Assembly: GCA_965262615.1 (NCBI GenBank)
Contig: OZ253545.1
Span: 160,001 to 224,000 of the forward strand
Origin: Alphaproteobacteria bacterium
GTDB taxonomy: Bacteria; Pseudomonadota; Alphaproteobacteria; GM7ARS4; G965262615
Length of the DNA stretch: 64,000 bases
Reading direction: 5' to 3'
In this document: positions 1 through 64,000 of the stretch, one piece after another
Layout of the letters: the number at the start of each line of letters is the position of its first letter
Numbering within the stretch: position 1 is the stretch's first letter
Position numbers and translations under genes: made by a program
The notes under the pieces: model-generated
The model's input: only the letters and a program-made list of their open reading frames with translations
Told to the model about the DNA's origin: nothing
The model's database searches: none

Positions 1-540
1 ACCGCCGCCGTCACCCATCACCTTGAAGCCATCATCAGCACAGTGCCAAACGCATTGATTGTCACATCGGGAGGCATTTCCACAGGGGCGAGTGATGTCA
101 TTGCACACTATCTGCACACCCATGGTGAGTTTGCCTTTTGGCGCGTTGCCATCAAGCCCGGTCGCCCCATTGGGTTTGGCACAATTGGCACAACGCCCAT
201 CATGGCACTGCCGGGCAATCCTGTCGCCGCCCTTGTCACCGCCATGATTGTGCTGCGCCATGTCTTTTTTCAGCTGCAAGGACGAGCCTTTGCAGATTAC
301 GACATCGCGCCTTTTGCTGTTCCATCGGCGTTCGCCATGAACAAAAAAAAGGGACGGCGCGAATATCTCAGAGCCAGCCGCACAGCCGATGGGACAGTGG
401 ACAAATTCGCCACCACAGGAGCGGGCATTCTCACCTCTTTGACCGCCAGTGATGGCTTGCTCATCTTAGACGAACAACAAGAGCGCATTGCTCAAGGCGA
501 CCCTCTTTCTTTTATCCCTTTCAGCTCTTATCTTTGGTGA
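1..540 (+). CDS. moeA: Molybdopterin molybdenumtransferase MoeA (5' end outside window)
   Basis: TSGGISTG..D, KPGRP and LPGNPVAA motifs; followed by moaD-moaE. Confidence 0.93.
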   Translation, partial: TAAVTHHLEAIISTVPNALIVTSGGISTGASDVIAHYLHTHGEFAFWRVAIKPGRPIGFGTIGTTPIMALPGNPVAALVTAMIVLRHVFFQLQGRAFADYDIAPFAVPSAFAMNKKKGRREYLRASRTADGTVDKFATTGAGILTSLTASDGLLILDEQQERIAQGDPLSFIPFSSYLW

Positions 541-541
541 C

Positions 542-799
542 ATGACCGTCACCATCCTCTATTTCGCCCAAATCAAAGAGGCACTTGGCATGGCACAAGA
601 AGTGGTGCAACTGCCCGATGATATCCGCCAGCTGCATCAATTGCTCACATGGCTCTCCCAGCGTCATGACCGCTATGCTGCGGCATTTGCTCGCTGTTCA
701 TGTGTGCGCGCCGCCATCAATGAGCGTCATGCCGCGCCCGACAGCATCATTCCTCCTGCTGCCACCATTGCGCTCTTTCCTCCCGTCACGGGTGGTTGA
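542..799 (+). CDS. moaD: Molybdopterin synthase sulfur carrier subunit
   Basis: ILYFAQIKE N-terminus, C-terminal FPPVTGG; ATG at 542 directly after the moeA stop. Confidence 0.93.
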   Translation: MTVTILYFAQIKEALGMAQEVVQLPDDIRQLHQLLTWLSQRHDRYAAAFARCSCVRAAINERHAAPDSIIPPAATIALFPPVTGG

Positions 800-800
800 T

Positions 801-1253
801 ATGACCATCGGAGTGGTCATTCAGACAGAGCCCATTGATGCCGCCGCGCTCATTGACAAAGCCACCCAATCTGCCGCGCCTCACAATGGCGCGATTGCCT
901 CGTTCATTGGCGTGGCGCGCGAGCAAGGACAAACGGGACAAACCATTCACGCCATCACGCTGGAGCACTATCCCGCCATGACGCAACACGAACTGGAGAC
1001 AATCGCCCGCAATGCCCAAAAACAGTGGCAACTGGCGACCATTCATATTCATCATCGCATCGGCACCATTGCGGTGGGAGATGTGATTGTGGTGGTGGTC
1101 ACATGCTCGCCTCATCGCAACCAAGCCTTTGATGCCGCCCGTTCCGTGATGGATTGGCTCAAACGAGATGCCCCCTTCTGGAAATGCGAACACGGTGATG
1201 CAGGCACACACTGGGTCACCTCACACCGCAGTGATCATCCACATAATTCTTGA
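801..1253 (+). CDS. moaE: Molybdopterin synthase catalytic subunit
   Basis: GAIASFIG, LEHYPAMT, HRIG, HR..AF and LKRDAPFWK motifs. Confidence 0.93.
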   Translation: MTIGVVIQTEPIDAAALIDKATQSAAPHNGAIASFIGVAREQGQTGQTIHAITLEHYPAMTQHELETIARNAQKQWQLATIHIHHRIGTIAVGDVIVVVVTCSPHRNQAFDAARSVMDWLKRDAPFWKCEHGDAGTHWVTSHRSDHPHNS

Positions 1254-2094
1254 AGCATTGAATCAGATGGCTCGTGACATCCCCCACCCGCCATTGATGC
1301 CTTCCAATGGCTGACACCGCCATAATCTCCACCGCCGTGCCGGTGAGAAAAACCTCATCCATTGAATCCAATTCATCAAGAGAAATGGTGCGCTCGGTGA
1401 CATCAATCTTTTGGGCGCGCGCAATCTCCATGACCGTCTGGCGCGTGATGCCATTGAGAAACGAGCTGGCGCGCGGCGTGTGAAGCGCACCATCTTTCAC
1501 AAAAAAAATGTTCGCCCCGGTCGCCTCCGCAATGTTGCCCTGATGATCCAACATCAGAGCATCATCATAGCCTTTTTTCTCCGCCTCGTGCTTGCTCAAA
1601 GTGCAAATCATATAAAGACCCGCCGCCTTGCTATGAACGGGCGCGCTATCGGCAGACGGACGCCGCCAGTCGGCAAGATTCAAACGCACACTCTCGCCCT
1701 TGAAATACGAGGGCCATTCCCAACAGGCAATCGCCACATGAATGGTGGTCTGTTGCGCCGACACCGCCATCATCTCACTGCCGCGCCACACCACAGGACG
1801 AACATAGCCCTCACGAATACCCTGCTTGAGAACCAACTGACGAGCAGCCTCACCCAACTCCTCTGGGTTAAAAGGAATTTCCATGTCCAATAATTGCGCT
1901 GAATTAAACAGCCGCGCCACATGCTCATCATGCTTGAAAATCACACCATGATACACCCGCTCCCCCTCAAACACACAACTGCCATAGTGCAAGCCATGAC
2001 TCAAAACATGAGTGGTGGCGTCCTTCCACGCAATCCACTCGCCATCCATCCAAATGACACCAGTGCGCTCTGCAAAATTAGTGCTTTTGCTCAT
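1216..2094 (-). CDS. ilvE: Branched-chain amino acid aminotransferase
   Basis: HGLHYGSCVFEGER, KAAGLY, EATGANIF, LNGITR and FLTGTAVE (class IV PLP enzyme). Confidence 0.95.
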   Translation of the reverse strand: MSKSTNFAERTGVIWMDGEWIAWKDATTHVLSHGLHYGSCVFEGERVYHGVIFKHDEHVARLFNSAQLLDMEIPFNPEELGEAARQLVLKQGIREGYVRPVVWRGSEMMAVSAQQTTIHVAIACWEWPSYFKGESVRLNLADWRRPSADSAPVHSKAAGLYMICTLSKHEAEKKGYDDALMLDHQGNIAEATGANIFFVKDGALHTPRASSFLNGITRQTVMEIARAQKIDVTERTISLDELDSMDEVFLTGTAVEIMAVSAIGRHQWRVGDVTSHLIQCFKNYVDDHCGVR

Positions 2095-2150
2095 CTCCAA
2101 TACCTCGTATGATGAATTCATGTTTATCACTGAGAGAGTCTATCGTCCAG

Positions 2151-2822
2151 ATGCAGCGTCATATTCTAGTCATTGATGATGATTCCCGTTTGATTGATCT
2201 GTTGTCTCAGTACCTAGAGCAAGAGGGCTTTCTCACCTCACAGGCACAAGAGACCATGATGGCGCGGCGATTGCTCAATTTATTCAGTTATGACCTCATC
2301 TTACTGGATTACATGATGCCGCAAGAGGACGGCATTCAATTTTTGCGCTATTTGCGGCAGCGTCATGATCAAACGGCGGTTTTGATGCTGACGGCAAAAA
2401 ATCAAGCCACCGATCGCATTGTCGCCTTTGAAAGCGGCGCAGATGATTATCTGGGCAAAAACTTTGACCCGCGCGAATTGATTTTACGCATTCACAACAT
2501 TCTCAAACGCCGTGATCACGAGCAAGAGATTGCCATCGGCAGTTTGCGATTGTGTCCGAAAAGTCACGAATTGTGGCATGGCGGACGGGCTGTTCCGTTG
2601 AGTGCCAGTCAAAAATCCTTGTTGTTTTGTCTGGCTCGTGCCTCTGGTGAGGTGGTGGCGCGCGAGGAGCTGCGTCAGCTTTTGCACAGTGACAACAATT
2701 CGCGCAGTGTGGACACGCAACTCACCCGCCTGCGTCAGCGACTCGCCACCTGTGATGCCTCACTGCACTCATGCATTGAAGCGGTGCGAGGGCGAGGCTA
2801 CCGACTCAATCTGCCGTCATGA
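2151..2822 (+). CDS. OmpR/PetR-family response regulator
   Basis: REC domain (ILVIDDD, LLDYMMP, GADDYL) plus winged helix (RSVDTQLTRLR, VRGRGY). Confidence 0.92.
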   Translation: MQRHILVIDDDSRLIDLLSQYLEQEGFLTSQAQETMMARRLLNLFSYDLILLDYMMPQEDGIQFLRYLRQRHDQTAVLMLTAKNQATDRIVAFESGADDYLGKNFDPRELILRIHNILKRRDHEQEIAIGSLRLCPKSHELWHGGRAVPLSASQKSLLFCLARASGEVVAREELRQLLHSDNNSRSVDTQLTRLRQRLATCDASLHSCIEAVRGRGYRLNLPS

Positions 2823-4126
2823 CCCGTTATATCAGAAAATGGCTTCCCAAACGCCTGCAAAACCGATTGCTGCTCATGGTGATGACACCCATGATTTTGA
2901 TGCAGACGGTGGCACTCTGGGTGTTTTTTGATCGCAACTGGGACACCATGACGAAAAAACTCTCCGCCGCCCTCGTGCAAGACATTGATTACGCCATCCA
3001 TCTTCTGGGCACCACACCGCCCGAAAATCAAGAAGCCGTCATGGCACATTTTGCCCGTTCTCATGCACTGACAATCACATGGCGGGAAAATGAAACAATT
3101 GCCAACCCTCATAGCAATAGCGATTTTTTTTGGGGCTACAAACGCTTTCTCGCTCATGACATTGGCAAAACCATCGCCCGCCCCTTTCGCATTGATGACG
3201 ATGCCACCAATGATGACCTCCACATTCTGCTCGCCTTGCCTCAGGGGGCTCTGCGTGTGTCGTTTGATAAAGGACGCCTCTACAGCTCCACCACCTTGTT
3301 GTTTGTGGTGTTCACATTTCTGGCGATGATTCTATTGGGGATTGCGGTATTTTCTTTGGCTCGCAATCAGGCTCGTCCCATCATTCATCTGGCTCATGCC
3401 ATGGATGAGTTTGGCAAAAACAAGGAAATTCCGCCGCCACCCATTGCCGGCAGTGAAGAAATACGGCGCGCCATTCGCGCCTTTGCTCTCATGCGGGGGC
3501 GTATTCATCAGCAGATTACCGAACGGGAACACATGCTCACCGCCATCTCGCACGATCTCAACACCGCCATCTCCCGCATCAAGCTCAATCTCGCACTCAA
3601 GAATGACAGCGACCGCGTCAAACACATTCAAGATGACATCAATGACATTGAAAAAATCATTGAAGATTATGTCACCTTTCTGCGCTCCAAAGAAACCGAA
3701 CAAAAACAAACCATCATCATTGCCGATTTATGGCGTGAAACGCAGCAGCAATTTCCTCATCACACCATCACCCATGATGACGGCACGCATTCTATTAAAA
3801 TTCGTCCCAAACAATTCAAGCGGTGTCTGTTCAATATTGTGGATAATGCCACCCACTACAGCAAAAAAATTCATCTTCACAGCAAAAAGACAGCGTCGCG
3901 CATTGAACTCATCATTGATGATGACGGCATTGGCATCAGCAAAAAAGAACGAGACAAGGTGTTTCATCCTTTCTATCGCTTGGAGCCCTCTCGAAACCGC
4001 ACCACGGGGGGCTTGGGTCTTGGCATGAGCATTGCCCGTGACATCATGCGCGCCCACAAGGGAGACATTCAGCTTGATTCCTCACCATGGGGAGGCTTGC
4101 GGGTGCGTCTTATTGTGCCTGTTTGA
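2819..4126 (+). CDS. EnvZ-like membrane sensor histidine kinase
   Basis: Two TM segments, HAMP, ISHDL H-box, NIVDNA, DDDGIG and GGLGLGM boxes; ATGA overlap with the regulator. Confidence 0.92.
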   Translation: MTRYIRKWLPKRLQNRLLLMVMTPMILMQTVALWVFFDRNWDTMTKKLSAALVQDIDYAIHLLGTTPPENQEAVMAHFARSHALTITWRENETIANPHSNSDFFWGYKRFLAHDIGKTIARPFRIDDDATNDDLHILLALPQGALRVSFDKGRLYSSTTLLFVVFTFLAMILLGIAVFSLARNQARPIIHLAHAMDEFGKNKEIPPPPIAGSEEIRRAIRAFALMRGRIHQQITEREHMLTAISHDLNTAISRIKLNLALKNDSDRVKHIQDDINDIEKIIEDYVTFLRSKETEQKQTIIIADLWRETQQQFPHHTITHDDGTHSIKIRPKQFKRCLFNIVDNATHYSKKIHLHSKKTASRIELIIDDDGIGISKKERDKVFHPFYRLEPSRNRTTGGLGLGMSIARDIMRAHKGDIQLDSSPWGGLRVRLIVPV

Positions 4127-4910
4127 GTTCTTGGGCGCGTCTGTATGCGGCAGCCAATGCCTCGCGCATGACAGAATCATGTTTTTGCAAAACGCCCATG
4201 GCGGCGGCGGTTGTCCCTTGCGGACTGGTCACCGATGCCCGCAGAGCGCGCAATGACTCAAGAGAGGGTTGCTCCTCTTTGAGAAGCATCAGCGTCCCCA
4301 TCATTGTTTGTTCCACCAGACGATAGGCTTCATCGGAGGAAAAACCCAAATTGCGCGCGGCTTCAATCCATTGTTCCATAAAATAACACACATAGGCGGG
4401 CCCACTGCCCGACACAGCCGTTGCGCGATCCATGTCATCGTCACTGTCAAGCCATAGGGTGTGACCTCCCATGCCAAACAATTGGTCAATCATGGCGCGC
4501 TGTGATGCGACGACACGAGCATCATGGCACAAAGCGGTGATGCCTCGCCGCACCGTCAAAGGCAGATGCGGCATCGCCCGCACCGCCGCACATCCATAAG
4601 GCGACAGTGATGACAAAGAAATTCCCGCCGCTATGGACACAAGCACCGATGACGAAAGACGCGTCCCGTATTCGTGCAGCCATGCGGTCATTTGCTGTGG
4701 CTTGATCGCTACCACCGTCACGGCGGCATCAATTGTGTGCGGCATGGCGGACAAAAGGGTCATGCCTTGATGGCTCATCAATTGGGCTCGGCGCGCCTCA
4801 TCGTGTTCAACAACGGTGACTTGTCTGTTCGCGTCACGCCACATGCGCCACAAAGCAAGCCCCATCCGACCGCACCCCACCAGCAGGATGGAAGACTCAG
4901 CAGTGACCAT
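4110..4910 (-). CDS. proC: Pyrroline-5-carboxylate reductase
   Basis: GCGRMG, VSIAAG, RAMP, SGSGPAY and VTSPQGTT motifs. Confidence 0.95.
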   Translation of the reverse strand: MVTAESSILLVGCGRMGLALWRMWRDANRQVTVVEHDEARRAQLMSHQGMTLLSAMPHTIDAAVTVVAIKPQQMTAWLHEYGTRLSSSVLVSIAAGISLSSLSPYGCAAVRAMPHLPLTVRRGITALCHDARVVASQRAMIDQLFGMGGHTLWLDSDDDMDRATAVSGSGPAYVCYFMEQWIEAARNLGFSSDEAYRLVEQTMMGTLMLLKEEQPSLESLRALRASVTSPQGTTAAAMGVLQKHDSVMREALAAAYRRAQELKQAQ

Positions 4911-5391
4911 GAGTCTCCAGCATCATGGACTCAAACGCCAATTCCACCGAACAGCCCGATTGCAACAACAACGCAAACGCAGGACGCACCCGCTCACACT
5001 CATTCAAAACATGACTCATATAGGCATCCATCTTCGCCGCCGTCTTGAAGGAATGATAGCTATCTACAATCGTATGGCGATAGGATATGACACCACTATC
5101 CGCATCCAAAGACAGCGACCCCAACCACAAATAGTTATTGATCAAACTCACCAACCGTCCAACATTGACGATGTGCTCATCGGAGACTTGCAAATCATCA
5201 AAGACGGTGGTCACCTGCACGCTGGAGACAGAATTCAAAAAGCCAAAATACACCAAATAATGAGCATCACCTCTGGCATGTTCGGTGGCAAGCAAAAACG
5301 AACTGTCACGATAAACGGGCCACCCCCCCTCATCCAACGACTGAGCAATATGGGCGAGGGGTTGTTCTTGTTTTTTTGTTGCCACACGCAT
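4897..5391 (-). CDS. YbjN-domain protein
   Basis: LINNYLWLG..YRHT..ECER pattern; conserved alphaproteobacterial position upstream of proC. Confidence 0.7.
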   Translation of the reverse strand: MRVATKKQEQPLAHIAQSLDEGGWPVYRDSSFLLATEHARGDAHYLVYFGFLNSVSSVQVTTVFDDLQVSDEHIVNVGRLVSLINNYLWLGSLSLDADSGVISYRHTIVDSYHSFKTAAKMDAYMSHVLNECERVRPAFALLLQSGCSVELAFESMMLETHGHC

Positions 5392-5451
5392 CGCAATTTC
5401 CTCTCTATATTGTATAGTGTGGCATAAATAGAAAAATGTTGCAATCTTTTT

Positions 5452-5688
5452 CTACATATTGTGGTTTTTTTTCTTCTCCTCCTCCAACCGCTGCAATCGC
5501 CGTTTGAGCTCAATGACTTCTGCGCGCAATGCCTCATGGTCATCGCGATGAACATAGTTCTCCTGAAGAATACGGGTGAGCTCATGAGTCGCCAGCAGTC
5601 GGGCATCCTTGCCCAGTTCTGATGCCACCGCCACCGCCCCATCCAAGAGAGCAATGACATCATCGGTGATTTTTTGATTCCGAGCCAT
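5452..5688 (-). CDS. UbiK/BMFP-family accessory coiled-coil protein
   Basis: 78 aa; VHRDDHEAL followed by a C-terminal coiled coil; usual neighbour of ybjN-proC. Confidence 0.65.
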   Translation of the reverse strand: MARNQKITDDVIALLDGAVAVASELGKDARLLATHELTRILQENYVHRDDHEALRAEVIELKRRLQRLEEEKKKNHNM

Positions 5689-5751
5689 GACCCCATCATT
5701 CCATGCCGCCCCTCACTTGTCAAATGCTTTGGGTTTGAGTAGCATGACACC

Positions 5752-6333
5752 ATGATTGAACAAATTTTTACCACCGCGCGCAGCTATCCCAATTGGCAAG
5801 AGAAACCCGTCTCGCAAGAGGTGCTGCAGCAACTCTATGACTGCTTCAAGTATGCTCCCACCAGCATGAATTGCTGTCCCATGCGTCTGTTGTTTGTGAC
5901 CAGTGCGCAAGGCAAGGAGAAACTCGTCCCGTGTGTGTCAGAGGGCAATGTGGCAAAAGTGCAAGCCGCCCCCGTCACCGCCATCTGTGCCTTTGATCAA
6001 CGCTATTACGAACACATGCCTTATCTGTGGCAGAATGATGGCGAGAAAATCGCCAAACGCCTTTCATCCGCTCCCGACCAAGGCGAGGGCATGGGAATGT
6101 TCAATGCCTCATTGCAAGCCGGTTATTTTATTTTAGCCGCACGCGCCGTAGGATTAGACTGCGGCCCCATGGCGGGATTCAGCAAAGACAAAGTCAATGA
6201 TGCCTTCCTCTCTGATGCCCCACGCGCCCATTGGCGTTCCATCATGCTGTGTAACATTGGCTATGGCGATTCGAACTCTTTGCACCCACGCCAGCAACGC
6301 CTTGCCTTTGAGGATGCCTGTCAGCTCACTTAG
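5752..6333 (+). CDS. rutE: RutE-like nitroreductase-family malonic semialdehyde reductase
   Basis: FTTARSY, APTSMNCCPMR, LQAGYFILAARAVGLDCGPMAGF and NIGYGD motifs. Confidence 0.85.
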   Translation: MIEQIFTTARSYPNWQEKPVSQEVLQQLYDCFKYAPTSMNCCPMRLLFVTSAQGKEKLVPCVSEGNVAKVQAAPVTAICAFDQRYYEHMPYLWQNDGEKIAKRLSSAPDQGEGMGMFNASLQAGYFILAARAVGLDCGPMAGFSKDKVNDAFLSDAPRAHWRSIMLCNIGYGDSNSLHPRQQRLAFEDACQLT

Positions 6334-6892
6334 GGTTCGCCATCATGCAAGGCGCGGCTTCGCCATCATGAATGAGCGGATACGATGACGCATCGGGCAA
6401 TTGATAGTGCCACCATTCATTGCGAAAATAATCCCACCCCGCACTCACCATCGCGCCCAGCAACATGAAGCGATTCGCCGCCGCCACTGGGGGGAGTCCT
6501 TCATAACCATGATGAGACTGAGGCTTAAAGGCATCAAAATCCGTTCCCATGTCCAACGCGCCGTCACCATCCAGCAGTGTCACATCCACCGCCACGCCCC
6601 GTGAATGAGGCGAGCCCCGACGCGGATTGACAATAAACTCATCATTGGGCGTGTGATGCCACAATCTCTCCTGTGCCTCTTGCGGACGATAGGCATCATA
6701 AATGCGCAGACGCAATCCCTGTGCCGCCAGCAAATCAATGGCGCGCCGCAAGGCTGCCGCCGCATCCTCATGAAGATACGCAACCGCGTCTTCACAATAC
6801 ACCGCCGTGCCCGTGAAATTATCACATCCTGCATAGGATAAAGAAATCTCCACATCATACCGTTCAGGCGTTAATAAAATCAAAGGTTTCAT
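6326..6892 (-). CDS. ddpX: D-alanyl-D-alanine dipeptidase (VanX/DdpX, M15D)
   Basis: YA..DNFTG, YDAYRP, SPHSRGVAVD, DMGTDFD and EWWHY; start could be 6928. Confidence 0.93.
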   Translation of the reverse strand: MKPLILLTPERYDVEISLSYAGCDNFTGTAVYCEDAVAYLHEDAAAALRRAIDLLAAQGLRLRIYDAYRPQEAQERLWHHTPNDEFIVNPRRGSPHSRGVAVDVTLLDGDGALDMGTDFDAFKPQSHHGYEGLPPVAAANRFMLLGAMVSAGWDYFRNEWWHYQLPDASSYPLIHDGEAAPCMMANPK

Positions 6893-7156
6893 GGTATCAT
6901 CTCCCATCATGATGCCATCGCCCACCATTTTCGCAGACGCAATCCCTGTGCCGCCAGCAAATCAATGGCGTGCCGCAAGGCTGCCGCCGCATCCTCATGA
7001 AGATACGCAACCGCGTCCTCACAATACACCGCCGTGCCCGTGAAATTATCACATCCTGCATAGGATAAAGAAATCTCCACATCATACTGTTCAGGCGTTA
7101 ATAAAATCAAAGGTTTCATGGTATCATCTCCCATCATGATGCCATCGCCCACCATT
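6705..7156. repeat. Tandem direct duplication, period 227 bp (6705-6929 vs 6932-7156)
   Basis: Near-identical copies with 3 C/T differences seen; CGC microhomology at the junction. Confidence 0.95.
6932..7156 (-). pseudogene. Duplicated 5' fragment of ddpX
   Basis: ORF 6907..7155 repeats about the first 75 codons of the 6928-start ddpX ORF, then leaves the homology and stops. Confidence 0.88.
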
Positions 7157-7735
7157 CTCGCTTTAGACGGCAGCAGCGAGCGCGCAGTCTCCCTTGCCCT
7201 GTGGCATCAAGGAGCATTGGTGGCACAAGAATACAGCTTCTCGGTGTCCATGAAAAGCGCGTGGCTCATCACACACCTGCCTCGTGTCATGATTGCCACG
7301 CCGCACATCATTCTTGTGACGCGAGGGCCCGGCTCTTTTACCAGTTTACGCGCCTTTGTCACCTTTGCTCACGGGCTGGCTCTGGCATGGAACAGCCAAC
7401 TCTATGGCATCACCAGCCTTGAGGCAGAAGCTCTGTGCGCCCTGCAAGACAAACCTCACGGCTATTGCCACACCGTCACACTGCCCGTTGCCTCTCGTGT
7501 GTTTGTGCAAAATTTTGTCGCGTTGTCCCATGAGCCATTCTATCACGCCACCGATGACATCACCAGCCAAGCTGGCGACCCTGCCCATCATCATACCTTC
7601 GCGTCTCATTCGCGCGCCAGCGTCATGGTGCAATGGTGGGCGCGCTTGACCGCCATCCCGCCTTTGCCCCACAATGAGGCTGTCACGCCTCTGTATCTCA
7701 AGGATCACTATGCCCATTCTTCTGCTCGTTCTTAA
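7136..7735 (+). CDS. tsaB: tRNA t6A biosynthesis protein TsaB (YeaZ)
   Basis: ILALDGS, VTRGPGSFTSLR, GITSLEA and PLYL motifs. Confidence 0.85.
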   Translation: MMPSPTILALDGSSERAVSLALWHQGALVAQEYSFSVSMKSAWLITHLPRVMIATPHIILVTRGPGSFTSLRAFVTFAHGLALAWNSQLYGITSLEAEALCALQDKPHGYCHTVTLPVASRVFVQNFVALSHEPFYHATDDITSQAGDPAHHHTFASHSRASVMVQWWARLTAIPPLPHNEAVTPLYLKDHYAHSSARS

Positions 7736-8459
7736 TTTTTTCACCACCGCCATCCACGCAACTCCTCACCCTGTGACCATTGAGCGTGTCATTGACGGCG
7801 ATACGGTGCGTCTTGATGATGGCAATCTGCTGCGCATCATTGCCATTGATGCGCCCGAGCGTCATCCCGACTCCTCCCTGCCCGCCGAGCCTTTTGCCGA
7901 AGAGGCACGCAACGCCCTCATTCAATTAACGCAACACAACAATTGTCACATCACCCATTCGCCTCACCGACACACCGATCGACACGGACGCATCCTCGCC
8001 CACCTGTTTTGCGGTGACCAATGGATTGCCGCAGCCATGGTTGGGCAAGGACTCGCCAAAGTCTATAGCTTCGCCGACACCCAACACAAAATCCCCGAAC
8101 TGCTCGCCCTTGAACACCACGCACGCCAGCAGAATCTGGCACTCTGGTCACACCCCGCCAATCGGGTTATCAGCCCCGATGACTCCCATCATCGCGTGGG
8201 ACAATTTGTCATCGTGCAAGGATGCATTCATGAAGCCACGCGAGTCAAAAGCGTCATCTATCTCAATTTCAGTGACGATTGGCGGCACGATTTTACCATC
8301 CAACTGCTGCCGCCTGCGGTGCGGCAACTCACGCAGCAAGGCAAAAAAGTCACCCAACTGGCGAGCCAATGTGTGCGGGTGCGGGGATTTCTCATCTGGC
8401 GCAATGGACCCATGATTCGCCTTGACCATCTTGAGCCTTTGGAGTGGCTCCCCTCATAG
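7710..8459 (+). CDS. Thermonuclease (SNase)-family protein with signal peptide
   Basis: VIDGDT, IDAPE, DRHGRILA, GQGLA motifs; C-terminal YLNF..DF OB-like domain; AAGGA RBS. Confidence 0.88.
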   Translation: MPILLLVLNFFTTAIHATPHPVTIERVIDGDTVRLDDGNLLRIIAIDAPERHPDSSLPAEPFAEEARNALIQLTQHNNCHITHSPHRHTDRHGRILAHLFCGDQWIAAAMVGQGLAKVYSFADTQHKIPELLALEHHARQQNLALWSHPANRVISPDDSHHRVGQFVIVQGCIHEATRVKSVIYLNFSDDWRHDFTIQLLPPAVRQLTQQGKKVTQLASQCVRVRGFLIWRNGPMIRLDHLEPLEWLPS

Positions 8460-10046
8460 GCGAGTTTCGGGAGGAAACTCGTCATCACTGTCGTCATCAA
8501 AATTCGGCGGCGGCGCATGCAAATCCACATTGATTTTACGAGCTCCATAGCGCAATTCAGGAGATGCGTCCCTTGCCATACGCTCACCACTTTTTCTATT
8601 GACTCTTTTTTGTTCGCGCGCCACCTGACTCTTATTTTCTTGCATGGTCTTTTCTATCTGTTCGGTGGCGACCGCACGGGCGGCGAGTTCATCCTTTTGT
8701 TCAAACAGGGGCTCCGGCTTCTTGTTGGCTTCAGCGGTTTGTCGCTCTTGTTCTTCCAGTGCCTCTTGCAGCTGCCTTTGTTCTTCCATCAGTCGCTGCC
8801 TTTTTGCCTGACTGTAACGCTCAATCTCTTCATGATAGGCATCAATATTTTTTTGCAGTTGTTCGCCACGCTTTTTCTTGTCGGCTGCCGTTGTGGCGGC
8901 TTCTTGTTGTTGCTTGGCGGCTTTGATTGCCTCTTCCTGCCTTTGCATCCCTGCCTCCGACAAACTCTGAGTGGATGAGGCATGGCGCAACCCATCGCCA
9001 CGAGATGAATAACTCGCCGTCACATCGGGCTCATGAAGAACGCCGCCGCCAATATGCATCCCCATCTGACTGTTAATCATAGAATACAACTGAGCGGTGG
9101 CGGAATGATTGGATGTCAATTTTTTCGCACCATGCTGAGAATCCTGCCAACGCTGTCCAAGAAACGATTCCGCCTGCAGCATGGAAGTCTCTAACTGCTG
9201 AATGTATATTTTGGGCGGTGCAAATCCCATGGGCATCTTTTGCGACTGCCCCAGCAAGGCATCAACCCGTTCATGATAGTAGTCACGCACATGGTCGCTG
9301 ACGGGATCATCCTTATACACATCAAGAGAGGCATCCACATGACGATGCATCAAGCTCTTGATGGTTTGTAGGTTTTCCTTGCTATACACTTGTTCTTTTG
9401 TCTTTGTCTGTGCGGGATAATCGGCTTGCTCATAGGCCATGAGCAAAAACGCGCCTTTTTCGTAAGGAAAATCCCGATGGGCATCAAAAGAGAGAGGACG
9501 CGCCAATTCGGCACGCAAGCCACTGGGCAACCGTTGCTGACGGCGGCTTTCTTGCTCATTCACCGCATCCAAATGCTCCGACACCTGACTTGCCAAATCA
9601 AGATAGGTCTTGGCTGACACATACGGCGCGCTGGATTTTTTTTGCGTATAGCGCGCCGCCACCTCTTGAACATAGTCACTGTATTTTTGCAATTCAGGTC
9701 TGCCCTTCACAGGCAACTGATTGACGATAAAATTCTTGAAGGATTTGGCTAAAAATTCTTGTGACTTCTTCTTGCTCAATAAGTCACCGGCTTTGACCTG
9801 CTGTTCCACCCCACCATTTTTGGCAATGAGGTGATAGCGATAACGCACCTTTCTGCCAAAGAGTTTGCCAAAAAAACCGGGCGATTTTTTCTCCACCCGC
9901 ACCAAATTGCAATCTTTGGTGACGGCGAGTTCATAGTTCTGTAGGCGTTTTCTTGCACTCTTGTTTCTAAGCAGTGCATCCACATCGGTCTGTGTATACA
10001 ACGAAACGATGTTTGGATTATTTCTTTGTATCCCTGTTGGTGTCAT
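8454..10046 (-). CDS. Orphan 530-aa coiled-coil protein, candidate secreted effector
   Basis: Long ORF filling the gap below aspS; K/Q/E-rich coiled coil, acidic tail ending ETRL; no recognised family. Confidence 0.75.
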   Translation of the reverse strand: MTPTGIQRNNPNIVSLYTQTDVDALLRNKSARKRLQNYELAVTKDCNLVRVEKKSPGFFGKLFGRKVRYRYHLIAKNGGVEQQVKAGDLLSKKKSQEFLAKSFKNFIVNQLPVKGRPELQKYSDYVQEVAARYTQKKSSAPYVSAKTYLDLASQVSEHLDAVNEQESRRQQRLPSGLRAELARPLSFDAHRDFPYEKGAFLLMAYEQADYPAQTKTKEQVYSKENLQTIKSLMHRHVDASLDVYKDDPVSDHVRDYYHERVDALLGQSQKMPMGFAPPKIYIQQLETSMLQAESFLGQRWQDSQHGAKKLTSNHSATAQLYSMINSQMGMHIGGGVLHEPDVTASYSSRGDGLRHASSTQSLSEAGMQRQEEAIKAAKQQQEAATTAADKKKRGEQLQKNIDAYHEEIERYSQAKRQRLMEEQRQLQEALEEQERQTAEANKKPEPLFEQKDELAARAVATEQIEKTMQENKSQVAREQKRVNRKSGERMARDASPELRYGARKINVDLHAPPPNFDDDSDDEFPPETRL

Positions 10047-11886
10047 GAGTCATTGGTGACGGCTTTTTGATAATTGTTGCGTCTCGTGCTTGTTTTGCTA
10101 AACCTACGAGTCCTAGTTCTTTCAGCTGCTTGGTGCTGACGGGGGACGGTGCACCAAGCGTCATATCTTTGGCTTGTCCATTCATGGGAAAAGCAATGAC
10201 ATCGCGCAAGTTATCAGTGCGCGCCAGCAACATCACCATGCGATCAATTCCTGGTGCTGCCCCCCCATGAGGCGGTGCGCCATAGTGAAAAGCGCGCCAC
10301 AACGCCCCAAAGCGGTGCGTGATGTCTTCTTGGCTATAGCCCGCAATGGCAAAGGCTTTTGCCATCACATCGGGACGATGATTGCGAATCGCACCAGACG
10401 ACAACTCAACCCCATTGCACACAATATCATACTGCCACGCCTTGATGGTCAGTGGATTGTCATTCTCCAGTGCCGCCAGCTCTCCTTGCGGCATGGAAAA
10501 CGGATTATGACTAAAAATAATCTCGCCCGTCTCGGGTGACAATTCATACATGGGATAGTCAATCACCCAACAAAAACGAAAGCTGTTTTGCTCCCGAAGT
10601 TTCATTTCATCACACAGGCGTTCCCTTGCCAAAGCGGCGAAAGAACGACAGTCTTTCCATGCCCCCGCCACAAAAAAGACGGCATCATTATCCGTCAATG
10701 ACAACTGGTTTTGCAACCGAATCATGCGCTCCTCTTCCAAATGATTGGCAATGGGACCTTTTGCCTCGCCATTCTCCCACGCAATATATCCCAGCCCGCC
10801 TTGTCCTTGCTCACGAGCAAACTGATTCATGCGATCAAACCACGCCCGCGGCATCGTGCCCGCCTCAGACACCCCAATGGCGCGCACCGTCTCCCCCTGT
10901 GCCGCCACACGGGCAAACAACGAAAATCCGCTGCCGACAAACACAGGAGTCACATCGGCAAGACGCAATGGATTGCGCAAGTCTGGCTTGTCACTGGCAA
11001 ACAAATCATCGGCTTGCTCATAGGTGAAGCGAGGAAAAGGCGTTGATGTCACATGGGCATCGGCGGCAAACTCATCAAAGACACCTCCCAGCACGTCTTC
11101 CAGCACGGCAAACACATCATCCTGAGTGGCGAACGCCATCTCAAAATCCAACTGATAAAATTCTCCCGGTGAGCGATCACTGCGAGCATCCTCATCACGA
11201 AAACACGGCGCAATTTGAAAATACCGCTCAAATCCTCCCACCATCAACAATTGCTTAAAAATCTGAGGCGCTTGCGGCAGGGCATAAAAGCATCCCTGAT
11301 GAAGCCGTGACGGCACCAAATAATCTCGCGCTCCCTCTGGAGACGAAGCCGTCAAGATGGGAGTCTGAATTTCCATAAATCCCAACGCCGTCATGCGGCG
11401 GCGCAAGGACGCAATCACCGCCGAGCGCAACACCAGATGAGCTCGCATGGAGGCGCGGCGCACATCCAAAAAGCGATACTGCAAACGCACATCCTCAGGG
11501 GCATCATCGGGGGTGGCAATCTGAAAAGGCAACACATCGGCTTGTCCCAAAATATCACAATGAGAAAGCCGCAGCTCAATCGTTCCCGTGGGCAGCTGGC
11601 GATTGATGGTCTCTTCATCTCGCAATGCCACAACGCCTGCCAGAGACACCGCACTCTCCACTCGCGCCGATTGCATGGTGGCAAACAAGGCGTTGCCCTC
11701 CTCACAGACGCATTGCATGATGCCACTGTGATCGCGCACATCCACAAAAAGCAAATTGCCATGATCCCGCTTGGCATGAATCCAGCCCGCCAGACGAATC
11801 TCGCTGCCTTGATGAGACTCCGTCACATCCCCACAACAGTGGCTACGATACTGACGATTCAATGAGTGCTGATGGTCACGGGTCAT
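10018..11886 (-). CDS. aspS: Aspartate--tRNA ligase
   Basis: YRSH.CG, RDHG, SSPEGARDY, LPQAPQ.FKQLLM, FRDED and APPHGG motifs. Confidence 0.97.
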   Translation of the reverse strand: MTRDHQHSLNRQYRSHCCGDVTESHQGSEIRLAGWIHAKRDHGNLLFVDVRDHSGIMQCVCEEGNALFATMQSARVESAVSLAGVVALRDEETINRQLPTGTIELRLSHCDILGQADVLPFQIATPDDAPEDVRLQYRFLDVRRASMRAHLVLRSAVIASLRRRMTALGFMEIQTPILTASSPEGARDYLVPSRLHQGCFYALPQAPQIFKQLLMVGGFERYFQIAPCFRDEDARSDRSPGEFYQLDFEMAFATQDDVFAVLEDVLGGVFDEFAADAHVTSTPFPRFTYEQADDLFASDKPDLRNPLRLADVTPVFVGSGFSLFARVAAQGETVRAIGVSEAGTMPRAWFDRMNQFAREQGQGGLGYIAWENGEAKGPIANHLEEERMIRLQNQLSLTDNDAVFFVAGAWKDCRSFAALARERLCDEMKLREQNSFRFCWVIDYPMYELSPETGEIIFSHNPFSMPQGELAALENDNPLTIKAWQYDIVCNGVELSSGAIRNHRPDVMAKAFAIAGYSQEDITHRFGALWRAFHYGAPPHGGAAPGIDRMVMLLARTDNLRDVIAFPMNGQAKDMTLGAPSPVSTKQLKELGLVGLAKQARDATIIKKPSPMTHDTNRDTKK

Positions 11887-11973
11887 GGAAGAAAGAGGTG
11901 GAAGCCAAAGATGATTTCTTTCATAATAAGACTTTCTTCATAGCCTAGTTCCATTATCGGTGAAAGGGCAAAA

Positions 11974-12075
11974 ATGCTGATTGACAATAATTCTTCGCTT
12001 TGGGCGTTTTGCGACACCGCCGCCGCGCACGATTGGATTGCCGTGGATACCGAATTCATGAGACAAGGACGCTAA
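11974..12075 (+). pseudogene. Duplicated 5' fragment of rnd (33 codons, then TAA); period 105 bp
   Basis: MLIDNNSSLWAFCDTAAAHDWIAVDTEFMRQGR* repeats the rnd start with about 5 substitutions. Confidence 0.9.
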
Positions 12076-12078
12076 AAG

Positions 12079-13182
12079 ATGCTGATTGACAATAATTCTT
12101 CGCTTTGGGCGTTTTGCGACACCGCCGCCACGCACGATTGGATCACCGTGGATACCGAATTCATGAGACAGGGCCGCTATTGGCCTCAGCTGTGTTTGGT
12201 GCAGGTGGCGTTGCCCAGTGGCGAGGCGGTGGCGATTGACACCCTTAATGGATGCGATTTGACACCTTTGTATCAATTGTTGCATGCACCGTCTCCCCTC
12301 AAAATATTTCACGACTGCCGTCAGGATGCGGAGATTATCTACATCCAAAGCGGCACAGCTCCCACTCCCATCTTTGACACGCAACTGGCGGCTTCCTTGT
12401 GCGGATTTGCTGCCTCATTGAGTCTCGGTCATCTGCATGAACAATGTCTGGACGCTCCTTTGGATAAGTCACCCCAATTGAGCGACTGGTCACAACGCCC
12501 TCTGCCGCCTCATTGTTTGCAGTATGCCCTCAATGATGTGCTGGCATTGATTCCTCTGTATAAAAAACTCACGCAGCACCTCACGGAGCAAAAGCGTCTT
12601 CACTGGCTGGATGACGACATGCGCGACCTGTCTTCGTCTCATTTGTATGATTATGACCCCTCCCGTGCGTGGCGGCGGTTTGCGGCACGCAAGCACATCC
12701 ATCAATGGAAACCGCTCTACCGAACCATTATTGAAGAACTGGCTCATTGGCGAGAGAAACACGCGCAAGCTCAAGATATTCCGCGTCCCCGTATGATCAC
12801 GGACGATGCCATCAAACACATCGCGCAGCATCCACCGCGCACCATCCCTGAATTGCAAGCCATTTTGAAAAAAAATCGCTGCCGCCGCCTGTCCCATGCC
12901 ATGATGGCAGAAATGATGACCTGTGTGACGCGCGCGTCCGCCACCGCCGCCCAGCTCGCGCCGCCGCAAAAAACCATCCCCCTGCAGCAACGGGAAAAAG
13001 AGCTGCGTCATCTCAAAAAAATGCTGCACGAGACGGCGCGCCATCACGCCATTGCGCCAAGCCTCATCGCCACAGTGCATGAATTGGAAGAGATGGCACT
13101 CGCCATTCACAAAGGACGCTTATTGAAAGGCTGGCGATACGATTTGTTTGGCAAACCCGCAAGAGCTTTTCTCAATAATTGA
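12079..13182 (+). CDS. rnd: Ribonuclease D
   Basis: VDTEFMR..YWP.LCLVQ, FDTQ, SDWSQRPL, YALNDV and HRDC domain; divergent from aspS. Confidence 0.95.
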   Translation: MLIDNNSSLWAFCDTAATHDWITVDTEFMRQGRYWPQLCLVQVALPSGEAVAIDTLNGCDLTPLYQLLHAPSPLKIFHDCRQDAEIIYIQSGTAPTPIFDTQLAASLCGFAASLSLGHLHEQCLDAPLDKSPQLSDWSQRPLPPHCLQYALNDVLALIPLYKKLTQHLTEQKRLHWLDDDMRDLSSSHLYDYDPSRAWRRFAARKHIHQWKPLYRTIIEELAHWREKHAQAQDIPRPRMITDDAIKHIAQHPPRTIPELQAILKKNRCRRLSHAMMAEMMTCVTRASATAAQLAPPQKTIPLQQREKELRHLKKMLHETARHHAIAPSLIATVHELEEMALAIHKGRLLKGWRYDLFGKPARAFLNN

Positions 13183-13189
13183 TAATGTT

Positions 13190-13780
13190 TTAACGGGCAG
13201 AAATGATGAAAATCACCTCTTGAGCAAATAAGTTCGCCCATAATGATGTCAGCCAGTTGGCATGAGGCACAAGACGCTTTTCAATCACAATATTATGCTG
13301 GCGGCACATGGCTTGAAAATCTCGCACACTGCACAAATGAATGTTGGGCGTTTCATACCACTGACTGGGAAGGGTTTTTGTGATGGGCATGCGTCCAAAC
13401 CACAACAAGGACAACCGAATACGCCAATAGCCAAAGTTAGGAAAGGAAACAATTCCATAGCGTCCGATGCGCACGATGCGCTGCACCACCTCGCGTGGAT
13501 TGTGTGTCGCCTGCAGCGTTTGACTGAGCACCACATAATCAAAGGCATTGGGAGAATAATCCTGCAAATCGGTATCGGCATCCCCTTGAATGACGGCAAG
13601 CCCCTTTTTGATGGAATCATGCACCCCCTGCGTGCTCAGTTCCATGCCTCGCCCATCCACGCCTCGCTGACGCTCTAAATACCGCAGCAGTGTGCCATCA
13701 CCACAGCCAATATCCAACACGCGACTGTGCTCTTCAATGGAATTGGCAATCAGTGCTAGGTCTGCCCGCAAACTCATCAT
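13190..13780 (-). CDS. metW: Methionine biosynthesis protein MetW
   Basis: VLDIGCGDG, VLSQTLQ, SFPNFG and TPNIH; downstream of metX. Confidence 0.95.
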   Translation of the reverse strand: MMSLRADLALIANSIEEHSRVLDIGCGDGTLLRYLERQRGVDGRGMELSTQGVHDSIKKGLAVIQGDADTDLQDYSPNAFDYVVLSQTLQATHNPREVVQRIVRIGRYGIVSFPNFGYWRIRLSLLWFGRMPITKTLPSQWYETPNIHLCSVRDFQAMCRQHNIVIEKRLVPHANWLTSLWANLFAQEVIFIISAR

Positions 13781-13786
13781 GACGGC

Positions 13787-14947
13787 TCAATGATGAGACG
13801 ATGCCCCATCAAGAAATCCATGCAGCAGTTCATGAAATTCGGGAATGTGGAGAAGGAAGGAATCGTGTCCGCCATCGGAAGCAATTTCACAAAAGCTGAC
13901 GCTCGCCGCCGCCGCATTCAATGCCTGCACAATCAGACGACTCTCTTGGGTGGGAAAAAGCCAATCGCTGGAGAACGAAAACAAACAAAAGCGCACAGGA
14001 CTGCCCACAAAAACCTCCTTGAGAGGCGTGCCTGCGCCATTTGTCAAATCAAAATAATCCATCGCTCGCGTGATACGAAGATAGGAATTGGCATCAAAGC
14101 GGGCAACAAAATTGCTTCCTTGATGACGCAAATAACTCTCCACCTGAAAATCAGCCCCGAATCCGTAGCTGATGGAATCTCTGTTTTGCAGATTGCGTCC
14201 AAATTTGCGATGCAATGCCGATTCCGACAAATAGGAAACATGCGCCATCATGCGCGCCACCGCCAATCCATGCTGAGGGGATTGTTCCTGATTGGCATAA
14301 AATCCATCGTGCCATTGAGGGTCTCCGACGATGGCTTGGCGACCGATTTCATGGAGCGATATATTTTGCGCCGAATGGCGCGCCGCCGTCGCAATCGCCA
14401 CCACCGAATGAACACACTCAGGATACAAAACCGCCCATTGCAACGATTGCATCCCCCCCATAGAGCCGCCCACGACAGAATATAATTGGTCAATTCCCAA
14501 ATGCTCAATGAGCAATTTCTGCGCCCGCACCATATCCCCAATGGTGAGCACGGGGAAATCCCCTCCCCACACGCCTTTTTTGCTGGGATGAGGCGACAGC
14601 GGTCCCGTGCTTCCCATGCACCCGCCCAGCACATTGCTGCAAATGACAAAATAACGATTGGTGTCAATGGCTTTGCCCGCGCCCACCGCTTCATCCCACC
14701 ATCCTTTGCGCTTGGTGATGGGATTGACCCCCATCACAAACTGATCTCCCGTCAAAGCATGACAAATCAAAATGGCGTTGCTTTGATCGGCATTGAGCTG
14801 TCCGTAGGTTTCATAGGCGATCACGGGGGCATGCAGCTCCTGCTCGCTATCCAGATGCAAGCGACAGTCCGCCGCCGTCTGATACAACTGACCCGCAAAA
14901 TCGTGCGAACTGACATCTTTGTAATGCAATGGCGTTTGACTCATCAT
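13787..14947 (-). CDS. metX: Homoserine O-acetyltransferase
   Basis: [22 protein letters not shown] and GHDSFLL motifs. Confidence 0.95.
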
Positions 14948-15015
14948 CCTCACCGATATTTATTTGCTCACCCTATAGGATTTTAGCTGATTTTGTCTTT
15001 ATAGTCACCGATGTG

Positions 15016-16140
15016 ATGCCCAAAGACACTCCTCATCCCCGTTCTTGGCTTGGCTCGCATATTCCGTACGAAGCGGGTCTCTCCGATGCTGACACTATAG
15101 CAAAGGATATTGCCATTCACAAATTATCCGCCAATGAATCGGCACATGGCGTGTCTCCTGCGGTGCAGCGGGTGATTCACCAAGCGGCGACGCATTGTCA
15201 TCGTTATCCCGACCCGTCCCTTGTGCAATTGCGGCGGGCGTTGGCGGCACATCATGACCTCAATCTTGACGGCATTGTCTGTGGCAATGGCTCTGATGAG
15301 CTCATCACCCTGCTGCTGCACGCCTATGGCGGCGAGGGACGCTCCATTGTGATGGGACAATACGGCTTTATCTACTATGAAATCGCCGCCATGGCGGCGG
15401 GCATGACGGTGCGCAAAGCCCAAGAGTGTCCTCGCAAAGGCGTTGCCATTGATGCCATCGCTCAGCTCTATGATGACACCACGGCGTGCGTGTTTATTGC
15501 CAATCCCAACAATCCCACCGGTGCGTTGCTGTCGCCATCGGACATTGAGCAATTGATTGCCCTGACGCCGCCTCACATTCTCATTGTGCTGGATGCCGCC
15601 TATGCAGAATATGTGGATGATGCCGCCTATGATGGCGGCGCGCGCTGGGTGGAGCGTCATGACAATGTGGTGATGCTGCGAACATTTTCCAAGATTTATG
15701 GCTTGAGCGCATTACGGGTGGGCTGGTGCTATGCGCCGCCTGCCATTGCGTCTGTGTTGCAGCGTTTGCGCTCCCCTTTTAATGTGAATGCCATCGGACA
15801 GGCGGCGGCGGTGGCGGCTCTGGCGGACACAGCGCGCACCGACCAATTGCGTCTGGACAATCATGAGGCAAAACAAAAAGTGCGGGATGCATTGGCACAC
15901 ACCGCCATTGAGGTCATTCCTTCATGGGGCAATTTTTTGCTGCTGCGCTTTGCCTCACCACAGCAAGCACGCGATGCTTATGCTTATTTGCAACACAGAG
16001 GCATTCTGTTGCGCCGTCTGGAAGCGTATGATTTGCACGACTGCCTGCGGGTGACCATGGGAGCGGAAGATTCTTTGCAAATTTTCACCAAAACACTGTG
16101 CGAATTCATGGCACAATCGGACGGTGAGGCGACACTATGA
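15016..16140 (+). CDS. hisC: Histidinol-phosphate aminotransferase
   Basis: KLSANE, GNGSDELI, NPNNPTG, DAAYAEY and RTFSKIYGL.ALRVG. Confidence 0.95.
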   Translation: MPKDTPHPRSWLGSHIPYEAGLSDADTIAKDIAIHKLSANESAHGVSPAVQRVIHQAATHCHRYPDPSLVQLRRALAAHHDLNLDGIVCGNGSDELITLLLHAYGGEGRSIVMGQYGFIYYEIAAMAAGMTVRKAQECPRKGVAIDAIAQLYDDTTACVFIANPNNPTGALLSPSDIEQLIALTPPHILIVLDAAYAEYVDDAAYDGGARWVERHDNVVMLRTFSKIYGLSALRVGWCYAPPAIASVLQRLRSPFNVNAIGQAAAVAALADTARTDQLRLDNHEAKQKVRDALAHTAIEVIPSWGNFLLLRFASPQQARDAYAYLQHRGILLRRLEAYDLHDCLRVTMGAEDSLQIFTKTLCEFMAQSDGEATL

Positions 16141-17030
16141 AAGAAGACATGAGCGTTGTGTTTGATCAAATTGCCTTTGTGGGCGTTGGTTTGATTGGTG
16201 GCTCGTTGGCATTGGATGTCAAAGGGCGCGGTTTGGCGCGCGTCACCACCGCCTTTGACAAAAATGAACAAAACCGCCAGTTTATTCGTGAGTGTGGCAT
16301 CGTGGATCGCTGCTGCGATTCATTGCGAGATGCAGTCTATGATGCCGATGCCATCATTCTGGCTGTTCCTGTGGGTGTGATGGCGGCGGTGACTCAAGAC
16401 ATGATGCCTCATCTCAAACAGGGTGCGGTCATCATTGACACCGGCTCATCCAAGCGCACCATGATGGAGACGGTGCTGCCGTTGCTCAAGGAGGGCGTTC
16501 ATTGTGTGCCATCTCATCCTGTGGCGGGAACGGAACATTCGGGACCTCATGCCAGTGAGCGCAATTTGTTTGAGGGTCGCTGGTGTGTCATCACGCCGAG
16601 CGATGCCACGCCGCGCGCTGTCACCGAGCGGGTGAGCGATTTGTGGCGCGGCGTGGGCATGCGGGTGAAACAGATGGATGCTCGCACCCATGACGAGATT
16701 TTGGCTCTCACCTCTCATTTGCCGCACCTGATTGCCTTTTCCATTGTGGGGACGGCGACCGAATTGGAACAGGACTTGCATGACCAAGTGACGCGCTATG
16801 CGGCGGGTGGGTTTCGTGACTTCACCCGCATTGCCGCCTCGGACGCTGTCATGTGGCGCGATATTTTTCTGCAAAACAAGGACTTTGTGCTGGAGGCTCT
16901 CAATCATTTTGAGAACAAGCTCAAATGCTTCACCGATGCCATTGAGCAGGGCGACCGTGATGAACTCACCCGCCTCATTGATTGCAATCGCAAGGTGCGC
17001 CACGCCGTCATCAAAGAAGGACAAGAATAA
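16137..17030 (+). CDS. tyrC: Prephenate/arogenate (cyclohexadienyl) dehydrogenase
   Basis: GVGLIGGS, DTGSSK, HPVAGTE, SHLPH and GGFRDFTRIA; follows hisC. Confidence 0.93.
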   Translation: MKEDMSVVFDQIAFVGVGLIGGSLALDVKGRGLARVTTAFDKNEQNRQFIRECGIVDRCCDSLRDAVYDADAIILAVPVGVMAAVTQDMMPHLKQGAVIIDTGSSKRTMMETVLPLLKEGVHCVPSHPVAGTEHSGPHASERNLFEGRWCVITPSDATPRAVTERVSDLWRGVGMRVKQMDARTHDEILALTSHLPHLIAFSIVGTATELEQDLHDQVTRYAAGGFRDFTRIAASDAVMWRDIFLQNKDFVLEALNHFENKLKCFTDAIEQGDRDELTRLIDCNRKVRHAVIKEGQE

Positions 17031-17032
17031 CC

Positions 17033-17062
17033 TTGCGGCGATGGCGAATTTTGCCATATAAT
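17033..17062 (+). promoter_or_regulatory. Putative sigma70 promoter of hicB copy 1 (TTGCGG-N18-TATAAT), likely leaderless
   Basis: TATAAT 17057-17062 lies 7 nt before the ATG; same geometry in all four hicB copies. Confidence 0.6.
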
Positions 17063-17069
17063 AGGTGTC

Positions 17070-17462
17070 ATGATGCGAGATGAGGTCAACAGCGACACCC
17101 AGCAAGACACCGTCATTGATGCACCGTTGCATGTGCTGGGCTATACTGATGAGGACGGTCTGTGGTGGGCGCGGGCACTGGAACTGGATGTGTTGGGACA
17201 CGGCGATACCTTTGCCGAGGCTCTGCAATGCCTCAGAGATGGACTGCAAATCTATTTTGAATATGCCCATGTCAAAGACATGGAAGATTCTTTACCCCGC
17301 CGAGCCGAAGCAAAGTATTGGAAGTTGTTTTACAATGCCAGCAAGCCGCGCATTATGATGCAAGGGGAAAAAATCAAAGACCCTGCGTATCATGCGGTGG
17401 CTATTCCACAACCCACCATTGACCCCAACGAGGAAATAATTTTTGATCCCATAATTGATTAA
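17070..17462 (+). CDS. HicB-like antitoxin, copy 1
   Basis: WWARALELDVLGHGDTFAEALQCL = HicB partial RNase H fold pattern; paralog of three downstream copies. Confidence 0.8.
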   Translation: MMRDEVNSDTQQDTVIDAPLHVLGYTDEDGLWWARALELDVLGHGDTFAEALQCLRDGLQIYFEYAHVKDMEDSLPRRAEAKYWKLFYNASKPRIMMQGEKIKDPAYHAVAIPQPTIDPNEEIIFDPIID

Positions 17463-17552
17463 ATTCGTTTATTAAATAAACAACCGCCAATTGAATAACT
17501 AACTTGCCCCACCTCACTCACCTCCACTCACGCACATTTATCTAAGTAGGTA

Positions 17553-17580
17553 TTGACATATCTATCCTGCTCCCTATAAT
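17553..17580 (+). promoter_or_regulatory. Consensus sigma70 promoter TTGACA-N16-TATAAT
   Basis: Exact hexamers upstream of the GGAG RBS and the ATG at 17618. Confidence 0.7.
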
Positions 17581-17617
17581 AAGAGTAACGATAATCCAGC
17601 ATAATGGAGACTAACCG

Positions 17618-18229
17618 ATGGGAGAGCAACGAAAAGTGTTTGTGTCAGAAGAAGTATTCGAATCCCTTAACAAGCTGTTAAGGGATCACAATGATTCATT
17701 CAGCAAAGTTATTGAGAGGCTTTTGGTTAGTAAAGAACCCCAAGATCCATTTAACTTTTTGTCTGTTGTCAGCGATAAAGTATCACCGCGACAAGCACGG
17801 GGGTATTCCTACGAGGTAATGGGAGGTCCATACAGTGTGCCAGCAAGCAGAGACGCACAGTTCAAGGCTTATAGCGATGTCATAAAGCGAGTGGCAAATC
17901 ATGCAGGAGACCAATTCTGTCAAAAATTTGCGAGACAGCAATTTATAAACAAGCGTTGCATCGCAAAAACGGAAGAAGATTTGTGCGGCAACTACTCAAT
18001 GGAAAGCACTAAACCAATCCCCATCATGCTCAATGGTAAAAAGTTCTTCATCTGTGCCAACTGTGACGAACAAACACGCATCCAATTCATTATCATCGCC
18101 TGTTATCTAGCTGGACTTAAATATGGCACGGATGTCAAGTTACTGAATGGATGGAATTATCTCGGCAAACACGGTCGCAAGCAAAAAGACCTTGCTGAGC
18201 AGTGGGCGCGCAATTTTGATTTACTTTGA
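17618..18229 (+). CDS. SeqA-like protein 1 (N-terminal RHH-like, C-terminal SeqA-C-like)
   Basis: KVFVSEEVFESL...SFSKVIERLL and CIAKTEEDL...KP....FFICAN resemble SeqA N and C domains; AT-rich. Family assigned by eye. Confidence 0.6.
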   Translation: MGEQRKVFVSEEVFESLNKLLRDHNDSFSKVIERLLVSKEPQDPFNFLSVVSDKVSPRQARGYSYEVMGGPYSVPASRDAQFKAYSDVIKRVANHAGDQFCQKFARQQFINKRCIAKTEEDLCGNYSMESTKPIPIMLNGKKFFICANCDEQTRIQFIIIACYLAGLKYGTDVKLLNGWNYLGKHGRKQKDLAEQWARNFDLL

Positions 18230-18246
18230 ACAAAAGGTATAATCTC

Positions 18247-18483
18247 ATGAAAAGAACATACCGATGGAGTGAATTGCGTAAAATCCTACGCAAATACGAT
18301 TCCCGTTTTGAATTGGACAAAGGAAGAGGCAAGGGTAGCCACGCCCTCATTCGTCATCCCGACATCAATGGCAAAAAGGAAATTTACTTCATTCCGTGTC
18401 CTCGCGGGGACAAAACAGTCATCAGCAAAGCCTATCTTGGGGAGATTAAAAAGCGTTTCAATTTGCCAGACGATTTGCTATGA
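18247..18483 (+). CDS. HicA-family mRNA interferase toxin, copy 1
   Basis: Basic 78 aa; GRGKGSH catalytic His motif, IPCP. Confidence 0.85.
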   Translation: MKRTYRWSELRKILRKYDSRFELDKGRGKGSHALIRHPDINGKKEIYFIPCPRGDKTVISKAYLGEIKKRFNLPDDLL

Positions 18484-18546
18484 GGCGGAAACAAGTTTTC
18501 GCGCACATGGTGGATTTTCTCATACTTTTCCCATATAATGGATTCC

Positions 18547-18939
18547 ATGATGCGGGATGAGGTCAACAGCGACACTGGGCAAGACACCGTCATTGATGCG
18601 CCGTTGCATGTGCTGGGCTACACTGATGAGGACGGTCTGTGGTGGGCGCGGGCGTTGGAGGTGGATTTATTAGGACACGGCGATACTTTTGCTGAGGCTC
18701 TGCAGTGCCTCAAGGGTGTGCTCCAAGCCCACTTTGAATATGTCCATGTCAAAGGCATGGAAGATGCTTTGCCTCACCGAGCCGAAGCAAAGTATTGGCG
18801 GATGTTTTACAATGCCAGCAAGCCGCGCATTATCATGCAGGGGGGAAAAATCAAAGACCCTGCCTATCATGCGGTGGCTATTTCACAACCCACCATTGAC
18901 CCCAACGAGGAAATCATTTTTGATCCCATACTTGATTGA
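18547..18939 (+). CDS. HicB-like antitoxin, copy 2
   Basis: Near-identical to copy 1; TATAAT at 18534-18539. Confidence 0.8.
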   Translation: MMRDEVNSDTGQDTVIDAPLHVLGYTDEDGLWWARALEVDLLGHGDTFAEALQCLKGVLQAHFEYVHVKGMEDALPHRAEAKYWRMFYNASKPRIIMQGGKIKDPAYHAVAISQPTIDPNEEIIFDPILD

Positions 18940-18954
18940 TTTCTTTGAGAAATA

Positions 18955-19190
18955 ACCTCCACTTACAAAGTGTGTGTGTAACACCTGAGACTTCAAAGGT
19001 GTTAAGTGAGAGGTATTGATTGGGAAGTGTAGGCGTTGATTGGTAAGTGTTGTTACTTAACACCTACTTAAAAACCAAAACCTATAACTTAACCACACCT
19101 GAAACCACCTAAAATAAGAGCTTGATACCTTCATTATGAATGGATAAGAGGCAGATAAGGCATTTGCCTATTTCTAACATCAACCTCCAA
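18955..19190. repeat. Repeat-rich leader: 11-bp inverted repeat, tandem 20-mers, ten ACCT/AGGT motifs
   Basis: AGGTGTTAAGT 18997-19007 / ACTTAACACCT 19055-19065; AGGTATTGATTGGGAAGTGT followed by AGGCGTTGATTGGTAAGTGT at 19011-19050. Confidence 0.7.
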
Positions 19191-19206
19191 CTCAAGGAGA
19201 CAATCA

Positions 19207-19851
19207 ATGTACGACTGTTCAAAAATCAACATTGTGATTTCTCGAGATGTATTCGAGGAGTTGAACGCCCGTATAACCAGCCCCGACCAGAGCCTTAATT
19301 CTGTAATTAGGGAGCTGATAAAACGCGATAGCCATAGCACTCATAGCACCATGCTACCATCACAAGAAAGCAATACCTTTGCCCCAAGGGTCATGGATGT
19401 TGCGAGCAAGCCTCACGCGACAAAATCACGCTCTTCAAGACAAAATGGAGCATATTCTTATCGCGTCTTGAATCATGATGATGGTGAGGGTACGCAAGTT
19501 AAAGCCTTCAGGGAAATCATCCAACAGATTTGCGAAAACGCAAACGCTGATTTTTGCGAACGATTTGCCCATGCTGGCTTCCTCAAGCAACCATGTATTG
19601 CAAAAAGCGAAAATGACCTAATTGCTCACCGCGAGAAAATAGGTGTAAAACCACAAACCATCCAACTGAACGGCGAGCAATGGTTTATCTACACCAACCT
19701 TGACCTAGGAAAAAAGATTAGATACCTCATCACGGCGTGTCACATCGCCGATTTAGTATGGAATGAGGATGTGGTCTTGCTTGGTGACGCGTGGGCTACC
19801 TCCTCAAAAGAGGAGGCAGAGCATTGGGCGCGCAAGAGGGGACTCATCTGA
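19207..19851 (+). CDS. SeqA-like protein 2
   Basis: AAGGAG RBS; distant paralog of 17618 (YSY.V, CIAK.E.DL, KP..I.LNG, AE.WAR shared); WFIYTN motif. Confidence 0.6.
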   Translation: MYDCSKINIVISRDVFEELNARITSPDQSLNSVIRELIKRDSHSTHSTMLPSQESNTFAPRVMDVASKPHATKSRSSRQNGAYSYRVLNHDDGEGTQVKAFREIIQQICENANADFCERFAHAGFLKQPCIAKSENDLIAHREKIGVKPQTIQLNGEQWFIYTNLDLGKKIRYLITACHIADLVWNEDVVLLGDAWATSSKEEAEHWARKRGLI

Positions 19852-19870
19852 CAAAAAACTTGAATTAGGG

Positions 19871-19980
19871 GCGAGAGGATTTTTCTCCTTGTTTTACCTC
19901 TCGCAAGGCACGCACCCCGCCTGCTCTCCCCTGTGTTGCAGAGCCTTTATAAAGGCGAGAGAGCAAAGGGGTGCAACACA
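19871..19980. other. Multi-hairpin structured element
   Basis: GCGAGAGG/CCTCTCGC, GCACCCC/GGGGTGC, TGCTCTC/GAGAGCA, palindrome GCCTTTATAAAGGC and TGTGTTGCA/TGCAACACA. Confidence 0.6.
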
Positions 19981-20042
19981 CTGTTTCAAAGGGATAGCAA
20001 TAGTCTTGCGGCGATGGCGGCTTTTCTCATATAATGGATTCC

Positions 20043-20435
20043 ATGATGCGAGATGAGGTCAACAGCGACACTGGGCAAGACACCGTCATTGATGCACCCT
20101 TGCATGTGCTGGGTTACACTGATGAGGACGGTCTGTGGTGGGCACACGCGCTGGAGGTGGATTTGTTGGGACACGGCGATACTTTTGCCGAGGCTCTGCA
20201 GTGCCTCAAGGGTGTGCTCCAAGCCCACTTTGAATATGTCCATGTCAAAGGCATGGAAGATGCTTTGGCTCACCGAGCCGAGGCAAAGTATTGGCGGATG
20301 TTTTACAATGCCAGCAAGCCACGCATTATTGTGCAAGGGGAAAAAATCAAAGACCCGACATATCATGCGGTGGCTATTTCGCAACCCACCATTGACCCCA
20401 ACGAGGAAATTGTGTTTGAACCCGACCTTGATTAG
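20043..20435 (+). CDS. HicB-like antitoxin, copy 3
   Basis: Paralog; TATAAT at 20030-20035. Confidence 0.8.
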   Translation: MMRDEVNSDTGQDTVIDAPLHVLGYTDEDGLWWAHALEVDLLGHGDTFAEALQCLKGVLQAHFEYVHVKGMEDALAHRAEAKYWRMFYNASKPRIIVQGEKIKDPTYHAVAISQPTIDPNEEIVFEPDLD

Positions 20436-20463
20436 CTTCTTTTAATTTGACGGAATTAATCTC

Positions 20464-20691
20464 ATGAAAAGAACATACCGATGGAGCGAATTGCGTAAAA
20501 TTTTGTGCAAGCACGATCGCCGATTTGAATTTGACAAAGGAAGAGGGAAGGGTAGCCACCGTACCATTCGTCATCCCGATTTCAAGAAGCCCTACACCAT
20601 TCCATGCCCTCGCGGTGACAAATCAGTCATCAGCAAAATTTATCTTAATCGTATCAAAAAGCGTTTCAATTTGCCAGACGATTTGCTGTAA
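20464..20691 (+). CDS. HicA-family toxin, copy 2
   Basis: GRGKGSH motif, 75 aa. Confidence 0.85.
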   Translation: MKRTYRWSELRKILCKHDRRFEFDKGRGKGSHRTIRHPDFKKPYTIPCPRGDKSVISKIYLNRIKKRFNLPDDLL

Positions 20692-20693
20692 GA

Positions 20694-20765
20694 ATTGAGC
20701 AGGGCGACCGTGAGAAGTTCGCCTCATTGATTGTCATCGCAAAGCGCGCCATAAGGTCATCAACA
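20694..20765 (+). pseudogene. Decayed copy of the tyrC 3' end
   Basis: ATTGAGCAGGGCGACCGTGA...CGCCTCATTGATTG...GTCATCAA matches 16941-17015. Confidence 0.85.
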
Positions 20766-20811
20766 GCAATAGTCTTGCGCGAAACGCGACTTTTCCCATA
20801 TAATGGATTCC

Positions 20812-21204
20812 ATGATGCGGGATGAAGTCAATAGCGACACCAAGCAAGACACCGTCATTGATGCGCCGTTGCATGTGCTGGGCTATACTGATGAGGACGG
20901 TCTGTGGTGGGCACACGCGCTGGAGGTGGATTTGTTGGGACACGGCGATACTTTTGCCGAGGCTCTGCAATGCCTCAAAGGTGCACTGCAAATCTATTTT
21001 GAATATGCCTATGTAGAAAAAAAGGAAGACTCTTTGGCTCACCGAGCCGAAGCAAAATATTGGCGGATGTTTTACAATGCCAGCAAGCCCCGCATTATGG
21101 TGCAAGGGAAAAAAACCCAAAATCCTGAGTATCATGCGGTGATTATTCCACAACCCACCATTGATCCCAACGAGGAAATCATTTTTGATCCCATACTTGA
21201 TTAA
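20812..21204 (+). CDS. HicB-like antitoxin, copy 4
   Basis: Paralog; TATAAT at 20799-20804. Confidence 0.8.
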   Translation: MMRDEVNSDTKQDTVIDAPLHVLGYTDEDGLWWAHALEVDLLGHGDTFAEALQCLKGALQIYFEYAYVEKKEDSLAHRAEAKYWRMFYNASKPRIMVQGKKTQNPEYHAVIIPQPTIDPNEEIIFDPILD

Positions 21205-21223
21205 TTTGTTGGGAATTAATCTC

Positions 21224-21460
21224 ATGAAAAAAACATACCGATGGAGCGAATTGCGTAAAATCCTACGCAAATACGATTCCCGTTTTGAATTTAGTAACAG
21301 AAGAGGCAAGGGCAGCCACGCCTATATTAGTCATCCCGACATCAATGGCAAAAAGAAGAGATACGCCATTCCGTGTCCTCGCGGGGACAAATCAGTCATC
21401 AGCAAAGTGTACCTTAATCGTATCAAAAAGCGTTTCAATTTACCAGATGATTTGCTATAA
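21224..21460 (+). CDS. HicA-family toxin, copy 3
   Basis: RRGKGSH motif; ATG equivalent to the other copies. Confidence 0.85.
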
Positions 21461-21470
21461 GGATGGCGTT

Positions 21471-21746
21471 ATGAAAAAAGACATTCATCCCGCCTATCAC
21501 ACCATCACGGTGCAGATGACCGATGGCACATCTTTTGCCACGCGCTCCACCTGGGGCAAGGAAGGCGACACCCTGAAGCTGGAGGTGGATCGCCTCAGCC
21601 ATCCGGCATGGACGCAAGGCTCACGCAAACTGGTGGACAGTGGCGGACGAGTCGCCCGCTTTAAGCAACGCTTCAAAGGCATCGGCTCACTGGATGAATC
21701 CGCCAGTGATGCCAAACAAAACGCCAAAAAAGAACCCAAAAAGTGA
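21471..21746 (+). CDS. rpmE: 50S ribosomal protein L31
   Basis: [15 protein letters not shown] and GRVARF. Confidence 0.96.
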
Positions 21747-22747
21747 CCGCCCCGCCGCAAGTCTGTGATGCCATCCTCGTGCAAGGGGACGGCGCAACGC
21801 CCCATTGCCTCACGATTGGCAGCATTCCGTGTCCGCAGCCGCAAGAGGGCGAGGTGCTGATTAGAGTGGCGGCGGCGGGAGTCAATGGCGCAGACATTTT
21901 ACAGCGGCAAGGGCTCTATCCCCCGCCGCCCCATGCCAGTGACATCATGGGGCTGGAGGCAGCAGGAACGGTGGCGGCTCTTGGTGACGGCGTCACATCC
22001 CTCACGGTGGGAAGCCGCGTCTGTGCCATTCTCACGGGCGGAGGCTATGCCGCCTATTGCACCGCGCCCGCCGTGCAGTGTCTGCCCATCCCTCAAGGCT
22101 GGAGTGATGCGGAAGCCGCCTGCATCCCCGAGACTTTCTTTACCGCTTGGTCTAACCTCATTGATCGCGCCCACCTCACAGAGGGCAAATCGGTGCTCAT
22201 TCACGGCGGTGCAGGCGGCGTGGGAACGGCTGCCATTCAAATCGCTCGTGCCATCAAAGCTGGCACCATCATCGCCACCGCACGAGGTGACGAAAAGTGT
22301 CAATTTTGTCGCCAGCTGGGGGCTCATCACGCCATTGATTATGAACAACATGACTTTGTCGCCGCCGTCAAAGACATCATGCAGGGCGCGGGCGTGGATG
22401 TCATTCTTGATATCGTGGGCGGCGATTATGTGGCGCGCAACATCCGCTGCCTTGCCAAAGACGGCACACTGGTGCACATCGCCTTTCGCAAAGGCTCTGA
22501 AGTGACCCTCAACCTCATGCCCATGATGCTCAAACGCCTGACGCTCACGGGTTCTACCTTGCGTATTCGCCCCCCGTCATTCAAGGGGGCGATTGCCGCC
22601 GCGGTGCAAAAGAACTTGTGGCATCATTTGGAGGCGCGCGCCATTAATCCGTGTTTGGATGTGACCTTTCCTTTGGCTGAGGCGGGACACGCTCATGAGC
22701 GGATGGAAAAAAGTTTGCATAAAGGCAAAATAATCCTTACTCTTTAG
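21743..22747 (+). CDS. NAD(P)H-quinone oxidoreductase, PIG3 family
   Basis: [30 protein letters not shown] and GSTLR. Confidence 0.92.
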
Positions 22748-22776
22748 TCAAGGGACAAATCTAATGGAGACTTTTC

Positions 22777-23343
22777 ATGGTTCAACCCCTCATGCCTCAA
22801 GCCACCGCCGTCTGGCTCATTGACAACAGCGCACTGACTTTCAAACAAATTGCCGATTTTGTCGGCATGCACGAGCTGGAAATTCAAGCCATTGCCGATG
22901 GCGAGATTCACGCCCACATTGTGCCTGCCAATCCCATTGAGCAAAAACAGCTCACCGCCGATGAAATCACTCGCTGCGAGGCGGATGCCTCCGCCTCGCT
23001 CGCCTTGCGAGAAGAAGCCAAGCAAGCATTGTCGGCGAAAAAACAGGGACGCTACACGCCCATTTCCCGCCGCCGTGATAAAATCAATGCCATTGCGTGG
23101 CTCATTCAGTTTCAAAAAGATCTCAGTGATGGTGATATTTGTGAAATCGTGCAGACCACTCGTGTCACCATCAAGTCGGTGCGGGATGGCTCGCACTGGG
23201 ATCATGACAACATTGAGGCGCGTCATCCCGTTGAAGTGGGATTGGTCAGTCGCGCCCAGTATGATGCCTTTTTGCATGGACGCGCCGCCAATCCAACAAG
23301 GCGCGGCAGAAAGAAAAAAGAAGTCACCGTGACGGAAGAATAA
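22777..23343 (+). CDS. DUF1013 / TrcR-family regulator
   Basis: PLMP.ATAVWLIDN.ALTF.QIADF..MHELEI alphaproteobacterial signature. Confidence 0.88.
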   Translation: MVQPLMPQATAVWLIDNSALTFKQIADFVGMHELEIQAIADGEIHAHIVPANPIEQKQLTADEITRCEADASASLALREEAKQALSAKKQGRYTPISRRRDKINAIAWLIQFQKDLSDGDICEIVQTTRVTIKSVRDGSHWDHDNIEARHPVEVGLVSRAQYDAFLHGRAANPTRRGRKKKEVTVTEE

Positions 23344-23576
23344 TGAGCATTTTTGAAGGATTCGTGATTTACATCGTGCTGTGGTGGGTGATTTTCTTCA
23401 TGACACTGCCCCTGCGCTTTGAGTCGCAATCGCGTCCGCAAAAGGGACACGCCGAGAGCGCACCCACCAATCCTCGCATCGGCTTTAAGATGGCACTCAC
23501 ATCCGCCATCGCGTTGATTGTGTGGCTGGTGGTGTATGCCGTCATTGAGGCGGATGTGTATTCCTTTTATGAATGA
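23343..23576 (+). CDS. DUF1467-family membrane protein
   Basis: IY.VLWW..FFM.LP...G.AESAP.NPR, two TM segments. Confidence 0.8.
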   Translation: MSIFEGFVIYIVLWWVIFFMTLPLRFESQSRPQKGHAESAPTNPRIGFKMALTSAIALIVWLVVYAVIEADVYSFYE

Positions 23577-24153
23577 TTATTGCGACCGCGCCTTTGACCA
23601 TCCATTGCACCGTCAATGCCATGATGAGTCCTACGGCTTTCCCGTGAGCGATGACCGCGTGTTGTATGGGCGATTGTTGTTTGAGATTTTTCAGGCGGGG
23701 CTTAACTGGCTGCTGATTTTACAAAAAGCCGAAGCTCTGCAGCGCGCCTTTGCCGATTTTGATTACGACACGGTGGCTCAGTGGGGCGACACACAACACG
23801 CCCAATTGATGACCAACAAAGACATCATTCGCAATCGCCGCAAAATTCAGGCGGCGATGGATAATGCCCGCAGCGTGGTGGCGTTGCGCGCTGAGTGGGG
23901 GTCTTTTAAGAACTGGCTGGATGCCCATCACCCGCAAGATTTGGATGATTGGGTGGTGTTGTTTCGCCAGAATTTTGTCATGACAGGGCAGATTGTGGTG
24001 CATGAATTTTTGATGAGCACCGGATACCTCAAGGGCGCGCATCGCGATGACTGCCCCATTCAGAAAAAAATCATTACCCTCAACCCGCCGTGGCTACAGG
24101 CAGAAGCATCGTCTCTTGACACGCCTACCAAAAAAAGTAAATTCGCCCAATGA
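23569..24153 (+). CDS. tag: DNA-3-methyladenine glycosylase I
   Basis: HD.SYG.P, FQAGLNW, IIRNRRKI, FLMSTG and H..DC. Confidence 0.92.
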   Translation: MNDYCDRAFDHPLHRQCHDESYGFPVSDDRVLYGRLLFEIFQAGLNWLLILQKAEALQRAFADFDYDTVAQWGDTQHAQLMTNKDIIRNRRKIQAAMDNARSVVALRAEWGSFKNWLDAHHPQDLDDWVVLFRQNFVMTGQIVVHEFLMSTGYLKGAHRDDCPIQKKIITLNPPWLQAEASSLDTPTKKSKFAQ

Positions 24154-25301
24154 ATAAAAAGGATTACAAAATCTTCGAGGGCGTAAACATCAAGGGGATA
24201 GCTGGTCTTCACGGCGATCTGAAAGATGGGAATCCTGCTCAGGAAAAATTACGCGATTATTTAGCTGGCTGTAATATTGAAACATTAAAAAGGCACGCTG
24301 AAGAGTGTCTTGAAGAGAAATTTGATGGATGCGGTTTTGTTCTGCAAGACATTGTCAACACACTGGCAAAACGCCTTGATTTAGAGGTAGTGCATGGTCG
24401 CTATAACCGTGCATCAAAAAAAGAAAACAACGGCTTTGATGGAATGTGGAAAACACACGACCATGATTTTGTGGTGGAAGTCAAAAAAGTAGACGACTTC
24501 AGCATGAACTTGGAAAACTTTGTTAAATACAGAGACCAGCTTTTACAAGAAGGAAGGATAGACAGTAAAAATCATTCGTTTCTATTAGTCGTGGGAGATA
24601 TGAAAAAAGGAGCTTTTGTAGCACAAGTCAAAGGAGACCTGAAAAGAGCTGGTGACACACGCATCATCACTGTGGAATCTTTGATTCAATTGGTGGAATT
24701 GAAAATGAAAGAGCTGCCTGGGCTTAATCCAGATTATTTTTGCGAAATTCTGAAACCTATTGACTACACTCGCGTGGATGGTCTTGTCACATTGCTGGAT
24801 AACATTGTATCCGATACAGCTGAGGCAGAAGAAGATAACATCCAAGAAATGGAACAAAACAAACAAAAAACAAAAAGTCATCGCCAAACAAACGATGACC
24901 ATCACAATAAAATTTTTACAACGATAGAAACAAAAACGGGCGGAAATCTTGAGAAAAAAGGAAGAGCTCGTTTTGAAAATTCTAAAACGGGAGAGCTCTT
25001 TTTCATTTTGTTTTCAAGAGAATACGAACATAAAAAAAATGCTCGTTATTGGTATGCATACGACCCTTCCCAAGAAGGTAACTTTTTGGCTCTTTGCACA
25101 AAAGAGCCAAGGGATTGGTTTTACCTAATCCCAACAGAAACAATTAAAGGTTTAATCAATGAAGGTAAGCTATCTCTTACAGACAAAAAGAAACTTTGTA
25201 ATATCCATATTGAGATTAGTAACGGACAATCAAAGATGAGGCTCAAAAAAGGTCACGGCGAGGAAGACATAGAACAGTATAAGGTTTCTCTGGTTTCGTG
25301 A
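24150..25301 (+). CDS. Orphan PD-(D/E)XK restriction-endonuclease-like protein
   Basis: GFDGMW...FVVEVKK catalytic-like motif; clearly AT-rich relative to flanks. Confidence 0.6.
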   Translation: MNKKDYKIFEGVNIKGIAGLHGDLKDGNPAQEKLRDYLAGCNIETLKRHAEECLEEKFDGCGFVLQDIVNTLAKRLDLEVVHGRYNRASKKENNGFDGMWKTHDHDFVVEVKKVDDFSMNLENFVKYRDQLLQEGRIDSKNHSFLLVVGDMKKGAFVAQVKGDLKRAGDTRIITVESLIQLVELKMKELPGLNPDYFCEILKPIDYTRVDGLVTLLDNIVSDTAEAEEDNIQEMEQNKQKTKSHRQTNDDHHNKIFTTIETKTGGNLEKKGRARFENSKTGELFFILFSREYEHKKNARYWYAYDPSQEGNFLALCTKEPRDWFYLIPTETIKGLINEGKLSLTDKKKLCNIHIEISNGQSKMRLKKGHGEEDIEQYKVSLVS

Positions 25302-25364
25302 GTCAAAACAATCCCTTGATTACTCCTCGCAATCATGCCATATTATTGGTCAAGGAGAGATGCC

Positions 25365-25604
25365 ATGCAGGAAAATCAAGGAAAGGTCACCATGCTGGAA
25401 ATTTCCAATCGGTTGGGAATTTTGGAACAAAAATCCGATGATTTTGGTCGCGCCATTGTCTCATTAGAGGAGCGAATCAAACAGACAGCCACAAAAGAAG
25501 ACCTTGCCCAATTGGAGGCGCGCATCTGGCGCACACTGTGGCAACAAAATGTGTTTCTGGTGGTGACCATCGGCGCGACGCTTATTGGTCTTTCTTCTTT
25601 TTAG
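25365..25604 (+). CDS. Small coiled-coil protein with C-terminal TM anchor (DUF1640/CCDC90-like)
   Basis: AAGGAG RBS, ATKEDL motif, hydrophobic C-terminus. Confidence 0.6.
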   Translation: MQENQGKVTMLEISNRLGILEQKSDDFGRAIVSLEERIKQTATKEDLAQLEARIWRTLWQQNVFLVVTIGATLIGLSSF

Positions 25605-25625
25605 TCGCCATGCCTTTTTGCTCAG

Positions 25626-26921
25626 ATGAAACTGAGCCGTTACTTTCTTCCCACTTTGCGTGAGCAACCCGCCGATGCGGTGATGGTGTCGCATCGGCTC
25701 ATGCTGCGGGCGGGGCTCATTACTCAAGAGACGGCAGGCATTTATTCGTGGTTGCCGTTGGGTTTGCGGGTGCTGCAAAAAATAGAAGCCCTGATTCGCC
25801 GTCAGCACGAGTCCTTTGGCATCACCGAGTTGCTCATGCCCACCCTGCAGCCCAGCGAGCTGTGGCAAGAGTCTGGACGCTACGACAACTACGGCGAGGA
25901 AATGCTGCGAATCACCGACCGCCACCAACGAACGCTGATTTATGGCCCCACCAATGAAGAAATGATCACCGCCATCGCCAAACGCTTCATCACCAGCTAC
26001 AAACAATTACCGCAATTGCTGTATCATATTCAGTGGAAGTTTCGTGATGAAATTCGCCCCCGTTTTGGCGTGATGCGGGGCAGAGAGTTTCTCATGAAAG
26101 ATGCCTATTCCTTCGCCCTCACCCAAGACCAAGCCACAGAACAGTACGAGACCATGCTGTGCTGTTACCTTGCGATTTTTGCCGCAATGGGACTCAAAGC
26201 CATCCCTGCTCAAGCACCCAGTGGCCCCATCGGCGGCACGATGAGTCACGAATTTCATATTTTGGCGAAAAGTGGGGAATCCACCCTGTTCTACGATAGA
26301 GAACACGATAAACTAACCCCCGATGATGACCCCAAACGCCACCTCACCCTCTATGCGTGCGAGGAAGAACTGCACGATGACACAAACGCCCCGAGCGAGA
26401 ACATCATCAAAAAACGCGCCATTGAGGCGGGGCATATTTTCTATTTTGGTGACCAATACAGCCGCGCCATGAATTTCACCATCACCACGCACGATGGCAA
26501 CACAATGCATCCGTTGATGGGCTCGTACGGCATCGGCATCTCTCGCCTTGTTGCCGCCTCCATTGAAGCCAGTCATGACGCAAACGGCATCATTTGGCAT
26601 CCCACCATCGCTCCCTTCACGGTGGCACTCATCAATGTGAAGCAAGGCGATGCACAATGCGATGAGCTCAGTGATGCCATCTATCAAAACCTACAAAGCT
26701 TAAAAAATCGTGCCATTGACACCCTCTATGATGACCGAGCGATGCGCGCTGGCGTCAAATTCGCGGATATGGATCTCATCGGCATCCCCCTTCGCATCAT
26801 CGTGGGGCCTCGCCATGCTCAAGAAAACAGCGTGGAGGTTAAATGGCGCGCGAGTGGCAAAACCGCCATCTGCCCGGTGGCATCTCTTGGAGATTATCTC
26901 AATGAGCATCTCTCTTGTTGA
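25626..26921 (+). CDS. proS: Proline--tRNA ligase (short alphaproteobacterial type)
   Basis: SHRLMLRAG, GPTNEE, FRDEIRPRFGVMRGREF and GSYGIG. Confidence 0.97.
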   Translation: MKLSRYFLPTLREQPADAVMVSHRLMLRAGLITQETAGIYSWLPLGLRVLQKIEALIRRQHESFGITELLMPTLQPSELWQESGRYDNYGEEMLRITDRHQRTLIYGPTNEEMITAIAKRFITSYKQLPQLLYHIQWKFRDEIRPRFGVMRGREFLMKDAYSFALTQDQATEQYETMLCCYLAIFAAMGLKAIPAQAPSGPIGGTMSHEFHILAKSGESTLFYDREHDKLTPDDDPKRHLTLYACEEELHDDTNAPSENIIKKRAIEAGHIFYFGDQYSRAMNFTITTHDGNTMHPLMGSYGIGISRLVAASIEASHDANGIIWHPTIAPFTVALINVKQGDAQCDELSDAIYQNLQSLKNRAIDTLYDDRAMRAGVKFADMDLIGIPLRIIVGPRHAQENSVEVKWRASGKTAICPVASLGDYLNEHLSC

Positions 26922-28146
26922 GTGGCGCATTGCGCGCCGTTATTTGTGGTCCCGCAAGAATGAGGGATTTTTATCGCTGGTGGTCACCTTTGCCATGGTG
27001 GGCATCGGGCTGGGAGTTGCCACACTGATTGTGGTGATGGCGGTGATGAACGGCTTTCGCTCCGAACTGATGACTCGTATTCTCGGCATGAACGGTCATG
27101 CCATGGTGCATATGAGTCGCGCCATTGACCCCGCCACCATGCGCACACGACTGACGCAAATGCCCATCGTGGAACAAGCCACCCCCATCATTGATGGACA
27201 AGCCATCATCAACCATCACGGACAGCATCATGGGGTGATGGTGCGCGGCATTGATTTTACCGACCTCGCAAACAACCATTTTCTCAAGGAAACATTCGCC
27301 GCGCCTCTCGTGCCTGACACCGATGCGTCATCCATCGTCATTGGGGCAACGCTGGCGACACTGCTGAATGTTAATGTGGGTGATGAGGTCACCCTTATTT
27401 CGCCGCAATCGGTCAGCACGCTGCTGGGAGGATTGCCGCGCATGAAACGCTACCGCATTGCCAACATCTTCACATCGGACATGCATCACTACGACCGCCA
27501 GCTGATTTTTATGCCCCTTGACCAAGCCACCGGATTTTTTCGCAAAAACCATGCCGACTATTTGGAATTGCGTCTGACCGACCCATTTCTGCCCGACCAA
27601 AGCAAGGGTGAGATGCGGATGCGCTTGCTGGATGTGCCGTTGGTGCGCATCACCGACTGGCGCGATCATCACGGAGCGTTGTTCTCGGCACTGGCGGTGG
27701 AAAGGCGAGTGATGTTTCTCATTTTGATGCTGATTATTTTGACCGCCGTCTTCAACATTATCACGGGACTCTCCATTCTGGTGCGAGACAAAGAGCGCGA
27801 GGTCGCCATTTTACGCACCATCGGCATGACGCGAGGTGGCATTTTGCGGATTTTTATCGTGCATGGCATGACCATCGGTGTCATTGGCACGGTGGTGGGC
27901 GGCGGCTTGGGGCTGGCATTTGCCCTGCATATTGAAACCATTCGCCAAAGTCTTGAGGCATTGTTTGGCATGCCGCTTTTTCCGCAAGAGATTTATTTTC
28001 TCTCCACGATTCCTTCAGACCCGCAAGTGGGCGAGACGGCGTTGGTGGTGGGAATGTCGTTGTTTTTTTCATTTCTTGCCAGTTATTATCCTGCGTGGCG
28101 GGCGGCATCCCTTGCGCCGGCACAGACCCTCTCCATGCACCGATGA
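26902..28146 (+). CDS. lolC: Lipoprotein-releasing ABC permease LolC/E
   Basis: IARRYL, LGVATLIVVMAVMNGF, AILRTIG and YPAWRAA. Confidence 0.92.
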   Translation: MSISLVEWRIARRYLWSRKNEGFLSLVVTFAMVGIGLGVATLIVVMAVMNGFRSELMTRILGMNGHAMVHMSRAIDPATMRTRLTQMPIVEQATPIIDGQAIINHHGQHHGVMVRGIDFTDLANNHFLKETFAAPLVPDTDASSIVIGATLATLLNVNVGDEVTLISPQSVSTLLGGLPRMKRYRIANIFTSDMHHYDRQLIFMPLDQATGFFRKNHADYLELRLTDPFLPDQSKGEMRMRLLDVPLVRITDWRDHHGALFSALAVERRVMFLILMLIILTAVFNIITGLSILVRDKEREVAILRTIGMTRGGILRIFIVHGMTIGVIGTVVGGGLGLAFALHIETIRQSLEALFGMPLFPQEIYFLSTIPSDPQVGETALVVGMSLFFSFLASYYPAWRAASLAPAQTLSMHR

Positions 28147-28841
28147 CACAGCCCCTCATCACCCTCAAGCATATTCAAAAAAGCTTTCGTCAAGGTGGCG
28201 AGAATATTCATGTGCTGCGGGACATCAATCTGTCTCTTGCCAAAGGCACAATGAACGCCCTGCTGGGGCCTTCGGGAGCGGGAAAATCCACCCTGCTGCA
28301 TATTGTGGGGCTGCTGGAATCTCCCAATCACGGCAGCATGACCATTGAGCGTCATTCTGCATTGTCTTTTGATGATGCCGCGCGCACCGCATTGCGTCGG
28401 CATTTTTTTGGATTTGTCTATCAGTATCACCATCTATTGAGCGAATTCAGCGCGCTGGAAAATGTCATGCTGCCGTCTTTGTTGAACGGAGTCTCGCACC
28501 CCACAGCTCGCAAGCGCGCCACCACCATGCTCACCCAATTGAGCTGCCAGCATCGCCTTCATCACATGCCCTCGCAGCTATCGGGAGGCGAGCAACAACG
28601 AGTGGCATTGGCGCGCGGGCTGTGTCATGAGCCCACCGTTCTGATTGCCGATGAACCAACCGGCAATCTGGATGGTGACACCGCCGCCACCGTTTTTGAT
28701 GTGCTCTTGCATCATGTCAAACGGCATCAGCTCACCGTTTTGGTTGCCACCCACAACAGAAGTTTGGCACATCAGTGCGACCATTTGTATCAATTGCAAA
28801 AAGGTCAATTGGCGCGCCTCAGCGCGAATAATACTCAATGA
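28143..28841 (+). CDS. lolD: Lipoprotein-releasing ABC ATPase
   Basis: [33 protein letters not shown] and ADEPTGNLD. Confidence 0.94.
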
Positions 28842-29442
28842 CGAGACTGGGCTCCATCGTCACGGCATAGGGAATTTCCTCCAGTGACTGCGGAATATGA
28901 AGGAATGTTCCTTTGAGACGGTCAAAATCCACCTGCAAATAATCGGGCACATCGCGCTCTTCGGACGACATGGCTTCCAGCACCATGGGAATCTCGCGCG
29001 ACCGCTGCCGCACCTCAATGACATCGTTGGGGCGCACCATATACGAAGGACGATCCACCTTCTTGCCATTGACGGTGACATGACCGTGATTCACCAACTG
29101 ACGCGCGGCAAACACGGTGGGCACAAATTTCATGCGATACACCACGCTGGCAAGGCGGCGTTCCAACAAGCCGATGAGGTTTTTGCCGGTGTCACCCTTC
29201 AAACGCTTGGCTTCACGATAGAGGCGTTTCATCTGTTTTTCCGACAAAGTGCCGTAGTAGCCTTTGAGTCTTTGTTTGGCTCTGAGTTGCTGTCCGTAGT
29301 CGGAGATTTTACCGCCGCGCCGCATGGGCCCGTGTTGTCCTGGCCCGTATTCGCGCCGATTGAACGGGCTTTTGGGTCGTCCCCACAGATTGACTTTGAG
29401 CCGTCTGTCTATTTTATGTTTTGCCTGAATGCGTTTGGTCAT
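28819..29442 (-). CDS. rpsD: 30S ribosomal protein S4
   Basis: PGQHG, SDYG.QL.AKQ, LE.RL and ARQLVNHGH. Confidence 0.97.
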
Positions 29443-30211
29443 GGTCTTTTGTCGTAAAGAGCTGCGGCTTTGGTGTCAAGCTGTGATTGTGCGCCAGCGC
29501 GCGCATCACGCCGTGCCACATGTGAGCCTCGTCTTCGGTCAATTGCGCCTTCCACAGACAATGACGCAAGCGATGGCGACAGCGTTCCTCTTTGGTGTCG
29601 CCCTGCAAAAATCCCACATGGCGAAGCGACTGCTCCAGCAACCCAAACAATGCCTGCATGGTGGCGTGACGAGCCGGCTCACGGTCATTGAGCTGGACAT
29701 CAACGGGCGGGGACTCTTCCAGCACCGCCAGCCGCCATTCATAGGCAATGAGCAGAACCGCTTGAGCCAGATTGAGAGAACGCCGTCCTTGCTCCAGTGG
29801 CACAGAAACAATGGCTTCGGCAAGGGATATATCCTCGTTTTCTAATCCCGATGCCTCACAGCCAAACAACACGCCCAGCCGTCTGCCCTTGTGACTTTGT
29901 TCCATCATGTAACGCGCCGCGTTCCGCGGCGTCATGACGGGACGCTCCAAGTGACGAATTCGTGCCGTCGTCGCAAGACAACCATGAACATCGGCGAGTG
30001 CCGCACCCGTCGTATCGCAAATGGTCATGGATTCCACCAGTGGCTTTGCCATCATGGCAAGGGCACGAGCGCGATCATAATCCAAATCATGACGCGGTGA
30101 CACCAACCGCAAATCATCCAACCCGCAATTATACATGGCGCGAGCAGATGCTCCCACATTCTCACCCAATTGCGGCTTCACCAAAACGATGGCTGGAAAC
30201 GGTGGGGTCAT
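29414..30211 (-). CDS. trmJ: tRNA 2'-O-methyltransferase TrmJ/LasT (SPOUT)
   Basis: [21 protein letters not shown] and SLNLAQAV. Confidence 0.88.
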
Positions 30212-31872
30212 GGAATTGTTGTTGGGTCTTGTAAATACTTCTCCAAATCAAAATCCTCTGGTGGGTCTTTTATTTCACTTGGTGACACATTGTCTTTGGT
30301 CAATTTCCAATCAATGCCATCTGTTAAAGCTTCAAAACTGGCTCTAATAATACTGACAGACACGCCCACTGTTTCCCAATGGTTACCATCTTCATCACGA
30401 AAGGCAATTGCCACTCTAGTGCGTGCTTGTGTTTGTGCTTCGGCATTGACAATCCGCACCTTGTAATCTTCCAATTTAATCTGCTTGACAGATTCATAAA
30501 CTTTAATAAGACCAGAATGGAGACAATTATACAACGCGTGCACGGGACCTTGTGCTCCACTATCGCTCCAAGATATTTGGCTACCACATAAAAATACCAT
30601 CCTTGCATTGCACCACATTTCATGGTCAGACGGTTCTTCATTCCAATAGTCGTCCACTGCTTGATAACGCAGAACTTTATAAAAAGGCTTGTATAAGCCA
30701 AAATTTTTGCGTGCCAGCATTTCAAAACTGGCAGCTGCACCATCATAGGTGTAGCCTTCATGTTCTCTGGATTTGACTAAATCAATGAATTCGTCCAGTC
30801 GCGCTGGGTTGATGTCATCAATTTCCAACTGTTTCAAGCGACTCTTCATGATACTGCGTCCTGCTTGTTGCGAGACAATCAATTGTCTTTCATTGCCCAC
30901 ATCACTTGGGTCAATGTGTTCGTAGGTGCTTGTCTTTTTGGCGATGGCTGAGCCGTGCAAGCCGCCTTTGTGAGCAAAGGATTGTTGTCCCACATAGGGG
31001 GCGCGCGCATACGGCGCGCGATTCAAAATATCGTCAACCTTGTGAGAGAGAACAGCCAGCTGTCGCAATCCCGCATCGTTAATGCTCGTCTTCATTCCCA
31101 TCTTAATCATGAGATTGGGAATGATGGTGATCAAATTGGCATTGCCGCATCGCTCGCCCAATCCGTTGAGTGTTCCTTGCACATGGCGCGCGCCTGCTCG
31201 CACCGCCGCCAGCGAATTCGCCACCGCCTGTCCGGTGTCATCGTGAGTGTGAATTCCCACCACGCAATTGGGATGTTGCGCCACCACCTGAGATGTGATT
31301 TGCTCCACCTCATCGCTCATTGTGCCGCCATTGGTGTCACAGAGCACCAACACCGATGCGCCGCCATCCACCGCCGCCTGCAAACATTGCATGGCGTATT
31401 GTTCGTTGTCCTTCGCGCCATCAAAAAAATGCTCGGCATCAAAAAACAGCTCGCGCTTTGGATTTTTTTTGTGCAAAAAGGCAAAAGAGTCTGCGATCAT
31501 GGCGAGGTTTTCTTCCGCCTTCACCCCCAGTGCATGAGTCACCTGAAACAAGGATGCCTTGCCCACCAGACATAGTGTTGTGACCCTGCTTTCATCCAAC
31601 TGACGCAATCCCTTGTCTTGTGCCGCCGACACATTGGCACGGCGCGTCATGCCAAAACAAGTCAAACGACTGCGCTTCAATGACGGCGGGGAGGCAAAAA
31701 ACTCCCCATCCAACGGATTAGACCCCGCAAAACCGCCCTCAATGTAATCAATGCCAAAGTCATCCAGCGCGGCGGCAATGGCGTGTTTATCCTGCAAAGA
31801 TAAATCCACCCCCGGTGTCTGCGCCCCATCACGCAAGGTGCTATCGTATAAGGTGACAAAATCATCACTCAT
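30208..31872 (-). CDS. cimA: Citramalate synthase
   Basis: YDSTLRDGAQ, FDAEHFFDG, LCDTNGG, GERCGNANL and FAHKGGLH. Confidence 0.92.
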   Translation of the reverse strand: MSDDFVTLYDSTLRDGAQTPGVDLSLQDKHAIAAALDDFGIDYIEGGFAGSNPLDGEFFASPPSLKRSRLTCFGMTRRANVSAAQDKGLRQLDESRVTTLCLVGKASLFQVTHALGVKAEENLAMIADSFAFLHKKNPKRELFFDAEHFFDGAKDNEQYAMQCLQAAVDGGASVLVLCDTNGGTMSDEVEQITSQVVAQHPNCVVGIHTHDDTGQAVANSLAAVRAGARHVQGTLNGLGERCGNANLITIIPNLMIKMGMKTSINDAGLRQLAVLSHKVDDILNRAPYARAPYVGQQSFAHKGGLHGSAIAKKTSTYEHIDPSDVGNERQLIVSQQAGRSIMKSRLKQLEIDDINPARLDEFIDLVKSREHEGYTYDGAAASFEMLARKNFGLYKPFYKVLRYQAVDDYWNEEPSDHEMWCNARMVFLCGSQISWSDSGAQGPVHALYNCLHSGLIKVYESVKQIKLEDYKVRIVNAEAQTQARTRVAIAFRDEDGNHWETVGVSVSIIRASFEALTDGIDWKLTKDNVSPSEIKDPPEDFDLEKYLQDPTTIP

Positions 31873-31877
31873 AATGA

Positions 31878-33218
31878 TTACTCATAATGACGCTTCCTCC
31901 TCCATTGAGTGTGTTTTCCCTTATCCTCTAAAACTATGCCTTGTTCAAGCAAAGAGTCTCTGATGGCATCGGCTGCCTGAAAATCACCGCTTGCGCGCGC
32001 GATTTCGCGTGTCTTGATTTGTTTTTCCACATCGTCACTGACCACACCTTTCTGCAACCATGTATTGCTGTCATCGTGCAACAATCCCATCAATTGAGCC
32101 GCCGCCAATCCCTGCTGGGCATCATCGCCTCCCTTGCTCATATAATCATGCACCAAGCTCAATGCCAATGACACATTCAAATCATCCGCCAATGCCGCCA
32201 TCACATCGGGCGCGAGCGATGCCGCGTCATCACACACCATCTGCCCCTTCATGCGATACAGAGAATCCAAAAAGCGTTCCGCTTCCTGCAACTGATGATG
32301 AGAACAATCCAACGGCTTGCGATAATGGGTCATCAACAAAAAAAGACGCAGCACCTCACCCTGCCACTCTTGCAACAATTCCCCCACGCCACGCACATTG
32401 CCCAGCGATTTAGACATCTTCTCGCCATCACAGGTGACATATCCGTTATGAACCCAAAAGCGCGCCATCGTGTCCGTTCCCACACACGCACAGCTTTGGG
32501 CGATTTCATTTTCGTGATGGGGAAAAATCAAATCCTGCCCGCCGCCGTGAATATCAAAGGGCGTGTCCAGATAGTGATGGCTCATGGCGGAACATTCAAT
32601 GTGCCATCCCGGACGCCCCCTGCCCCACGGGCTATCCCATCCCACCTCGTCATCGCTTGATGGCTTCCACAGGACAAAATCACGGGCATCTTTTTTATAC
32701 TCCTCCACCGCCACACGCGCCCCCGCCTGCATGGATGCCTCCTCCCGCTTGGACAGCACCCCATATCCATCCCATGACGACACCGCAAACAACACATGAT
32801 TTTCCGCCTCATAAGCATGACCCCGTGCCAACAATTGCTGAATCATGGTGACCATCATGTCAATGTGCTGTGTGGCGCGCGGTTCAACATCAGGAGGCAA
32901 CACGCATAGTGATGCCATGTCCTCATGAAACAGCTGCGTCATGCGGTGGGTCAGAGCATCAATGGGCTCGCCACGCTCACGCGCCGCCGTCATGATTTTA
33001 TCATCCACATCGGTAATGTTGCGCACATAAGTCACCCGCTCATAGAAGTGACGCAACAAGCGCACCAATAAATCAAACACCACCACAGGACGACCATTGC
33101 CAATGTGCGCCCTGTCATACACCGTGGGCCCACACACATAGACGCGCACATGGGAATCATCCAGTGGCACAAAAACCTCTTTTTTGCCGCTCAATTGATT
33201 GTGCAGCCGCAGCATCAC
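31878..33218 (-). CDS. cysS: Cysteine--tRNA ligase
   Basis: CGPTVY..HIGN, GRPGWHIEC and KMSKSLGN. Confidence 0.97.
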   Translation of the reverse strand: MMLRLHNQLSGKKEVFVPLDDSHVRVYVCGPTVYDRAHIGNGRPVVVFDLLVRLLRHFYERVTYVRNITDVDDKIMTAARERGEPIDALTHRMTQLFHEDMASLCVLPPDVEPRATQHIDMMVTMIQQLLARGHAYEAENHVLFAVSSWDGYGVLSKREEASMQAGARVAVEEYKKDARDFVLWKPSSDDEVGWDSPWGRGRPGWHIECSAMSHHYLDTPFDIHGGGQDLIFPHHENEIAQSCACVGTDTMARFWVHNGYVTCDGEKMSKSLGNVRGVGELLQEWQGEVLRLFLLMTHYRKPLDCSHHQLQEAERFLDSLYRMKGQMVCDDAASLAPDVMAALADDLNVSLALSLVHDYMSKGGDDAQQGLAAAQLMGLLHDDSNTWLQKGVVSDDVEKQIKTREIARASGDFQAADAIRDSLLEQGIVLEDKGKHTQWRRKRHYE

Positions 33219-34576
33219 GCCTCCTTTGCCACATGAGCCAGTCGGGCGGCAACTTGCTCACGCCCCAGCAGCTGCAAAATATCCGACAAGGCGGGACCAT
33301 CGGTGCGTCCCGTCAAAGCCAGACGCAGCGGCATCATCATGGCTCGCCCCTTGCGCTGCGTGGCTGCACTCACCCCATCAAGCCATGCCTGCCATGACGC
33401 GCTCTCATGATCTTGTGCCAATTGATGCGCCGTCACAAAAAAAGACCTGTCCTCTGACAATGGATTTGCATACCGCCAGTTGCCATCATGAATGATGCCA
33501 TCCCACTGTTTGATGTCATCAAAATAGCGCACATTATCACGCATCACCCGCCACAATGATTGGACTCGTCTTTCGTCCCATGACGGCAACAATGCTCTGA
33601 GGCGTGATGCCACATCAGCAAAATCCATGCGATGCAGCAACGATTCATTGACGCTGGCAAAATGACGCTCACTCAATTGCAATGGTGCGCGCGAGACATG
33701 CGTCAAATCAAAGGAATCAATCAATGCCGTCATGGTATTGTGTGCCACCAGCTGTTGCGCTCCGCCCAATCCCGCCAGCACATTGGCGACCGTCATGGCT
33801 TCATAGCCTCTGTCACGCAATGCCCGCAGCGACCACTGCTGATGAGAGCCATCGCGCTTGGACAAATTACGCCCCCCCTCACCCACCACCAATCCCACAT
33901 GACTGAATTGCGGCTCATTCAATTGCAGGGCGCGCGCCATATCCAATTGGGCGGCGGTGTTGGTGAGATGGTCTGACCCTCTGATGACATGAGCAATGGT
34001 CATGGCATCATCATCCACCACCGACAAAAGCAGATAGAGCATTGAGCCATCGCTGCGGCGAATGACAGGGTCAGACAATTCACTCAGTGCCACATTCATG
34101 TCGCCAAAAACGCCGTCATGCCAGCCGACGCTTCCTTCGCTCAAGACAAAACGCCAATGAGGCGCATCGCCGCGCTGCTCTCGCTTTTGCTTTTCTTGCG
34201 GCGATAAAAAATCCTTGTTGTAGCGCGGCGGCTGCTTGAGCTTGATGTGCATACGGCGCATGGTGTTCAATTCCTCCGCCGTCTCGTAACACGCATACAC
34301 CCGCTCCATCTGCCGCAAGCGTTCAAATGCCGCCTCATAGTGCGCGGTGCGATCCTTTTGCTGACATTCCTCATCCCACGCAATGGCGAGCCAGTTCAAT
34401 TCGTCTCTGATTGCCTGATAGGCATCCGCCTGCACCTTGCTGGCATCGGTGTCATCAAAGCGCAGCACAAATCGCCACCCGCGTTCACGCGCCAGCAGAA
34501 AATTGAGCAATGCCACCCGTCCATTGCCTGCGTGCAGCGCGCCACTGGGCGCGGGAGCAAAACGAACGCCGCTCAT
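33215..34576 (-). CDS. gltX: Glutamate--tRNA ligase (cysS-linked paralog)
   Basis: RFAPAPSG.LHAGN, RFDDTD, HVIRG.DH and LSKR. Confidence 0.92.
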   Translation of the reverse strand: MSGVRFAPAPSGALHAGNGRVALLNFLLARERGWRFVLRFDDTDASKVQADAYQAIRDELNWLAIAWDEECQQKDRTAHYEAAFERLRQMERVYACYETAEELNTMRRMHIKLKQPPRYNKDFLSPQEKQKREQRGDAPHWRFVLSEGSVGWHDGVFGDMNVALSELSDPVIRRSDGSMLYLLLSVVDDDAMTIAHVIRGSDHLTNTAAQLDMARALQLNEPQFSHVGLVVGEGGRNLSKRDGSHQQWSLRALRDRGYEAMTVANVLAGLGGAQQLVAHNTMTALIDSFDLTHVSRAPLQLSERHFASVNESLLHRMDFADVASRLRALLPSWDERRVQSLWRVMRDNVRYFDDIKQWDGIIHDGNWRYANPLSEDRSFFVTAHQLAQDHESASWQAWLDGVSAATQRKGRAMMMPLRLALTGRTDGPALSDILQLLGREQVAARLAHVAKEA

Positions 34577-36201
34577 AGAAAATCCTCCCCGCCGTTGATG
34601 ATGGGATACCGCCTGTCACGACCCAAATGACACGATGTCACCTTCACCCCAGGCGGCGATTGCCGCCTCTTGTGTTCCGAACGCAACAACAAATGACGCA
34701 CCCGAATGGCATCCTGCTTGGAAATTCCTCGCTTTACCAAATCATCAAGCGGCGAATTTTGCTCCAGAAAACCGTGCAAAATGGCATCCAATTGGTCATA
34801 GGGCATGAGGTCATCCTCATCTTTTTGTTGCGGAATCAATTCCGCACTGGGCGGCTTGGTCAAAATGGCATCGGCAATCACCAAGCCTTTCTTGCCCAGT
34901 CCGCCCTGAGGATGATGATCATTGCGATAGCGCGCCAAAAGGCGCACGCGCGTTTTATACACATCCTTAAGAGGCGCAAAAGCTCCGCTCATATCACCAT
35001 AAAGAGTGGTGTAGCCCACGGCACTCTCCGACTTATTGCTGGTGGCAAGCAACAGGGCGTTGTTCTCATTGGCAAACATCATCAACAGGGTGGCTCTGAT
35101 GCGCGCCTGCAGATTTTGTGCCGCCACACTTCGCTCATCCAGCCCGCCATAAGACTGCAAAAACGCCTCATACGCTTCGTGAATGGTCATGGTGGAAGAT
35201 GTGATTCCCAAATTATCCGCCATTGCTTGAGCATCGGTGAGAGTCTGGGGCGAGGTCACCATGGATGGCAGAATGATGGCATGCACCTGCCCTGCTCCCA
35301 GCGCATCCACCGCCAGTGTCGCCGTCAAGGCAGAGTCCAAGCCCCCCGACAAACCCAGCACCACCGACCGATACCCACTCTTGCCCACATAGTCACGAAT
35401 GGCAATCATCACGGCATGATAATCCATCGCCACCTCGTCTTGGTGTGGCTCTGCAGTGTGAGTTTCAAAAGAAGAAGGCATGAGGTCATCGTGCCATGCC
35501 TGTCCGTGCCACAGCAACCTGCCATCACCCGCCAGACAAAAGGAATTGCCATCAAACACCAGTTCGTCCTGTCCGCCCCATTGATTGACATACACCAGCG
35601 GCAAGCCCGTCTGCTCCACGCGCTGGCGTGCCACCTGCCTGCGTCTTTGCTGTTTGCCGCACTCATGGGGAGAGGCATTCATGGACACCAACAATTCCGC
35701 TCCTTGTGTGTGCAAAAAAGCGGCTCTTTTCTCACCCCATAAATCCTCACAAATCAAGACTCCAAAACAATGCTCACCAATGGTGAGAGGTTTTTGGTCA
35801 TGAGGGGCGGCGGTGAAGACTCGTTTTTCATCAAACACACCCTCATTGGCAAGGCGGTGTTTGAAGACCGCATCCCCCACCGTTCCATGATGCAACAACA
35901 CCGCCCCATTATAACACCCATCGTTGTGCAACAATGGCGCACCCACCAGCACCGCTATATCAGACGGCAACGCACGCGCAAGCAATTGCAAGCACTCATG
36001 AACCCTTGCAATAAAAGACGGACGCAACAACATATCTTCCGCCGTATATCCCACCAGTGCCATCTCGCTGGTGACCATCAACGAAGCATTCATGGCGGCA
36101 CTGCGGCGCGCGCCATCAAGAATGATGGCACTGTTTCCCTCTAAGTCGCCGACAGTCATGTTGGCTTGCAGGGCGGTCATGGGCACAGGCAGCGCGCTCA
36201 T
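34573..36201 (-). CDS. nadE: Glutamine-dependent NAD+ synthetase
   Basis: CN-hydrolase domain (ICEDLW) plus GLSGGLDS, NKSE..VGY.TLYGD and PSAEL. Confidence 0.95.
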   Translation of the reverse strand: MSALPVPMTALQANMTVGDLEGNSAIILDGARRSAAMNASLMVTSEMALVGYTAEDMLLRPSFIARVHECLQLLARALPSDIAVLVGAPLLHNDGCYNGAVLLHHGTVGDAVFKHRLANEGVFDEKRVFTAAPHDQKPLTIGEHCFGVLICEDLWGEKRAAFLHTQGAELLVSMNASPHECGKQQRRRQVARQRVEQTGLPLVYVNQWGGQDELVFDGNSFCLAGDGRLLWHGQAWHDDLMPSSFETHTAEPHQDEVAMDYHAVMIAIRDYVGKSGYRSVVLGLSGGLDSALTATLAVDALGAGQVHAIILPSMVTSPQTLTDAQAMADNLGITSSTMTIHEAYEAFLQSYGGLDERSVAAQNLQARIRATLLMMFANENNALLLATSNKSESAVGYTTLYGDMSGAFAPLKDVYKTRVRLLARYRNDHHPQGGLGKKGLVIADAILTKPPSAELIPQQKDEDDLMPYDQLDAILHGFLEQNSPLDDLVKRGISKQDAIRVRHLLLRSEHKRRQSPPGVKVTSCHLGRDRRYPIINGGEDFL

Positions 36202-37568
36202 GATGGTGAGTGGGATGCCCCTATTTTATCCACAATCAAAAATGCCAATTCCAACGCCTGATGAGCATTGAGGCGGGGATCACAATAAGTTTCATAGCGA
36301 TTGGCAAGGGTGTCATCGGCAATGCCCTGACCGCCACCGATACATTCGGTGACATCCTCGCCCGTCATCTCAACATGAATACCACCCAAAGGAATCCCTT
36401 CCGCCGCCACAATATCGGTAAAGGCACTCAGCTCCGCCAAAATATAATCAAACGGACGCGTCTTGTAACCGCTTTGACTCTTGATGGTATTGCCATGCAT
36501 GGGGTCACACATCCAAATGACGCTGCGTCCCTCTTTCTTCAAACGGCGCACCAAAGACGGCAATGATTTTGCCACCTTCTCATGTCCCATGCGACAAATG
36601 AGAGTCAATCTGCCCTCTTGGTTGTGAGGATTGAGAATATCCACCAGCCGTATCAATTCATCCTCCGTCATCTGGTCGCTCACCTTGACCCCCAGAGGAT
36701 TGACAATGCCTCTGGCAAACATCACATGTGCGCCATCCACCTGACGAGTGCGCTCGCCAATCCATACCATGTGAGCCGACGAATTATAAAATCCTCCCGA
36801 ATGAAGAGGGCGCGTCATGGCTTCTTCATAGGGCAGCAACAATGCCTCGTGCGAGCTGTAAAAGCGCACCTCATTGAATTCGCGCACCCGTGCCATCGGC
36901 ACACCACACGCCTTCATAAAGGCAATGGATTCGCTAATCTTATCGGCGGTCTTGGCAAAGCGTAGCCCCACAGGACTCTCCTTGATGAACTGCAACATCC
37001 ATCCGTGCACCGTCTCCAACGATGCCGACCCGCGCGCCGCCATAGAACGCATCATATTGAGGGTGGCGGCGGCATGCTCATATCCCTGCCGCATCCGATG
37101 TGGATCATGACGGCGAGCCTCAGCATCAAACTCAATGCCATTGACCATGTCACCCAAATAGCTGGGAAGAGTGATGCCGTCTCGCTTCTCGGTGGGGCTG
37201 GAGCGCGGCTTGACATACTGTCCCGCCACGCGCCCCACCTTCACCACAGGCTTGAGCATCCCCGCCATCAGCGCAATGGTCATCTGCATGAAGGCTTTGA
37301 AATTATGACGCACCACATCCTCGCGGGCATCGGCAAAAGTCTCGGCACAATCTCCGCCCTGCAACAACATCGCCTCCCCGCGCGCCACCAAGGCGAGATC
37401 CTCACGCAACGCTTCAATCTCACGATAAGACACCAGCGGCAGTGCCTCTTCCAAACCTCCCACCACTGATGCCAAAACCTTCTCATCCTCATAGGACGGC
37501 TGATGGCGAGCCTCATAATCTCGCCATCCATCTTTGCGCCACGAATTTTGCTCATGCATATTCTTCAT
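36198..37568 (-). CDS. Class II DAHP synthase
   Basis: LLQGGDCAE, GRVAGQY.KPRS, SHEALLLPYE, WIGERTR, CDPMHGN and CDPRLN. Confidence 0.95.
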   Translation of the reverse strand: MKNMHEQNSWRKDGWRDYEARHQPSYEDEKVLASVVGGLEEALPLVSYREIEALREDLALVARGEAMLLQGGDCAETFADAREDVVRHNFKAFMQMTIALMAGMLKPVVKVGRVAGQYVKPRSSPTEKRDGITLPSYLGDMVNGIEFDAEARRHDPHRMRQGYEHAAATLNMMRSMAARGSASLETVHGWMLQFIKESPVGLRFAKTADKISESIAFMKACGVPMARVREFNEVRFYSSHEALLLPYEEAMTRPLHSGGFYNSSAHMVWIGERTRQVDGAHVMFARGIVNPLGVKVSDQMTEDELIRLVDILNPHNQEGRLTLICRMGHEKVAKSLPSLVRRLKKEGRSVIWMCDPMHGNTIKSQSGYKTRPFDYILAELSAFTDIVAAEGIPLGGIHVEMTGEDVTECIGGGQGIADDTLANRYETYCDPRLNAHQALELAFLIVDKIGASHSPS

Positions 37569-37672
37569 AATAAATTCATCATACCCATTGAATTGACAAA
37601 AAAATAGCTCTACATACCCACTTAATGCACGGGGGAGACTGTTCAACCAACAACCCTCAAGGAGTTAATCCT

Positions 37673-38170
37673 ATGTCCCAGACTCAAAACCCCACCTCAA
37701 AGTGCTTGGTGGCTTCCGTCTTGTTGCTGTGCTCTGCTTTGCTCGTCCCTCACAATGGTCATACCATGAACCACGGGGGGCACGGTGATGACATGATGGA
37801 GATGAAAAGCATGATGAAAAAAACGAAAGGCATGGATATGATGATGCCCATGGTAGAAATGCCCGCTAACATGTCCAAAAAAGACTTTCCCAAAAACTCC
37901 ATCATGATGATGATGACACCATCAGGGGAAAAAGCTTTTGTGCCTTGGTATCTCACCAACAGCTTCAAATCCATGATGAGAATGGATGATGACGACATGG
38001 CACAAGGTGTCATGATGCGCATGGATAATGGCGAGTTTGCCTTTGTTCCGTGGTATCTCGCTCCTCAATTCTCCATGACCATGACCAAAAAAATGGACAT
38101 GATGAGGGGAATGGAAATGATGGAAGGCGATGACATGTCTTACATGTTCGTGCCTTGGTATAGACAATAA
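37673..38170 (+). CDS. Secreted methionine-rich protein with three FVPWY motifs
   Basis: AAGGAG RBS, N-terminal signal-like hydrophobic stretch, 35 Met in 165 aa, own terminator. Confidence 0.8.
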   Translation: MSQTQNPTSKCLVASVLLLCSALLVPHNGHTMNHGGHGDDMMEMKSMMKKTKGMDMMMPMVEMPANMSKKDFPKNSIMMMMTPSGEKAFVPWYLTNSFKSMMRMDDDDMAQGVMMRMDNGEFAFVPWYLAPQFSMTMTKKMDMMRGMEMMEGDDMSYMFVPWYRQ

Positions 38171-38189
38171 CCACCCCATCTGGATGAAG

Positions 38190-38229
38190 GAAAGCCCGTG
38201 AGATGATGAATCTTGCGGGCTTTCTTTTT
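38190..38229 (+). terminator. Intrinsic terminator
   Basis: AAAGCCCGTGAGAT/ATCTTGCGGGCTTT stem followed by a T tract. Confidence 0.75.
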
Positions 38230-38233
38230 GGTC

Positions 38234-39586
38234 TCACATGAGCCACTCCTCGCCGGTCGTGGGATGGATGCCAATGCACGCCGCCACTGTCTGTGTGGTG
38301 ATGCCTCCTGCCAGTGCGATTGCCAATCCTTGCATGATTTCAGGGGCATCCGTACCCAGCATGTGAAATCCGAGAATGCGTCCATCACGATGAGCAACCG
38401 TCTTGAGCAGTGCCTCATGATGCTGTGCCGTCATGTCATGATGGCGATGAAGGCTATACTGCAACGGCTTGAATTGATTCTTTGTGATTTCAACATCTTT
38501 TTTGCCATAACGTTGCTGAGCCTGGCGTTCGGTGAGTCCCACCGTTGCCAAAGGCGGATGACTAAAAACAGCCGTGGGCACTTGTTCATAGTCAAAGGGC
38601 GGCATGGGGCATCCTTGCCAATGGGCAACCAGACGCTCCGCCTCACGAATGGCAACGGGAGTCAGAGCCAGCCGTCCCACCACATCGCCAATGGCATACA
38701 CAGACGGCTCAGAGGTTTGATAGTGCTCATTGACCTTGATCGTGCCTCCATCATCGGTGGCAACGGCGACTTGATGCAAAGCATCAGTGTTGGGATCCCG
38801 TCCAATGGCTGCCAGCACGCAATCTGTCTCTATTGTTGAAGGCGATGACGCACCTGAGAGTGTCACACGCAAGTGAGAGTCAGTTTTCTCAATGGTTGCC
38901 ACCTGCGATTGCGTCAGCACCGTGATGCCTTTATCCACCATTGCGGTGTGCAATCGGGCGGCGATTTCATGATCAAAGGCTTGCAGCAATGCCTCTCCAC
39001 GATGAATCATCGTCACCGCCACGCCCAATCCATGCACAATGCACGCCATCTCCACCGCAATATAACCGCCCCCCACCACCACCATGCGAGAGGGCAATGT
39101 CGGCAAATGAAACACATCGTCCGAGACAATGCTGTGCTCATGCCCCTCACACGGCAACCGACGAGGAACGCCCCCTGTGGCAATCAAAATGCGCGTGGCT
39201 TCAATAAGCTCACCGTCACAACGCACATGGTGAGCATCGTGCATCTGAACCTCATGACGATAGATGGTCACTCCTGCTTTGTGCAACAGGTCATCATAAA
39301 TGCCATTGAGCCTTTTGATTTCTTTATTCTTGTTTTTTTGCAATGTCTGCCAGTGACAGTGCAGCGTTCCTTGCAATCCCAATGGTTGAGCATCTTGGGC
39401 TGCCTCTTGGTAATGAGCGGCAAAGGAATACAGTTTTTTGGGGACACAGCCCCGATTGACGCATGTGCCGCCGAATTCACGCCCGTCACTGATGGCGGTT
39501 TTCAATCCTGCCTCGCTGGCGCGCCGAGCCGCGCGCACACCGCCTGAACCCGCTCCAATGACAAAAACATCATACTGTTTCATCAT
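38234..39586 (-). CDS. gor: Glutathione-disulfide reductase
   Basis: GAGSGGVRA, GGTCVNRGCVPKK, GGGYIAVE and IHPT..EE. Confidence 0.95.
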   Translation of the reverse strand: MMKQYDVFVIGAGSGGVRAARRASEAGLKTAISDGREFGGTCVNRGCVPKKLYSFAAHYQEAAQDAQPLGLQGTLHCHWQTLQKNKNKEIKRLNGIYDDLLHKAGVTIYRHEVQMHDAHHVRCDGELIEATRILIATGGVPRRLPCEGHEHSIVSDDVFHLPTLPSRMVVVGGGYIAVEMACIVHGLGVAVTMIHRGEALLQAFDHEIAARLHTAMVDKGITVLTQSQVATIEKTDSHLRVTLSGASSPSTIETDCVLAAIGRDPNTDALHQVAVATDDGGTIKVNEHYQTSEPSVYAIGDVVGRLALTPVAIREAERLVAHWQGCPMPPFDYEQVPTAVFSHPPLATVGLTERQAQQRYGKKDVEITKNQFKPLQYSLHRHHDMTAQHHEALLKTVAHRDGRILGFHMLGTDAPEIMQGLAIALAGGITTQTVAACIGIHPTTGEEWLM

Positions 39587-41382
39587 TCCACCGTGACGGA
39601 TTTGGCAAGATTGCGCGGGCGGTCAATATCATTTCCTCGCACCAATGCCGTCTCATAGGCAATGCGCTGAATGGCAATGGCATACACAACAGGCGCGATA
39701 AACGGCGGCACTGTGGGAAGAATAACGCTTGCTTTTGTCAGATGCTGGGCTTGGCGCGCGCCCTCATCATCGGTGATGAAAATCAAATCGCCGCCGCGCG
39801 CATGAATTTCCTCAGCATTGGACAGAGTTTTGGCAAAAAGAGAATCATTGGGAGCAATGACAATGACGGGAACGCCCTCTTCAATCAATGCCAGTGGTCC
39901 ATGTTTCAGCTCTCCCGCCGCATAGGCTTCCGCATGAATGTAGGAAATCTCCTTGAGCTTGAGCGCACCCTCCGCCGCAATGACCCAATGAACCCCCCGT
40001 CCCACATACAGCACATAGGGCGATTGATGAATCAATTGAGCCACATGCCGCTCATTGCTGTCACGGCTCAACACATCCCCAATCAGAGCGGGCAACTGGG
40101 ACAGTTCTTGCGTGACGGCACTCACACAAGAAGATTTCTCGCGCGCCGCTGCCGCCTGCAGCACCAGCCACAACAAACACACCAATTGGGATGTGAAGGC
40201 TTTGGTGGAGGCAACGCTCATTTCTGTGCCGGCATGCGTCTGCAAAAGATGACTTGCCTCACGCGCCAGCGTGGATTGCGCCACATTGACAATCGCCCAT
40301 GAATCAATCTGTTCTTCTTTCATTTTTTGTTGCGCGGCGATGGTGTCGGCGGTCTCTCCCGATTGAGATATGAGAATACCCAGCACATCCGCCCCGCCCT
40401 GATGGCTTTTATAGCGATACTCCGATGCCACCTCGCACTGTGTCACCAACCCTGCCATTTCCTCAAAAAAGTAGGATGCCGCCAATCCCGCATGGTAGGC
40501 AGTGCCGCATCCCACAAGCATCAAACGCCGCAATGATTGCCAATCAATGGAGGGCGAATGAGCGGGCAATTCTTGCAAAACTTTACGCAAGACATTCTCC
40601 TGTTCAAAAATTTCTTTTTGCATGTAATGGTCAAACGCGCCCAAGCCCAAATGATAGCTTTGCACCCGCTCACTGGTCTTGGGCAATGGCACCGATTGTG
40701 TGTGTTCGTGTAGTTGCATGGCCTCAATGCCCAAGCGCATCCATTGGTCATCTTTGAGATACATCAGTCGGCTGATGGAATCCGGCAAGGCGATGGCATC
40801 GGATGCCATCGCCACCATGCCATCGCCCACGCCCACCACCAACGGCATGGATTTTCTCGCTCCCCACACGGTGTGTTCATCGTCACGAGACATCATGACA
40901 ATGGCGTATGATCCCTGCAAAAGAGCCAAAGTCTCGCACAAAGAGTCTTCAATGCTCGCCTCACGACTTCTAAAATGATGCAATAAATGCACAATGATTT
41001 CAGAATCGGTCTCACTGCGAAGTTCAAGGGGTGCGTCTTGTTCTTTTTCTAGCCACCCCTTGAGATGAGCGGCATTTTCAATAATGCCATTGTGCACGAT
41101 GGCAAACGAACCCGACACATGAGGATGAGCGTTTTGCTCACTGACTTTGCCATGAGTCGCCCAACGGGTGTGACCAATTCCCACATGGCCTTTGGCGACA
41201 CGAGGCTCAATGGTTTGTGTCAAATGCTTCACACTGCCCACAGCGCGATGGCACATGATGTCACCTTGATGCAACAAGGCGATGCCTGCCGAATCGTAGC
41301 CGCGATACTCCATGCGCGCCATGCCTTGCAGCAACGGCTGCCAGACATCATGGCTGTTGATCATCGCAATAAGGCTACACAC
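39583..41382 (-). CDS. glmS: Glutamine--fructose-6-phosphate aminotransferase
   Basis: GTG-Cys start, EYRGYDSAG, GHTRWATHG, SQSGET and PRNLAKSVTVE. Confidence 0.96.
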   Translation of the reverse strand: MCSLIAMINSHDVWQPLLQGMARMEYRGYDSAGIALLHQGDIMCHRAVGSVKHLTQTIEPRVAKGHVGIGHTRWATHGKVSEQNAHPHVSGSFAIVHNGIIENAAHLKGWLEKEQDAPLELRSETDSEIIVHLLHHFRSREASIEDSLCETLALLQGSYAIVMMSRDDEHTVWGARKSMPLVVGVGDGMVAMASDAIALPDSISRLMYLKDDQWMRLGIEAMQLHEHTQSVPLPKTSERVQSYHLGLGAFDHYMQKEIFEQENVLRKVLQELPAHSPSIDWQSLRRLMLVGCGTAYHAGLAASYFFEEMAGLVTQCEVASEYRYKSHQGGADVLGILISQSGETADTIAAQQKMKEEQIDSWAIVNVAQSTLAREASHLLQTHAGTEMSVASTKAFTSQLVCLLWLVLQAAAAREKSSCVSAVTQELSQLPALIGDVLSRDSNERHVAQLIHQSPYVLYVGRGVHWVIAAEGALKLKEISYIHAEAYAAGELKHGPLALIEEGVPVIVIAPNDSLFAKTLSNAEEIHARGGDLIFITDDEGARQAQHLTKASVILPTVPPFIAPVVYAIAIQRIAYETALVRGNDIDRPRNLAKSVTVE

Positions 41383-42694
41383 GATTTTTTCTCTTTTTAT
41401 TGAGTTGTGGCGCACGCGCAATGGCGAGATGATTGTGATTCACATCCTGCGTGATGACACTGCCCGCGCCCACCACCGCACCATCGCCGATGGTGACGGG
41501 AGCAATCAATGATGCATGAGACCCCACAAACGCCTGTGCGCCAATGTGAGTCTCGTGTTTATTCCTGCCATCGTAGTTGCATGTGATGACGCTCGCGCCA
41601 ATGTTGCTGCTCGCGCCAATGGTGCAATCTCCCAGATAGCTCAAGTGCGCGGCTTTGACCTCTTCATCCATCTTTACATTCTTGCCTTCCACAAAATTGC
41701 CAATGCGTGAGGCGCGTCCAATGGTGGAATGACCGCGCAGACGGGCAAAAGGTCCAATCTCGCAGTGTTCGCCAATATGCACATCGGCGAGATGACAAAA
41801 AGAATGAATCGTGACATTCTGCTCACACACCACGCCTTGTCCCATAAACACAAAGGGATGCACAACAACGCCCGACCCCCACTGGGTATCGGCGGCAAGA
41901 GAAACCAATTGCGGTTGTGGCATCATGACATGATGCTGACTCGCTCGCAATCGCTGTTGCATCAGGGTTTCGGCTTGCTGCCATTGATTGATGTCATTGA
42001 CTCCTTGCACGATGTCTTCGTCCCCCTCGCACAGTGTCAGTGCATAATCGGATTGTTGCGCCAACAGACTGATCACTTGCGTGAGATAATACTCCCCCGT
42101 CACGGGGCTGGGGGTGATGTCATTCATCACCCGATGTAAGCGACTCCCCGCCACCATCATGATGCCGGCATACACAAGGGGGATTGTTCTGCTTTTGTCA
42201 TCACAGTCTTTTTCCTCAATAATGGCGACTGCCTTGCCGCGTTTGTCACACATGACTCGTCCATATCCCACATTGGAGCGCGGTGTCATGACCGCCAGCA
42301 CGCCGTTTGTCGCCGATGATTCACTCACAAGGCGCGTTAAAAAATCACTGGTGATGAGAGGCATATCGGTGGGCACGATGAGAACATCATTGATGCCGTG
42401 ATGCTCAGTGATGGCGGCAAGTCCTGTCTGCACGGCATCCGCCGTTCCTTGTGGTGATGGCTGAACGGCAATCACATCGCCTTGTGTGCCATATTCTTGT
42501 TCCATGCGTGATTGGTCATCGGGATGACAGACAATGACAATGCTCTGTGGCGGGTTTGTCATGCCCAACAGTGCTTGACGCACATGCCAAATCATGGGAC
42601 ACGCCGCCAGAGGAACGAAGGCTTTGCCGCGTCCACCACTCAGACGCTGCCCGCGCCCTGCCGCCAAAATCATTGCTGCGTAAGGAGATGCCAT
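41375..42694 (-). CDS. glmU: Bifunctional GlmU
   Basis: LAAGRG.R, GTADAV, GYGR, EYYLT, IGPFARLR, HLSYLGD and CNYDG. Confidence 0.95.
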   Translation of the reverse strand: MASPYAAMILAAGRGQRLSGGRGKAFVPLAACPMIWHVRQALLGMTNPPQSIVIVCHPDDQSRMEQEYGTQGDVIAVQPSPQGTADAVQTGLAAITEHHGINDVLIVPTDMPLITSDFLTRLVSESSATNGVLAVMTPRSNVGYGRVMCDKRGKAVAIIEEKDCDDKSRTIPLVYAGIMMVAGSRLHRVMNDITPSPVTGEYYLTQVISLLAQQSDYALTLCEGDEDIVQGVNDINQWQQAETLMQQRLRASQHHVMMPQPQLVSLAADTQWGSGVVVHPFVFMGQGVVCEQNVTIHSFCHLADVHIGEHCEIGPFARLRGHSTIGRASRIGNFVEGKNVKMDEEVKAAHLSYLGDCTIGASSNIGASVITCNYDGRNKHETHIGAQAFVGSHASLIAPVTIGDGAVVGAGSVITQDVNHNHLAIARAPQLNKKRKNRV

Positions 42695-42796
42695 AAAAAC
42701 CGCTTCTAACACATTCTTTTTGCCAAAAAAAAGCAGACAAAAGTTACATTCTGTAATGATTGCATCACCCATTTTTGCGGTTTAGGATGACCCATA

Positions 42797-43105
42797 ATGA
42801 TTCGAACCCTGCTGATAGCCATCCTTGTTCCTGTGGGCATCGCCTTGCTGCGTCAGGTGGTGTATGAGCGGCTCGCCGCAGGCATGGCACAAAAAAGACG
42901 CAAACAGACGCGCTCACATGGCACATCCGCCATGACGCGCGAGGAAGCCCTTGCCACACTGGGAATCACCGATGCCCGCCCTTCCCATGAGGATATTGAT
43001 GCAGCATGGCGGCATCTCATGCGCGGTGTGCATCCCGATAGCGGCGGCAGCGCATTGCTCGCCCAGCGACTCAATGAGGCGCGCCACATTCTCAAAAACT
43101 CATGA
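42797..43105 (+). CDS. Small membrane-anchored DnaJ-domain protein
   Basis: N-terminal TM; MTREEAL..LG...HPD.GGS..LA.RLNEAR. Confidence 0.88.
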   Translation: MIRTLLIAILVPVGIALLRQVVYERLAAGMAQKRRKQTRSHGTSAMTREEALATLGITDARPSHEDIDAAWRHLMRGVHPDSGGSALLAQRLNEARHILKNS

Positions 43106-44013
43106 CACACCCCCTGCGCCATCTCATTCTTCCGATGGCGGGCAGAGCCACCCGCCTCATGCCTCTCACCAAAGCGGTCAATAAGGCACTGCTGCCGGTT
43201 TATCATAAGCCGGTGTTGCAGTATGCTCTTGATGAGGCAAGCGTCACCGATCTTGACCAGCTGATTTTTGTCATCTCGCCCGAGGATCGCTCCATTGAAG
43301 ATTATTTTCGCCCCGATGATACCCTCATTGAAAAACTGCAAAGCCAACAAACCCCTCAAGCCAACGAGGCTCTGGCAGTGTTCGCCGCGCATGATTCGTG
43401 GCACTGCCATTATGTGCCTCAACCCCAGCCCACAGGCTTGGGAGATGCCGTGTTGCGCGGATGGCGGGCAGATGTCCCCCATGTCGCCGTGATTTTATCC
43501 GATGACCTGATTCTCACCGATGCCCAATCCCCTCTGCAAACAATGATGCAAGCCCATCACGCCACCAATGGCGCGATTATCTTGCTGTGCGAGGAGGTCT
43601 CCCTTGATGTGATTTCTCGCTACGGCGTGATTGCTCCTGCCGCCCATTCTCACGATGACCCGATTGCCGTCACCTCCCTTGAGGTGATTTCTCGCTACGG
43701 CGTGATTGCTCCCACCGCCCATTCTCACGATGACCTGATTGCCGTCACCTCCCTTGTGGAAAAACCCGTCCCCGCCGAAGCTCCCAGTCGCTTGGCGGTG
43801 ATTGGTCGGTATGTTTTGCCACGAGCGGTGCGGGATTGTTTGCAAAAAACGGAAGCGGGAGCGGGAGGGGAGATTCAGCTGACCGATGCCATCAATGATG
43901 CCATCGCTCACGGCACACCCGCCTTTGCCGTGACCCTTGAAGGAACGCGCTACGATTGCGGCTCTCTATCGGGATTGATGGCTGCCGCTCACGCCGTCCA
44001 ACAACAATCATGA
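43102..44013 (+). CDS. galU: UTP--glucose-1-phosphate uridylyltransferase with internal 25-aa duplication
   Basis: P.AG.ATR..P.TKA..K, GLGDAV, VEKP, IGRY, GEIQLTDA and RYDCG. Confidence 0.92.
   Translation: MTHPLRHLILPMAGRATRLMPLTKAVNKALLPVYHKPVLQYALDEASVTDLDQLIFVISPEDRSIEDYFRPDDTLIEKLQSQQTPQANEALAVFAAHDSWHCHYVPQPQPTGLGDAVLRGWRADVPHVAVILSDDLILTDAQSPLQTMMQAHHATNGAIILLCEEVSLDVISRYGVIAPAAHSHDDPIAVTSLEVISRYGVIAPTAHSHDDLIAVTSLVEKPVPAEAPSRLAVIGRYVLPRAVRDCLQKTEAGAGGEIQLTDAINDAIAHGTPAFAVTLEGTRYDCGSLSGLMAAAHAVQQQS
43599..43756 (+). repeat. In-frame 75-bp tandem duplication bounded by CTCCCTTG
   Basis: CTCCCTTG at 43599, 43674 and 43749; SL(D/E)VISRYGVIAP(A/T)AHSHDD(P/L)IAVT twice. Confidence 0.95.
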
Positions 44014-45401
44014 GCGCGCCCTTTCACCTGCCGCCTCACATCGTCCGCAGCTACGACATCAGGGGCATTGCGGAAACTGAGATCAACAATGACACCGCCA
44101 CCCATATCGGACGCGCCTTTGCCCATTGCGTCACCCAAAACGGCGGCTCGTGCATCACCGTGGGCTATGACGGCAGACATTCCTCACCATCGCTGGTGCA
44201 TCATTTTACCCAAGGCGTGCTGGATGGCGGCGTGGATGTCATCACCATCGGTCTGGGACCCTCGCCCATGCTGTATTACAGCGTTTATCATCTCAATGTG
44301 GATGGCGGCGTGATGGTGACGGCATCCCACAATCCCCCCGCCTACAATGGATTCAAATTCATGCTGGGAAAACAGAGTTTCTACGGCGAATCCTTGCAGC
44401 AATTGGCGCGTCTTTTGGCTCAAGGCTTGCCGGATGCAAAAAAACGAGGAACGCAGCGGCAGCATCCTCTGCAACAAGACTACGCCACCATGCTGGCGCG
44501 CCATGCGTGCGATGCCTCCTTCACCAGCGTGTGGGATGGTGGCAATGGCGCGGTGGGGTCGGTTCTGCCGCTTTTGTTGCCGCGCCTTGCGGGGCATCAT
44601 CATCCACTGCATGAGGCGGTGGATGGCGACTTTCCCAATCATCACCCCGACCCCACCGTCATTGAGAATATGCGTGATGTGATGGCGGCGGTGCGTCATC
44701 ACAGTGGCGATGTGGGCTTTGCCTTTGACGGTGATGGCGACCGCTTGGGAGTCGTCACAGGCAGTGGACGCATGATTCCGCACGATGCCCTTGCCGCACT
44801 GCTGGCACGAGGAGTGCTCAAGGAACGCGGCACAGGAATCATCCTTGCCGACATCAAGGCTGGATTTGTCGTGCGTCATGAGGTGGAGCGGTGCAATGGA
44901 ACACTAGAGCTCACCCCCAGCGGACACTCCATCATCAAGGAGCGATTGCATCAAACCCATGCCTTGTTTGCCGCCGAAATGAGCGGGCACATCTTTTTCA
45001 CCGACCCCTATTACGGATTTGATGATGCCCTCTATGCCGCCATCCGCTTTCTTCATCTTCTCCACAGTGAGCAAAAAACCAGCGATCAATTGCTGGACGA
45101 ATGTCTCACCACCCATCATTCCGGTGAGGTGCGTCTTGAATGTGATGGCGAGCAAAAACAACGCGCTCTTGCCTGCGCGCGCGACCAAGCTGAAAAATCT
45201 CGCGCCACCGTCTCCACCATAGACGGCATTCGTCTTGACGACTCGGATGGATGGTGGTTGCTGCGCGCCTCCAACACTCAAGATGTCCTCTCTGTGTGTG
45301 TGGAAGGCAAAACCAAACAGGCGTTTGACCATCATGCCGCTCAATTGCAACACATTCTTTCGCTCAGTGGCATTGCGCACGAGCCGTTTTCCTCCCGATG
45401 A
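44010..45401 (+). CDS. Phosphomannomutase/phosphoglucomutase
   Basis: YDIRG, TASHNP, FDGDGDR, EMSGH and RASNT. Confidence 0.94.
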   Translation: MSAPFHLPPHIVRSYDIRGIAETEINNDTATHIGRAFAHCVTQNGGSCITVGYDGRHSSPSLVHHFTQGVLDGGVDVITIGLGPSPMLYYSVYHLNVDGGVMVTASHNPPAYNGFKFMLGKQSFYGESLQQLARLLAQGLPDAKKRGTQRQHPLQQDYATMLARHACDASFTSVWDGGNGAVGSVLPLLLPRLAGHHHPLHEAVDGDFPNHHPDPTVIENMRDVMAAVRHHSGDVGFAFDGDGDRLGVVTGSGRMIPHDALAALLARGVLKERGTGIILADIKAGFVVRHEVERCNGTLELTPSGHSIIKERLHQTHALFAAEMSGHIFFTDPYYGFDDALYAAIRFLHLLHSEQKTSDQLLDECLTTHHSGEVRLECDGEQKQRALACARDQAEKSRATVSTIDGIRLDDSDGWWLLRASNTQDVLSVCVEGKTKQAFDHHAAQLQHILSLSGIAHEPFSSR

Positions 45402-46054
45402 CGAAAAAATCCGCCTCATCCAAACGCTGGCTGCAACGACAGCGTCGGGACATCTACACAAAAAAAGCCGTGCAACGCAATCTGCCCTCACGGGCTTCCT
45501 TCAAACTGACCGCCATCAATGACCAGTACCGATTGTTTGACCGTGCTCATCTCATCATAGAACTGGGAGCAAGCCCTGGCGGATGGTCTCATGTCATCAC
45601 GAATGCTCTGGCACGAAATGGTCATCTCATCGCCATTGATCGCCTTGCCATGCGTCATAGCTCGCCCCACATGACTTTTATTCACAGCGACATCACCGAT
45701 GACAATCTGCACGCCACAATCAAAACCATTTTGCACAATCGCAAAGCCGATGGCATCGTCTCCGACTTATCCCCCAACATCAGTGGCATCAGAGACAAGG
45801 ATCATGACGCACAAATGGTGCTGTGTCGCTTGGCACTTCATTGGGCTCGGCTGTATCTTGCTGAAAACGGCTTTCTTTTGACAAAAGTCACGCAAGGGGC
45901 TCAATTGGCGGCGTGGCTGGACGAATTGAAGGTTTGTTTTCGCCATCGGTGTCTCATCAAGCCCGCCGCCAGCCGTGCCGCATCGCGTGAGCAATATATG
46001 CTGGCGCGCGCCTTCACACCATCGGCAAAGCGTGGCAAAGTGGATGAATCATGA
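45398..46054 (+). CDS. rlmE: 23S rRNA Um2552 methyltransferase
   Basis: SS.RWL.RQ..D, SRA.FKL, LGASPGGWS, SD.SPN and KP.ASR..SRE.Y. Confidence 0.94.
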   Translation: MTKKSASSKRWLQRQRRDIYTKKAVQRNLPSRASFKLTAINDQYRLFDRAHLIIELGASPGGWSHVITNALARNGHLIAIDRLAMRHSSPHMTFIHSDITDDNLHATIKTILHNRKADGIVSDLSPNISGIRDKDHDAQMVLCRLALHWARLYLAENGFLLTKVTQGAQLAAWLDELKVCFRHRCLIKPAASRAASREQYMLARAFTPSAKRGKVDES

Positions 46055-47250
46055 CGAAACCCTCCTCACACAAACTCAGCACCATCGCTGTTCATGGCGG
46101 ACAGCACCGCTCCCCCTTCATGGAAACCAGCGAAGCGTTGTTTTTGACTTCAGGCTATGTCTATGATTCCGCTCAACAAGCCGAGGATGCCTTCAAAGAA
46201 AAAGACCCTCGCTACATCTATTCTCGCTTTGGCAATCCCACGGTGCGTATGTTTGAAGAAAAAATGGCGTTGCTGGGTGGCTCTGAAGACTGCTGGGCGA
46301 CCGCCAGTGGCATGGCGGCGGTGTTTGCCAGTCTGATGTGTCAATTACAAGCGGGCAATCGCGTGGTGGCGGCGCGGGAGCTCTTTGGCTCGTGTGATTA
46401 CATCATTCGCACCCTGCTGCCCGCCTATGGCATCACCAGCGAACTGGTGGCGGGGCATGATATGGCGGCATGGAAAAAAGCTCTCGCGCAAAAGACCGAC
46501 GCGGTGTTTTTTGAAACCCCCTCCAACCCAACCCTGTCGCTGGTGGATATGGAGCAGGTGAGTCGCCTCGCCCATGATGCCGGGGCGATGGTGATTGTGG
46601 ATAATGTCTTTGCCTCATCGGCTCTGCAAAATCCCTTTGCGCACGGCGCAGACATCGTGGTCTATTCCACCACCAAACACATTGACGGACAAGGACGCTG
46701 CCTCGGCGGCGCAATCTTGGCAACCAAAGAATTCTGCCAAACCAAAATCAAACCCTTCATTCGCAACACGGGACCCTCCATGAGCCCCTTCAATGCCTGG
46801 GTCATGACCAAATCCCTTGAGACTCTTGCCTTGCGGGTGGAAAAAGCCAGCCACACCGCCGCCGCCATCGCCGACCAGTTGGCGCGCCATCCCGCCATCA
46901 CCACCATCTATCCTCATCATCCGTCTCATCCTCAATACCAGCTGGCACAAAAACAAATGAGCATGGGCTCAACCCTCATTTCTTTTGAGTTCAAGCCGCC
47001 TTTGTGTCACAAGCAAGCTGCCTACGCTTTTCTCAATGAGCTCTCTGTCATCCTCATCTCCAACAATCTTGGCGACTCCCGTTCCCTTGCGGTTCATCCT
47101 GCCACCACCACCCATCATCGCCTGTCGCAACAAGACAGGGACGCTCTTGGCATCTCCGATGGACTCATCCGCCTCTCCATCGGCTTGGAAGATGGCGATG
47201 ATTTGCTGGACGATATCAATCAAGCTCTCGCCAAAGCCACACAAAAGTGA
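46051..47250 (+). CDS. metZ: O-succinylhomoserine sulfhydrylase
   Basis: ETSEALFLTSG, YSRFGNPT, YSTTKHIDGQGR and ISNNLGD. Confidence 0.93.
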   Translation: MTKPSSHKLSTIAVHGGQHRSPFMETSEALFLTSGYVYDSAQQAEDAFKEKDPRYIYSRFGNPTVRMFEEKMALLGGSEDCWATASGMAAVFASLMCQLQAGNRVVAARELFGSCDYIIRTLLPAYGITSELVAGHDMAAWKKALAQKTDAVFFETPSNPTLSLVDMEQVSRLAHDAGAMVIVDNVFASSALQNPFAHGADIVVYSTTKHIDGQGRCLGGAILATKEFCQTKIKPFIRNTGPSMSPFNAWVMTKSLETLALRVEKASHTAAAIADQLARHPAITTIYPHHPSHPQYQLAQKQMSMGSTLISFEFKPPLCHKQAAYAFLNELSVILISNNLGDSRSLAVHPATTTHHRLSQQDRDALGISDGLIRLSIGLEDGDDLLDDINQALAKATQK

Positions 47251-47262
47251 TACAAAGACATC

Positions 47263-47661
47263 ATGATGGTCTATGAGAAAGAAACCAACGCAATCAAAGT
47301 CAGCGTCAGCCCCGTCTATCTTGAGGATGAGTCGGATCCCATTGACCATCACTATGTCTGGGCCTATCATGTGCGCATTGAGAACACCGGCAAAGAGACG
47401 GTGCAACTGATGAGCCGCACATGGAACATCACCGATGGACAAGGACGCATGCGAGAAATCAAGGGGGCAGGCGTTGTCGGTGAGCAACCCGTCTTGAAAC
47501 CGGGGGACAGCTTTGAATACACCAGTGGCACGCCTCTCATCACCGCCTCTGGATACATGGACGGCTGCTATCACATGGTGACAAAAAAGGGCAAACGCCT
47601 TGAGGTGAGCATCCCCGGATTCTTTCTGGAGAGCAATGAGCCCGCCCAATGGCTCCATTGA
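47263..47661 (+). CDS. apaG: ApaG protein
   Basis: QL.SR.W.ITD, G.GVVGEQP and YTSG. Confidence 0.95.
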   Translation: MMVYEKETNAIKVSVSPVYLEDESDPIDHHYVWAYHVRIENTGKETVQLMSRTWNITDGQGRMREIKGAGVVGEQPVLKPGDSFEYTSGTPLITASGYMDGCYHMVTKKGKRLEVSIPGFFLESNEPAQWLH

Positions 47662-47754
47662 TATGGCGAAACCCTCCCAACCCTCTCGCGAAAAAATGCT
47701 TCCGCCTGATCGCGGCGTTGATACGGCGCGCAAACCCTCCCAACCCTCTCGCGA
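47658..47754 (+). repeat. Imperfect duplication of the folE start region
   Basis: TTGATATGGCGAAACCCTCCCAACCCTCTCGCGA vs TTGATACGGCGCGCAAACCCTCCCAACCCTCTCGCGA (KPSQPSR twice). Confidence 0.85.
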
Positions 47755-48322
47755 TGAGGCACTAAAAGCCGTCCGCACCCTGCTGGCGTGGATCGGCGAA
47801 GATCCCACGCGCGAAGGACTCGTAGAAACCCCCCGCCGAGTGGTGGATGCCTTCACCGAATACACCGAAGGATTGCGTCAAGATCCTCGCAGTGTCCTCA
47901 CCACCACCTTTGGGGAGGTGAACGACTATGATGAAATCATCGTACTGCGCGATATTCGCTTTCATTCGCTGTGCGAACACCATCTTGCGCCTGTGACCGG
48001 GTATGCCCACATCGGCTACATTCCGCAAAAGCGCGTGGTGGGCATCAGCAAACTGGCGCGCCTTGTGGATGTTTTTGCCCGCCGCCCCCAAGTGCAAGAA
48101 CGACTCACCGCCGATATTGCAAAAACCATCAACGAAATCCTCAAACCCAAAGGAGTCGCCGTGGTGGTGGAGGCAACACACCACTGTATGGTCTCGCGAG
48201 GAATCAAGAAGCCTGGCACTTCTATGGTGACCAGTCAGATGCTGGGATTGTTTCGTGATAATCTTGCCACCCGTGAAGAATTTTTATCACTTATGCGCCA
48301 ACGGACGGCAACCAACGATTGA
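47663..48322 (+). CDS. folE: GTP cyclohydrolase I
   Basis: REGL.ETP.RV, SLCEHH, GISKLAR, QVQERLT and H.CM..RG. Confidence 0.96.
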   Translation: MAKPSQPSREKMLPPDRGVDTARKPSQPSRDEALKAVRTLLAWIGEDPTREGLVETPRRVVDAFTEYTEGLRQDPRSVLTTTFGEVNDYDEIIVLRDIRFHSLCEHHLAPVTGYAHIGYIPQKRVVGISKLARLVDVFARRPQVQERLTADIAKTINEILKPKGVAVVVEATHHCMVSRGIKKPGTSMVTSQMLGLFRDNLATREEFLSLMRQRTATND

Positions 48323-48328
48323 TGATCA

Positions 48329-49759
48329 ATGAATGGGCGTCCCATTCTCTACCTGTGTGGCATTGTGCTGACGGCGTTGGCGGTGCTCATGGTGCCGCCA
48401 TTACTAATTGATTTATTAGACCAATCCGCCGATTGGCGCGCATTTCTCGTTACCATTTTTTTCTCTTTGACATTGGGCATGAGTCTGATTCTCATCAATC
48501 GCGATCCGCAATTTGTCATTAGTCCCCGAGAAGCCTTTGTCATGACCACCGCCAGCTGGTGTCTGGCGGCGGCGGTGTCATCTGTGCCCTTTATGCTCAC
48601 GGCGAGTCAGCTGTCTCTCACCGATGCCTTTTTTGAAGCCACATCAGGAATCACCACCACCGGCTCTACCGTCATGACCAATCTTGATGACACCAGCCGC
48701 GGCATTCTGCTGTGGCGCGCCTTGTTGCAATGGATTGGCGGCATCGGATTTATCGTGGTTGCCATTGCCATCCTGCCGTTTTTGAAGGTGGGAGGCATGC
48801 AGCTGTTCAGTCTGGCTTCCTCTGACCACAGTGATAAAATCATGCCGCGTGCGGTCACCATCGCGACGCAACTGGCGTTGCTCTACGGATTTTTAACCTT
48901 GCTCTGTGGCATTGCCTTGTGGCTCTCTGCCATGCCCGGTTTTGATTGCGTCATTCACGCCATGACCACCATCGCCACAGGCGGATTTTCCAGTCATGAC
49001 GATTCCATCGCCTTTTTTCAAAATCCGCACGCCGAAATCATCATCATGGTCTTCATGATTGTCAGTTCCCTTCCCTTTCTCATGTATCTCAATTGCATCA
49101 AACAGGGCATGGCACCATTTTGGCGCGACGGACAAGCCGTCTCCTTCCTTTTGCTCAGCTGTCTGGCGGTCATCACCGTCATTGTGTTACGCAGTGACGA
49201 CCTTGAATCGTGGCGCATGACGGCATTTAACACCATCTCCTTTCTCACGGGAACGGGATATGTCACGGGCGACATCAGCCACTGGAATGATGCCATGGTG
49301 ATTTTGCTCTTTTGTTTGATGCTCATCGGCGGCTGTGCTGGCTCTACCACCTGTGGCATTAAAATGTTCCGCTTGCAGATTATTCGCCGCCAGACAAAAT
49401 CGCTGCTGCAAGGATTGATTCAACCTCACGGGGTTTTCGTGCCGCGCTATCAAGGACGCGCCCTGCCGGATGACATCACCCAATCGGTTTTGGGGTTTGT
49501 GTTTTTGTTTTTTATGTCCTTTGCCGTCTTGGCGTTTTCTCTGGGGGCGGTGGGATTGGACTTTCAATCCAGCATGACCGCCGCCGCCACCGCCATCGCC
49601 AATGTGGGTCCCGCCTTGGGAGAGAGCTTGGGACCTTACGATCATTTCGCCAATCTTCCCACCAGTGCCAAATGGCTCATGAGCGCAGGCATGATTCTCG
49701 GACGCCTTGAGCTCTACACCGTCATTGTGCTACTGATGCCGCGCTTCTGGCGATATTAA
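48329..49759 (+). CDS. trkH: Trk potassium uptake membrane protein
   Basis: FFE..SG.TTTG.T, QWIGG.G, IATGGFS, GGCAGST..GIK and GRLE. Confidence 0.94.
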   Translation: MNGRPILYLCGIVLTALAVLMVPPLLIDLLDQSADWRAFLVTIFFSLTLGMSLILINRDPQFVISPREAFVMTTASWCLAAAVSSVPFMLTASQLSLTDAFFEATSGITTTGSTVMTNLDDTSRGILLWRALLQWIGGIGFIVVAIAILPFLKVGGMQLFSLASSDHSDKIMPRAVTIATQLALLYGFLTLLCGIALWLSAMPGFDCVIHAMTTIATGGFSSHDDSIAFFQNPHAEIIIMVFMIVSSLPFLMYLNCIKQGMAPFWRDGQAVSFLLLSCLAVITVIVLRSDDLESWRMTAFNTISFLTGTGYVTGDISHWNDAMVILLFCLMLIGGCAGSTTCGIKMFRLQIIRRQTKSLLQGLIQPHGVFVPRYQGRALPDDITQSVLGFVFLFFMSFAVLAFSLGAVGLDFQSSMTAAATAIANVGPALGESLGPYDHFANLPTSAKWLMSAGMILGRLELYTVIVLLMPRFWRY

Positions 49760-50656
49760 GTTCAAACACCACGCAAGAATTGCCTTTTGCACATGCAAGC
49801 GATTGGTGCTGCACTCCCACACCAATGATTGTTCCCCATCAATGACTTCATCGGTCACCTCACGCCCGCGCGTGGCGGGCAGGCAATGCAAAAACACCCC
49901 ATCCTTATGAGCCAATGCCATGAGATTCGTGGTGACGGCAAAATCACCCAACAGATTCTCGCGTTTGGATGCATCATCGGTGTTCATGGATTTCCATGTA
50001 TCGGTCATGACGGCATACGCGCCATCCACAGCATCGGACGCATTGTCATAAAAAGTGACACGACCGCCCCCATTGCGCACCTCATCCACAAAGGCATCGT
50101 TCGGACGCAATGAAGAAGGACACCCCACACGCAACTGACATCCCTCATAGCGACTCGCCCACATCCATGACCGAGTCACATTGTTAAAATCACCCACCCA
50201 AGCGATGGGCATGTCCTTGAGAGAAGAAAAACGCTTCTGCAGAGTCATCATGTCCGCCATCACCTGACAGGGATGACAGTCGCTGGTGAGACCATTGATG
50301 ACAGGAACGCTCGCCACCTCCGCCGCCGCCTCCAAATCCGATTGTGATGGACAGCGCACCATCATCACATCCACATAGCCACCGAGCACCCGAATGGTGT
50401 CATGCAGTGTCTCGCCGCGTCCCATCTGACTGGAGCCACCATCCATCGTCACCGTCATGCCGCCCATCTGCTGCATGGCAAGATCAAACGACAGACGCGT
50501 GCGCGTGGAAGGATTATGAAACACCATCGCCAAACCACGACCCAGGCACAATGAAGACACATCATCAGGTGGGCGTGACTTCCACTCATGAGCCGTCCGC
50601 AAAATGGTGAGAGCCGTGTCGGTATCAATATTCTGTAGTTTCAAAAAGTGTCGCAT
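49730..50656 (-). CDS. argF: Ornithine carbamoyltransferase
   Basis: STRTR.SF, HPCQ and FLHCLP. Confidence 0.95.
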   Translation of the reverse strand: MRHFLKLQNIDTDTALTILRTAHEWKSRPPDDVSSLCLGRGLAMVFHNPSTRTRLSFDLAMQQMGGMTVTMDGGSSQMGRGETLHDTIRVLGGYVDVMMVRCPSQSDLEAAAEVASVPVINGLTSDCHPCQVMADMMTLQKRFSSLKDMPIAWVGDFNNVTRSWMWASRYEGCQLRVGCPSSLRPNDAFVDEVRNGGGRVTFYDNASDAVDGAYAVMTDTWKSMNTDDASKRENLLGDFAVTTNLMALAHKDGVFLHCLPATRGREVTDEVIDGEQSLVWECSTNRLHVQKAILAWCLNLISPEARHQ

Positions 50657-51825
50657 ACCCGCTCCATCGCGCCAATGCACTCGGAAATGTGATTCTCTTC
50701 CACAATGAGTGGCGGCAGCAAACGAATGACATTGCCGCGCGCCCCCACCGTCAAAATGCCTTGTTCGCGCAACGCGGCGATAAAATCATCGCGTCTGTCG
50801 GCAATCTCCACGCCCAGCATCAAGCCTTTGCCGCGCACATCGTTGATGGCATGAGAATACCGCCGTGCCACATCCTCTAGTTTCTGCCTAAAAAGCTCGC
50901 CCATCTGATTGACGCTTTCAAGGAATGATTCTTGGGTCACCACCTCAAGCAGTTGTTTGGCGACCGCCATCGCCAGTGGATTGCCACCAAAAGTTGAGCC
51001 ATGAGAGCCGCGCGTCATGACTTGTGCCACCTCGTGCGTTGCCAGACACGCTCCCACAGGGAAACCGCCTCCCAATCCCTTCGCGGTGGCAACAATGTCG
51101 GGCATCACACCGCTCCACTGATGGTGAAACAGGCGACCGCATCGTCCCATGCCGCACTGCACCTCATCCAAAAACAACAGTGCGCCCACATCATGCGCCA
51201 AATCTCTGACAAAGCTCATATCGTCATCGGTCATCACATGAATACCGCCTTCCCCTTGCACGGGTTCTAGTAAAATCGCCGCCGTCTGCTGTGATACCAC
51301 GCGCCGCAAGCCTTCCCAATCGCGCAAACGCACATGGTCAAAGCCCGGCAAGGCGGGAGCAAATCCATCCAACATGCCACTGAGCGCGCCCGATGCGCTG
51401 ATGGCGGTCATGCTTCTGCCGTGAAACGCCCCATCAAAACACACAATGCGCTGACGATGCCCATCGCCTCGCTGTTGATGGTATCGGCGCGCCATTTTCA
51501 CCCCCATCTCCACCGCTTCAGTTCCCGAATTGCAAAAAAATGCATGGTCGGCAAAACAATGCGTCACCAACAAGCTCGCCACCGCCTCTTGAATGCCGTG
51601 TGAGAATAAATTGGAAATATGCCACAGTTTTTCCGCCTGCTCACGCAATGCCGCCACCAACAACGGATGGGCATGACCCAACGCATTCACCCCAATGCCG
51701 GAGGTGAAATCCAAAAACCGCCGTCCTTTGTCGTCATACAGATACACCCCCTCCCCCCGCACAAAGCGATGAGGCGGAAAATTATACAACGGAAAAAGAG
51801 GCGAATCCTTCATCATGATACTCAT
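50641..51825 (-). CDS. argD: Acetylornithine aminotransferase
   Basis: NSGTEAVE, FHGRS, EPVQGEGG, DEVQCG, AKGLGGG and HGSTFGGNP. Confidence 0.94.
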   Translation of the reverse strand: MSIMMKDSPLFPLYNFPPHRFVRGEGVYLYDDKGRRFLDFTSGIGVNALGHAHPLLVAALREQAEKLWHISNLFSHGIQEAVASLLVTHCFADHAFFCNSGTEAVEMGVKMARRYHQQRGDGHRQRIVCFDGAFHGRSMTAISASGALSGMLDGFAPALPGFDHVRLRDWEGLRRVVSQQTAAILLEPVQGEGGIHVMTDDDMSFVRDLAHDVGALLFLDEVQCGMGRCGRLFHHQWSGVMPDIVATAKGLGGGFPVGACLATHEVAQVMTRGSHGSTFGGNPLAMAVAKQLLEVVTQESFLESVNQMGELFRQKLEDVARRYSHAINDVRGKGLMLGVEIADRRDDFIAALREQGILTVGARGNVIRLLPPLIVEENHISECIGAMERVCDTF

Positions 51826-51861
51826 TGAAAGAGAGACAACTACCCATAGTTATCCATCAGG

Positions 51862-52683
51862 TCAAGACTGCACCCGCACGCCATAAAACAACAGCAACCA
51901 ACAACACACCACCAAGATGATGTTAATCGTCAACACAAACACAATGCCAAAGGACAGAAAATCCCCGCCAACCCCCAAAACGCCATAGCGAAAGCCATCA
52001 ATCAGATAAAAAAACGGGTTGTATGATGACAACACCTGCAACCACGGCGGCAATTGCTCAATGCTGTAAAATGTGCCCGACAGAAAGGCAAGAGGCGTGA
52101 TGACAAAATTATTCAATCCCGCAATGTGGTCAAATTTTTCGGCTAAAATGCCTCCCAACAAACCGAACAGCCCCAACATCAATGATGCCGATGCGCCGTA
52201 ATAAATCACCAGCCACCAATTGGCAACGGACAGCGGCAGCACCCACGACATCGCCCATCCCACGCTCACCAACACCACCAAGCCGCGCGTCAATGACCCC
52301 AACGCATAGCCGCAGGTCAGTTCAAACGGTGTCAGCGGCGGCATGATGACATCCACAATGCTTCCCTGAACTTTGGCAATCACGATGGAAAACGAGCTGT
52401 TCATAAAGGCATTTTGCATGATCGCCAGCATCACCAATCCGGGTGCGATGAATTGATCGTAAGAGACCGCCAAATCGTCACGCCGCAAGCCACCTATTGC
52501 CAAATCAAACACCGCCAGAAAAAGCAAACTGGTCACCACGGGCGCAACGATGGATTGACTGGGAATACTCAAAAAGCGCATGACTTCTTTGAGATAAAAG
52601 CTCCACAATCCGTAATAGTTCGCCCGTTTGAAAGTTTTTGTTTGGCTATCGCTTGGTGGTTTTTTACGATACGATGGCATCAT
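51862..52683 (-). CDS. ABC-2 type permease (YadH-like)
   Basis: KEV.RF, FIAPGL, PL.FL.G.FYSI..LP and NPFFYLIDGFRYG. Confidence 0.88.
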   Translation of the reverse strand: MMPSYRKKPPSDSQTKTFKRANYYGLWSFYLKEVMRFLSIPSQSIVAPVVTSLLFLAVFDLAIGGLRRDDLAVSYDQFIAPGLVMLAIMQNAFMNSSFSIVIAKVQGSIVDVIMPPLTPFELTCGYALGSLTRGLVVLVSVGWAMSWVLPLSVANWWLVIYYGASASLMLGLFGLLGGILAEKFDHIAGLNNFVITPLAFLSGTFYSIEQLPPWLQVLSSYNPFFYLIDGFRYGVLGVGGDFLSFGIVFVLTINIILVVCCWLLLFYGVRVQS

Positions 52684-52957
52684 GAGTGTTCATCCTTTGC
52701 AGACGGCGATTGAGGCGTGTTTGCGCCGTTGTTTTGTTCCCCGTCACTTGACGGTGCGGGATATATCGGACAGCCATCGCGGTCATGCTGGCTGGCGAGA
52801 GGGCGGCGGCACTCATTTTGCCATTGAGATGCACTCGTCTCGTTTTGTGGGGCAGTCTCGCGTGCGCTGCCATCGGATGGTTCATGAGTCGCTGTCTGAG
52901 GCGGGGCTGTTGTCTCGTATTCACGCGCTGACCCTTTCTCTGCACGGCGACTTCTAA
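52682..52957 (+). CDS. bolA: BolA-family protein
   Basis: S..H.GHAG, THF, F.G.SRV..HRMV and IHAL. Confidence 0.92.
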   Translation: MSVHPLQTAIEACLRRCFVPRHLTVRDISDSHRGHAGWREGGGTHFAIEMHSSRFVGQSRVRCHRMVHESLSEAGLLSRIHALTLSLHGDF

Positions 52958-52958
52958 G

Positions 52959-53030
52959 AGCGGGAGACGAGATTTGAACTCGCGACCCTCACGTTGGCAA
53001 CGTGATGCTCTACCCCTGAGCTACTCCCGC
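52959..53030 (-). tRNA. tRNA-Gly (GCC); CCA not encoded
   Basis: Reverse complement GCGGGAGTAGCTCAGGGGTAGAGCATCACGTTGCCAACGTGAGGGTCGCGAGTTCAAATCTCGTCTCCCGCT forms a cloverleaf. Confidence 0.96.
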
Positions 53031-53084
53031 ATAACGCCACTCTAACTCATCAAGGTTGATTTGCCAAGATGATGTGAGAGGTCT

Positions 53085-53495
53085 TTATTTTTTGAACACC
53101 CACCAGCGGAGAATAATGAAATTAATTATTGGTATACACACCACGACAATCAGCACCGCCAGCCATGGATGCCATTGCATCTCAGTAATCCATTCAGACA
53201 CAAGGATGGTGAAAACGAGTCCCACTGATGCCAGCAGAAGAAACTTTGTGTATTGATTCAATGACAGCTTCTTGGTTTGAAAGACAAAAAAATTCGCCAT
53301 GAGGTATGACCCTATATTGGCGATGAGAAACGCTCCGCCGTTGGCTTGAGTGACGCTCCATTCGTGTTCACGCGCCAGGGCAAAGCATCCGATGTGAATG
53401 AGGGTGGCGATGATGCCGGCGATGATGTACCGCCCCAAACTTTTAACGAGTGCGCCGTTTTGTGCGATGAGGCTTTGAAGTTTGGCGATTATCAT
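53085..53495 (-). CDS. GtrA-family flippase-like protein
   Basis: Four TM segments; RYIIAG, AN..AF, SY...FVF and NF...RWWVF. Confidence 0.85.
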   Translation of the reverse strand: MIIAKLQSLIAQNGALVKSLGRYIIAGIIATLIHIGCFALAREHEWSVTQANGGAFLIANIGSYLMANFFVFQTKKLSLNQYTKFLLLASVGLVFTILVSEWITEMQWHPWLAVLIVVVCIPIINFIILRWWVFKK

Positions 53496-54420
53496 GGACG
53501 GCGGCGATGATGTAGGGCGGTCGTTTTTTGCTCTCAATCAGCGTGTGAGCGGCGTATTCCCCGATAACACCCAGCACGAACAATTGCAATCCGCCCATAA
53601 AAAAGATGGCAAAAAGTAGTGTGCTGGTGTCGGTGCTGAGGTTGAACACAGAGACATCAATCGCGAGCATCGCGGCGCCACAGACGGCGGCGATGATGGC
53701 AATGAGCATCCCCACATACATCCACAGACGCAACGGCGCAATGGAAAATGAGACAATGCCAACGGTGGCTTGTTTGATGAGGGCGGCGAGATTGAATTTA
53801 GACCTGCCCTTGCTGCGTTTGGCTCGGGTGTAGGTGATGAATTGCTGTTTGAATCCTGCCCATGCGAAGATTCCCTTCATGAAGATGGTGTGTTCGTTGA
53901 GGGAGCGGATGGCGGTGACGACTTTTTGATCCAACAGTCGAAAATCCCCCGCATTGGGCTGAATGGGAACATGGGCGATGCGTTTCATGATGGCATAAAA
54001 AAATTGCGCCGAGACGCGTTTGAACCAGCTGTCGGCGGAGCGGTCAGAACGAATACCAATGACAGTCTCTGCCCCTTGTTGCCATTTTTTCACCATGTGA
54101 GGGATGATGTCGGGAGGGTCTTGCAAATCTATGTCGCAGGGGATGACGGCATCGCCCGTGGTGTGATGCAATCCCGCCACCAGAGCGGGTTCTTTGCCGA
54201 AATTGCGTGACAGACGCACCAGACGGATGGTGTGTTTTTTCTCGCGAGCGATGCGGTGTTCAATGAGGGCGGCGGTGGCATCGGTGCTGCCATCATCCAC
54301 AAAGACGAACTCCCAGCGCATGGTGGACAAACGGCGAGCGATGGGCGTGATGCTCTCCCAGAACGGACCCAGGGCATCTTCTTCGTTGTAACAGGGAATG
54401 ACGAGGCTGATGGTTTTCAT
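53443..54420 (-). CDS. GT2 bactoprenol glycosyltransferase (GtrB-like)
   Basis: VIPCYNEE, DDGSTD, LSRNFGKE, DIDLQDPP, GDFRL and GVIGEY. Confidence 0.92.
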   Translation of the reverse strand: MKTISLVIPCYNEEDALGPFWESITPIARRLSTMRWEFVFVDDGSTDATAALIEHRIAREKKHTIRLVRLSRNFGKEPALVAGLHHTTGDAVIPCDIDLQDPPDIIPHMVKKWQQGAETVIGIRSDRSADSWFKRVSAQFFYAIMKRIAHVPIQPNAGDFRLLDQKVVTAIRSLNEHTIFMKGIFAWAGFKQQFITYTRAKRSKGRSKFNLAALIKQATVGIVSFSIAPLRLWMYVGMLIAIIAAVCGAAMLAIDVSVFNLSTDTSTLLFAIFFMGGLQLFVLGVIGEYAAHTLIESKKRPPYIIAAVHDNRQTSKPHRTKRRTR

Positions 54421-54438
54421 AACGCAAAGCTGCATGCG

Positions 54439-54512
54439 CGCGCCCGGGAGGACTCGAACCCCCAACCTCCTGATCCGTAGTCAGACGCTCTATCCAATTG
54501 AACTACGGGCGC
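54439..54512 (-). tRNA. tRNA-Arg (ACG); CCA not encoded
   Basis: Reverse complement GCGCCCGTAGTTCAATTGGATAGAGCGTCTGACTACGGATCAGGAGGTTGGGGGTTCGAGTCCTCCCGGGCGCG. Confidence 0.96.
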
Positions 54513-54563
54513 AGCAAAAACACCATACAAATTATCCCACACACTCGCAAGCGTCAGATGGTT

Positions 54564-55031
54564 CTAAAAACCGAGAATGGCTTGTCCGTTCCAATCGGTT
54601 TGGAAGATGCCTCTCGCAAGAATATCACGCCCCAGTAGCACATCGTGGTCTGTTGAAAGAGTCTGATATTCAGCTACTTGAGTGCTTTCAAAGGCAGTAA
54701 GGGCATTCCCCATCGGTATAATTAGGGTAACGAAGTAAGCTCTCACCTCAGAGACACCTGTCGCCGAATTCGCAGTAATCAAGCCTGATGACTCAAGATT
54801 TAATTTTTGGGAAAGTCTTTGGCTGATATAACTGACAGAAGACCCTGTATGCACGAGACAAAAAGCCTCCTCCATCGTAAGATTTTCTTTTTTCCTATCT
54901 TGAGCACGGTCACCAATGGCAAACCCCATTGGCACATTTTCTTCAATTTCAACAGCACTCTTTCCTGTGACGACAGATACAGGAATAATCACTCCTTTTT
55001 CAGAATCAAACGAAACCCTCAGCAGTGACAT
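54564..55031 (-). CDS. Retropepsin-like aspartyl protease paralog with catalytic Asp replaced (HTG)
   Basis: CLVHTGSS where paralogs have CLIDTGA; retains VLLGRDIL. Confidence 0.8.
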   Translation of the reverse strand: MSLLRVSFDSEKGVIIPVSVVTGKSAVEIEENVPMGFAIGDRAQDRKKENLTMEEAFCLVHTGSSVSYISQRLSQKLNLESSGLITANSATGVSEVRAYFVTLIIPMGNALTAFESTQVAEYQTLSTDHDVLLGRDILARGIFQTDWNGQAILGF

Positions 55032-55036
55032 GCTGA

Positions 55037-55288
55037 TTAAGCAGGCATTGCAGGGAATGTGATGACATCAATTGGCTTTTGTCCAACTTGTTGGACGCTG
55101 TAATTATCGTCATCGTAGGTATCAAGGGCGTGTTTGTGGGCGAGGCGGGCGGTATCAAAAACGCCGATGAGTTTTTGGTCACGCAGGAGGGCATACTTGC
55201 CTTTATCTGCTTTTTTGAATTGAGCGGACATTTTTTGAAAGGCATCAAAATTCGCCTTAATCATGGTGTCTCGGTCGGTCATTGTCAT
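55037..55288 (-). CDS. Small partner protein (DUF5678-like), copy A
   Basis: NFDAF..M...KGKYALLRDQKLIG.F.T...YSVQQVG; 5 bp upstream of the protease. Confidence 0.75.
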   Translation of the reverse strand: MTMTDRDTMIKANFDAFQKMSAQFKKADKGKYALLRDQKLIGVFDTARLAHKHALDTYDDDNYSVQQVGQKPIDVITFPAMPA

Positions 55289-55519
55289 TGCATCCTCTGG
55301 GTTTGTTTGATGGGTTCATTGTGGTGTTTTTTTTGCAAGAAGTCAATATTTTTGGTGATTGGTCATTTTTTTTGTTTTCGGTTTGAGGGATGGGTGATGT
55401 CGGTGGGGTTGGTGTCAATGGCTCAGAAGTGGCGGCGGGACTGTTGGGCGATGATTCCTGCCCCGCACCAATTGCCATCACTCGCAAGCGTCAGATGGTT
55501 CTAAAAACCGAGAATGGCT

Positions 55520-55915
55520 TCAATCGGTTTGGAAGATGCCTTTCATAAGAATATCGCGCCCCAGTAGCACATCGTGACCTTTCCCTCCTCCGTATTCAGC
55601 CACTTGGGTGGATTCAAAAAAATGGAAGGAATTCCCCATTGGTATTATTAAAGTGACAAGGTAAGTTTTCATCCTCACTTTTTCTGATGCGGTCAGCATT
55701 GTTATCATCCCTGATCGCTCAAGCTTTAATTTTTCGGCAAGTCTTTCGCTGACACAGCTGATGCCAGCTCCCGTATCTATGAGACAGTTAAACTTCGGCA
55801 ACGTTTTAATGTATTTTCCTTTATCCTCAATCGCAACGGTGTTTTTACCTGTTGCAATGAACACGGGAATAGTGACCCCTTTTTGAGGGTCAAATTGAAC
55901 TTTCAGAAGAGCCAT
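55520..55915 (-). CDS. Retropepsin-like protease, C-terminally truncated by an 8-bp deletion
   Basis: LIDTGA and LLGRDIL present; GTCCGTTC missing relative to copy A gives TGA and loss of the last 9 residues. Confidence 0.8.
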   Translation of the reverse strand: MALLKVQFDPQKGVTIPVFIATGKNTVAIEDKGKYIKTLPKFNCLIDTGAGISCVSERLAEKLKLERSGMITMLTASEKVRMKTYLVTLIIPMGNSFHFFESTQVAEYGGGKGHDVLLGRDILMKGIFQTD

Positions 55916-55920
55916 ACCGA

Positions 55921-56169
55921 TTAAGCAGAAAGTGCAGGAAATGTGATGACTTCAATTGGCTCTTGTCCAATTTCTTGGAAGCTGTAGTTGTTATCTTTGA
56001 ATTTCTCAAGGGCGTGTTTGCGAGCTTCTCGGGCGGTGGCAAAAATGCCGACGAGTTTTTGATCGCGCAGAAGCGCGTATTTGCCCTTGTCTTCTTTTTT
56101 GAATTGAGAAGACATTTTTTCAAAGGCATCAAAATTTGCCAAAAGCATGGCATCTCTGTCGGTCATCAT
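55921..56169 (-). CDS. Small partner protein (DUF5678-like), copy B
   Basis: Paralog; ATGACA-N17-TACAAT ends 6 nt before the ATG. Confidence 0.75.
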   Translation of the reverse strand: MMTDRDAMLLANFDAFEKMSSQFKKEDKGKYALLRDQKLVGIFATAREARKHALEKFKDNNYSFQEIGQEPIEVITFPALSA

Positions 56170-56358
56170 GGTTTTATTGTAGTGAATTTTGGTCATTGTG
56201 TCATCCCTCATTTTTTGTGGTTTTGGTTTTTTGGATGCGATTTGAGGGATGGGTGAGGGTGGTGAGGGTGGTGTCAATGGCTCTGAAGTGGCGGCGGGAC
56301 TGTTGGGCGATGATTCCTGCCCGTACCAACTGCCATCCCTCGCAAGCGTCAGATTGTT

Positions 56359-56793
56359 TCAAAAACCGAGAATGGCTTTCCCGTTCCAATCGGTTTGGAA
56401 GATGCCTTTCATAAGAATATCGCGCCCCAGTAGCACATCGTGACTTTTCCCTCCTCCGTATTCAGCCACTTGGGTGGATTCAAAAAAATGGAAGGAATTC
56501 CCCATTGGTATTATGAAAGTGACAAGGTAAGTTTTCACCCTCACTTTTTCTGATGCGGTCAGCATTGGTATCATCCCTGATTTCTTAAGTTTTAATTTTT
56601 CGGCAAGTCTTTCGCTGACACAACTTCGAGAAGCTCCCGTATCTATGAGACAGCCAAACTTCGGCATTGTTTTGATGTCTTTCTCTCCACTTCTCACTCT
56701 ATCCTCAATTGTAGCAGTGTCTTTGCCTGTTACAACAAACACGGGAATGATGACCCCTTTTTGAGGGGCAAATTGAACTTTCAGAAGAGCCAT
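56359..56793 (-). CDS. Retropepsin-like (clan AA) aspartyl protease, intact
   Basis: LIDTGASRS catalytic motif, flap TASE, VLLGRDIL. Confidence 0.85.
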   Translation of the reverse strand: MALLKVQFAPQKGVIIPVFVVTGKDTATIEDRVRSGEKDIKTMPKFGCLIDTGASRSCVSERLAEKLKLKKSGMIPMLTASEKVRVKTYLVTFIIPMGNSFHFFESTQVAEYGGGKSHDVLLGRDILMKGIFQTDWNGKAILGF

Positions 56794-56798
56794 GCTGA

Positions 56799-57047
56799 TT
56801 AAGCAGAGATGACGCGGAACAAAGGAATCTCAAGTGGCTCGCATCCAATTTCTTGAAAGCTGTAGTTGTCATCATCGTAGGTCTCAAGGGCGTGTTTGTG
56901 GGCGAGGTGGGCGGTGGCAAAAATGCCGACGAGTTTTTGATCGCGCAGAAGCGCGTATTTTCCCTTGTCTTCTTTTTTGAATTGAGAAGACATTTTTTCA
57001 AAGGCATCAAAATTTGCCTCAATCATGGCATCTCTGTCGGTCATCAT
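56799..57047 (-). CDS. Small partner protein (DUF5678-like), copy C
   Basis: Paralog with the same promoter geometry as copy B. Confidence 0.75.
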   Translation of the reverse strand: MMTDRDAMIEANFDAFEKMSSQFKKEDKGKYALLRDQKLVGIFATAHLAHKHALETYDDDNYSFQEIGCEPLEIPLFRVISA

Positions 57048-57265
57048 GGTTTTATTGTAGTGAATTTTGGTCATTGTGTCATCCCTCATTTTTTGTGGTT
57101 TTGGTTTTTTGGATGCGGTTTTGGGCGGGGGTGAGGAAGGTGGGGTTGGTATCAATGCCGTAGATAATGTCACCCTTGCCGAAGAGTCAAAGCGTTCCAG
57201 CTTGTGATGAACGCGCCAATGGTTTATCATGTCCTCATGCCACCCTCGCCAAACACCGTATCCAT

Positions 57266-57293
57266 AAAACAAAACCCATCTCGTAGGATGGGA
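57266..57293 (-). terminator. Putative intrinsic terminator
   Basis: CCCATC-N6-GATGGG hairpin followed by TTTTGTTTT on the minus strand. Confidence 0.6.
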
Positions 57294-57298
57294 AGCTG

Positions 57299-57523
57299 CT
57301 ACACATAATCCTCAAATCGCTTCAGTGGCAACTTAAGACGCTCACACATTTTTTTAATCATTCTAGGATGCATCTGCACATGATCATCCAAAACAGGTGT
57401 CCACAGCAACACGCCATCATGACGATGCGTTAGATGCCTGATTTCAATTTCTTGAATCTCACAAGAAAACTCCTCAATGGCAATGGCTTCAAATTCTTTG
57501 TAGAGAAGCCGCCGCGGCATCAC
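57299..57523 (-). CDS. Small protein, possible divergent HicA-like toxin
   Basis: 74 aa; ATGA overlap with the HicB-like gene; C-terminal IKKMCERLKL helix; no GSH motif. Confidence 0.5.
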   Translation of the reverse strand: MMPRRLLYKEFEAIAIEEFSCEIQEIEIRHLTHRHDGVLLWTPVLDDHVQMHPRMIKKMCERLKLPLKRFEDYV

Positions 57524-57909
57524 GCCGCCACCCGATAATCAATCATATCAGAGAAGTCTTGAGATGGCGGCAAAGCAAAAGACTTCGGCAACAAAGACTT
57601 CTCTTGAGGAGCAATCTTGCTTTTAGGAATAAACTCATCCTTGATGCCCAAAGCATCCTCATACATATCCCAATACTCTTGGGGAGCTTTCTCAATGGCA
57701 TCCAATCCCTCATAGCCATACTGAGCACACAAAACCAACTCGGCATAGAGCGTCTTGACGAAATTGAGCATCACATCTTTCGCGCTATCGCCCTGCGCCG
57801 CAATATAATGCTCCAGACCGACCGCGACATAGCCCATCGTGTCCTTCACGATGACAACGCTGATTTTTCCGCTCGTAGCTTTTGTATCCACAGCAAGACT
57901 TTCACTCAT
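57520..57909 (-). CDS. HicB-like protein (divergent)
   Basis: YVAVGLEHYIAAQGDS.KDV...L and KAPQEYWDMY, matching RAEAKYW.MF in the other HicBs; GGAGG RBS. Confidence 0.7.
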   Translation of the reverse strand: MSESLAVDTKATSGKISVVIVKDTMGYVAVGLEHYIAAQGDSAKDVMLNFVKTLYAELVLCAQYGYEGLDAIEKAPQEYWDMYEDALGIKDEFIPKSKIAPQEKSLLPKSFALPPSQDFSDMIDYRVAA

Positions 57910-58009
57910 TCGCGACCTCCATTGCCCACCAATATAGTCATTTTCATCTTCAATGAAAACCCCTCATGACCATATTGTCGTGACCGCGTCAATCGTCTAT
58001 CATGTTCTC

Positions 58010-58363
58010 ATGTCTCTTGATGAATCTCAATTTCTGCACGAAGCCGAACACACCCTCACCCACCTCTTTGACGAGCTGGAATCCGCCGAGGGAGCGTTTG
58101 ATATAGACACCGAAGAAGGCGACACCATCACCATCACGCTGGATGAAGGCGGGGTTTATATCATCAGCAAACACACCGCCAGCCAGCAATTGTGGCTGTC
58201 GTCGCCGCATTCGGGCGCAAGCCATTATGAGTATCATCTCAGCGAGGAGAGTGAGCATCCCGCCGACAACTGGCGCAACACTCGCGCCACAGACGATGAT
58301 GCTCAAACCCTCAAAACCACACTCTTTGACGAACTGAAACAATACGCGAGCGCGGTGCTGTGA
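58010..58363 (+). CDS. cyaY: Frataxin-family iron donor CyaY
   Basis: YIISKH.ASQQLWLSSP.SG..HY. Confidence 0.9.
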   Translation: MSLDESQFLHEAEHTLTHLFDELESAEGAFDIDTEEGDTITITLDEGGVYIISKHTASQQLWLSSPHSGASHYEYHLSEESEHPADNWRNTRATDDDAQTLKTTLFDELKQYASAVL

Positions 58364-59419
58364 TTACTCACCCGCCTGCTCGCGCTGCTTGAGCTGCTGC
58401 AACCAACGCAACACCGCCGCCACCGCCTCAATCAAATGGGTGGGGATGTAGTGGTCCACGGGAACTTCATCATAGAGCGCATGGGCAAGCGGAACATTAC
58501 GCATCACGGGAATGCCCTCTTGCTCCGCCGTCTTGATGATGAGGCGCGCCAGATGCTCCTCCCCCTTCGCCATCACCACTGGCAATTTGCCGGACTCCTT
58601 ATCATAAAACAACGCCACCGCCCGATGGGTGGGATTGGTCACAATCACCGAAGCTTTTTTGACTTTTTGCGTCATGTCATTCATCGCCATCTCTTGAGCC
58701 ATCTGTCGCCGCTTGGATTTAATCACGGGGTCGCCCTCCATCTCTTTGAACTCACGCTTGACCTCATCCTTCGTCATCATCAAATCCTTCGTGTGCAACT
58801 TGCGCTTGATGATGATGTCCGCCGCGCCCACAATCACAAAACACAAACACGCATAAAACATCAGTAACCAATAGGAATCAAACAGCACACTCTGAACGCA
58901 TCGCATTCCGCACGATGGCGCAATGAGTAGAACGGGCAGGAGGTGGTCTATCACCTTGTAGAGAAGCACCGTCATGAACACCACCTTGAAAACATTCATC
59001 ACAAACTCCAGCAACTTGCGCTTGCCAAACATGTTCTTGCCATTCTCAACCGGATTCAAACGCTTGATATCCATCTTGACCGCTTTGGGAGCAAACACGG
59101 GTCCCGTTTGTCCGATGTAGGCAAGCAACGCAACCACAAACACAACCCCCAACAACGGCAGCAACAAATGACTCATCATCTGCACAATGGCGTGCTGCAA
59201 AATAATCAAAGCCGTCTGCTGCGATGACATGATGGCTTGCACCACCTCATCAATGGTGAGCTCAAAGGTTTCATGAAACACGCCCACTCTTTGCAATAAA
59301 AAAGCCGACACCGCCACCAACAACACCGCCGAGGCAAAGTCTTTGCTGATGGCGACCTGTCCTTTTTCACGAGCTTCGCGAATCTTCTTGGGCGTTGGCT
59401 GTTCGGTTTTTTCAGCCAT
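58364..59419 (-). CDS. sctU: T3SS export switch protein SctU (YscU/EscU)
   Basis: EKTEQPTPKKIREAREKGQV, DEVKREFKEMEGDP.IK, NPTH autocleavage site and NVPLA. Confidence 0.9.
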   Translation of the reverse strand: MAEKTEQPTPKKIREAREKGQVAISKDFASAVLLVAVSAFLLQRVGVFHETFELTIDEVVQAIMSSQQTALIILQHAIVQMMSHLLLPLLGVVFVVALLAYIGQTGPVFAPKAVKMDIKRLNPVENGKNMFGKRKLLEFVMNVFKVVFMTVLLYKVIDHLLPVLLIAPSCGMRCVQSVLFDSYWLLMFYACLCFVIVGAADIIIKRKLHTKDLMMTKDEVKREFKEMEGDPVIKSKRRQMAQEMAMNDMTQKVKKASVIVTNPTHRAVALFYDKESGKLPVVMAKGEEHLARLIIKTAEQEGIPVMRNVPLAHALYDEVPVDHYIPTHLIEAVAAVLRWLQQLKQREQAGE

Positions 59420-60212
59420 CCTGATAGTCCTCTTGTTGCACGGCATCCATGATGTCTCGCATGATGCGCTCCATTTCAAACAATTCATCGCGCAGGTAGG
59501 GCATCACGGTGGACACATACACCCCCAGCATGAAAATGGCGATGCCACTCTTGATGGAAAACGCTATGTTAAAAACATTCAATTGCGGCGCAAAACGACT
59601 GATTAACGCCAGAGACCATTCGGCAAGCATCATGACAATAATCACTGGCGCGGCAATGCGCACCGCCGTGTGAAGCAGAAAATCCAGCATGGACAAAAAG
59701 TAACCGCTTTTTTCCAAAGGAAAAGTGGGATAAAACGAATCAAAACGCCAAATCTCATAGCTGAGGGCAAGAGATGTCAGCAGCAGATGCAAGCCGCCAC
59801 TGATGATGAAATACACCATGAACACATGCAAAAGCATCATGCCGATGGGTGAGGATTGCGAGCCGGTCAATGGGTCAAGGGAGGATGCGATGGTTGCGCC
59901 TCGCTGGTTGTCAATAAAGACTCCCACCGCCTGCACCGCCCAAAAAATCGTGGCAACCCCCATGCCCAACAAAAATCCCAGCAAATACTCCTTCGCCACC
60001 AGCCCGGCAATGTGCCAATGACTCACATCAGCATGGGGGGCGGTGTGATAAAAGGAAACAATGAACGGCATCGCCAAAGCCACAATCACCGCCGTGCGCA
60101 CAGTGCCACTGATGGTGGAGGACGCAAAAATAGGAACAATAGAAAAAAATCCCATCAAGCGCGCCGATGCCAAAAACAAATGCGAGATAAAAACAACCAG
60201 ACTCTGTTCCAT
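59412..60212 (-). CDS. sctT: T3SS export gate SctT (YscT)
   Basis: KE.LLG, IDNQRGAT.AS..DP and SRFAPQLNVF. Confidence 0.9.
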   Translation of the reverse strand: MEQSLVVFISHLFLASARLMGFFSIVPIFASSTISGTVRTAVIVALAMPFIVSFYHTAPHADVSHWHIAGLVAKEYLLGFLLGMGVATIFWAVQAVGVFIDNQRGATIASSLDPLTGSQSSPIGMMLLHVFMVYFIISGGLHLLLTSLALSYEIWRFDSFYPTFPLEKSGYFLSMLDFLLHTAVRIAAPVIIVMMLAEWSLALISRFAPQLNVFNIAFSIKSGIAIFMLGVYVSTVMPYLRDELFEMERIMRDIMDAVQQEDYQDG

Positions 60213-60218
60213 ACCGCC

Positions 60219-60491
60219 TCAACGATTTTGCACGGTGGGAATGGCATCAAAGGAGTGAATGGCGAATTGATAGAGCTCTGAGCCAATGTTGCTGGCAGTG
60301 GCATAGATGGCAAAACTCACAGCAATCAATTTGACGGCAAAGGAAAGCGTTTGTTCCTGAATTTGCGTGAGTGCCTGCACCAGACTGAACGCCACCCCCA
60401 CCACCGCCGCCACAATAATGGGAGGCATTGATAAATGAAGCACCAACAACAAAATGGCAGATGTCTGTTCGGTGAGATGATGAGCATCCAT
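60219..60491 (-). CDS. sctS: T3SS export gate SctS (YscS)
   Basis: SMPPIIVA and SLVQALTQIQEQTLSFAVKLIAV. Confidence 0.92.
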   Translation of the reverse strand: MDAHHLTEQTSAILLLVLHLSMPPIIVAAVVGVAFSLVQALTQIQEQTLSFAVKLIAVSFAIYATASNIGSELYQFAIHSFDAIPTVQNR

Positions 60492-61189
60492 TATGCTGGG
60501 ACTCCGTAGGTCAAAATGAGCCCTTCAATGAGTCTGCGCCAGCCGTCAATGATGACAAAAAGCAGCAGTTTAAGAGGCAGAGAGATGGTCATGGGTGACA
60601 TCATCATCATGCCCATCGCCAGCAGGATGTTGGAGACCACCAAATCAACGGCGATAAAGGGCAGATAAAGCAAAAACCCGATTTCAAAGGCTTCGGTCAA
60701 TTCGGTGAGCATAAACGCAGGGATGAGAATACTAAAGGGAGGCTCGCCCGTTGGGTTGTCTTGAGGAATCAGTTGTTCGAACTCATGGGTGGTTTTGTCT
60801 CTGTACACCTCCCAGATGTTTTTGCTGAGGTTTTGAAAAAATTCAATGTCCTGAGTGCTGGCGTGCAGAAACAGAAAATGACGAAAGGGCTGACTGGCTT
60901 TTTCTAAAAAAGCGATGGCATCGGGGAGGTCTTGCGGCAGAGGGTCGTGCTGCACCAATGCCAACGCATCAAGAAAGACGGGTGTCATCACATAGAGGGT
61001 GAGGATGAAGGCGAAGGCGTACAGTGCCATGTTGGGCGGGATTTGTTGGACACCCAAAGCGTTACGCACCAATGATAAAACCACGGCGATTTTGACAAAG
61101 GAAGTGGTCATGAGAGCCAAGACTGGCAACAACGAAAAAGCGATCAAAAGGACAAAGAGCGGCCCCGTCGCGGGCAATCCTGTGGTCAT
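60491..61189 (-). CDS. sctR: T3SS export gate SctR (YscR)
   Basis: TSFVKIAVV.SLVRNALGVQQIPPNMALY, FEIGFLLYLPF and LLAMGMMMMSP.TISLP.KLLLF. Confidence 0.93.
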   Translation of the reverse strand: MTTGLPATGPLFVLLIAFSLLPVLALMTTSFVKIAVVLSLVRNALGVQQIPPNMALYAFAFILTLYVMTPVFLDALALVQHDPLPQDLPDAIAFLEKASQPFRHFLFLHASTQDIEFFQNLSKNIWEVYRDKTTHEFEQLIPQDNPTGEPPFSILIPAFMLTELTEAFEIGFLLYLPFIAVDLVVSNILLAMGMMMMSPMTISLPLKLLLFVIIDGWRRLIEGLILTYGVPA

Positions 61190-61575
61190 GATGATTTTGC
61201 CTGTGGAGCGGAAACATCAATGATTTTAATGGCGAGTTCATCATGCTCCAAACGCACCAGTTGCACGGTGGCAATGATGTGGTCATGATTGCGCAGCCGC
61301 AAAACGATTGGTGATTTTTGATGATGCGGCAAGGGAATCATCATTCCTGTGACGAGGCGGCGAATTTCTCCCACGGTGCTTTGCCAGCGCGCCACCTCGC
61401 ATGAGACCGTCACGGGTAGTGATTGAATGGTGTGTTGGTCAAACAGCTGCTGAGGCGACAGAGAGTCGGATTCGTCCTCACTGTCATCATCTTGTGAAAC
61501 TTCATCGGTCTCTTGTGTCCACTTATCATCATCTTGAGTAAGTGAGTCACCTTTCTCGGTTTCTTTGTCCATCAT
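61186..61575 (-). CDS. Short SctQ-C/FliN-like SPOA-domain protein
   Basis: LPVTVSCEV...TVGEIRRL..G..I.L...LV....LAIKI; acidic N-terminus; directly upstream of sctR. Confidence 0.65.
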   Translation of the reverse strand: MMDKETEKGDSLTQDDDKWTQETDEVSQDDDSEDESDSLSPQQLFDQHTIQSLPVTVSCEVARWQSTVGEIRRLVTGMMIPLPHHQKSPIVLRLRNHDHIIATVQLVRLEHDELAIKIIDVSAPQAKSS

Positions 61576-61621
61576 CCCCCCTTCATGTCCTCTTTATGAG
61601 TGACAAAAGGGAGCAAAGAGT

Positions 61622-62398
61622 TCAATAAATAAACTGCTCGGCGATGATGCGTTCCTCCAGCGATTGTGCGGGGTCAAAAAGAAGCGTCATTCCGATGTCT
61701 CGCTGTTCGCAAATGTGAATGTGGGCGACATTTCGCACTTCGGTTCGGTCGGCGGTGGCGGAGACGGGCCTTCGGCGATGCTCCCTGACGGCAAGGGATA
61801 TGGTTGAGTGGCGCGGCAGCAATGCGCCGCGCCAACGGCGCGGACGAAAAACATTGATGGGTGTCAGTGCCAAAAGATTGGCATTGAGAGGAATGATGGG
61901 ACCATGAGCGGAATAGTTATAAGCGGAGCTGCCGGCAGCGGTGGCGAGCAGCAGTCCATCGCCGATGCACTCCTCCAGTCGACAGATTCCATCCACCGAG
62001 ATGGTGATATGTGCCGATTGGCGAGTCTGACGCAAAAGAGAGATTTCATTGAATGCCAAAGCGGTGCGCTCTTTTCCTTGATCATTGATGGCGGTCATGG
62101 CGATGGGATGAAGGCGCACGGCGGCGGCTTTGCCTATGCGCTCGGGCAAATTCTCAGTGCGATAGGGATTGGTGAGAAAGCCAATGCGTCCCCTGTGCAT
62201 GCCATAGATGGGAACATCTCGTTTGAGACACTGATGAAGGGTGCGTAAAATTGTGCCATCGCCGCCCAAAGCCACCACCACCTCGGCATCTTGCAAGGAT
62301 ACCTGTCCGTAAGTGGCGGTGAGATCGCCAAGAGCTTTGCGCGCCTCGGGCGCACGACTGGCAACAAAACGAATGGAGAGATGAGACGATTCACTCAT
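61622..62398 (-). CDS. nadK: NAD kinase
   Basis: LGGDGT.L, G.IGFL.N, NE, GDG...T.AGS.AY..SA.GP. Confidence 0.94.
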   Translation of the reverse strand: MSESSHLSIRFVASRAPEARKALGDLTATYGQVSLQDAEVVVALGGDGTILRTLHQCLKRDVPIYGMHRGRIGFLTNPYRTENLPERIGKAAAVRLHPIAMTAINDQGKERTALAFNEISLLRQTRQSAHITISVDGICRLEECIGDGLLLATAAGSSAYNYSAHGPIIPLNANLLALTPINVFRPRRWRGALLPRHSTISLAVREHRRRPVSATADRTEVRNVAHIHICEQRDIGMTLLFDPAQSLEERIIAEQFIY

Positions 62399-62573
62399 GA
62401 TGACATGATAATGTGATATGATCTTTTAATAAAGCTTCGCATTTTATGACACTATTTCAGCTATTGACTTTTATCTCAATTATGCCTTATATGAAGGTAT
62501 CTTTGTCGTTGCTTCGCGTTCCTTCGTTGTGAAGCAACTTTTCCGCATACGAAGGATTGTAAGGATGGAACAC

Positions 62574-62780
62574 ATGATGATGCGTTTCTTTGCTGAAAAG
62601 CTTCGCCAGTTGGGCAAAAGTCGTGCTGGTTTGTCGTTGGTTGAATATGCCCTCGTGGGTGCGTTGGTGTCTGTTGCCGCCATTGCCACATTGACCACAT
62701 TGGGTGAAGAAGTCAGTGGCACGATTGAAAATCTTGGCACCGCCATGACCAACGCCAAAAACAAAGTCCCCACTTCCTAA
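62574..62780 (+). CDS. Flp/Fap type IVc pilin, copy 1
   Basis: G|LSLVEYAL prepilin cleavage site with E5-Y6; start may be 62565. Confidence 0.9.
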   Translation: MMMRFFAEKLRQLGKSRAGLSLVEYALVGALVSVAAIATLTTLGEEVSGTIENLGTAMTNAKNKVPTS

Positions 62781-62812
62781 GACTTTGATTATAAGGTGGC
62801 GAAACAACGAAT

Positions 62813-62852
62813 AACACCCCCCGTGCCTCACGCATTGTGGGGGTGTTTTTCT
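62813..62852 (+). terminator. Intrinsic terminator after pilin 1
   Basis: AACACCCC...GGGGTGTT followed by a T tract. Confidence 0.75.
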
Positions 62853-62941
62853 AAATGACGCACACCATAAGTATGGCGGTTCTATGTGTCCTAGTCGTTG
62901 GTAACCATATGCGGACATTGCTTCACAACGAAAGATTACAC

Positions 62942-63148
62942 ATGACTATGTGCTTCTTTGCTGAAAAGCTTCGCCAGTTGGGCAAGAACCGTTTTGGTTT
63001 GTCGTTGGTTGAGTATGCCCTTGTGGCTGGATTGGTGTCTGCTTTTGCCATCACCACATTGACCGTATTGGGTGAAGAAGTCAGTGGCGCGATTGGCAAT
63101 ATTGGCACTGCCATGACCAACGCCAAAAACAAAGTGCCGACTTCCTGA
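62942..63148 (+). CDS. Flp/Fap type IVc pilin, copy 2
   Basis: Near-duplicate of copy 1, G|LSLVEYAL. Confidence 0.9.
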   Translation: MTMCFFAEKLRQLGKNRFGLSLVEYALVAGLVSAFAITTLTVLGEEVSGAIGNIGTAMTNAKNKVPTS

Positions 63149-63183
63149 GGCTTTGTCACAAGTTGTGACTTCATGTCACGAAT

Positions 63184-63222
63184 AACGCCCCCCGTGTTTC
63201 ACGCGTCGTGGGGGCGTTTTCT
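63184..63222 (+). terminator. Intrinsic terminator after pilin 2
   Basis: AACGCCCC...GGGGCGTT; compensatory A-T to G-C change relative to copy 1. Confidence 0.78.
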
Positions 63223-63224
63223 GT

Positions 63225-64000
63225 CTAACCCCCTGTCACACTCATATGACGCGGCATTGCTCCTGTCATGGCAAGGGTGTCATTTTTTTGACACGATGTG
63301 ACGGCAAAATCATGGCCTTCGGGCTTGATGGTCATGGCGGCAATGATGGCATCTTTTGTGGCTTTCTCTCCGTGTGTTCGCAATATGGTTCGCAAATCCA
63401 CATGGTGGTCTTGTCCCAGACACAAATAGATTCTGCCTGTGGCGGTCACCCTGACTCGGTTGCAATCATGACAAAAATTGCCCGTCAGCGGCGTGATCCA
63501 TCCCAGACGCACATCCACGCCATCCCCCCGCACACGAGTGTAGCGAGCAGGACCGCCCGTGCGCTCAGACAATGAGGTCACCTCATAGCGTTGCCGCACC
63601 TGTCCCTCAATTGCGTCCAATGGCACATAGTGAAGGGCGCGAGCGTATCCTGTTTCTGCCATGGGCATGAGCTCAATGAGAGTCACATCATAGCCATTGT
63701 CACTGCACCATTGCATCATGTCGTGAAGATCGGCGGGGTCGTCATTGATATCCTTGAGAGCCACGCGATTGATTTTAATCGCCAGCCCCGCTTTTTTCGC
63801 TGTTTGCAATCCATCAAAAAGCTGCGTGATGTCACCGCCGCGCGTGACACGATGAAATGTGCTTGGGTTGAGTGTATCCAATGAGACATTGATACGGCGC
63901 ACCCCCGCCCGTGCCAACAATGATGCATAGCGATTCAAAGCCATGCCATTGGTGGTAAGGGTCAGTTCGGCAAGTTGGGGCAGTTTTCCCATAGAGGATA
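63225..64000 (-). CDS. moaA: GTP 3',8-cyclase MoaA (5' end outside window)
   Basis: TTNG, RINVSLDTL, FC..CNRVR...G....CL and RHMSVTGG. Confidence 0.95.
   Translation of the reverse strand, partial: SSMGKLPQLAELTLTTNGMALNRYASLLARAGVRRINVSLDTLNPSTFHRVTRGGDITQLFDGLQTAKKAGLAIKINRVALKDINDDPADLHDMMQWCSDNGYDVTLIELMPMAETGYARALHYVPLDAIEGQVRQRYEVTSLSERTGGPARYTRVRGDGVDVRLGWITPLTGNFCHDCNRVRVTATGRIYLCLGQDHHVDLRTILRTHGEKATKDAIIAAMTIKPEGHDFAVTSCQKNDTLAMTGAMPRHMSVTGG

What the first reader, a model, noticed from the sequence alone, without database searches (positions are those of the whole stretch)
54543..57140. Triplicated small-protein + retropepsin protease module: uncharacterised TA-like two-gene system
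Seen: three tandem operons, each an ~82-aa protein followed 5 bp later by a 131-155-aa clan AA aspartyl protease with no signal peptide. They lie between tRNA-Arg and a hicBA-like pair and are AT-richer than the flanks. The small proteins are conserved except for their C-terminal tails (QKPIDVITFPAMPA, QEPIEVITFPALSA, CEPLEIPLFRVISA). Inference: a protease toxin with a cognate inhibitor, or a protease-activated partner, where the variable hydrophobic tail acts as (pseudo)substrate or completes the dimer sheet. I know of no functional characterisation of this pair.
Basis: partly seen in the sequence, partly recalled or inferred. Interest (0 to 1): 0.78.

Follow-up and report, generated by a model that had tools for sequence, protein, structure and literature searches.

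The report
Small protein plugs a retropepsin protease
Three tandem copies of an uncharacterised two-gene unit encode a small protein whose tail is predicted to sit in the active site of its retrovirus-type protease neighbour, much like a toxin with its antidote, and only one of the three proteases still looks functional.

Summary
On the minus strand, 54564-57074, three diverged 866-929 bp units each hold a small gene (82-83 aa, or 91 aa from an upstream ATG), a 5-nt spacer and a retropepsin-like protease gene. They lie beside tRNA-Arg(ACG) in an AT-richer stretch. Two points were missed. Unit 1's protease has HTG instead of the catalytic DTG. Unit 2's protease lost its C-terminal strand through an 8-nt deletion. 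Only unit 3 looks intact.

The small protein is a remote DUF5678 relative from a large family (1908 representative clusters). The small-gene-then-protease order recurs in most relatives examined, usually with overlapping genes, and one fused form exists. The 1.54 Mb genome has two further pairs and one orphan small gene. The family was found in only 8 of 400 sampled genomes of the phylum.

A complex model (ipSAE 0.71, best control 0.01) docks the small protein's core on one flap. Its otherwise disordered tail lies in the cleft and touches both catalytic aspartates.

Best reading (about 0.45): a toxin-antitoxin-like module with a pseudosubstrate inhibitor. Toxicity, cleavage and regulation are untested. 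Seven full-text searches found nothing in print on this pair. The "hicBA-like" neighbour is only a weak lead.

The parts
54438..54512 (-). tRNA-Arg (anticodon ACG); boundary of the array
   Evidence: ARAGORN
54564..55031 (-). Unit 1 retropepsin-like protease, 155 aa. It has HTG in place of the catalytic DTG and extra residues (10-14 alignment columns) before the active-site strand. Predicted catalytically dead.
   Evidence: ORF. PF13975 scores 23.1 bits, below the 28.2 cut-off. Alignments show it is the only 1 of 26 without D[TS]G.
55037..55288 (-). Unit 1 small protein, 83 aa, tail ..VITFPAMPA. An AGAGGA sequence lies 5 nt upstream of the ATG.
55318..55346 (-). Promoter-like site upstream of the unit 1 small gene (TTGACT-17-CACAAT)
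   Evidence: Consensus scan, (11 sites found, 4.6 expected). Not evidence of function.
55520..55915 (-). Unit 2 retropepsin-like protease, 131 aa. DTG is intact, but an 8-nt deletion creates a premature TGA and removes the C-terminal 9 residues (the last beta-strand).
   Evidence: The strand at residues 139-143 of the unit 3 model is.
55921..56196 (-). Unit 2 small protein: 82 aa from the ATG at 56169, or 91 aa from the ATG at 56196. Tail ..VITFPALSA.
56176..56204 (-). Promoter-like site (ATGACA-17-TACAAT, 10 of 12 matches) ending 7 nt before the ATG at 56169
   Evidence: consensus match only
56359..56793 (-). Unit 3 retropepsin-like protease, 144 aa. It is the only copy with both DTG (D51) and the full C-terminus.
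   Evidence: PF13975 32.8 bits and PF13650 31.0 bits. Model pLDDT 87.2. Foldseek best hit 5c9f_A, E 1.9e-6.
56799..57074 (-). Unit 3 small protein: 82 aa from the ATG at 57047, or 91 aa from the ATG at 57074. Tail ..EIPLFRVISA.
   Evidence: Model pLDDT 85.6 with a low-confidence tail.
57054..57082 (-). Promoter-like site (ATGACA-17-TACAAT) ending 7 nt before the ATG at 57047
   Evidence: consensus match only
57275..57292 (-). Terminator-like hairpin plus T-run that separates the upstream two-gene operon from unit 3
57299..57909 (-). Context only, identity not established.
   Evidence: ORFs. No Pfam, NCBIfam or PADLOC hit of note. Atlas lead of 0.88 to a 'HicB-like antitoxin' cluster.

Best explanation
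Each unit is a two-gene module of toxin-antitoxin type.

The downstream gene encodes a cytoplasmic protease of the retroviral (retropepsin) type. Such enzymes work as a homodimer in which each chain supplies one catalytic aspartate.

The upstream gene encodes a small alpha-beta-beta-alpha-beta protein, a remote DUF5678 relative, which acts as the protease's cognate protein inhibitor. Its folded core docks on the flap and outer strands of one protease chain. Its C-terminal tail, disordered when alone, lies in the substrate cleft under the flaps and against both catalytic aspartates, as a pseudosubstrate or slow substrate. While the small protein is made, the protease is held in check. When it is lost, the protease would cut cellular proteins.

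In this window the module was triplicated long ago (dS 0.16-0.9 between units). Only unit 3 keeps an apparently competent protease. Unit 1's protease is catalytically dead (HTG). Unit 2's has lost the terminal strand that retropepsins use for dimerisation. All three small genes remain intact.

Shown here: the anatomy, the family assignments, the conserved linkage, the sporadic multicopy distribution and the broken copies.
Model-supported only: binding and the tail lying in the cleft.
Inferred: inhibition, toxicity and addiction or defence behaviour.
For: (1) Linkage in the window's own genome. 5 of 6 small-gene matches sit directly upstream of a protease match.

(2) Linkage elsewhere.
- L012 and L013: 2 of 2 evaluable loci are paired. 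L014 is cut by a contig end.
- Even sample of the phylum: 4 of 8 positive genomes are paired.
- Motif scan: 17 loci, of which 13 encode a family member and 12 of those have the protease downstream and overlapping.
- Same-order genomes: 4 of 4 single-domain protease hits have the small gene upstream.
- Metagenome contigs: 9 of 11 loci have it, but these are about 3 independent lineages.
- One natural fusion, P0146, joins the small domain to the start of a retropepsin domain.

(3) Complex model with two protease chains and one small protein. ipSAE was 0.71, 0.69 and 0.71 in three runs. The best of 3 controls scored 0.01. Partner pLDDT was 86 and the runs share at least 92% of contacts. The tool's mark was reached by 116 of 157 solved complexes and 2 of 215 mismatched pairs; the tool says these counts hold only roughly for this job. 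Small-protein residues 69-81 touch residues 49, 51, 53-56, 58, 75-80 and 110-116 of both protease copies. The most confident contacts join the small protein's core to protease residues 70-74, 86-90 and 105-108, which is not simply a protease-peptide arrangement.

(4) The tail has low confidence when the protein is folded alone (block means 57 and 64), while the core scores 83-95.

(5) Protease identity. Fold search gives 49 PDB matches at E<=0.001, among them APRc (best, 5c9f_A), FIV, HIV, XMRV and EIAV proteases, Ddi1 and one renin chain. The sequence profile hits the Ddi1 protease domain at 1.6e-5. D[TS]G is kept in 25 of 26 aligned sequences, and an LLG[RM]D-type motif recurs in most rows with variants (only the G is invariant).

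(6) Behaviour typical of toxin-antitoxin modules.
- Small gene first, with overlap or a 5-nt spacer.
- Found in only 8 of 400 other genomes of the phylum, yet 6 small genes occur in this 1.54 Mb genome.
- Repeated breakage of the protease next to an intact small gene: units 1 and 2 here, and L031, L036, L040 and L050. L058 also has a frameshifted protease.
- Orphan small genes: L010, L017-L020, L034.

(7) Tail type goes with the two residues after DTGA, which the model puts in contact with the tail. ITFPAL goes with DTGAGI (unit 2, P0005/P0014, P0008/P0018). PLFRVI goes with DTGASR (unit 3, pair 4, P0003/P0012). Other protease segments partition differently.

(8) Established knowledge, recalled and not tested here: HIV-1 protease is toxic when expressed in E. 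coli, and replacing its catalytic Asp25 abolishes activity.
Against: - No experiment or expression data exist. No RNA run was listed.
- No DNA-binding fold was recognised in the small protein, although most type II antitoxins have one. Foldseek found no match at E<=0.001 and VIA's best Z was 4.3.
- PADLOC gave no credible hit.
- tblastn with one protease (L013) found nothing on 72,556 plasmids and one weak match in 50,697 phage records. Mobility is therefore not shown.
- The complex model could be helped by memory of the many solved retropepsin-peptide complexes. It cannot tell an inhibitor from a substrate.
- dN/dS of 0.36-0.74 for the proteases shows only moderate constraint.
- Four orphan small genes in one genus (L017-L020) suggest the small protein can have a role without the protease.
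- The tail-pocket covariation rests on 3 pairs read from DNA and 3 pairs inferred only from equal contig lengths. The two sites lie within about 200 bp of each other, so linkage could contribute.
- Some 'broken' proteases are in metagenome-assembled genomes, where indel errors are possible.
Confidence: 0.45

Rival explanations
1. Protease and substrate. The small protein is the physiological substrate, a precursor or regulator, not an inhibitor. The protease clips its C-terminal tail, for example at the Phe-Pro or Phe-Arg bond here or the Tyr-Phe bond in the DLGYFSHA forms. This matures, activates or inactivates the small protein, much as dedicated proteases cut their cognate repressors.
For: The same complex model puts the tail in the cleft against both aspartates, which is exactly where a substrate lies. 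The tails are aromatic or hydrophobic. Recalled, not tested: retroviral proteases favour Phe/Tyr-Pro and hydrophobic P1/P1' residues. The natural fusion P0146 resembles a polyprotein that would need self-processing.
Against: The small protein has no recognisable effector or DNA-binding fold that cleavage would switch. The pattern of broken proteases beside intact small genes, and of orphan small genes, fits an antidote outliving a poison better than a substrate outliving its only processing enzyme. The large core-to-flap interface is more than a substrate needs.
Confidence: 0.2
2. Abortive-infection or stress-sensing defence module. The pair is an anti-phage system in which a phage cue removes or displaces the small protein and frees the protease to kill or arrest the cell. 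This is a special case of the leading reading, with a different trigger and benefit.
For: Sporadic distribution and several copies per genome. AT-richer stretch beside a tRNA gene. Neighbouring two-gene cassette with a weak HicB-like lead. The Atlas lists one DUF5678-bearing cluster whose commonest assigned phylum is Uroviricota.
Against: No credible PADLOC hit. PHROGs hits only at E 0.009-0.2. No known defence genes were identified next to the loci examined, though flanks were not scanned systematically. The host genome is small (1.54 Mb) and its phage exposure is unknown.
Confidence: 0.12
3. Assembly factor or activator. The small protein is needed to fold, dimerise or target the protease, acting as a chaperone or adaptor rather than blocking it.
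For: Strict co-orientation and translational coupling, with the protease start codon inside the small gene's last codons in most relatives. High-confidence docking of the core on the flap region.
Against: A tail filling the catalytic cleft and touching both aspartates would block substrates rather than help them. The protease model folds confidently on its own (pLDDT 87.2).
Confidence: 0.08
4. Decaying remnant. The array is a relic of duplicated selfish DNA with no present function in this genome.
For: Two of three proteases are disabled. Protease dN/dS among units 2, 3 and pair 4 is 0.51-0.74.
Against: All three small ORFs and the unit 3 protease are intact despite dS of 0.16-0.9. Small-gene dN/dS is 0.22-0.45. 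A fourth intact pair exists elsewhere in the genome. The genome is small, and small genomes are commonly assumed to lose unused DNA quickly (general knowledge, not tested here).
Confidence: 0.08

Closest known systems
Type II toxin-antitoxin systems (general architecture)
   Same: Two small co-directional genes with the smaller one first, overlapping or a few nt apart. Patchy distribution and several paralogous copies per genome. Predicted direct protein-protein neutralisation through a C-terminal segment that is disordered on its own. Frequent decay of the putative toxin while the putative antitoxin is kept.
   Different: The putative toxin is a homodimeric aspartic protease, which I do not recall as a described TA toxin class (recalled). 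Seven full-text searches found nothing on this pair. No DNA-binding domain was recognised in the small protein. Toxicity and rescue are untested.
APRc (RC1339) of Rickettsia conorii, PDB 5c9f/5c9b/5c9d
   Same: Best structural match to the unit 3 protease model (Foldseek E 1.9e-6, TM 0.62/0.67). It is a bacterial retropepsin-like enzyme that accumulates as a dimer and depends on the catalytic aspartate (abstract of PMC4140852).
   Different: APRc is membrane-embedded and located in the outer membrane, and it processes autotransporters (abstract). The window's proteins have no membrane segment by eye and come with a dedicated small partner. Sequence identity in the structural alignment is about 20%.
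Pseudomonas RimB and RloA retropepsin-like peptidases
   Same: Bacterial single-domain retropepsin-like proteases encoded in small operons (abstract of PMC11957051).
   Different: Rlo enzymes carry signal peptides. Their operon partners are a transglutaminase-like membrane protein and an ATP-grasp protein, not a DUF5678-like small protein (abstract).
Ddi1 retroviral-protease-like domain and retroviral proteases (HIV, FIV, XMRV)
   Same: Fold, a D[TS]GA active-site strand, flap, an LLGRD-type helix motif and terminal strands. The small-gene-then-protease order and the natural fusion P0146 recall the Gag-Pro layout (recalled).
   Different: No ubiquitin-like or UBA domains and no polyprotein in the window. 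The partner is a separate folded protein. No sign of retroelement genes nearby.
Pfam DUF5678 (PF18929)
   Same: 14 of 48 scanned relatives of the small protein hit PF18929 at E<=0.01, and 6 of 48 reach the 23.2-bit cut-off. The divergent fifth pair in this genome has the tail type seen in a second subgroup of the family.
   Different: The window's own small proteins score only 12.6 bits (E 0.12-0.13) or nothing. The Pfam model covers 49 residues of the core, not the N-terminal helix or the tail.
Dedicated protease/repressor pairs such as ImmA-ImmR (recalled, not tested here)
   Same: Adjacent genes in which a protease acts on the product of its neighbour. This is the model for the substrate rival.
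   Different: Those proteases are metalloproteases and their partners are helix-turn-helix repressors. Neither feature is present here.

Membership tests
Retropepsin-like aspartic protease (Pfam PF13975 / PF13650, clan AA) | Score at or above the Pfam gathering cut-off | tested here: met
   Unit 2: PF13975 34.9 bits against 28.2. Unit 3: 32.8 against 28.2, and PF13650 31.0 against 24.3. Unit 1 falls below the cut-off (23.1 and 20.3 bits).
Retropepsin-like aspartic protease (Pfam PF13975 / PF13650, clan AA) | Catalytic Asp in a D-T/S-G-A motif | tested here: met
   Units 2 and 3 have DTGA. Unit 1 has HTGS, so the feature is not met for unit 1. Of 26 aligned pair-linked proteases, 25 keep D[TS]G.
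Retropepsin-like aspartic protease (Pfam PF13975 / PF13650, clan AA) | Retropepsin fold, including flap hairpin and terminal strands | tested here: met
   Unit 3 model has pLDDT 87.2 with strands at residues 3-7 and 139-143. Foldseek gives 49 PDB matches at E<=0.001, almost all retropepsins (best 5c9f_A, E 1.9e-6). Unit 2 lacks the last 9 residues.
Retropepsin-like aspartic protease (Pfam PF13975 / PF13650, clan AA) | Homodimer with one Asp from each chain | tested here: inconclusive
   Two copies were supplied to the complex model, and the partner's tail touches D51 of both. The protease-protease interface itself was not scored.
NCBIfam TIGR03698 clan_AA_DTGF | Score at or above the curated cut-off (57.35 bits) | tested here: not met
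   23.4 and 24.4 bits for units 2 and 3, and no hit for unit 1.
DUF5678 (PF18929) | Score at or above the gathering cut-off (23.2 bits) | tested here: not met
   Window small proteins score 12.6 bits (E 0.12-0.13) or have no hit. Homology is indirect: their profile retrieves 1908 representatives, and of 48 scanned, 14 hit PF18929 at E<=0.01 and 6 reach the cut-off.
Type II toxin-antitoxin system | Adjacent co-directional small genes, coupled or overlapping | tested here: met
   5-nt spacers in the window. In most relatives the genes overlap, with the protease ATG inside the small gene's last codons.
Type II toxin-antitoxin system | Antitoxin binds and neutralises the toxin | tested here: inconclusive
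   Binding is supported by the model only (ipSAE 0.71 against 0.01 for the best control). Neutralisation cannot be tested with these tools.
Type II toxin-antitoxin system | Toxin arrests growth and the antitoxin rescues | not testable with these tools
   Needs expression experiments.
Type II toxin-antitoxin system | Antitoxin carries a DNA-binding domain and autoregulates the operon | tested here: inconclusive
   No Pfam DNA-binding domain. No PDB sequence match. Foldseek found no match at E<=0.001. VIA's best Z was 4.3. Absence of a match does not show absence of the function.
Type II toxin-antitoxin system | Patchy, multicopy, accessory distribution | tested here: met
   8 of 400 other sampled genomes of the phylum have the small gene, against 6 copies in this 1.54 Mb genome. 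Same-order genomes G401 and G403 have 2 protease matches each and G402 has none.
HicAB (for the neighbouring pair 57299-57909) | HicA_toxin or HicB family profile match | tested here: not met
   No Hic-family Pfam, NCBIfam or PADLOC hit at E<=1. The Atlas gives 0.88 to a 'HicB-like antitoxin' cluster, which is below the 0.9 level and so only a lead.

The most novel reading that the evidence does not exclude
The module may be a self-timed protease switch. The small protein's tail would be a slow substrate, so the protease gradually consumes its own inhibitor and stays silent only while the operon is expressed. Any shut-off of host gene expression, such as phage takeover or loss of the element, would let the inhibitor pool run out and release an indiscriminate retropepsin. 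This would be a toxin-antitoxin logic that needs no host protease.

The two recurrent tail types matched to the residues after DTGA would insulate paralogous modules from one another. The dead (HTG) and strand-less protease copies in the array might persist as dominant-negative subunits, or as decoys that buffer the one live copy.
Probability: 0.12. Interest if true: 0.85.

Novelty: new variant of a known kind. Interest (0 to 1): 0.66.

Why it matters
If the reading holds, it adds an aspartic protease of the retroviral type to the list of bacterial toxin or effector activities. It also adds a natural protein inhibitor that plugs a retropepsin's active site with its own tail. As far as I recall, protein inhibitors of retropepsins are hardly known, and seven searches of the held literature found nothing on this pair.

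It would give a function to a widespread domain of unknown function: 1908 representative clusters match the small protein's profile. The result would be a simple two-protein system for studying how retropepsin specificity co-evolves with a ligand. It would also explain why small-genome bacteria of this lineage carry several copies.

If the module proves ordinary, the value is smaller but real: a documented conserved gene pair, and a correction that two of the three copies are disabled.

Tried and rejected
I used a genome sample and a degenerate motif scan instead.
- The metagenome scan returned only distant relatives, 29-50% identical in the best segment. The tail-pocket covariation could therefore not be extended beyond the pairs.
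- PADLOC gave only one chance-level hit (GajA, E 0.012). PHROGs gave unknown-function families at E 0.009-0.2. NCBIfam gave nothing near its cut-offs.
- For the small protein's fold, Foldseek against the PDB found no match at E<=0.001, VIA-wide gave a best Z of 4.3, and the PDB sequence profile gave a best E of 0.37. This is no basis to call the fold new or to name it.
- No RNA holder was listed for the locus.
- tblastn with the L013 protease found no plasmid match and one weak phage match at 29% identity. Only one query was used, so this says little.
- A synteny test for an island came to nothing. The cyaY neighbourhoods in three same-order genomes have no tRNA within the fetched 1.9-3.3 kb and no shared layout.
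- Dimer-sheet completion by the tail: the complex output lists no confident contacts to protease strands 1-7 or 139-143. The tool warns that unnamed residues are only uncertain, so this is not excluded.
- Programmed frameshift fusing the two genes, as in Gag-Pro: rejected as unnecessary. The protease keeps its own conserved ATG (MPC... in relatives, MAL... here) and the window has a stop plus a 5-nt spacer.
- P0036, a 2026-aa surface protein with 11 matched stretches, is treated as a repeat-driven false hit.
- Seven literature searches found nothing on this pair: DUF5678; PF18929; PF13975; retropepsin + toxin-antitoxin + bacteria; retropepsin-like + antitoxin; aspartyl protease / toxin-antitoxin / gag-asp_proteas; protease toxin / antitoxin / pseudosubstrate. 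An eighth search was used to find the characterised bacterial retropepsins.
- Subscription journals and supplements were not searched.

Full report
WHAT IS THERE

On the minus strand between tRNA-Arg(ACG) (54438-54512) and a terminator-like hairpin (57275-57292) lie three head-to-tail units. Each has a small ORF, a 5-nt spacer and a protease ORF.
- Unit 1: small gene 55037-55288, protease 54564-55031 (155 aa).
- Unit 2: small gene 55921-56169, protease 55520-55915 (131 aa).
- Unit 3: small gene 56799-57047, protease 56359-56793 (144 aa).

In units 2 and 3 an upstream in-frame ATG (56196, 57074), preceded by GAGGGA, would give 91-aa products like the fourth copy elsewhere in the genome. The repeat finder reports 8 direct-repeat families with spacings of 859-929 bp. 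G+C is 0.41-0.48 across the array, against 0.50-0.58 in most flanking windows and 0.46 in one.

The three proteases are not equivalent.
- Unit 1 reads HTG where the catalytic DTG should be. It is the only 1 of 26 aligned pair-linked proteases without D[TS]G. Its nearest relative in the databases, P0017, has DTG.
- Unit 2 carries an 8-nt deletion relative to units 1 and 3 and the fourth copy. This creates a TGA and removes the last 9 residues. In the unit 3 model these include the terminal strand at residues 139-143. In retropepsins that strand forms part of the dimer interface (established knowledge of the family).
- Only unit 3 has both DTG and a full C-terminus.

The units are old paralogues, not recent copies. 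dS is 0.16-0.9 for the proteases and 0.31-0.75 for the small genes among the three units. dN/dS, including the fourth copy, is 0.36-0.74 for the proteases and 0.22-0.45 for the small genes. A 104-nt stretch at the 3' end of unit 1 is 91% identical to unit 3, while the rest of unit 1 is about 67-68% identical to the reference unit. This suggests recombination between units.

FAMILY ASSIGNMENTS

Units 2 and 3 pass the gathering cut-offs of Pfam PF13975 and PF13650. Unit 1 does not. NCBIfam TIGR03698 is hit well below its cut-off.

The unit 3 protease, folded with a 26-row alignment, gives pLDDT 87.2. Foldseek finds 49 PDB matches at E<=0.001. The best is the Rickettsia conorii retropepsin-like protease APRc (5c9f_A, E 1.9e-6), followed by FIV, XMRV, EIAV and HIV proteases and Ddi1 domains. 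A sequence profile hits the Ddi1 protease domain at 1.6e-5.

The small proteins have only chance-level Pfam hits (DUF5678 at E 0.12-0.13). However, a profile of them and their close relatives retrieves 1908 representative clusters at E<=0.001 from 1.84 billion proteins. Of 48 of these scanned, 14 hit DUF5678 at E<=0.01 and 6 reach its cut-off. They are thus remote members of a large family centred on DUF5678.

Folded alone (59-row alignment, pLDDT 85.6), the small protein has a helix (residues 4-22), two strands (31-35, 38-43), a helix (46-56) and a strand (63-66). A low-confidence tail follows from about residue 67. Neither Foldseek (no match at E<=0.001), VIA-wide (best Z 4.3) nor a PDB sequence profile names the fold.

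IS THE PAIR A REAL UNIT?

- In the window's own 1.54 Mb single-contig genome there are six small-gene matches. Five sit directly upstream of a protease match. These are the three units, a fourth close pair (L003) and a fifth divergent pair (L005). One small gene is an orphan (L010).
- Distant pairs occur in two alphaproteobacterial MAGs, L012 and L013, with overlapping genes.
- In an even sample of 400 other genomes of the phylum, only 8 have the small gene. Four of these (L016, L021-L023) have the protease immediately downstream. The other four lack it and are all from one genus (L017-L020).
- A degenerate scan for one tail motif returned 17 loci. Thirteen encode a family member (L035 is the same place as L013). 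Twelve of those have the protease downstream and overlapping, and L034 has none.
- Starting from the protease, the two positive same-order genomes (G401, G403) gave four single-domain hits, and all four have the small gene upstream. A fifth hit in G419 is an unrelated, secreted-looking tandem form.
- Eleven metagenome loci, about three independent lineages, show the protease in nine. One is rearranged and one is cut by the contig end.
- One representative (P0146, 147 aa, probably cut short) fuses the small domain to the start of a retropepsin domain.
- Twelve of the 150 best representatives are tandem two-domain small proteins.
- In the overlapping forms the protease start codon lies inside the small gene's conserved ..SHA.. 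codons, and the protease starts MPC.. or MPS.. in most of these pairs.

The linkage is therefore conserved across wide divergence, but it is not obligatory.

HOW THE TWO PROTEINS ARE PREDICTED TO MEET

I sent two copies of the unit 3 protease (alignment of 26 rows) and one small protein (alignment of 59 rows) to the controlled complex predictor. Scores were 0.71, 0.69 and 0.71. The best of three controls scored 0.01. Partner pLDDT was 86 and at least 92% of contacts were shared between runs. The tool's mark was reached by 116 of 157 solved complexes and by 2 of 215 mismatched pairs, and the tool cautions that these counts hold only roughly for this kind of job.

The small protein's core (residues 5-13, 31, 45-54, 60-66) packs on residues 70-74, 86-90 and 105-108 of one protease chain. 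Its tail (69-81) touches residues 49, 51 (the catalytic Asp), 53-56, 58, 75-80 and 110-116 of both chains. By position relative to the catalytic Asp (recalled HIV-1 protease numbering), residues 75-80 correspond to the flap. In other words, the tail lies in the substrate cleft.

The most confident contacts involve the folded core. This speaks against the result being only a memory of protease-peptide crystal structures, though that cannot be ruled out. The model cannot tell an inhibitor from a substrate.

TAILS

The tails are not random.
- Among close relatives two types recur..E[VL]ITFPALSA and ..E[IV]PLFRVIS[AS].
- Among 129 single-domain representatives, 80 carry a loose [DENQ]-hydrophobic-G-x-hydrophobic-[ST] motif and 44 the strict D[LFM]G[YFW][FYW]S. 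Another subgroup has a ..T-x-T-[FY]-[HY]-S-R-V.. tail.
- In the close subfamily the tail type goes with the two residues after DTGA. ITFPAL goes with DTGAGI in unit 2, P0005/P0014 and P0008/P0018. PLFRVI goes with DTGASR in unit 3, the fourth pair and P0003/P0012. Other protease segments partition differently.
- Only three of these pairs are read from DNA. The database pairs are inferred from equal contig lengths. The two sites are also within about 200 bp of each other. The covariation is therefore suggestive only.

MOST LIKELY MECHANISM

I commit, at about 0.45, to a toxin-antitoxin-like module. The retropepsin dimer is the harmful activity. The small protein is its cognate inhibitor, clamping a flap with its core and plugging the cleft with its tail.

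Support:
- the gene order and coupling;
- the patchy but multicopy distribution;
- the disordered-alone, ordered-in-complex tail;
- the recurring pattern of disabled proteases beside intact small genes (units 1 and 2 here; L031, L036, L040, L050; L058 is also frameshifted), together with orphan small genes (L010, L017-L020, L034).

Recalled, not tested here: HIV-1 protease is toxic in E. coli, and catalytic-Asp substitutions inactivate retropepsins.

Against:
- no recognisable DNA-binding domain;
- no defence-database hit;
- no plasmid or clear phage carriage for the one query tried;
- no expression data;
- possible assembly errors behind some 'broken' MAG genes.

Rivals are a protease-substrate or maturation pair (0.2), an abortive-infection defence variant (0.12), an assembly factor (0.08) and a decaying relic (0.08).

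COMPARISON WITH WHAT IS KNOWN

The protease is a member of the retropepsin-like clan (tests met for units 2 and 3). It differs from the characterised bacterial examples.
- APRc is membrane-embedded and sits in the outer membrane (abstract of PMC4140852).
- The Pseudomonas Rlo enzymes are secreted and have other operon partners. RimB is named in the same abstract as a homologue involved in rhizosphere colonisation (abstract of PMC11957051).

The module works like a type II toxin-antitoxin pair, but membership is unproven because toxicity, rescue and autoregulation are untested.

Seven full-text searches found nothing on a DUF5678-retropepsin pair. Of the papers cited, I read only search listings and two abstracts. 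Subscription journals and supplements were not covered.

The neighbouring two-gene cassette (57299-57909) called hicBA-like has no Hic-family profile hit and only an Atlas lead of 0.88.

VERDICT

This is a real, conserved and apparently uncharacterised two-gene module. Binding, with the tail in the active site, has good in-silico support. Its function is not shown, and two of the three copies in this window are probably disabled. I rate it a new variant of a known kind, with interest 0.66.

Noticed in passing
window 57299-57909 (-): Two overlapping ORFs (129 aa, then 74 aa), followed by a terminator-like hairpin at 57275-57292. No family hit of note. The Atlas gives a 0.88 lead to a 'HicB-like antitoxin' cluster for the 129-aa ORF. 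The 74-aa ORF looks HicA-like by eye only.
   Followed up: partly
L003 1220-1923 (+) = G000:C1:525120-525823: A fourth, intact close copy of the pair (91-aa small protein with the PLFRVISA tail; 140-aa protease with DTG). It lies far from the array, downstream of an untested 287-aa ORF (L003 87-950).
   Followed up: partly
L005 1405-2133 (-) and L010 1483-1731 (-): A fifth, divergent pair: a 90-aa small protein with a ..QTFQTRFSF.. tail and a 134-aa protease with DTGAT. There is also an orphan small gene with a DLGYFS tail and no protease match nearby.
   Followed up: partly
P0021-P0023, P0032, P0039, P0045, P0048, P0059, P0063, P0109, P0118, P0156: Twelve of the 150 best family representatives are tandem two-domain small proteins. 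One domain per protease chain would match the two-fold symmetry of the dimer. Not modelled.
   Followed up: no
P0146 (147 aa): A natural fusion of the small domain to the beginning of a retropepsin domain, probably cut by a contig end. It has weak DUF5678 and PF13975 hits.
   Followed up: partly
L012, L013, L029-L045 (small gene 3' ends): In the overlapping forms the protease ATG is nested in the small gene's ..SHA.. codons (C-ATG-C). Part of the tail's conservation may therefore come from the overlapping start and the N-terminal MPC.. of the protease.
   Followed up: partly
window 54544-54647 vs 56339-56442: The 3' end of the unit 1 protease plus the sequence downstream is 91% identical to that of unit 3. 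The rest of unit 1 is about 67-68% identical to the reference unit. This mosaic structure suggests exchange between units.
   Followed up: no
window 57054-57082 and 56176-56204 (-): Promoter-like ATGACA-17-TACAAT sites end 7 nt before the ATG at 57047 and 56169, which would give leaderless transcripts. If instead the upstream ATG (57074, 56196) is used, the site lies inside the gene.
   Followed up: no
L013 3576-3752 (-): A 58-aa ORF just upstream of the distant pair looks HicB-like by eye (..FWVEVPALPGC..). Untested.
   Followed up: no
L048 (G419): Large ORFs with two retropepsin-like DTGA domains each and a hydrophobic N-terminal stretch. This is a different, pepsin-like tandem architecture with no small partner.
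   Followed up: no
P0036 (2026 aa): A surface-protein-like sequence (DUF5979, SpaA and thioester domains) matched the small-protein profile in 11 stretches. This is probably a repeat-driven false positive.
   Followed up: partly
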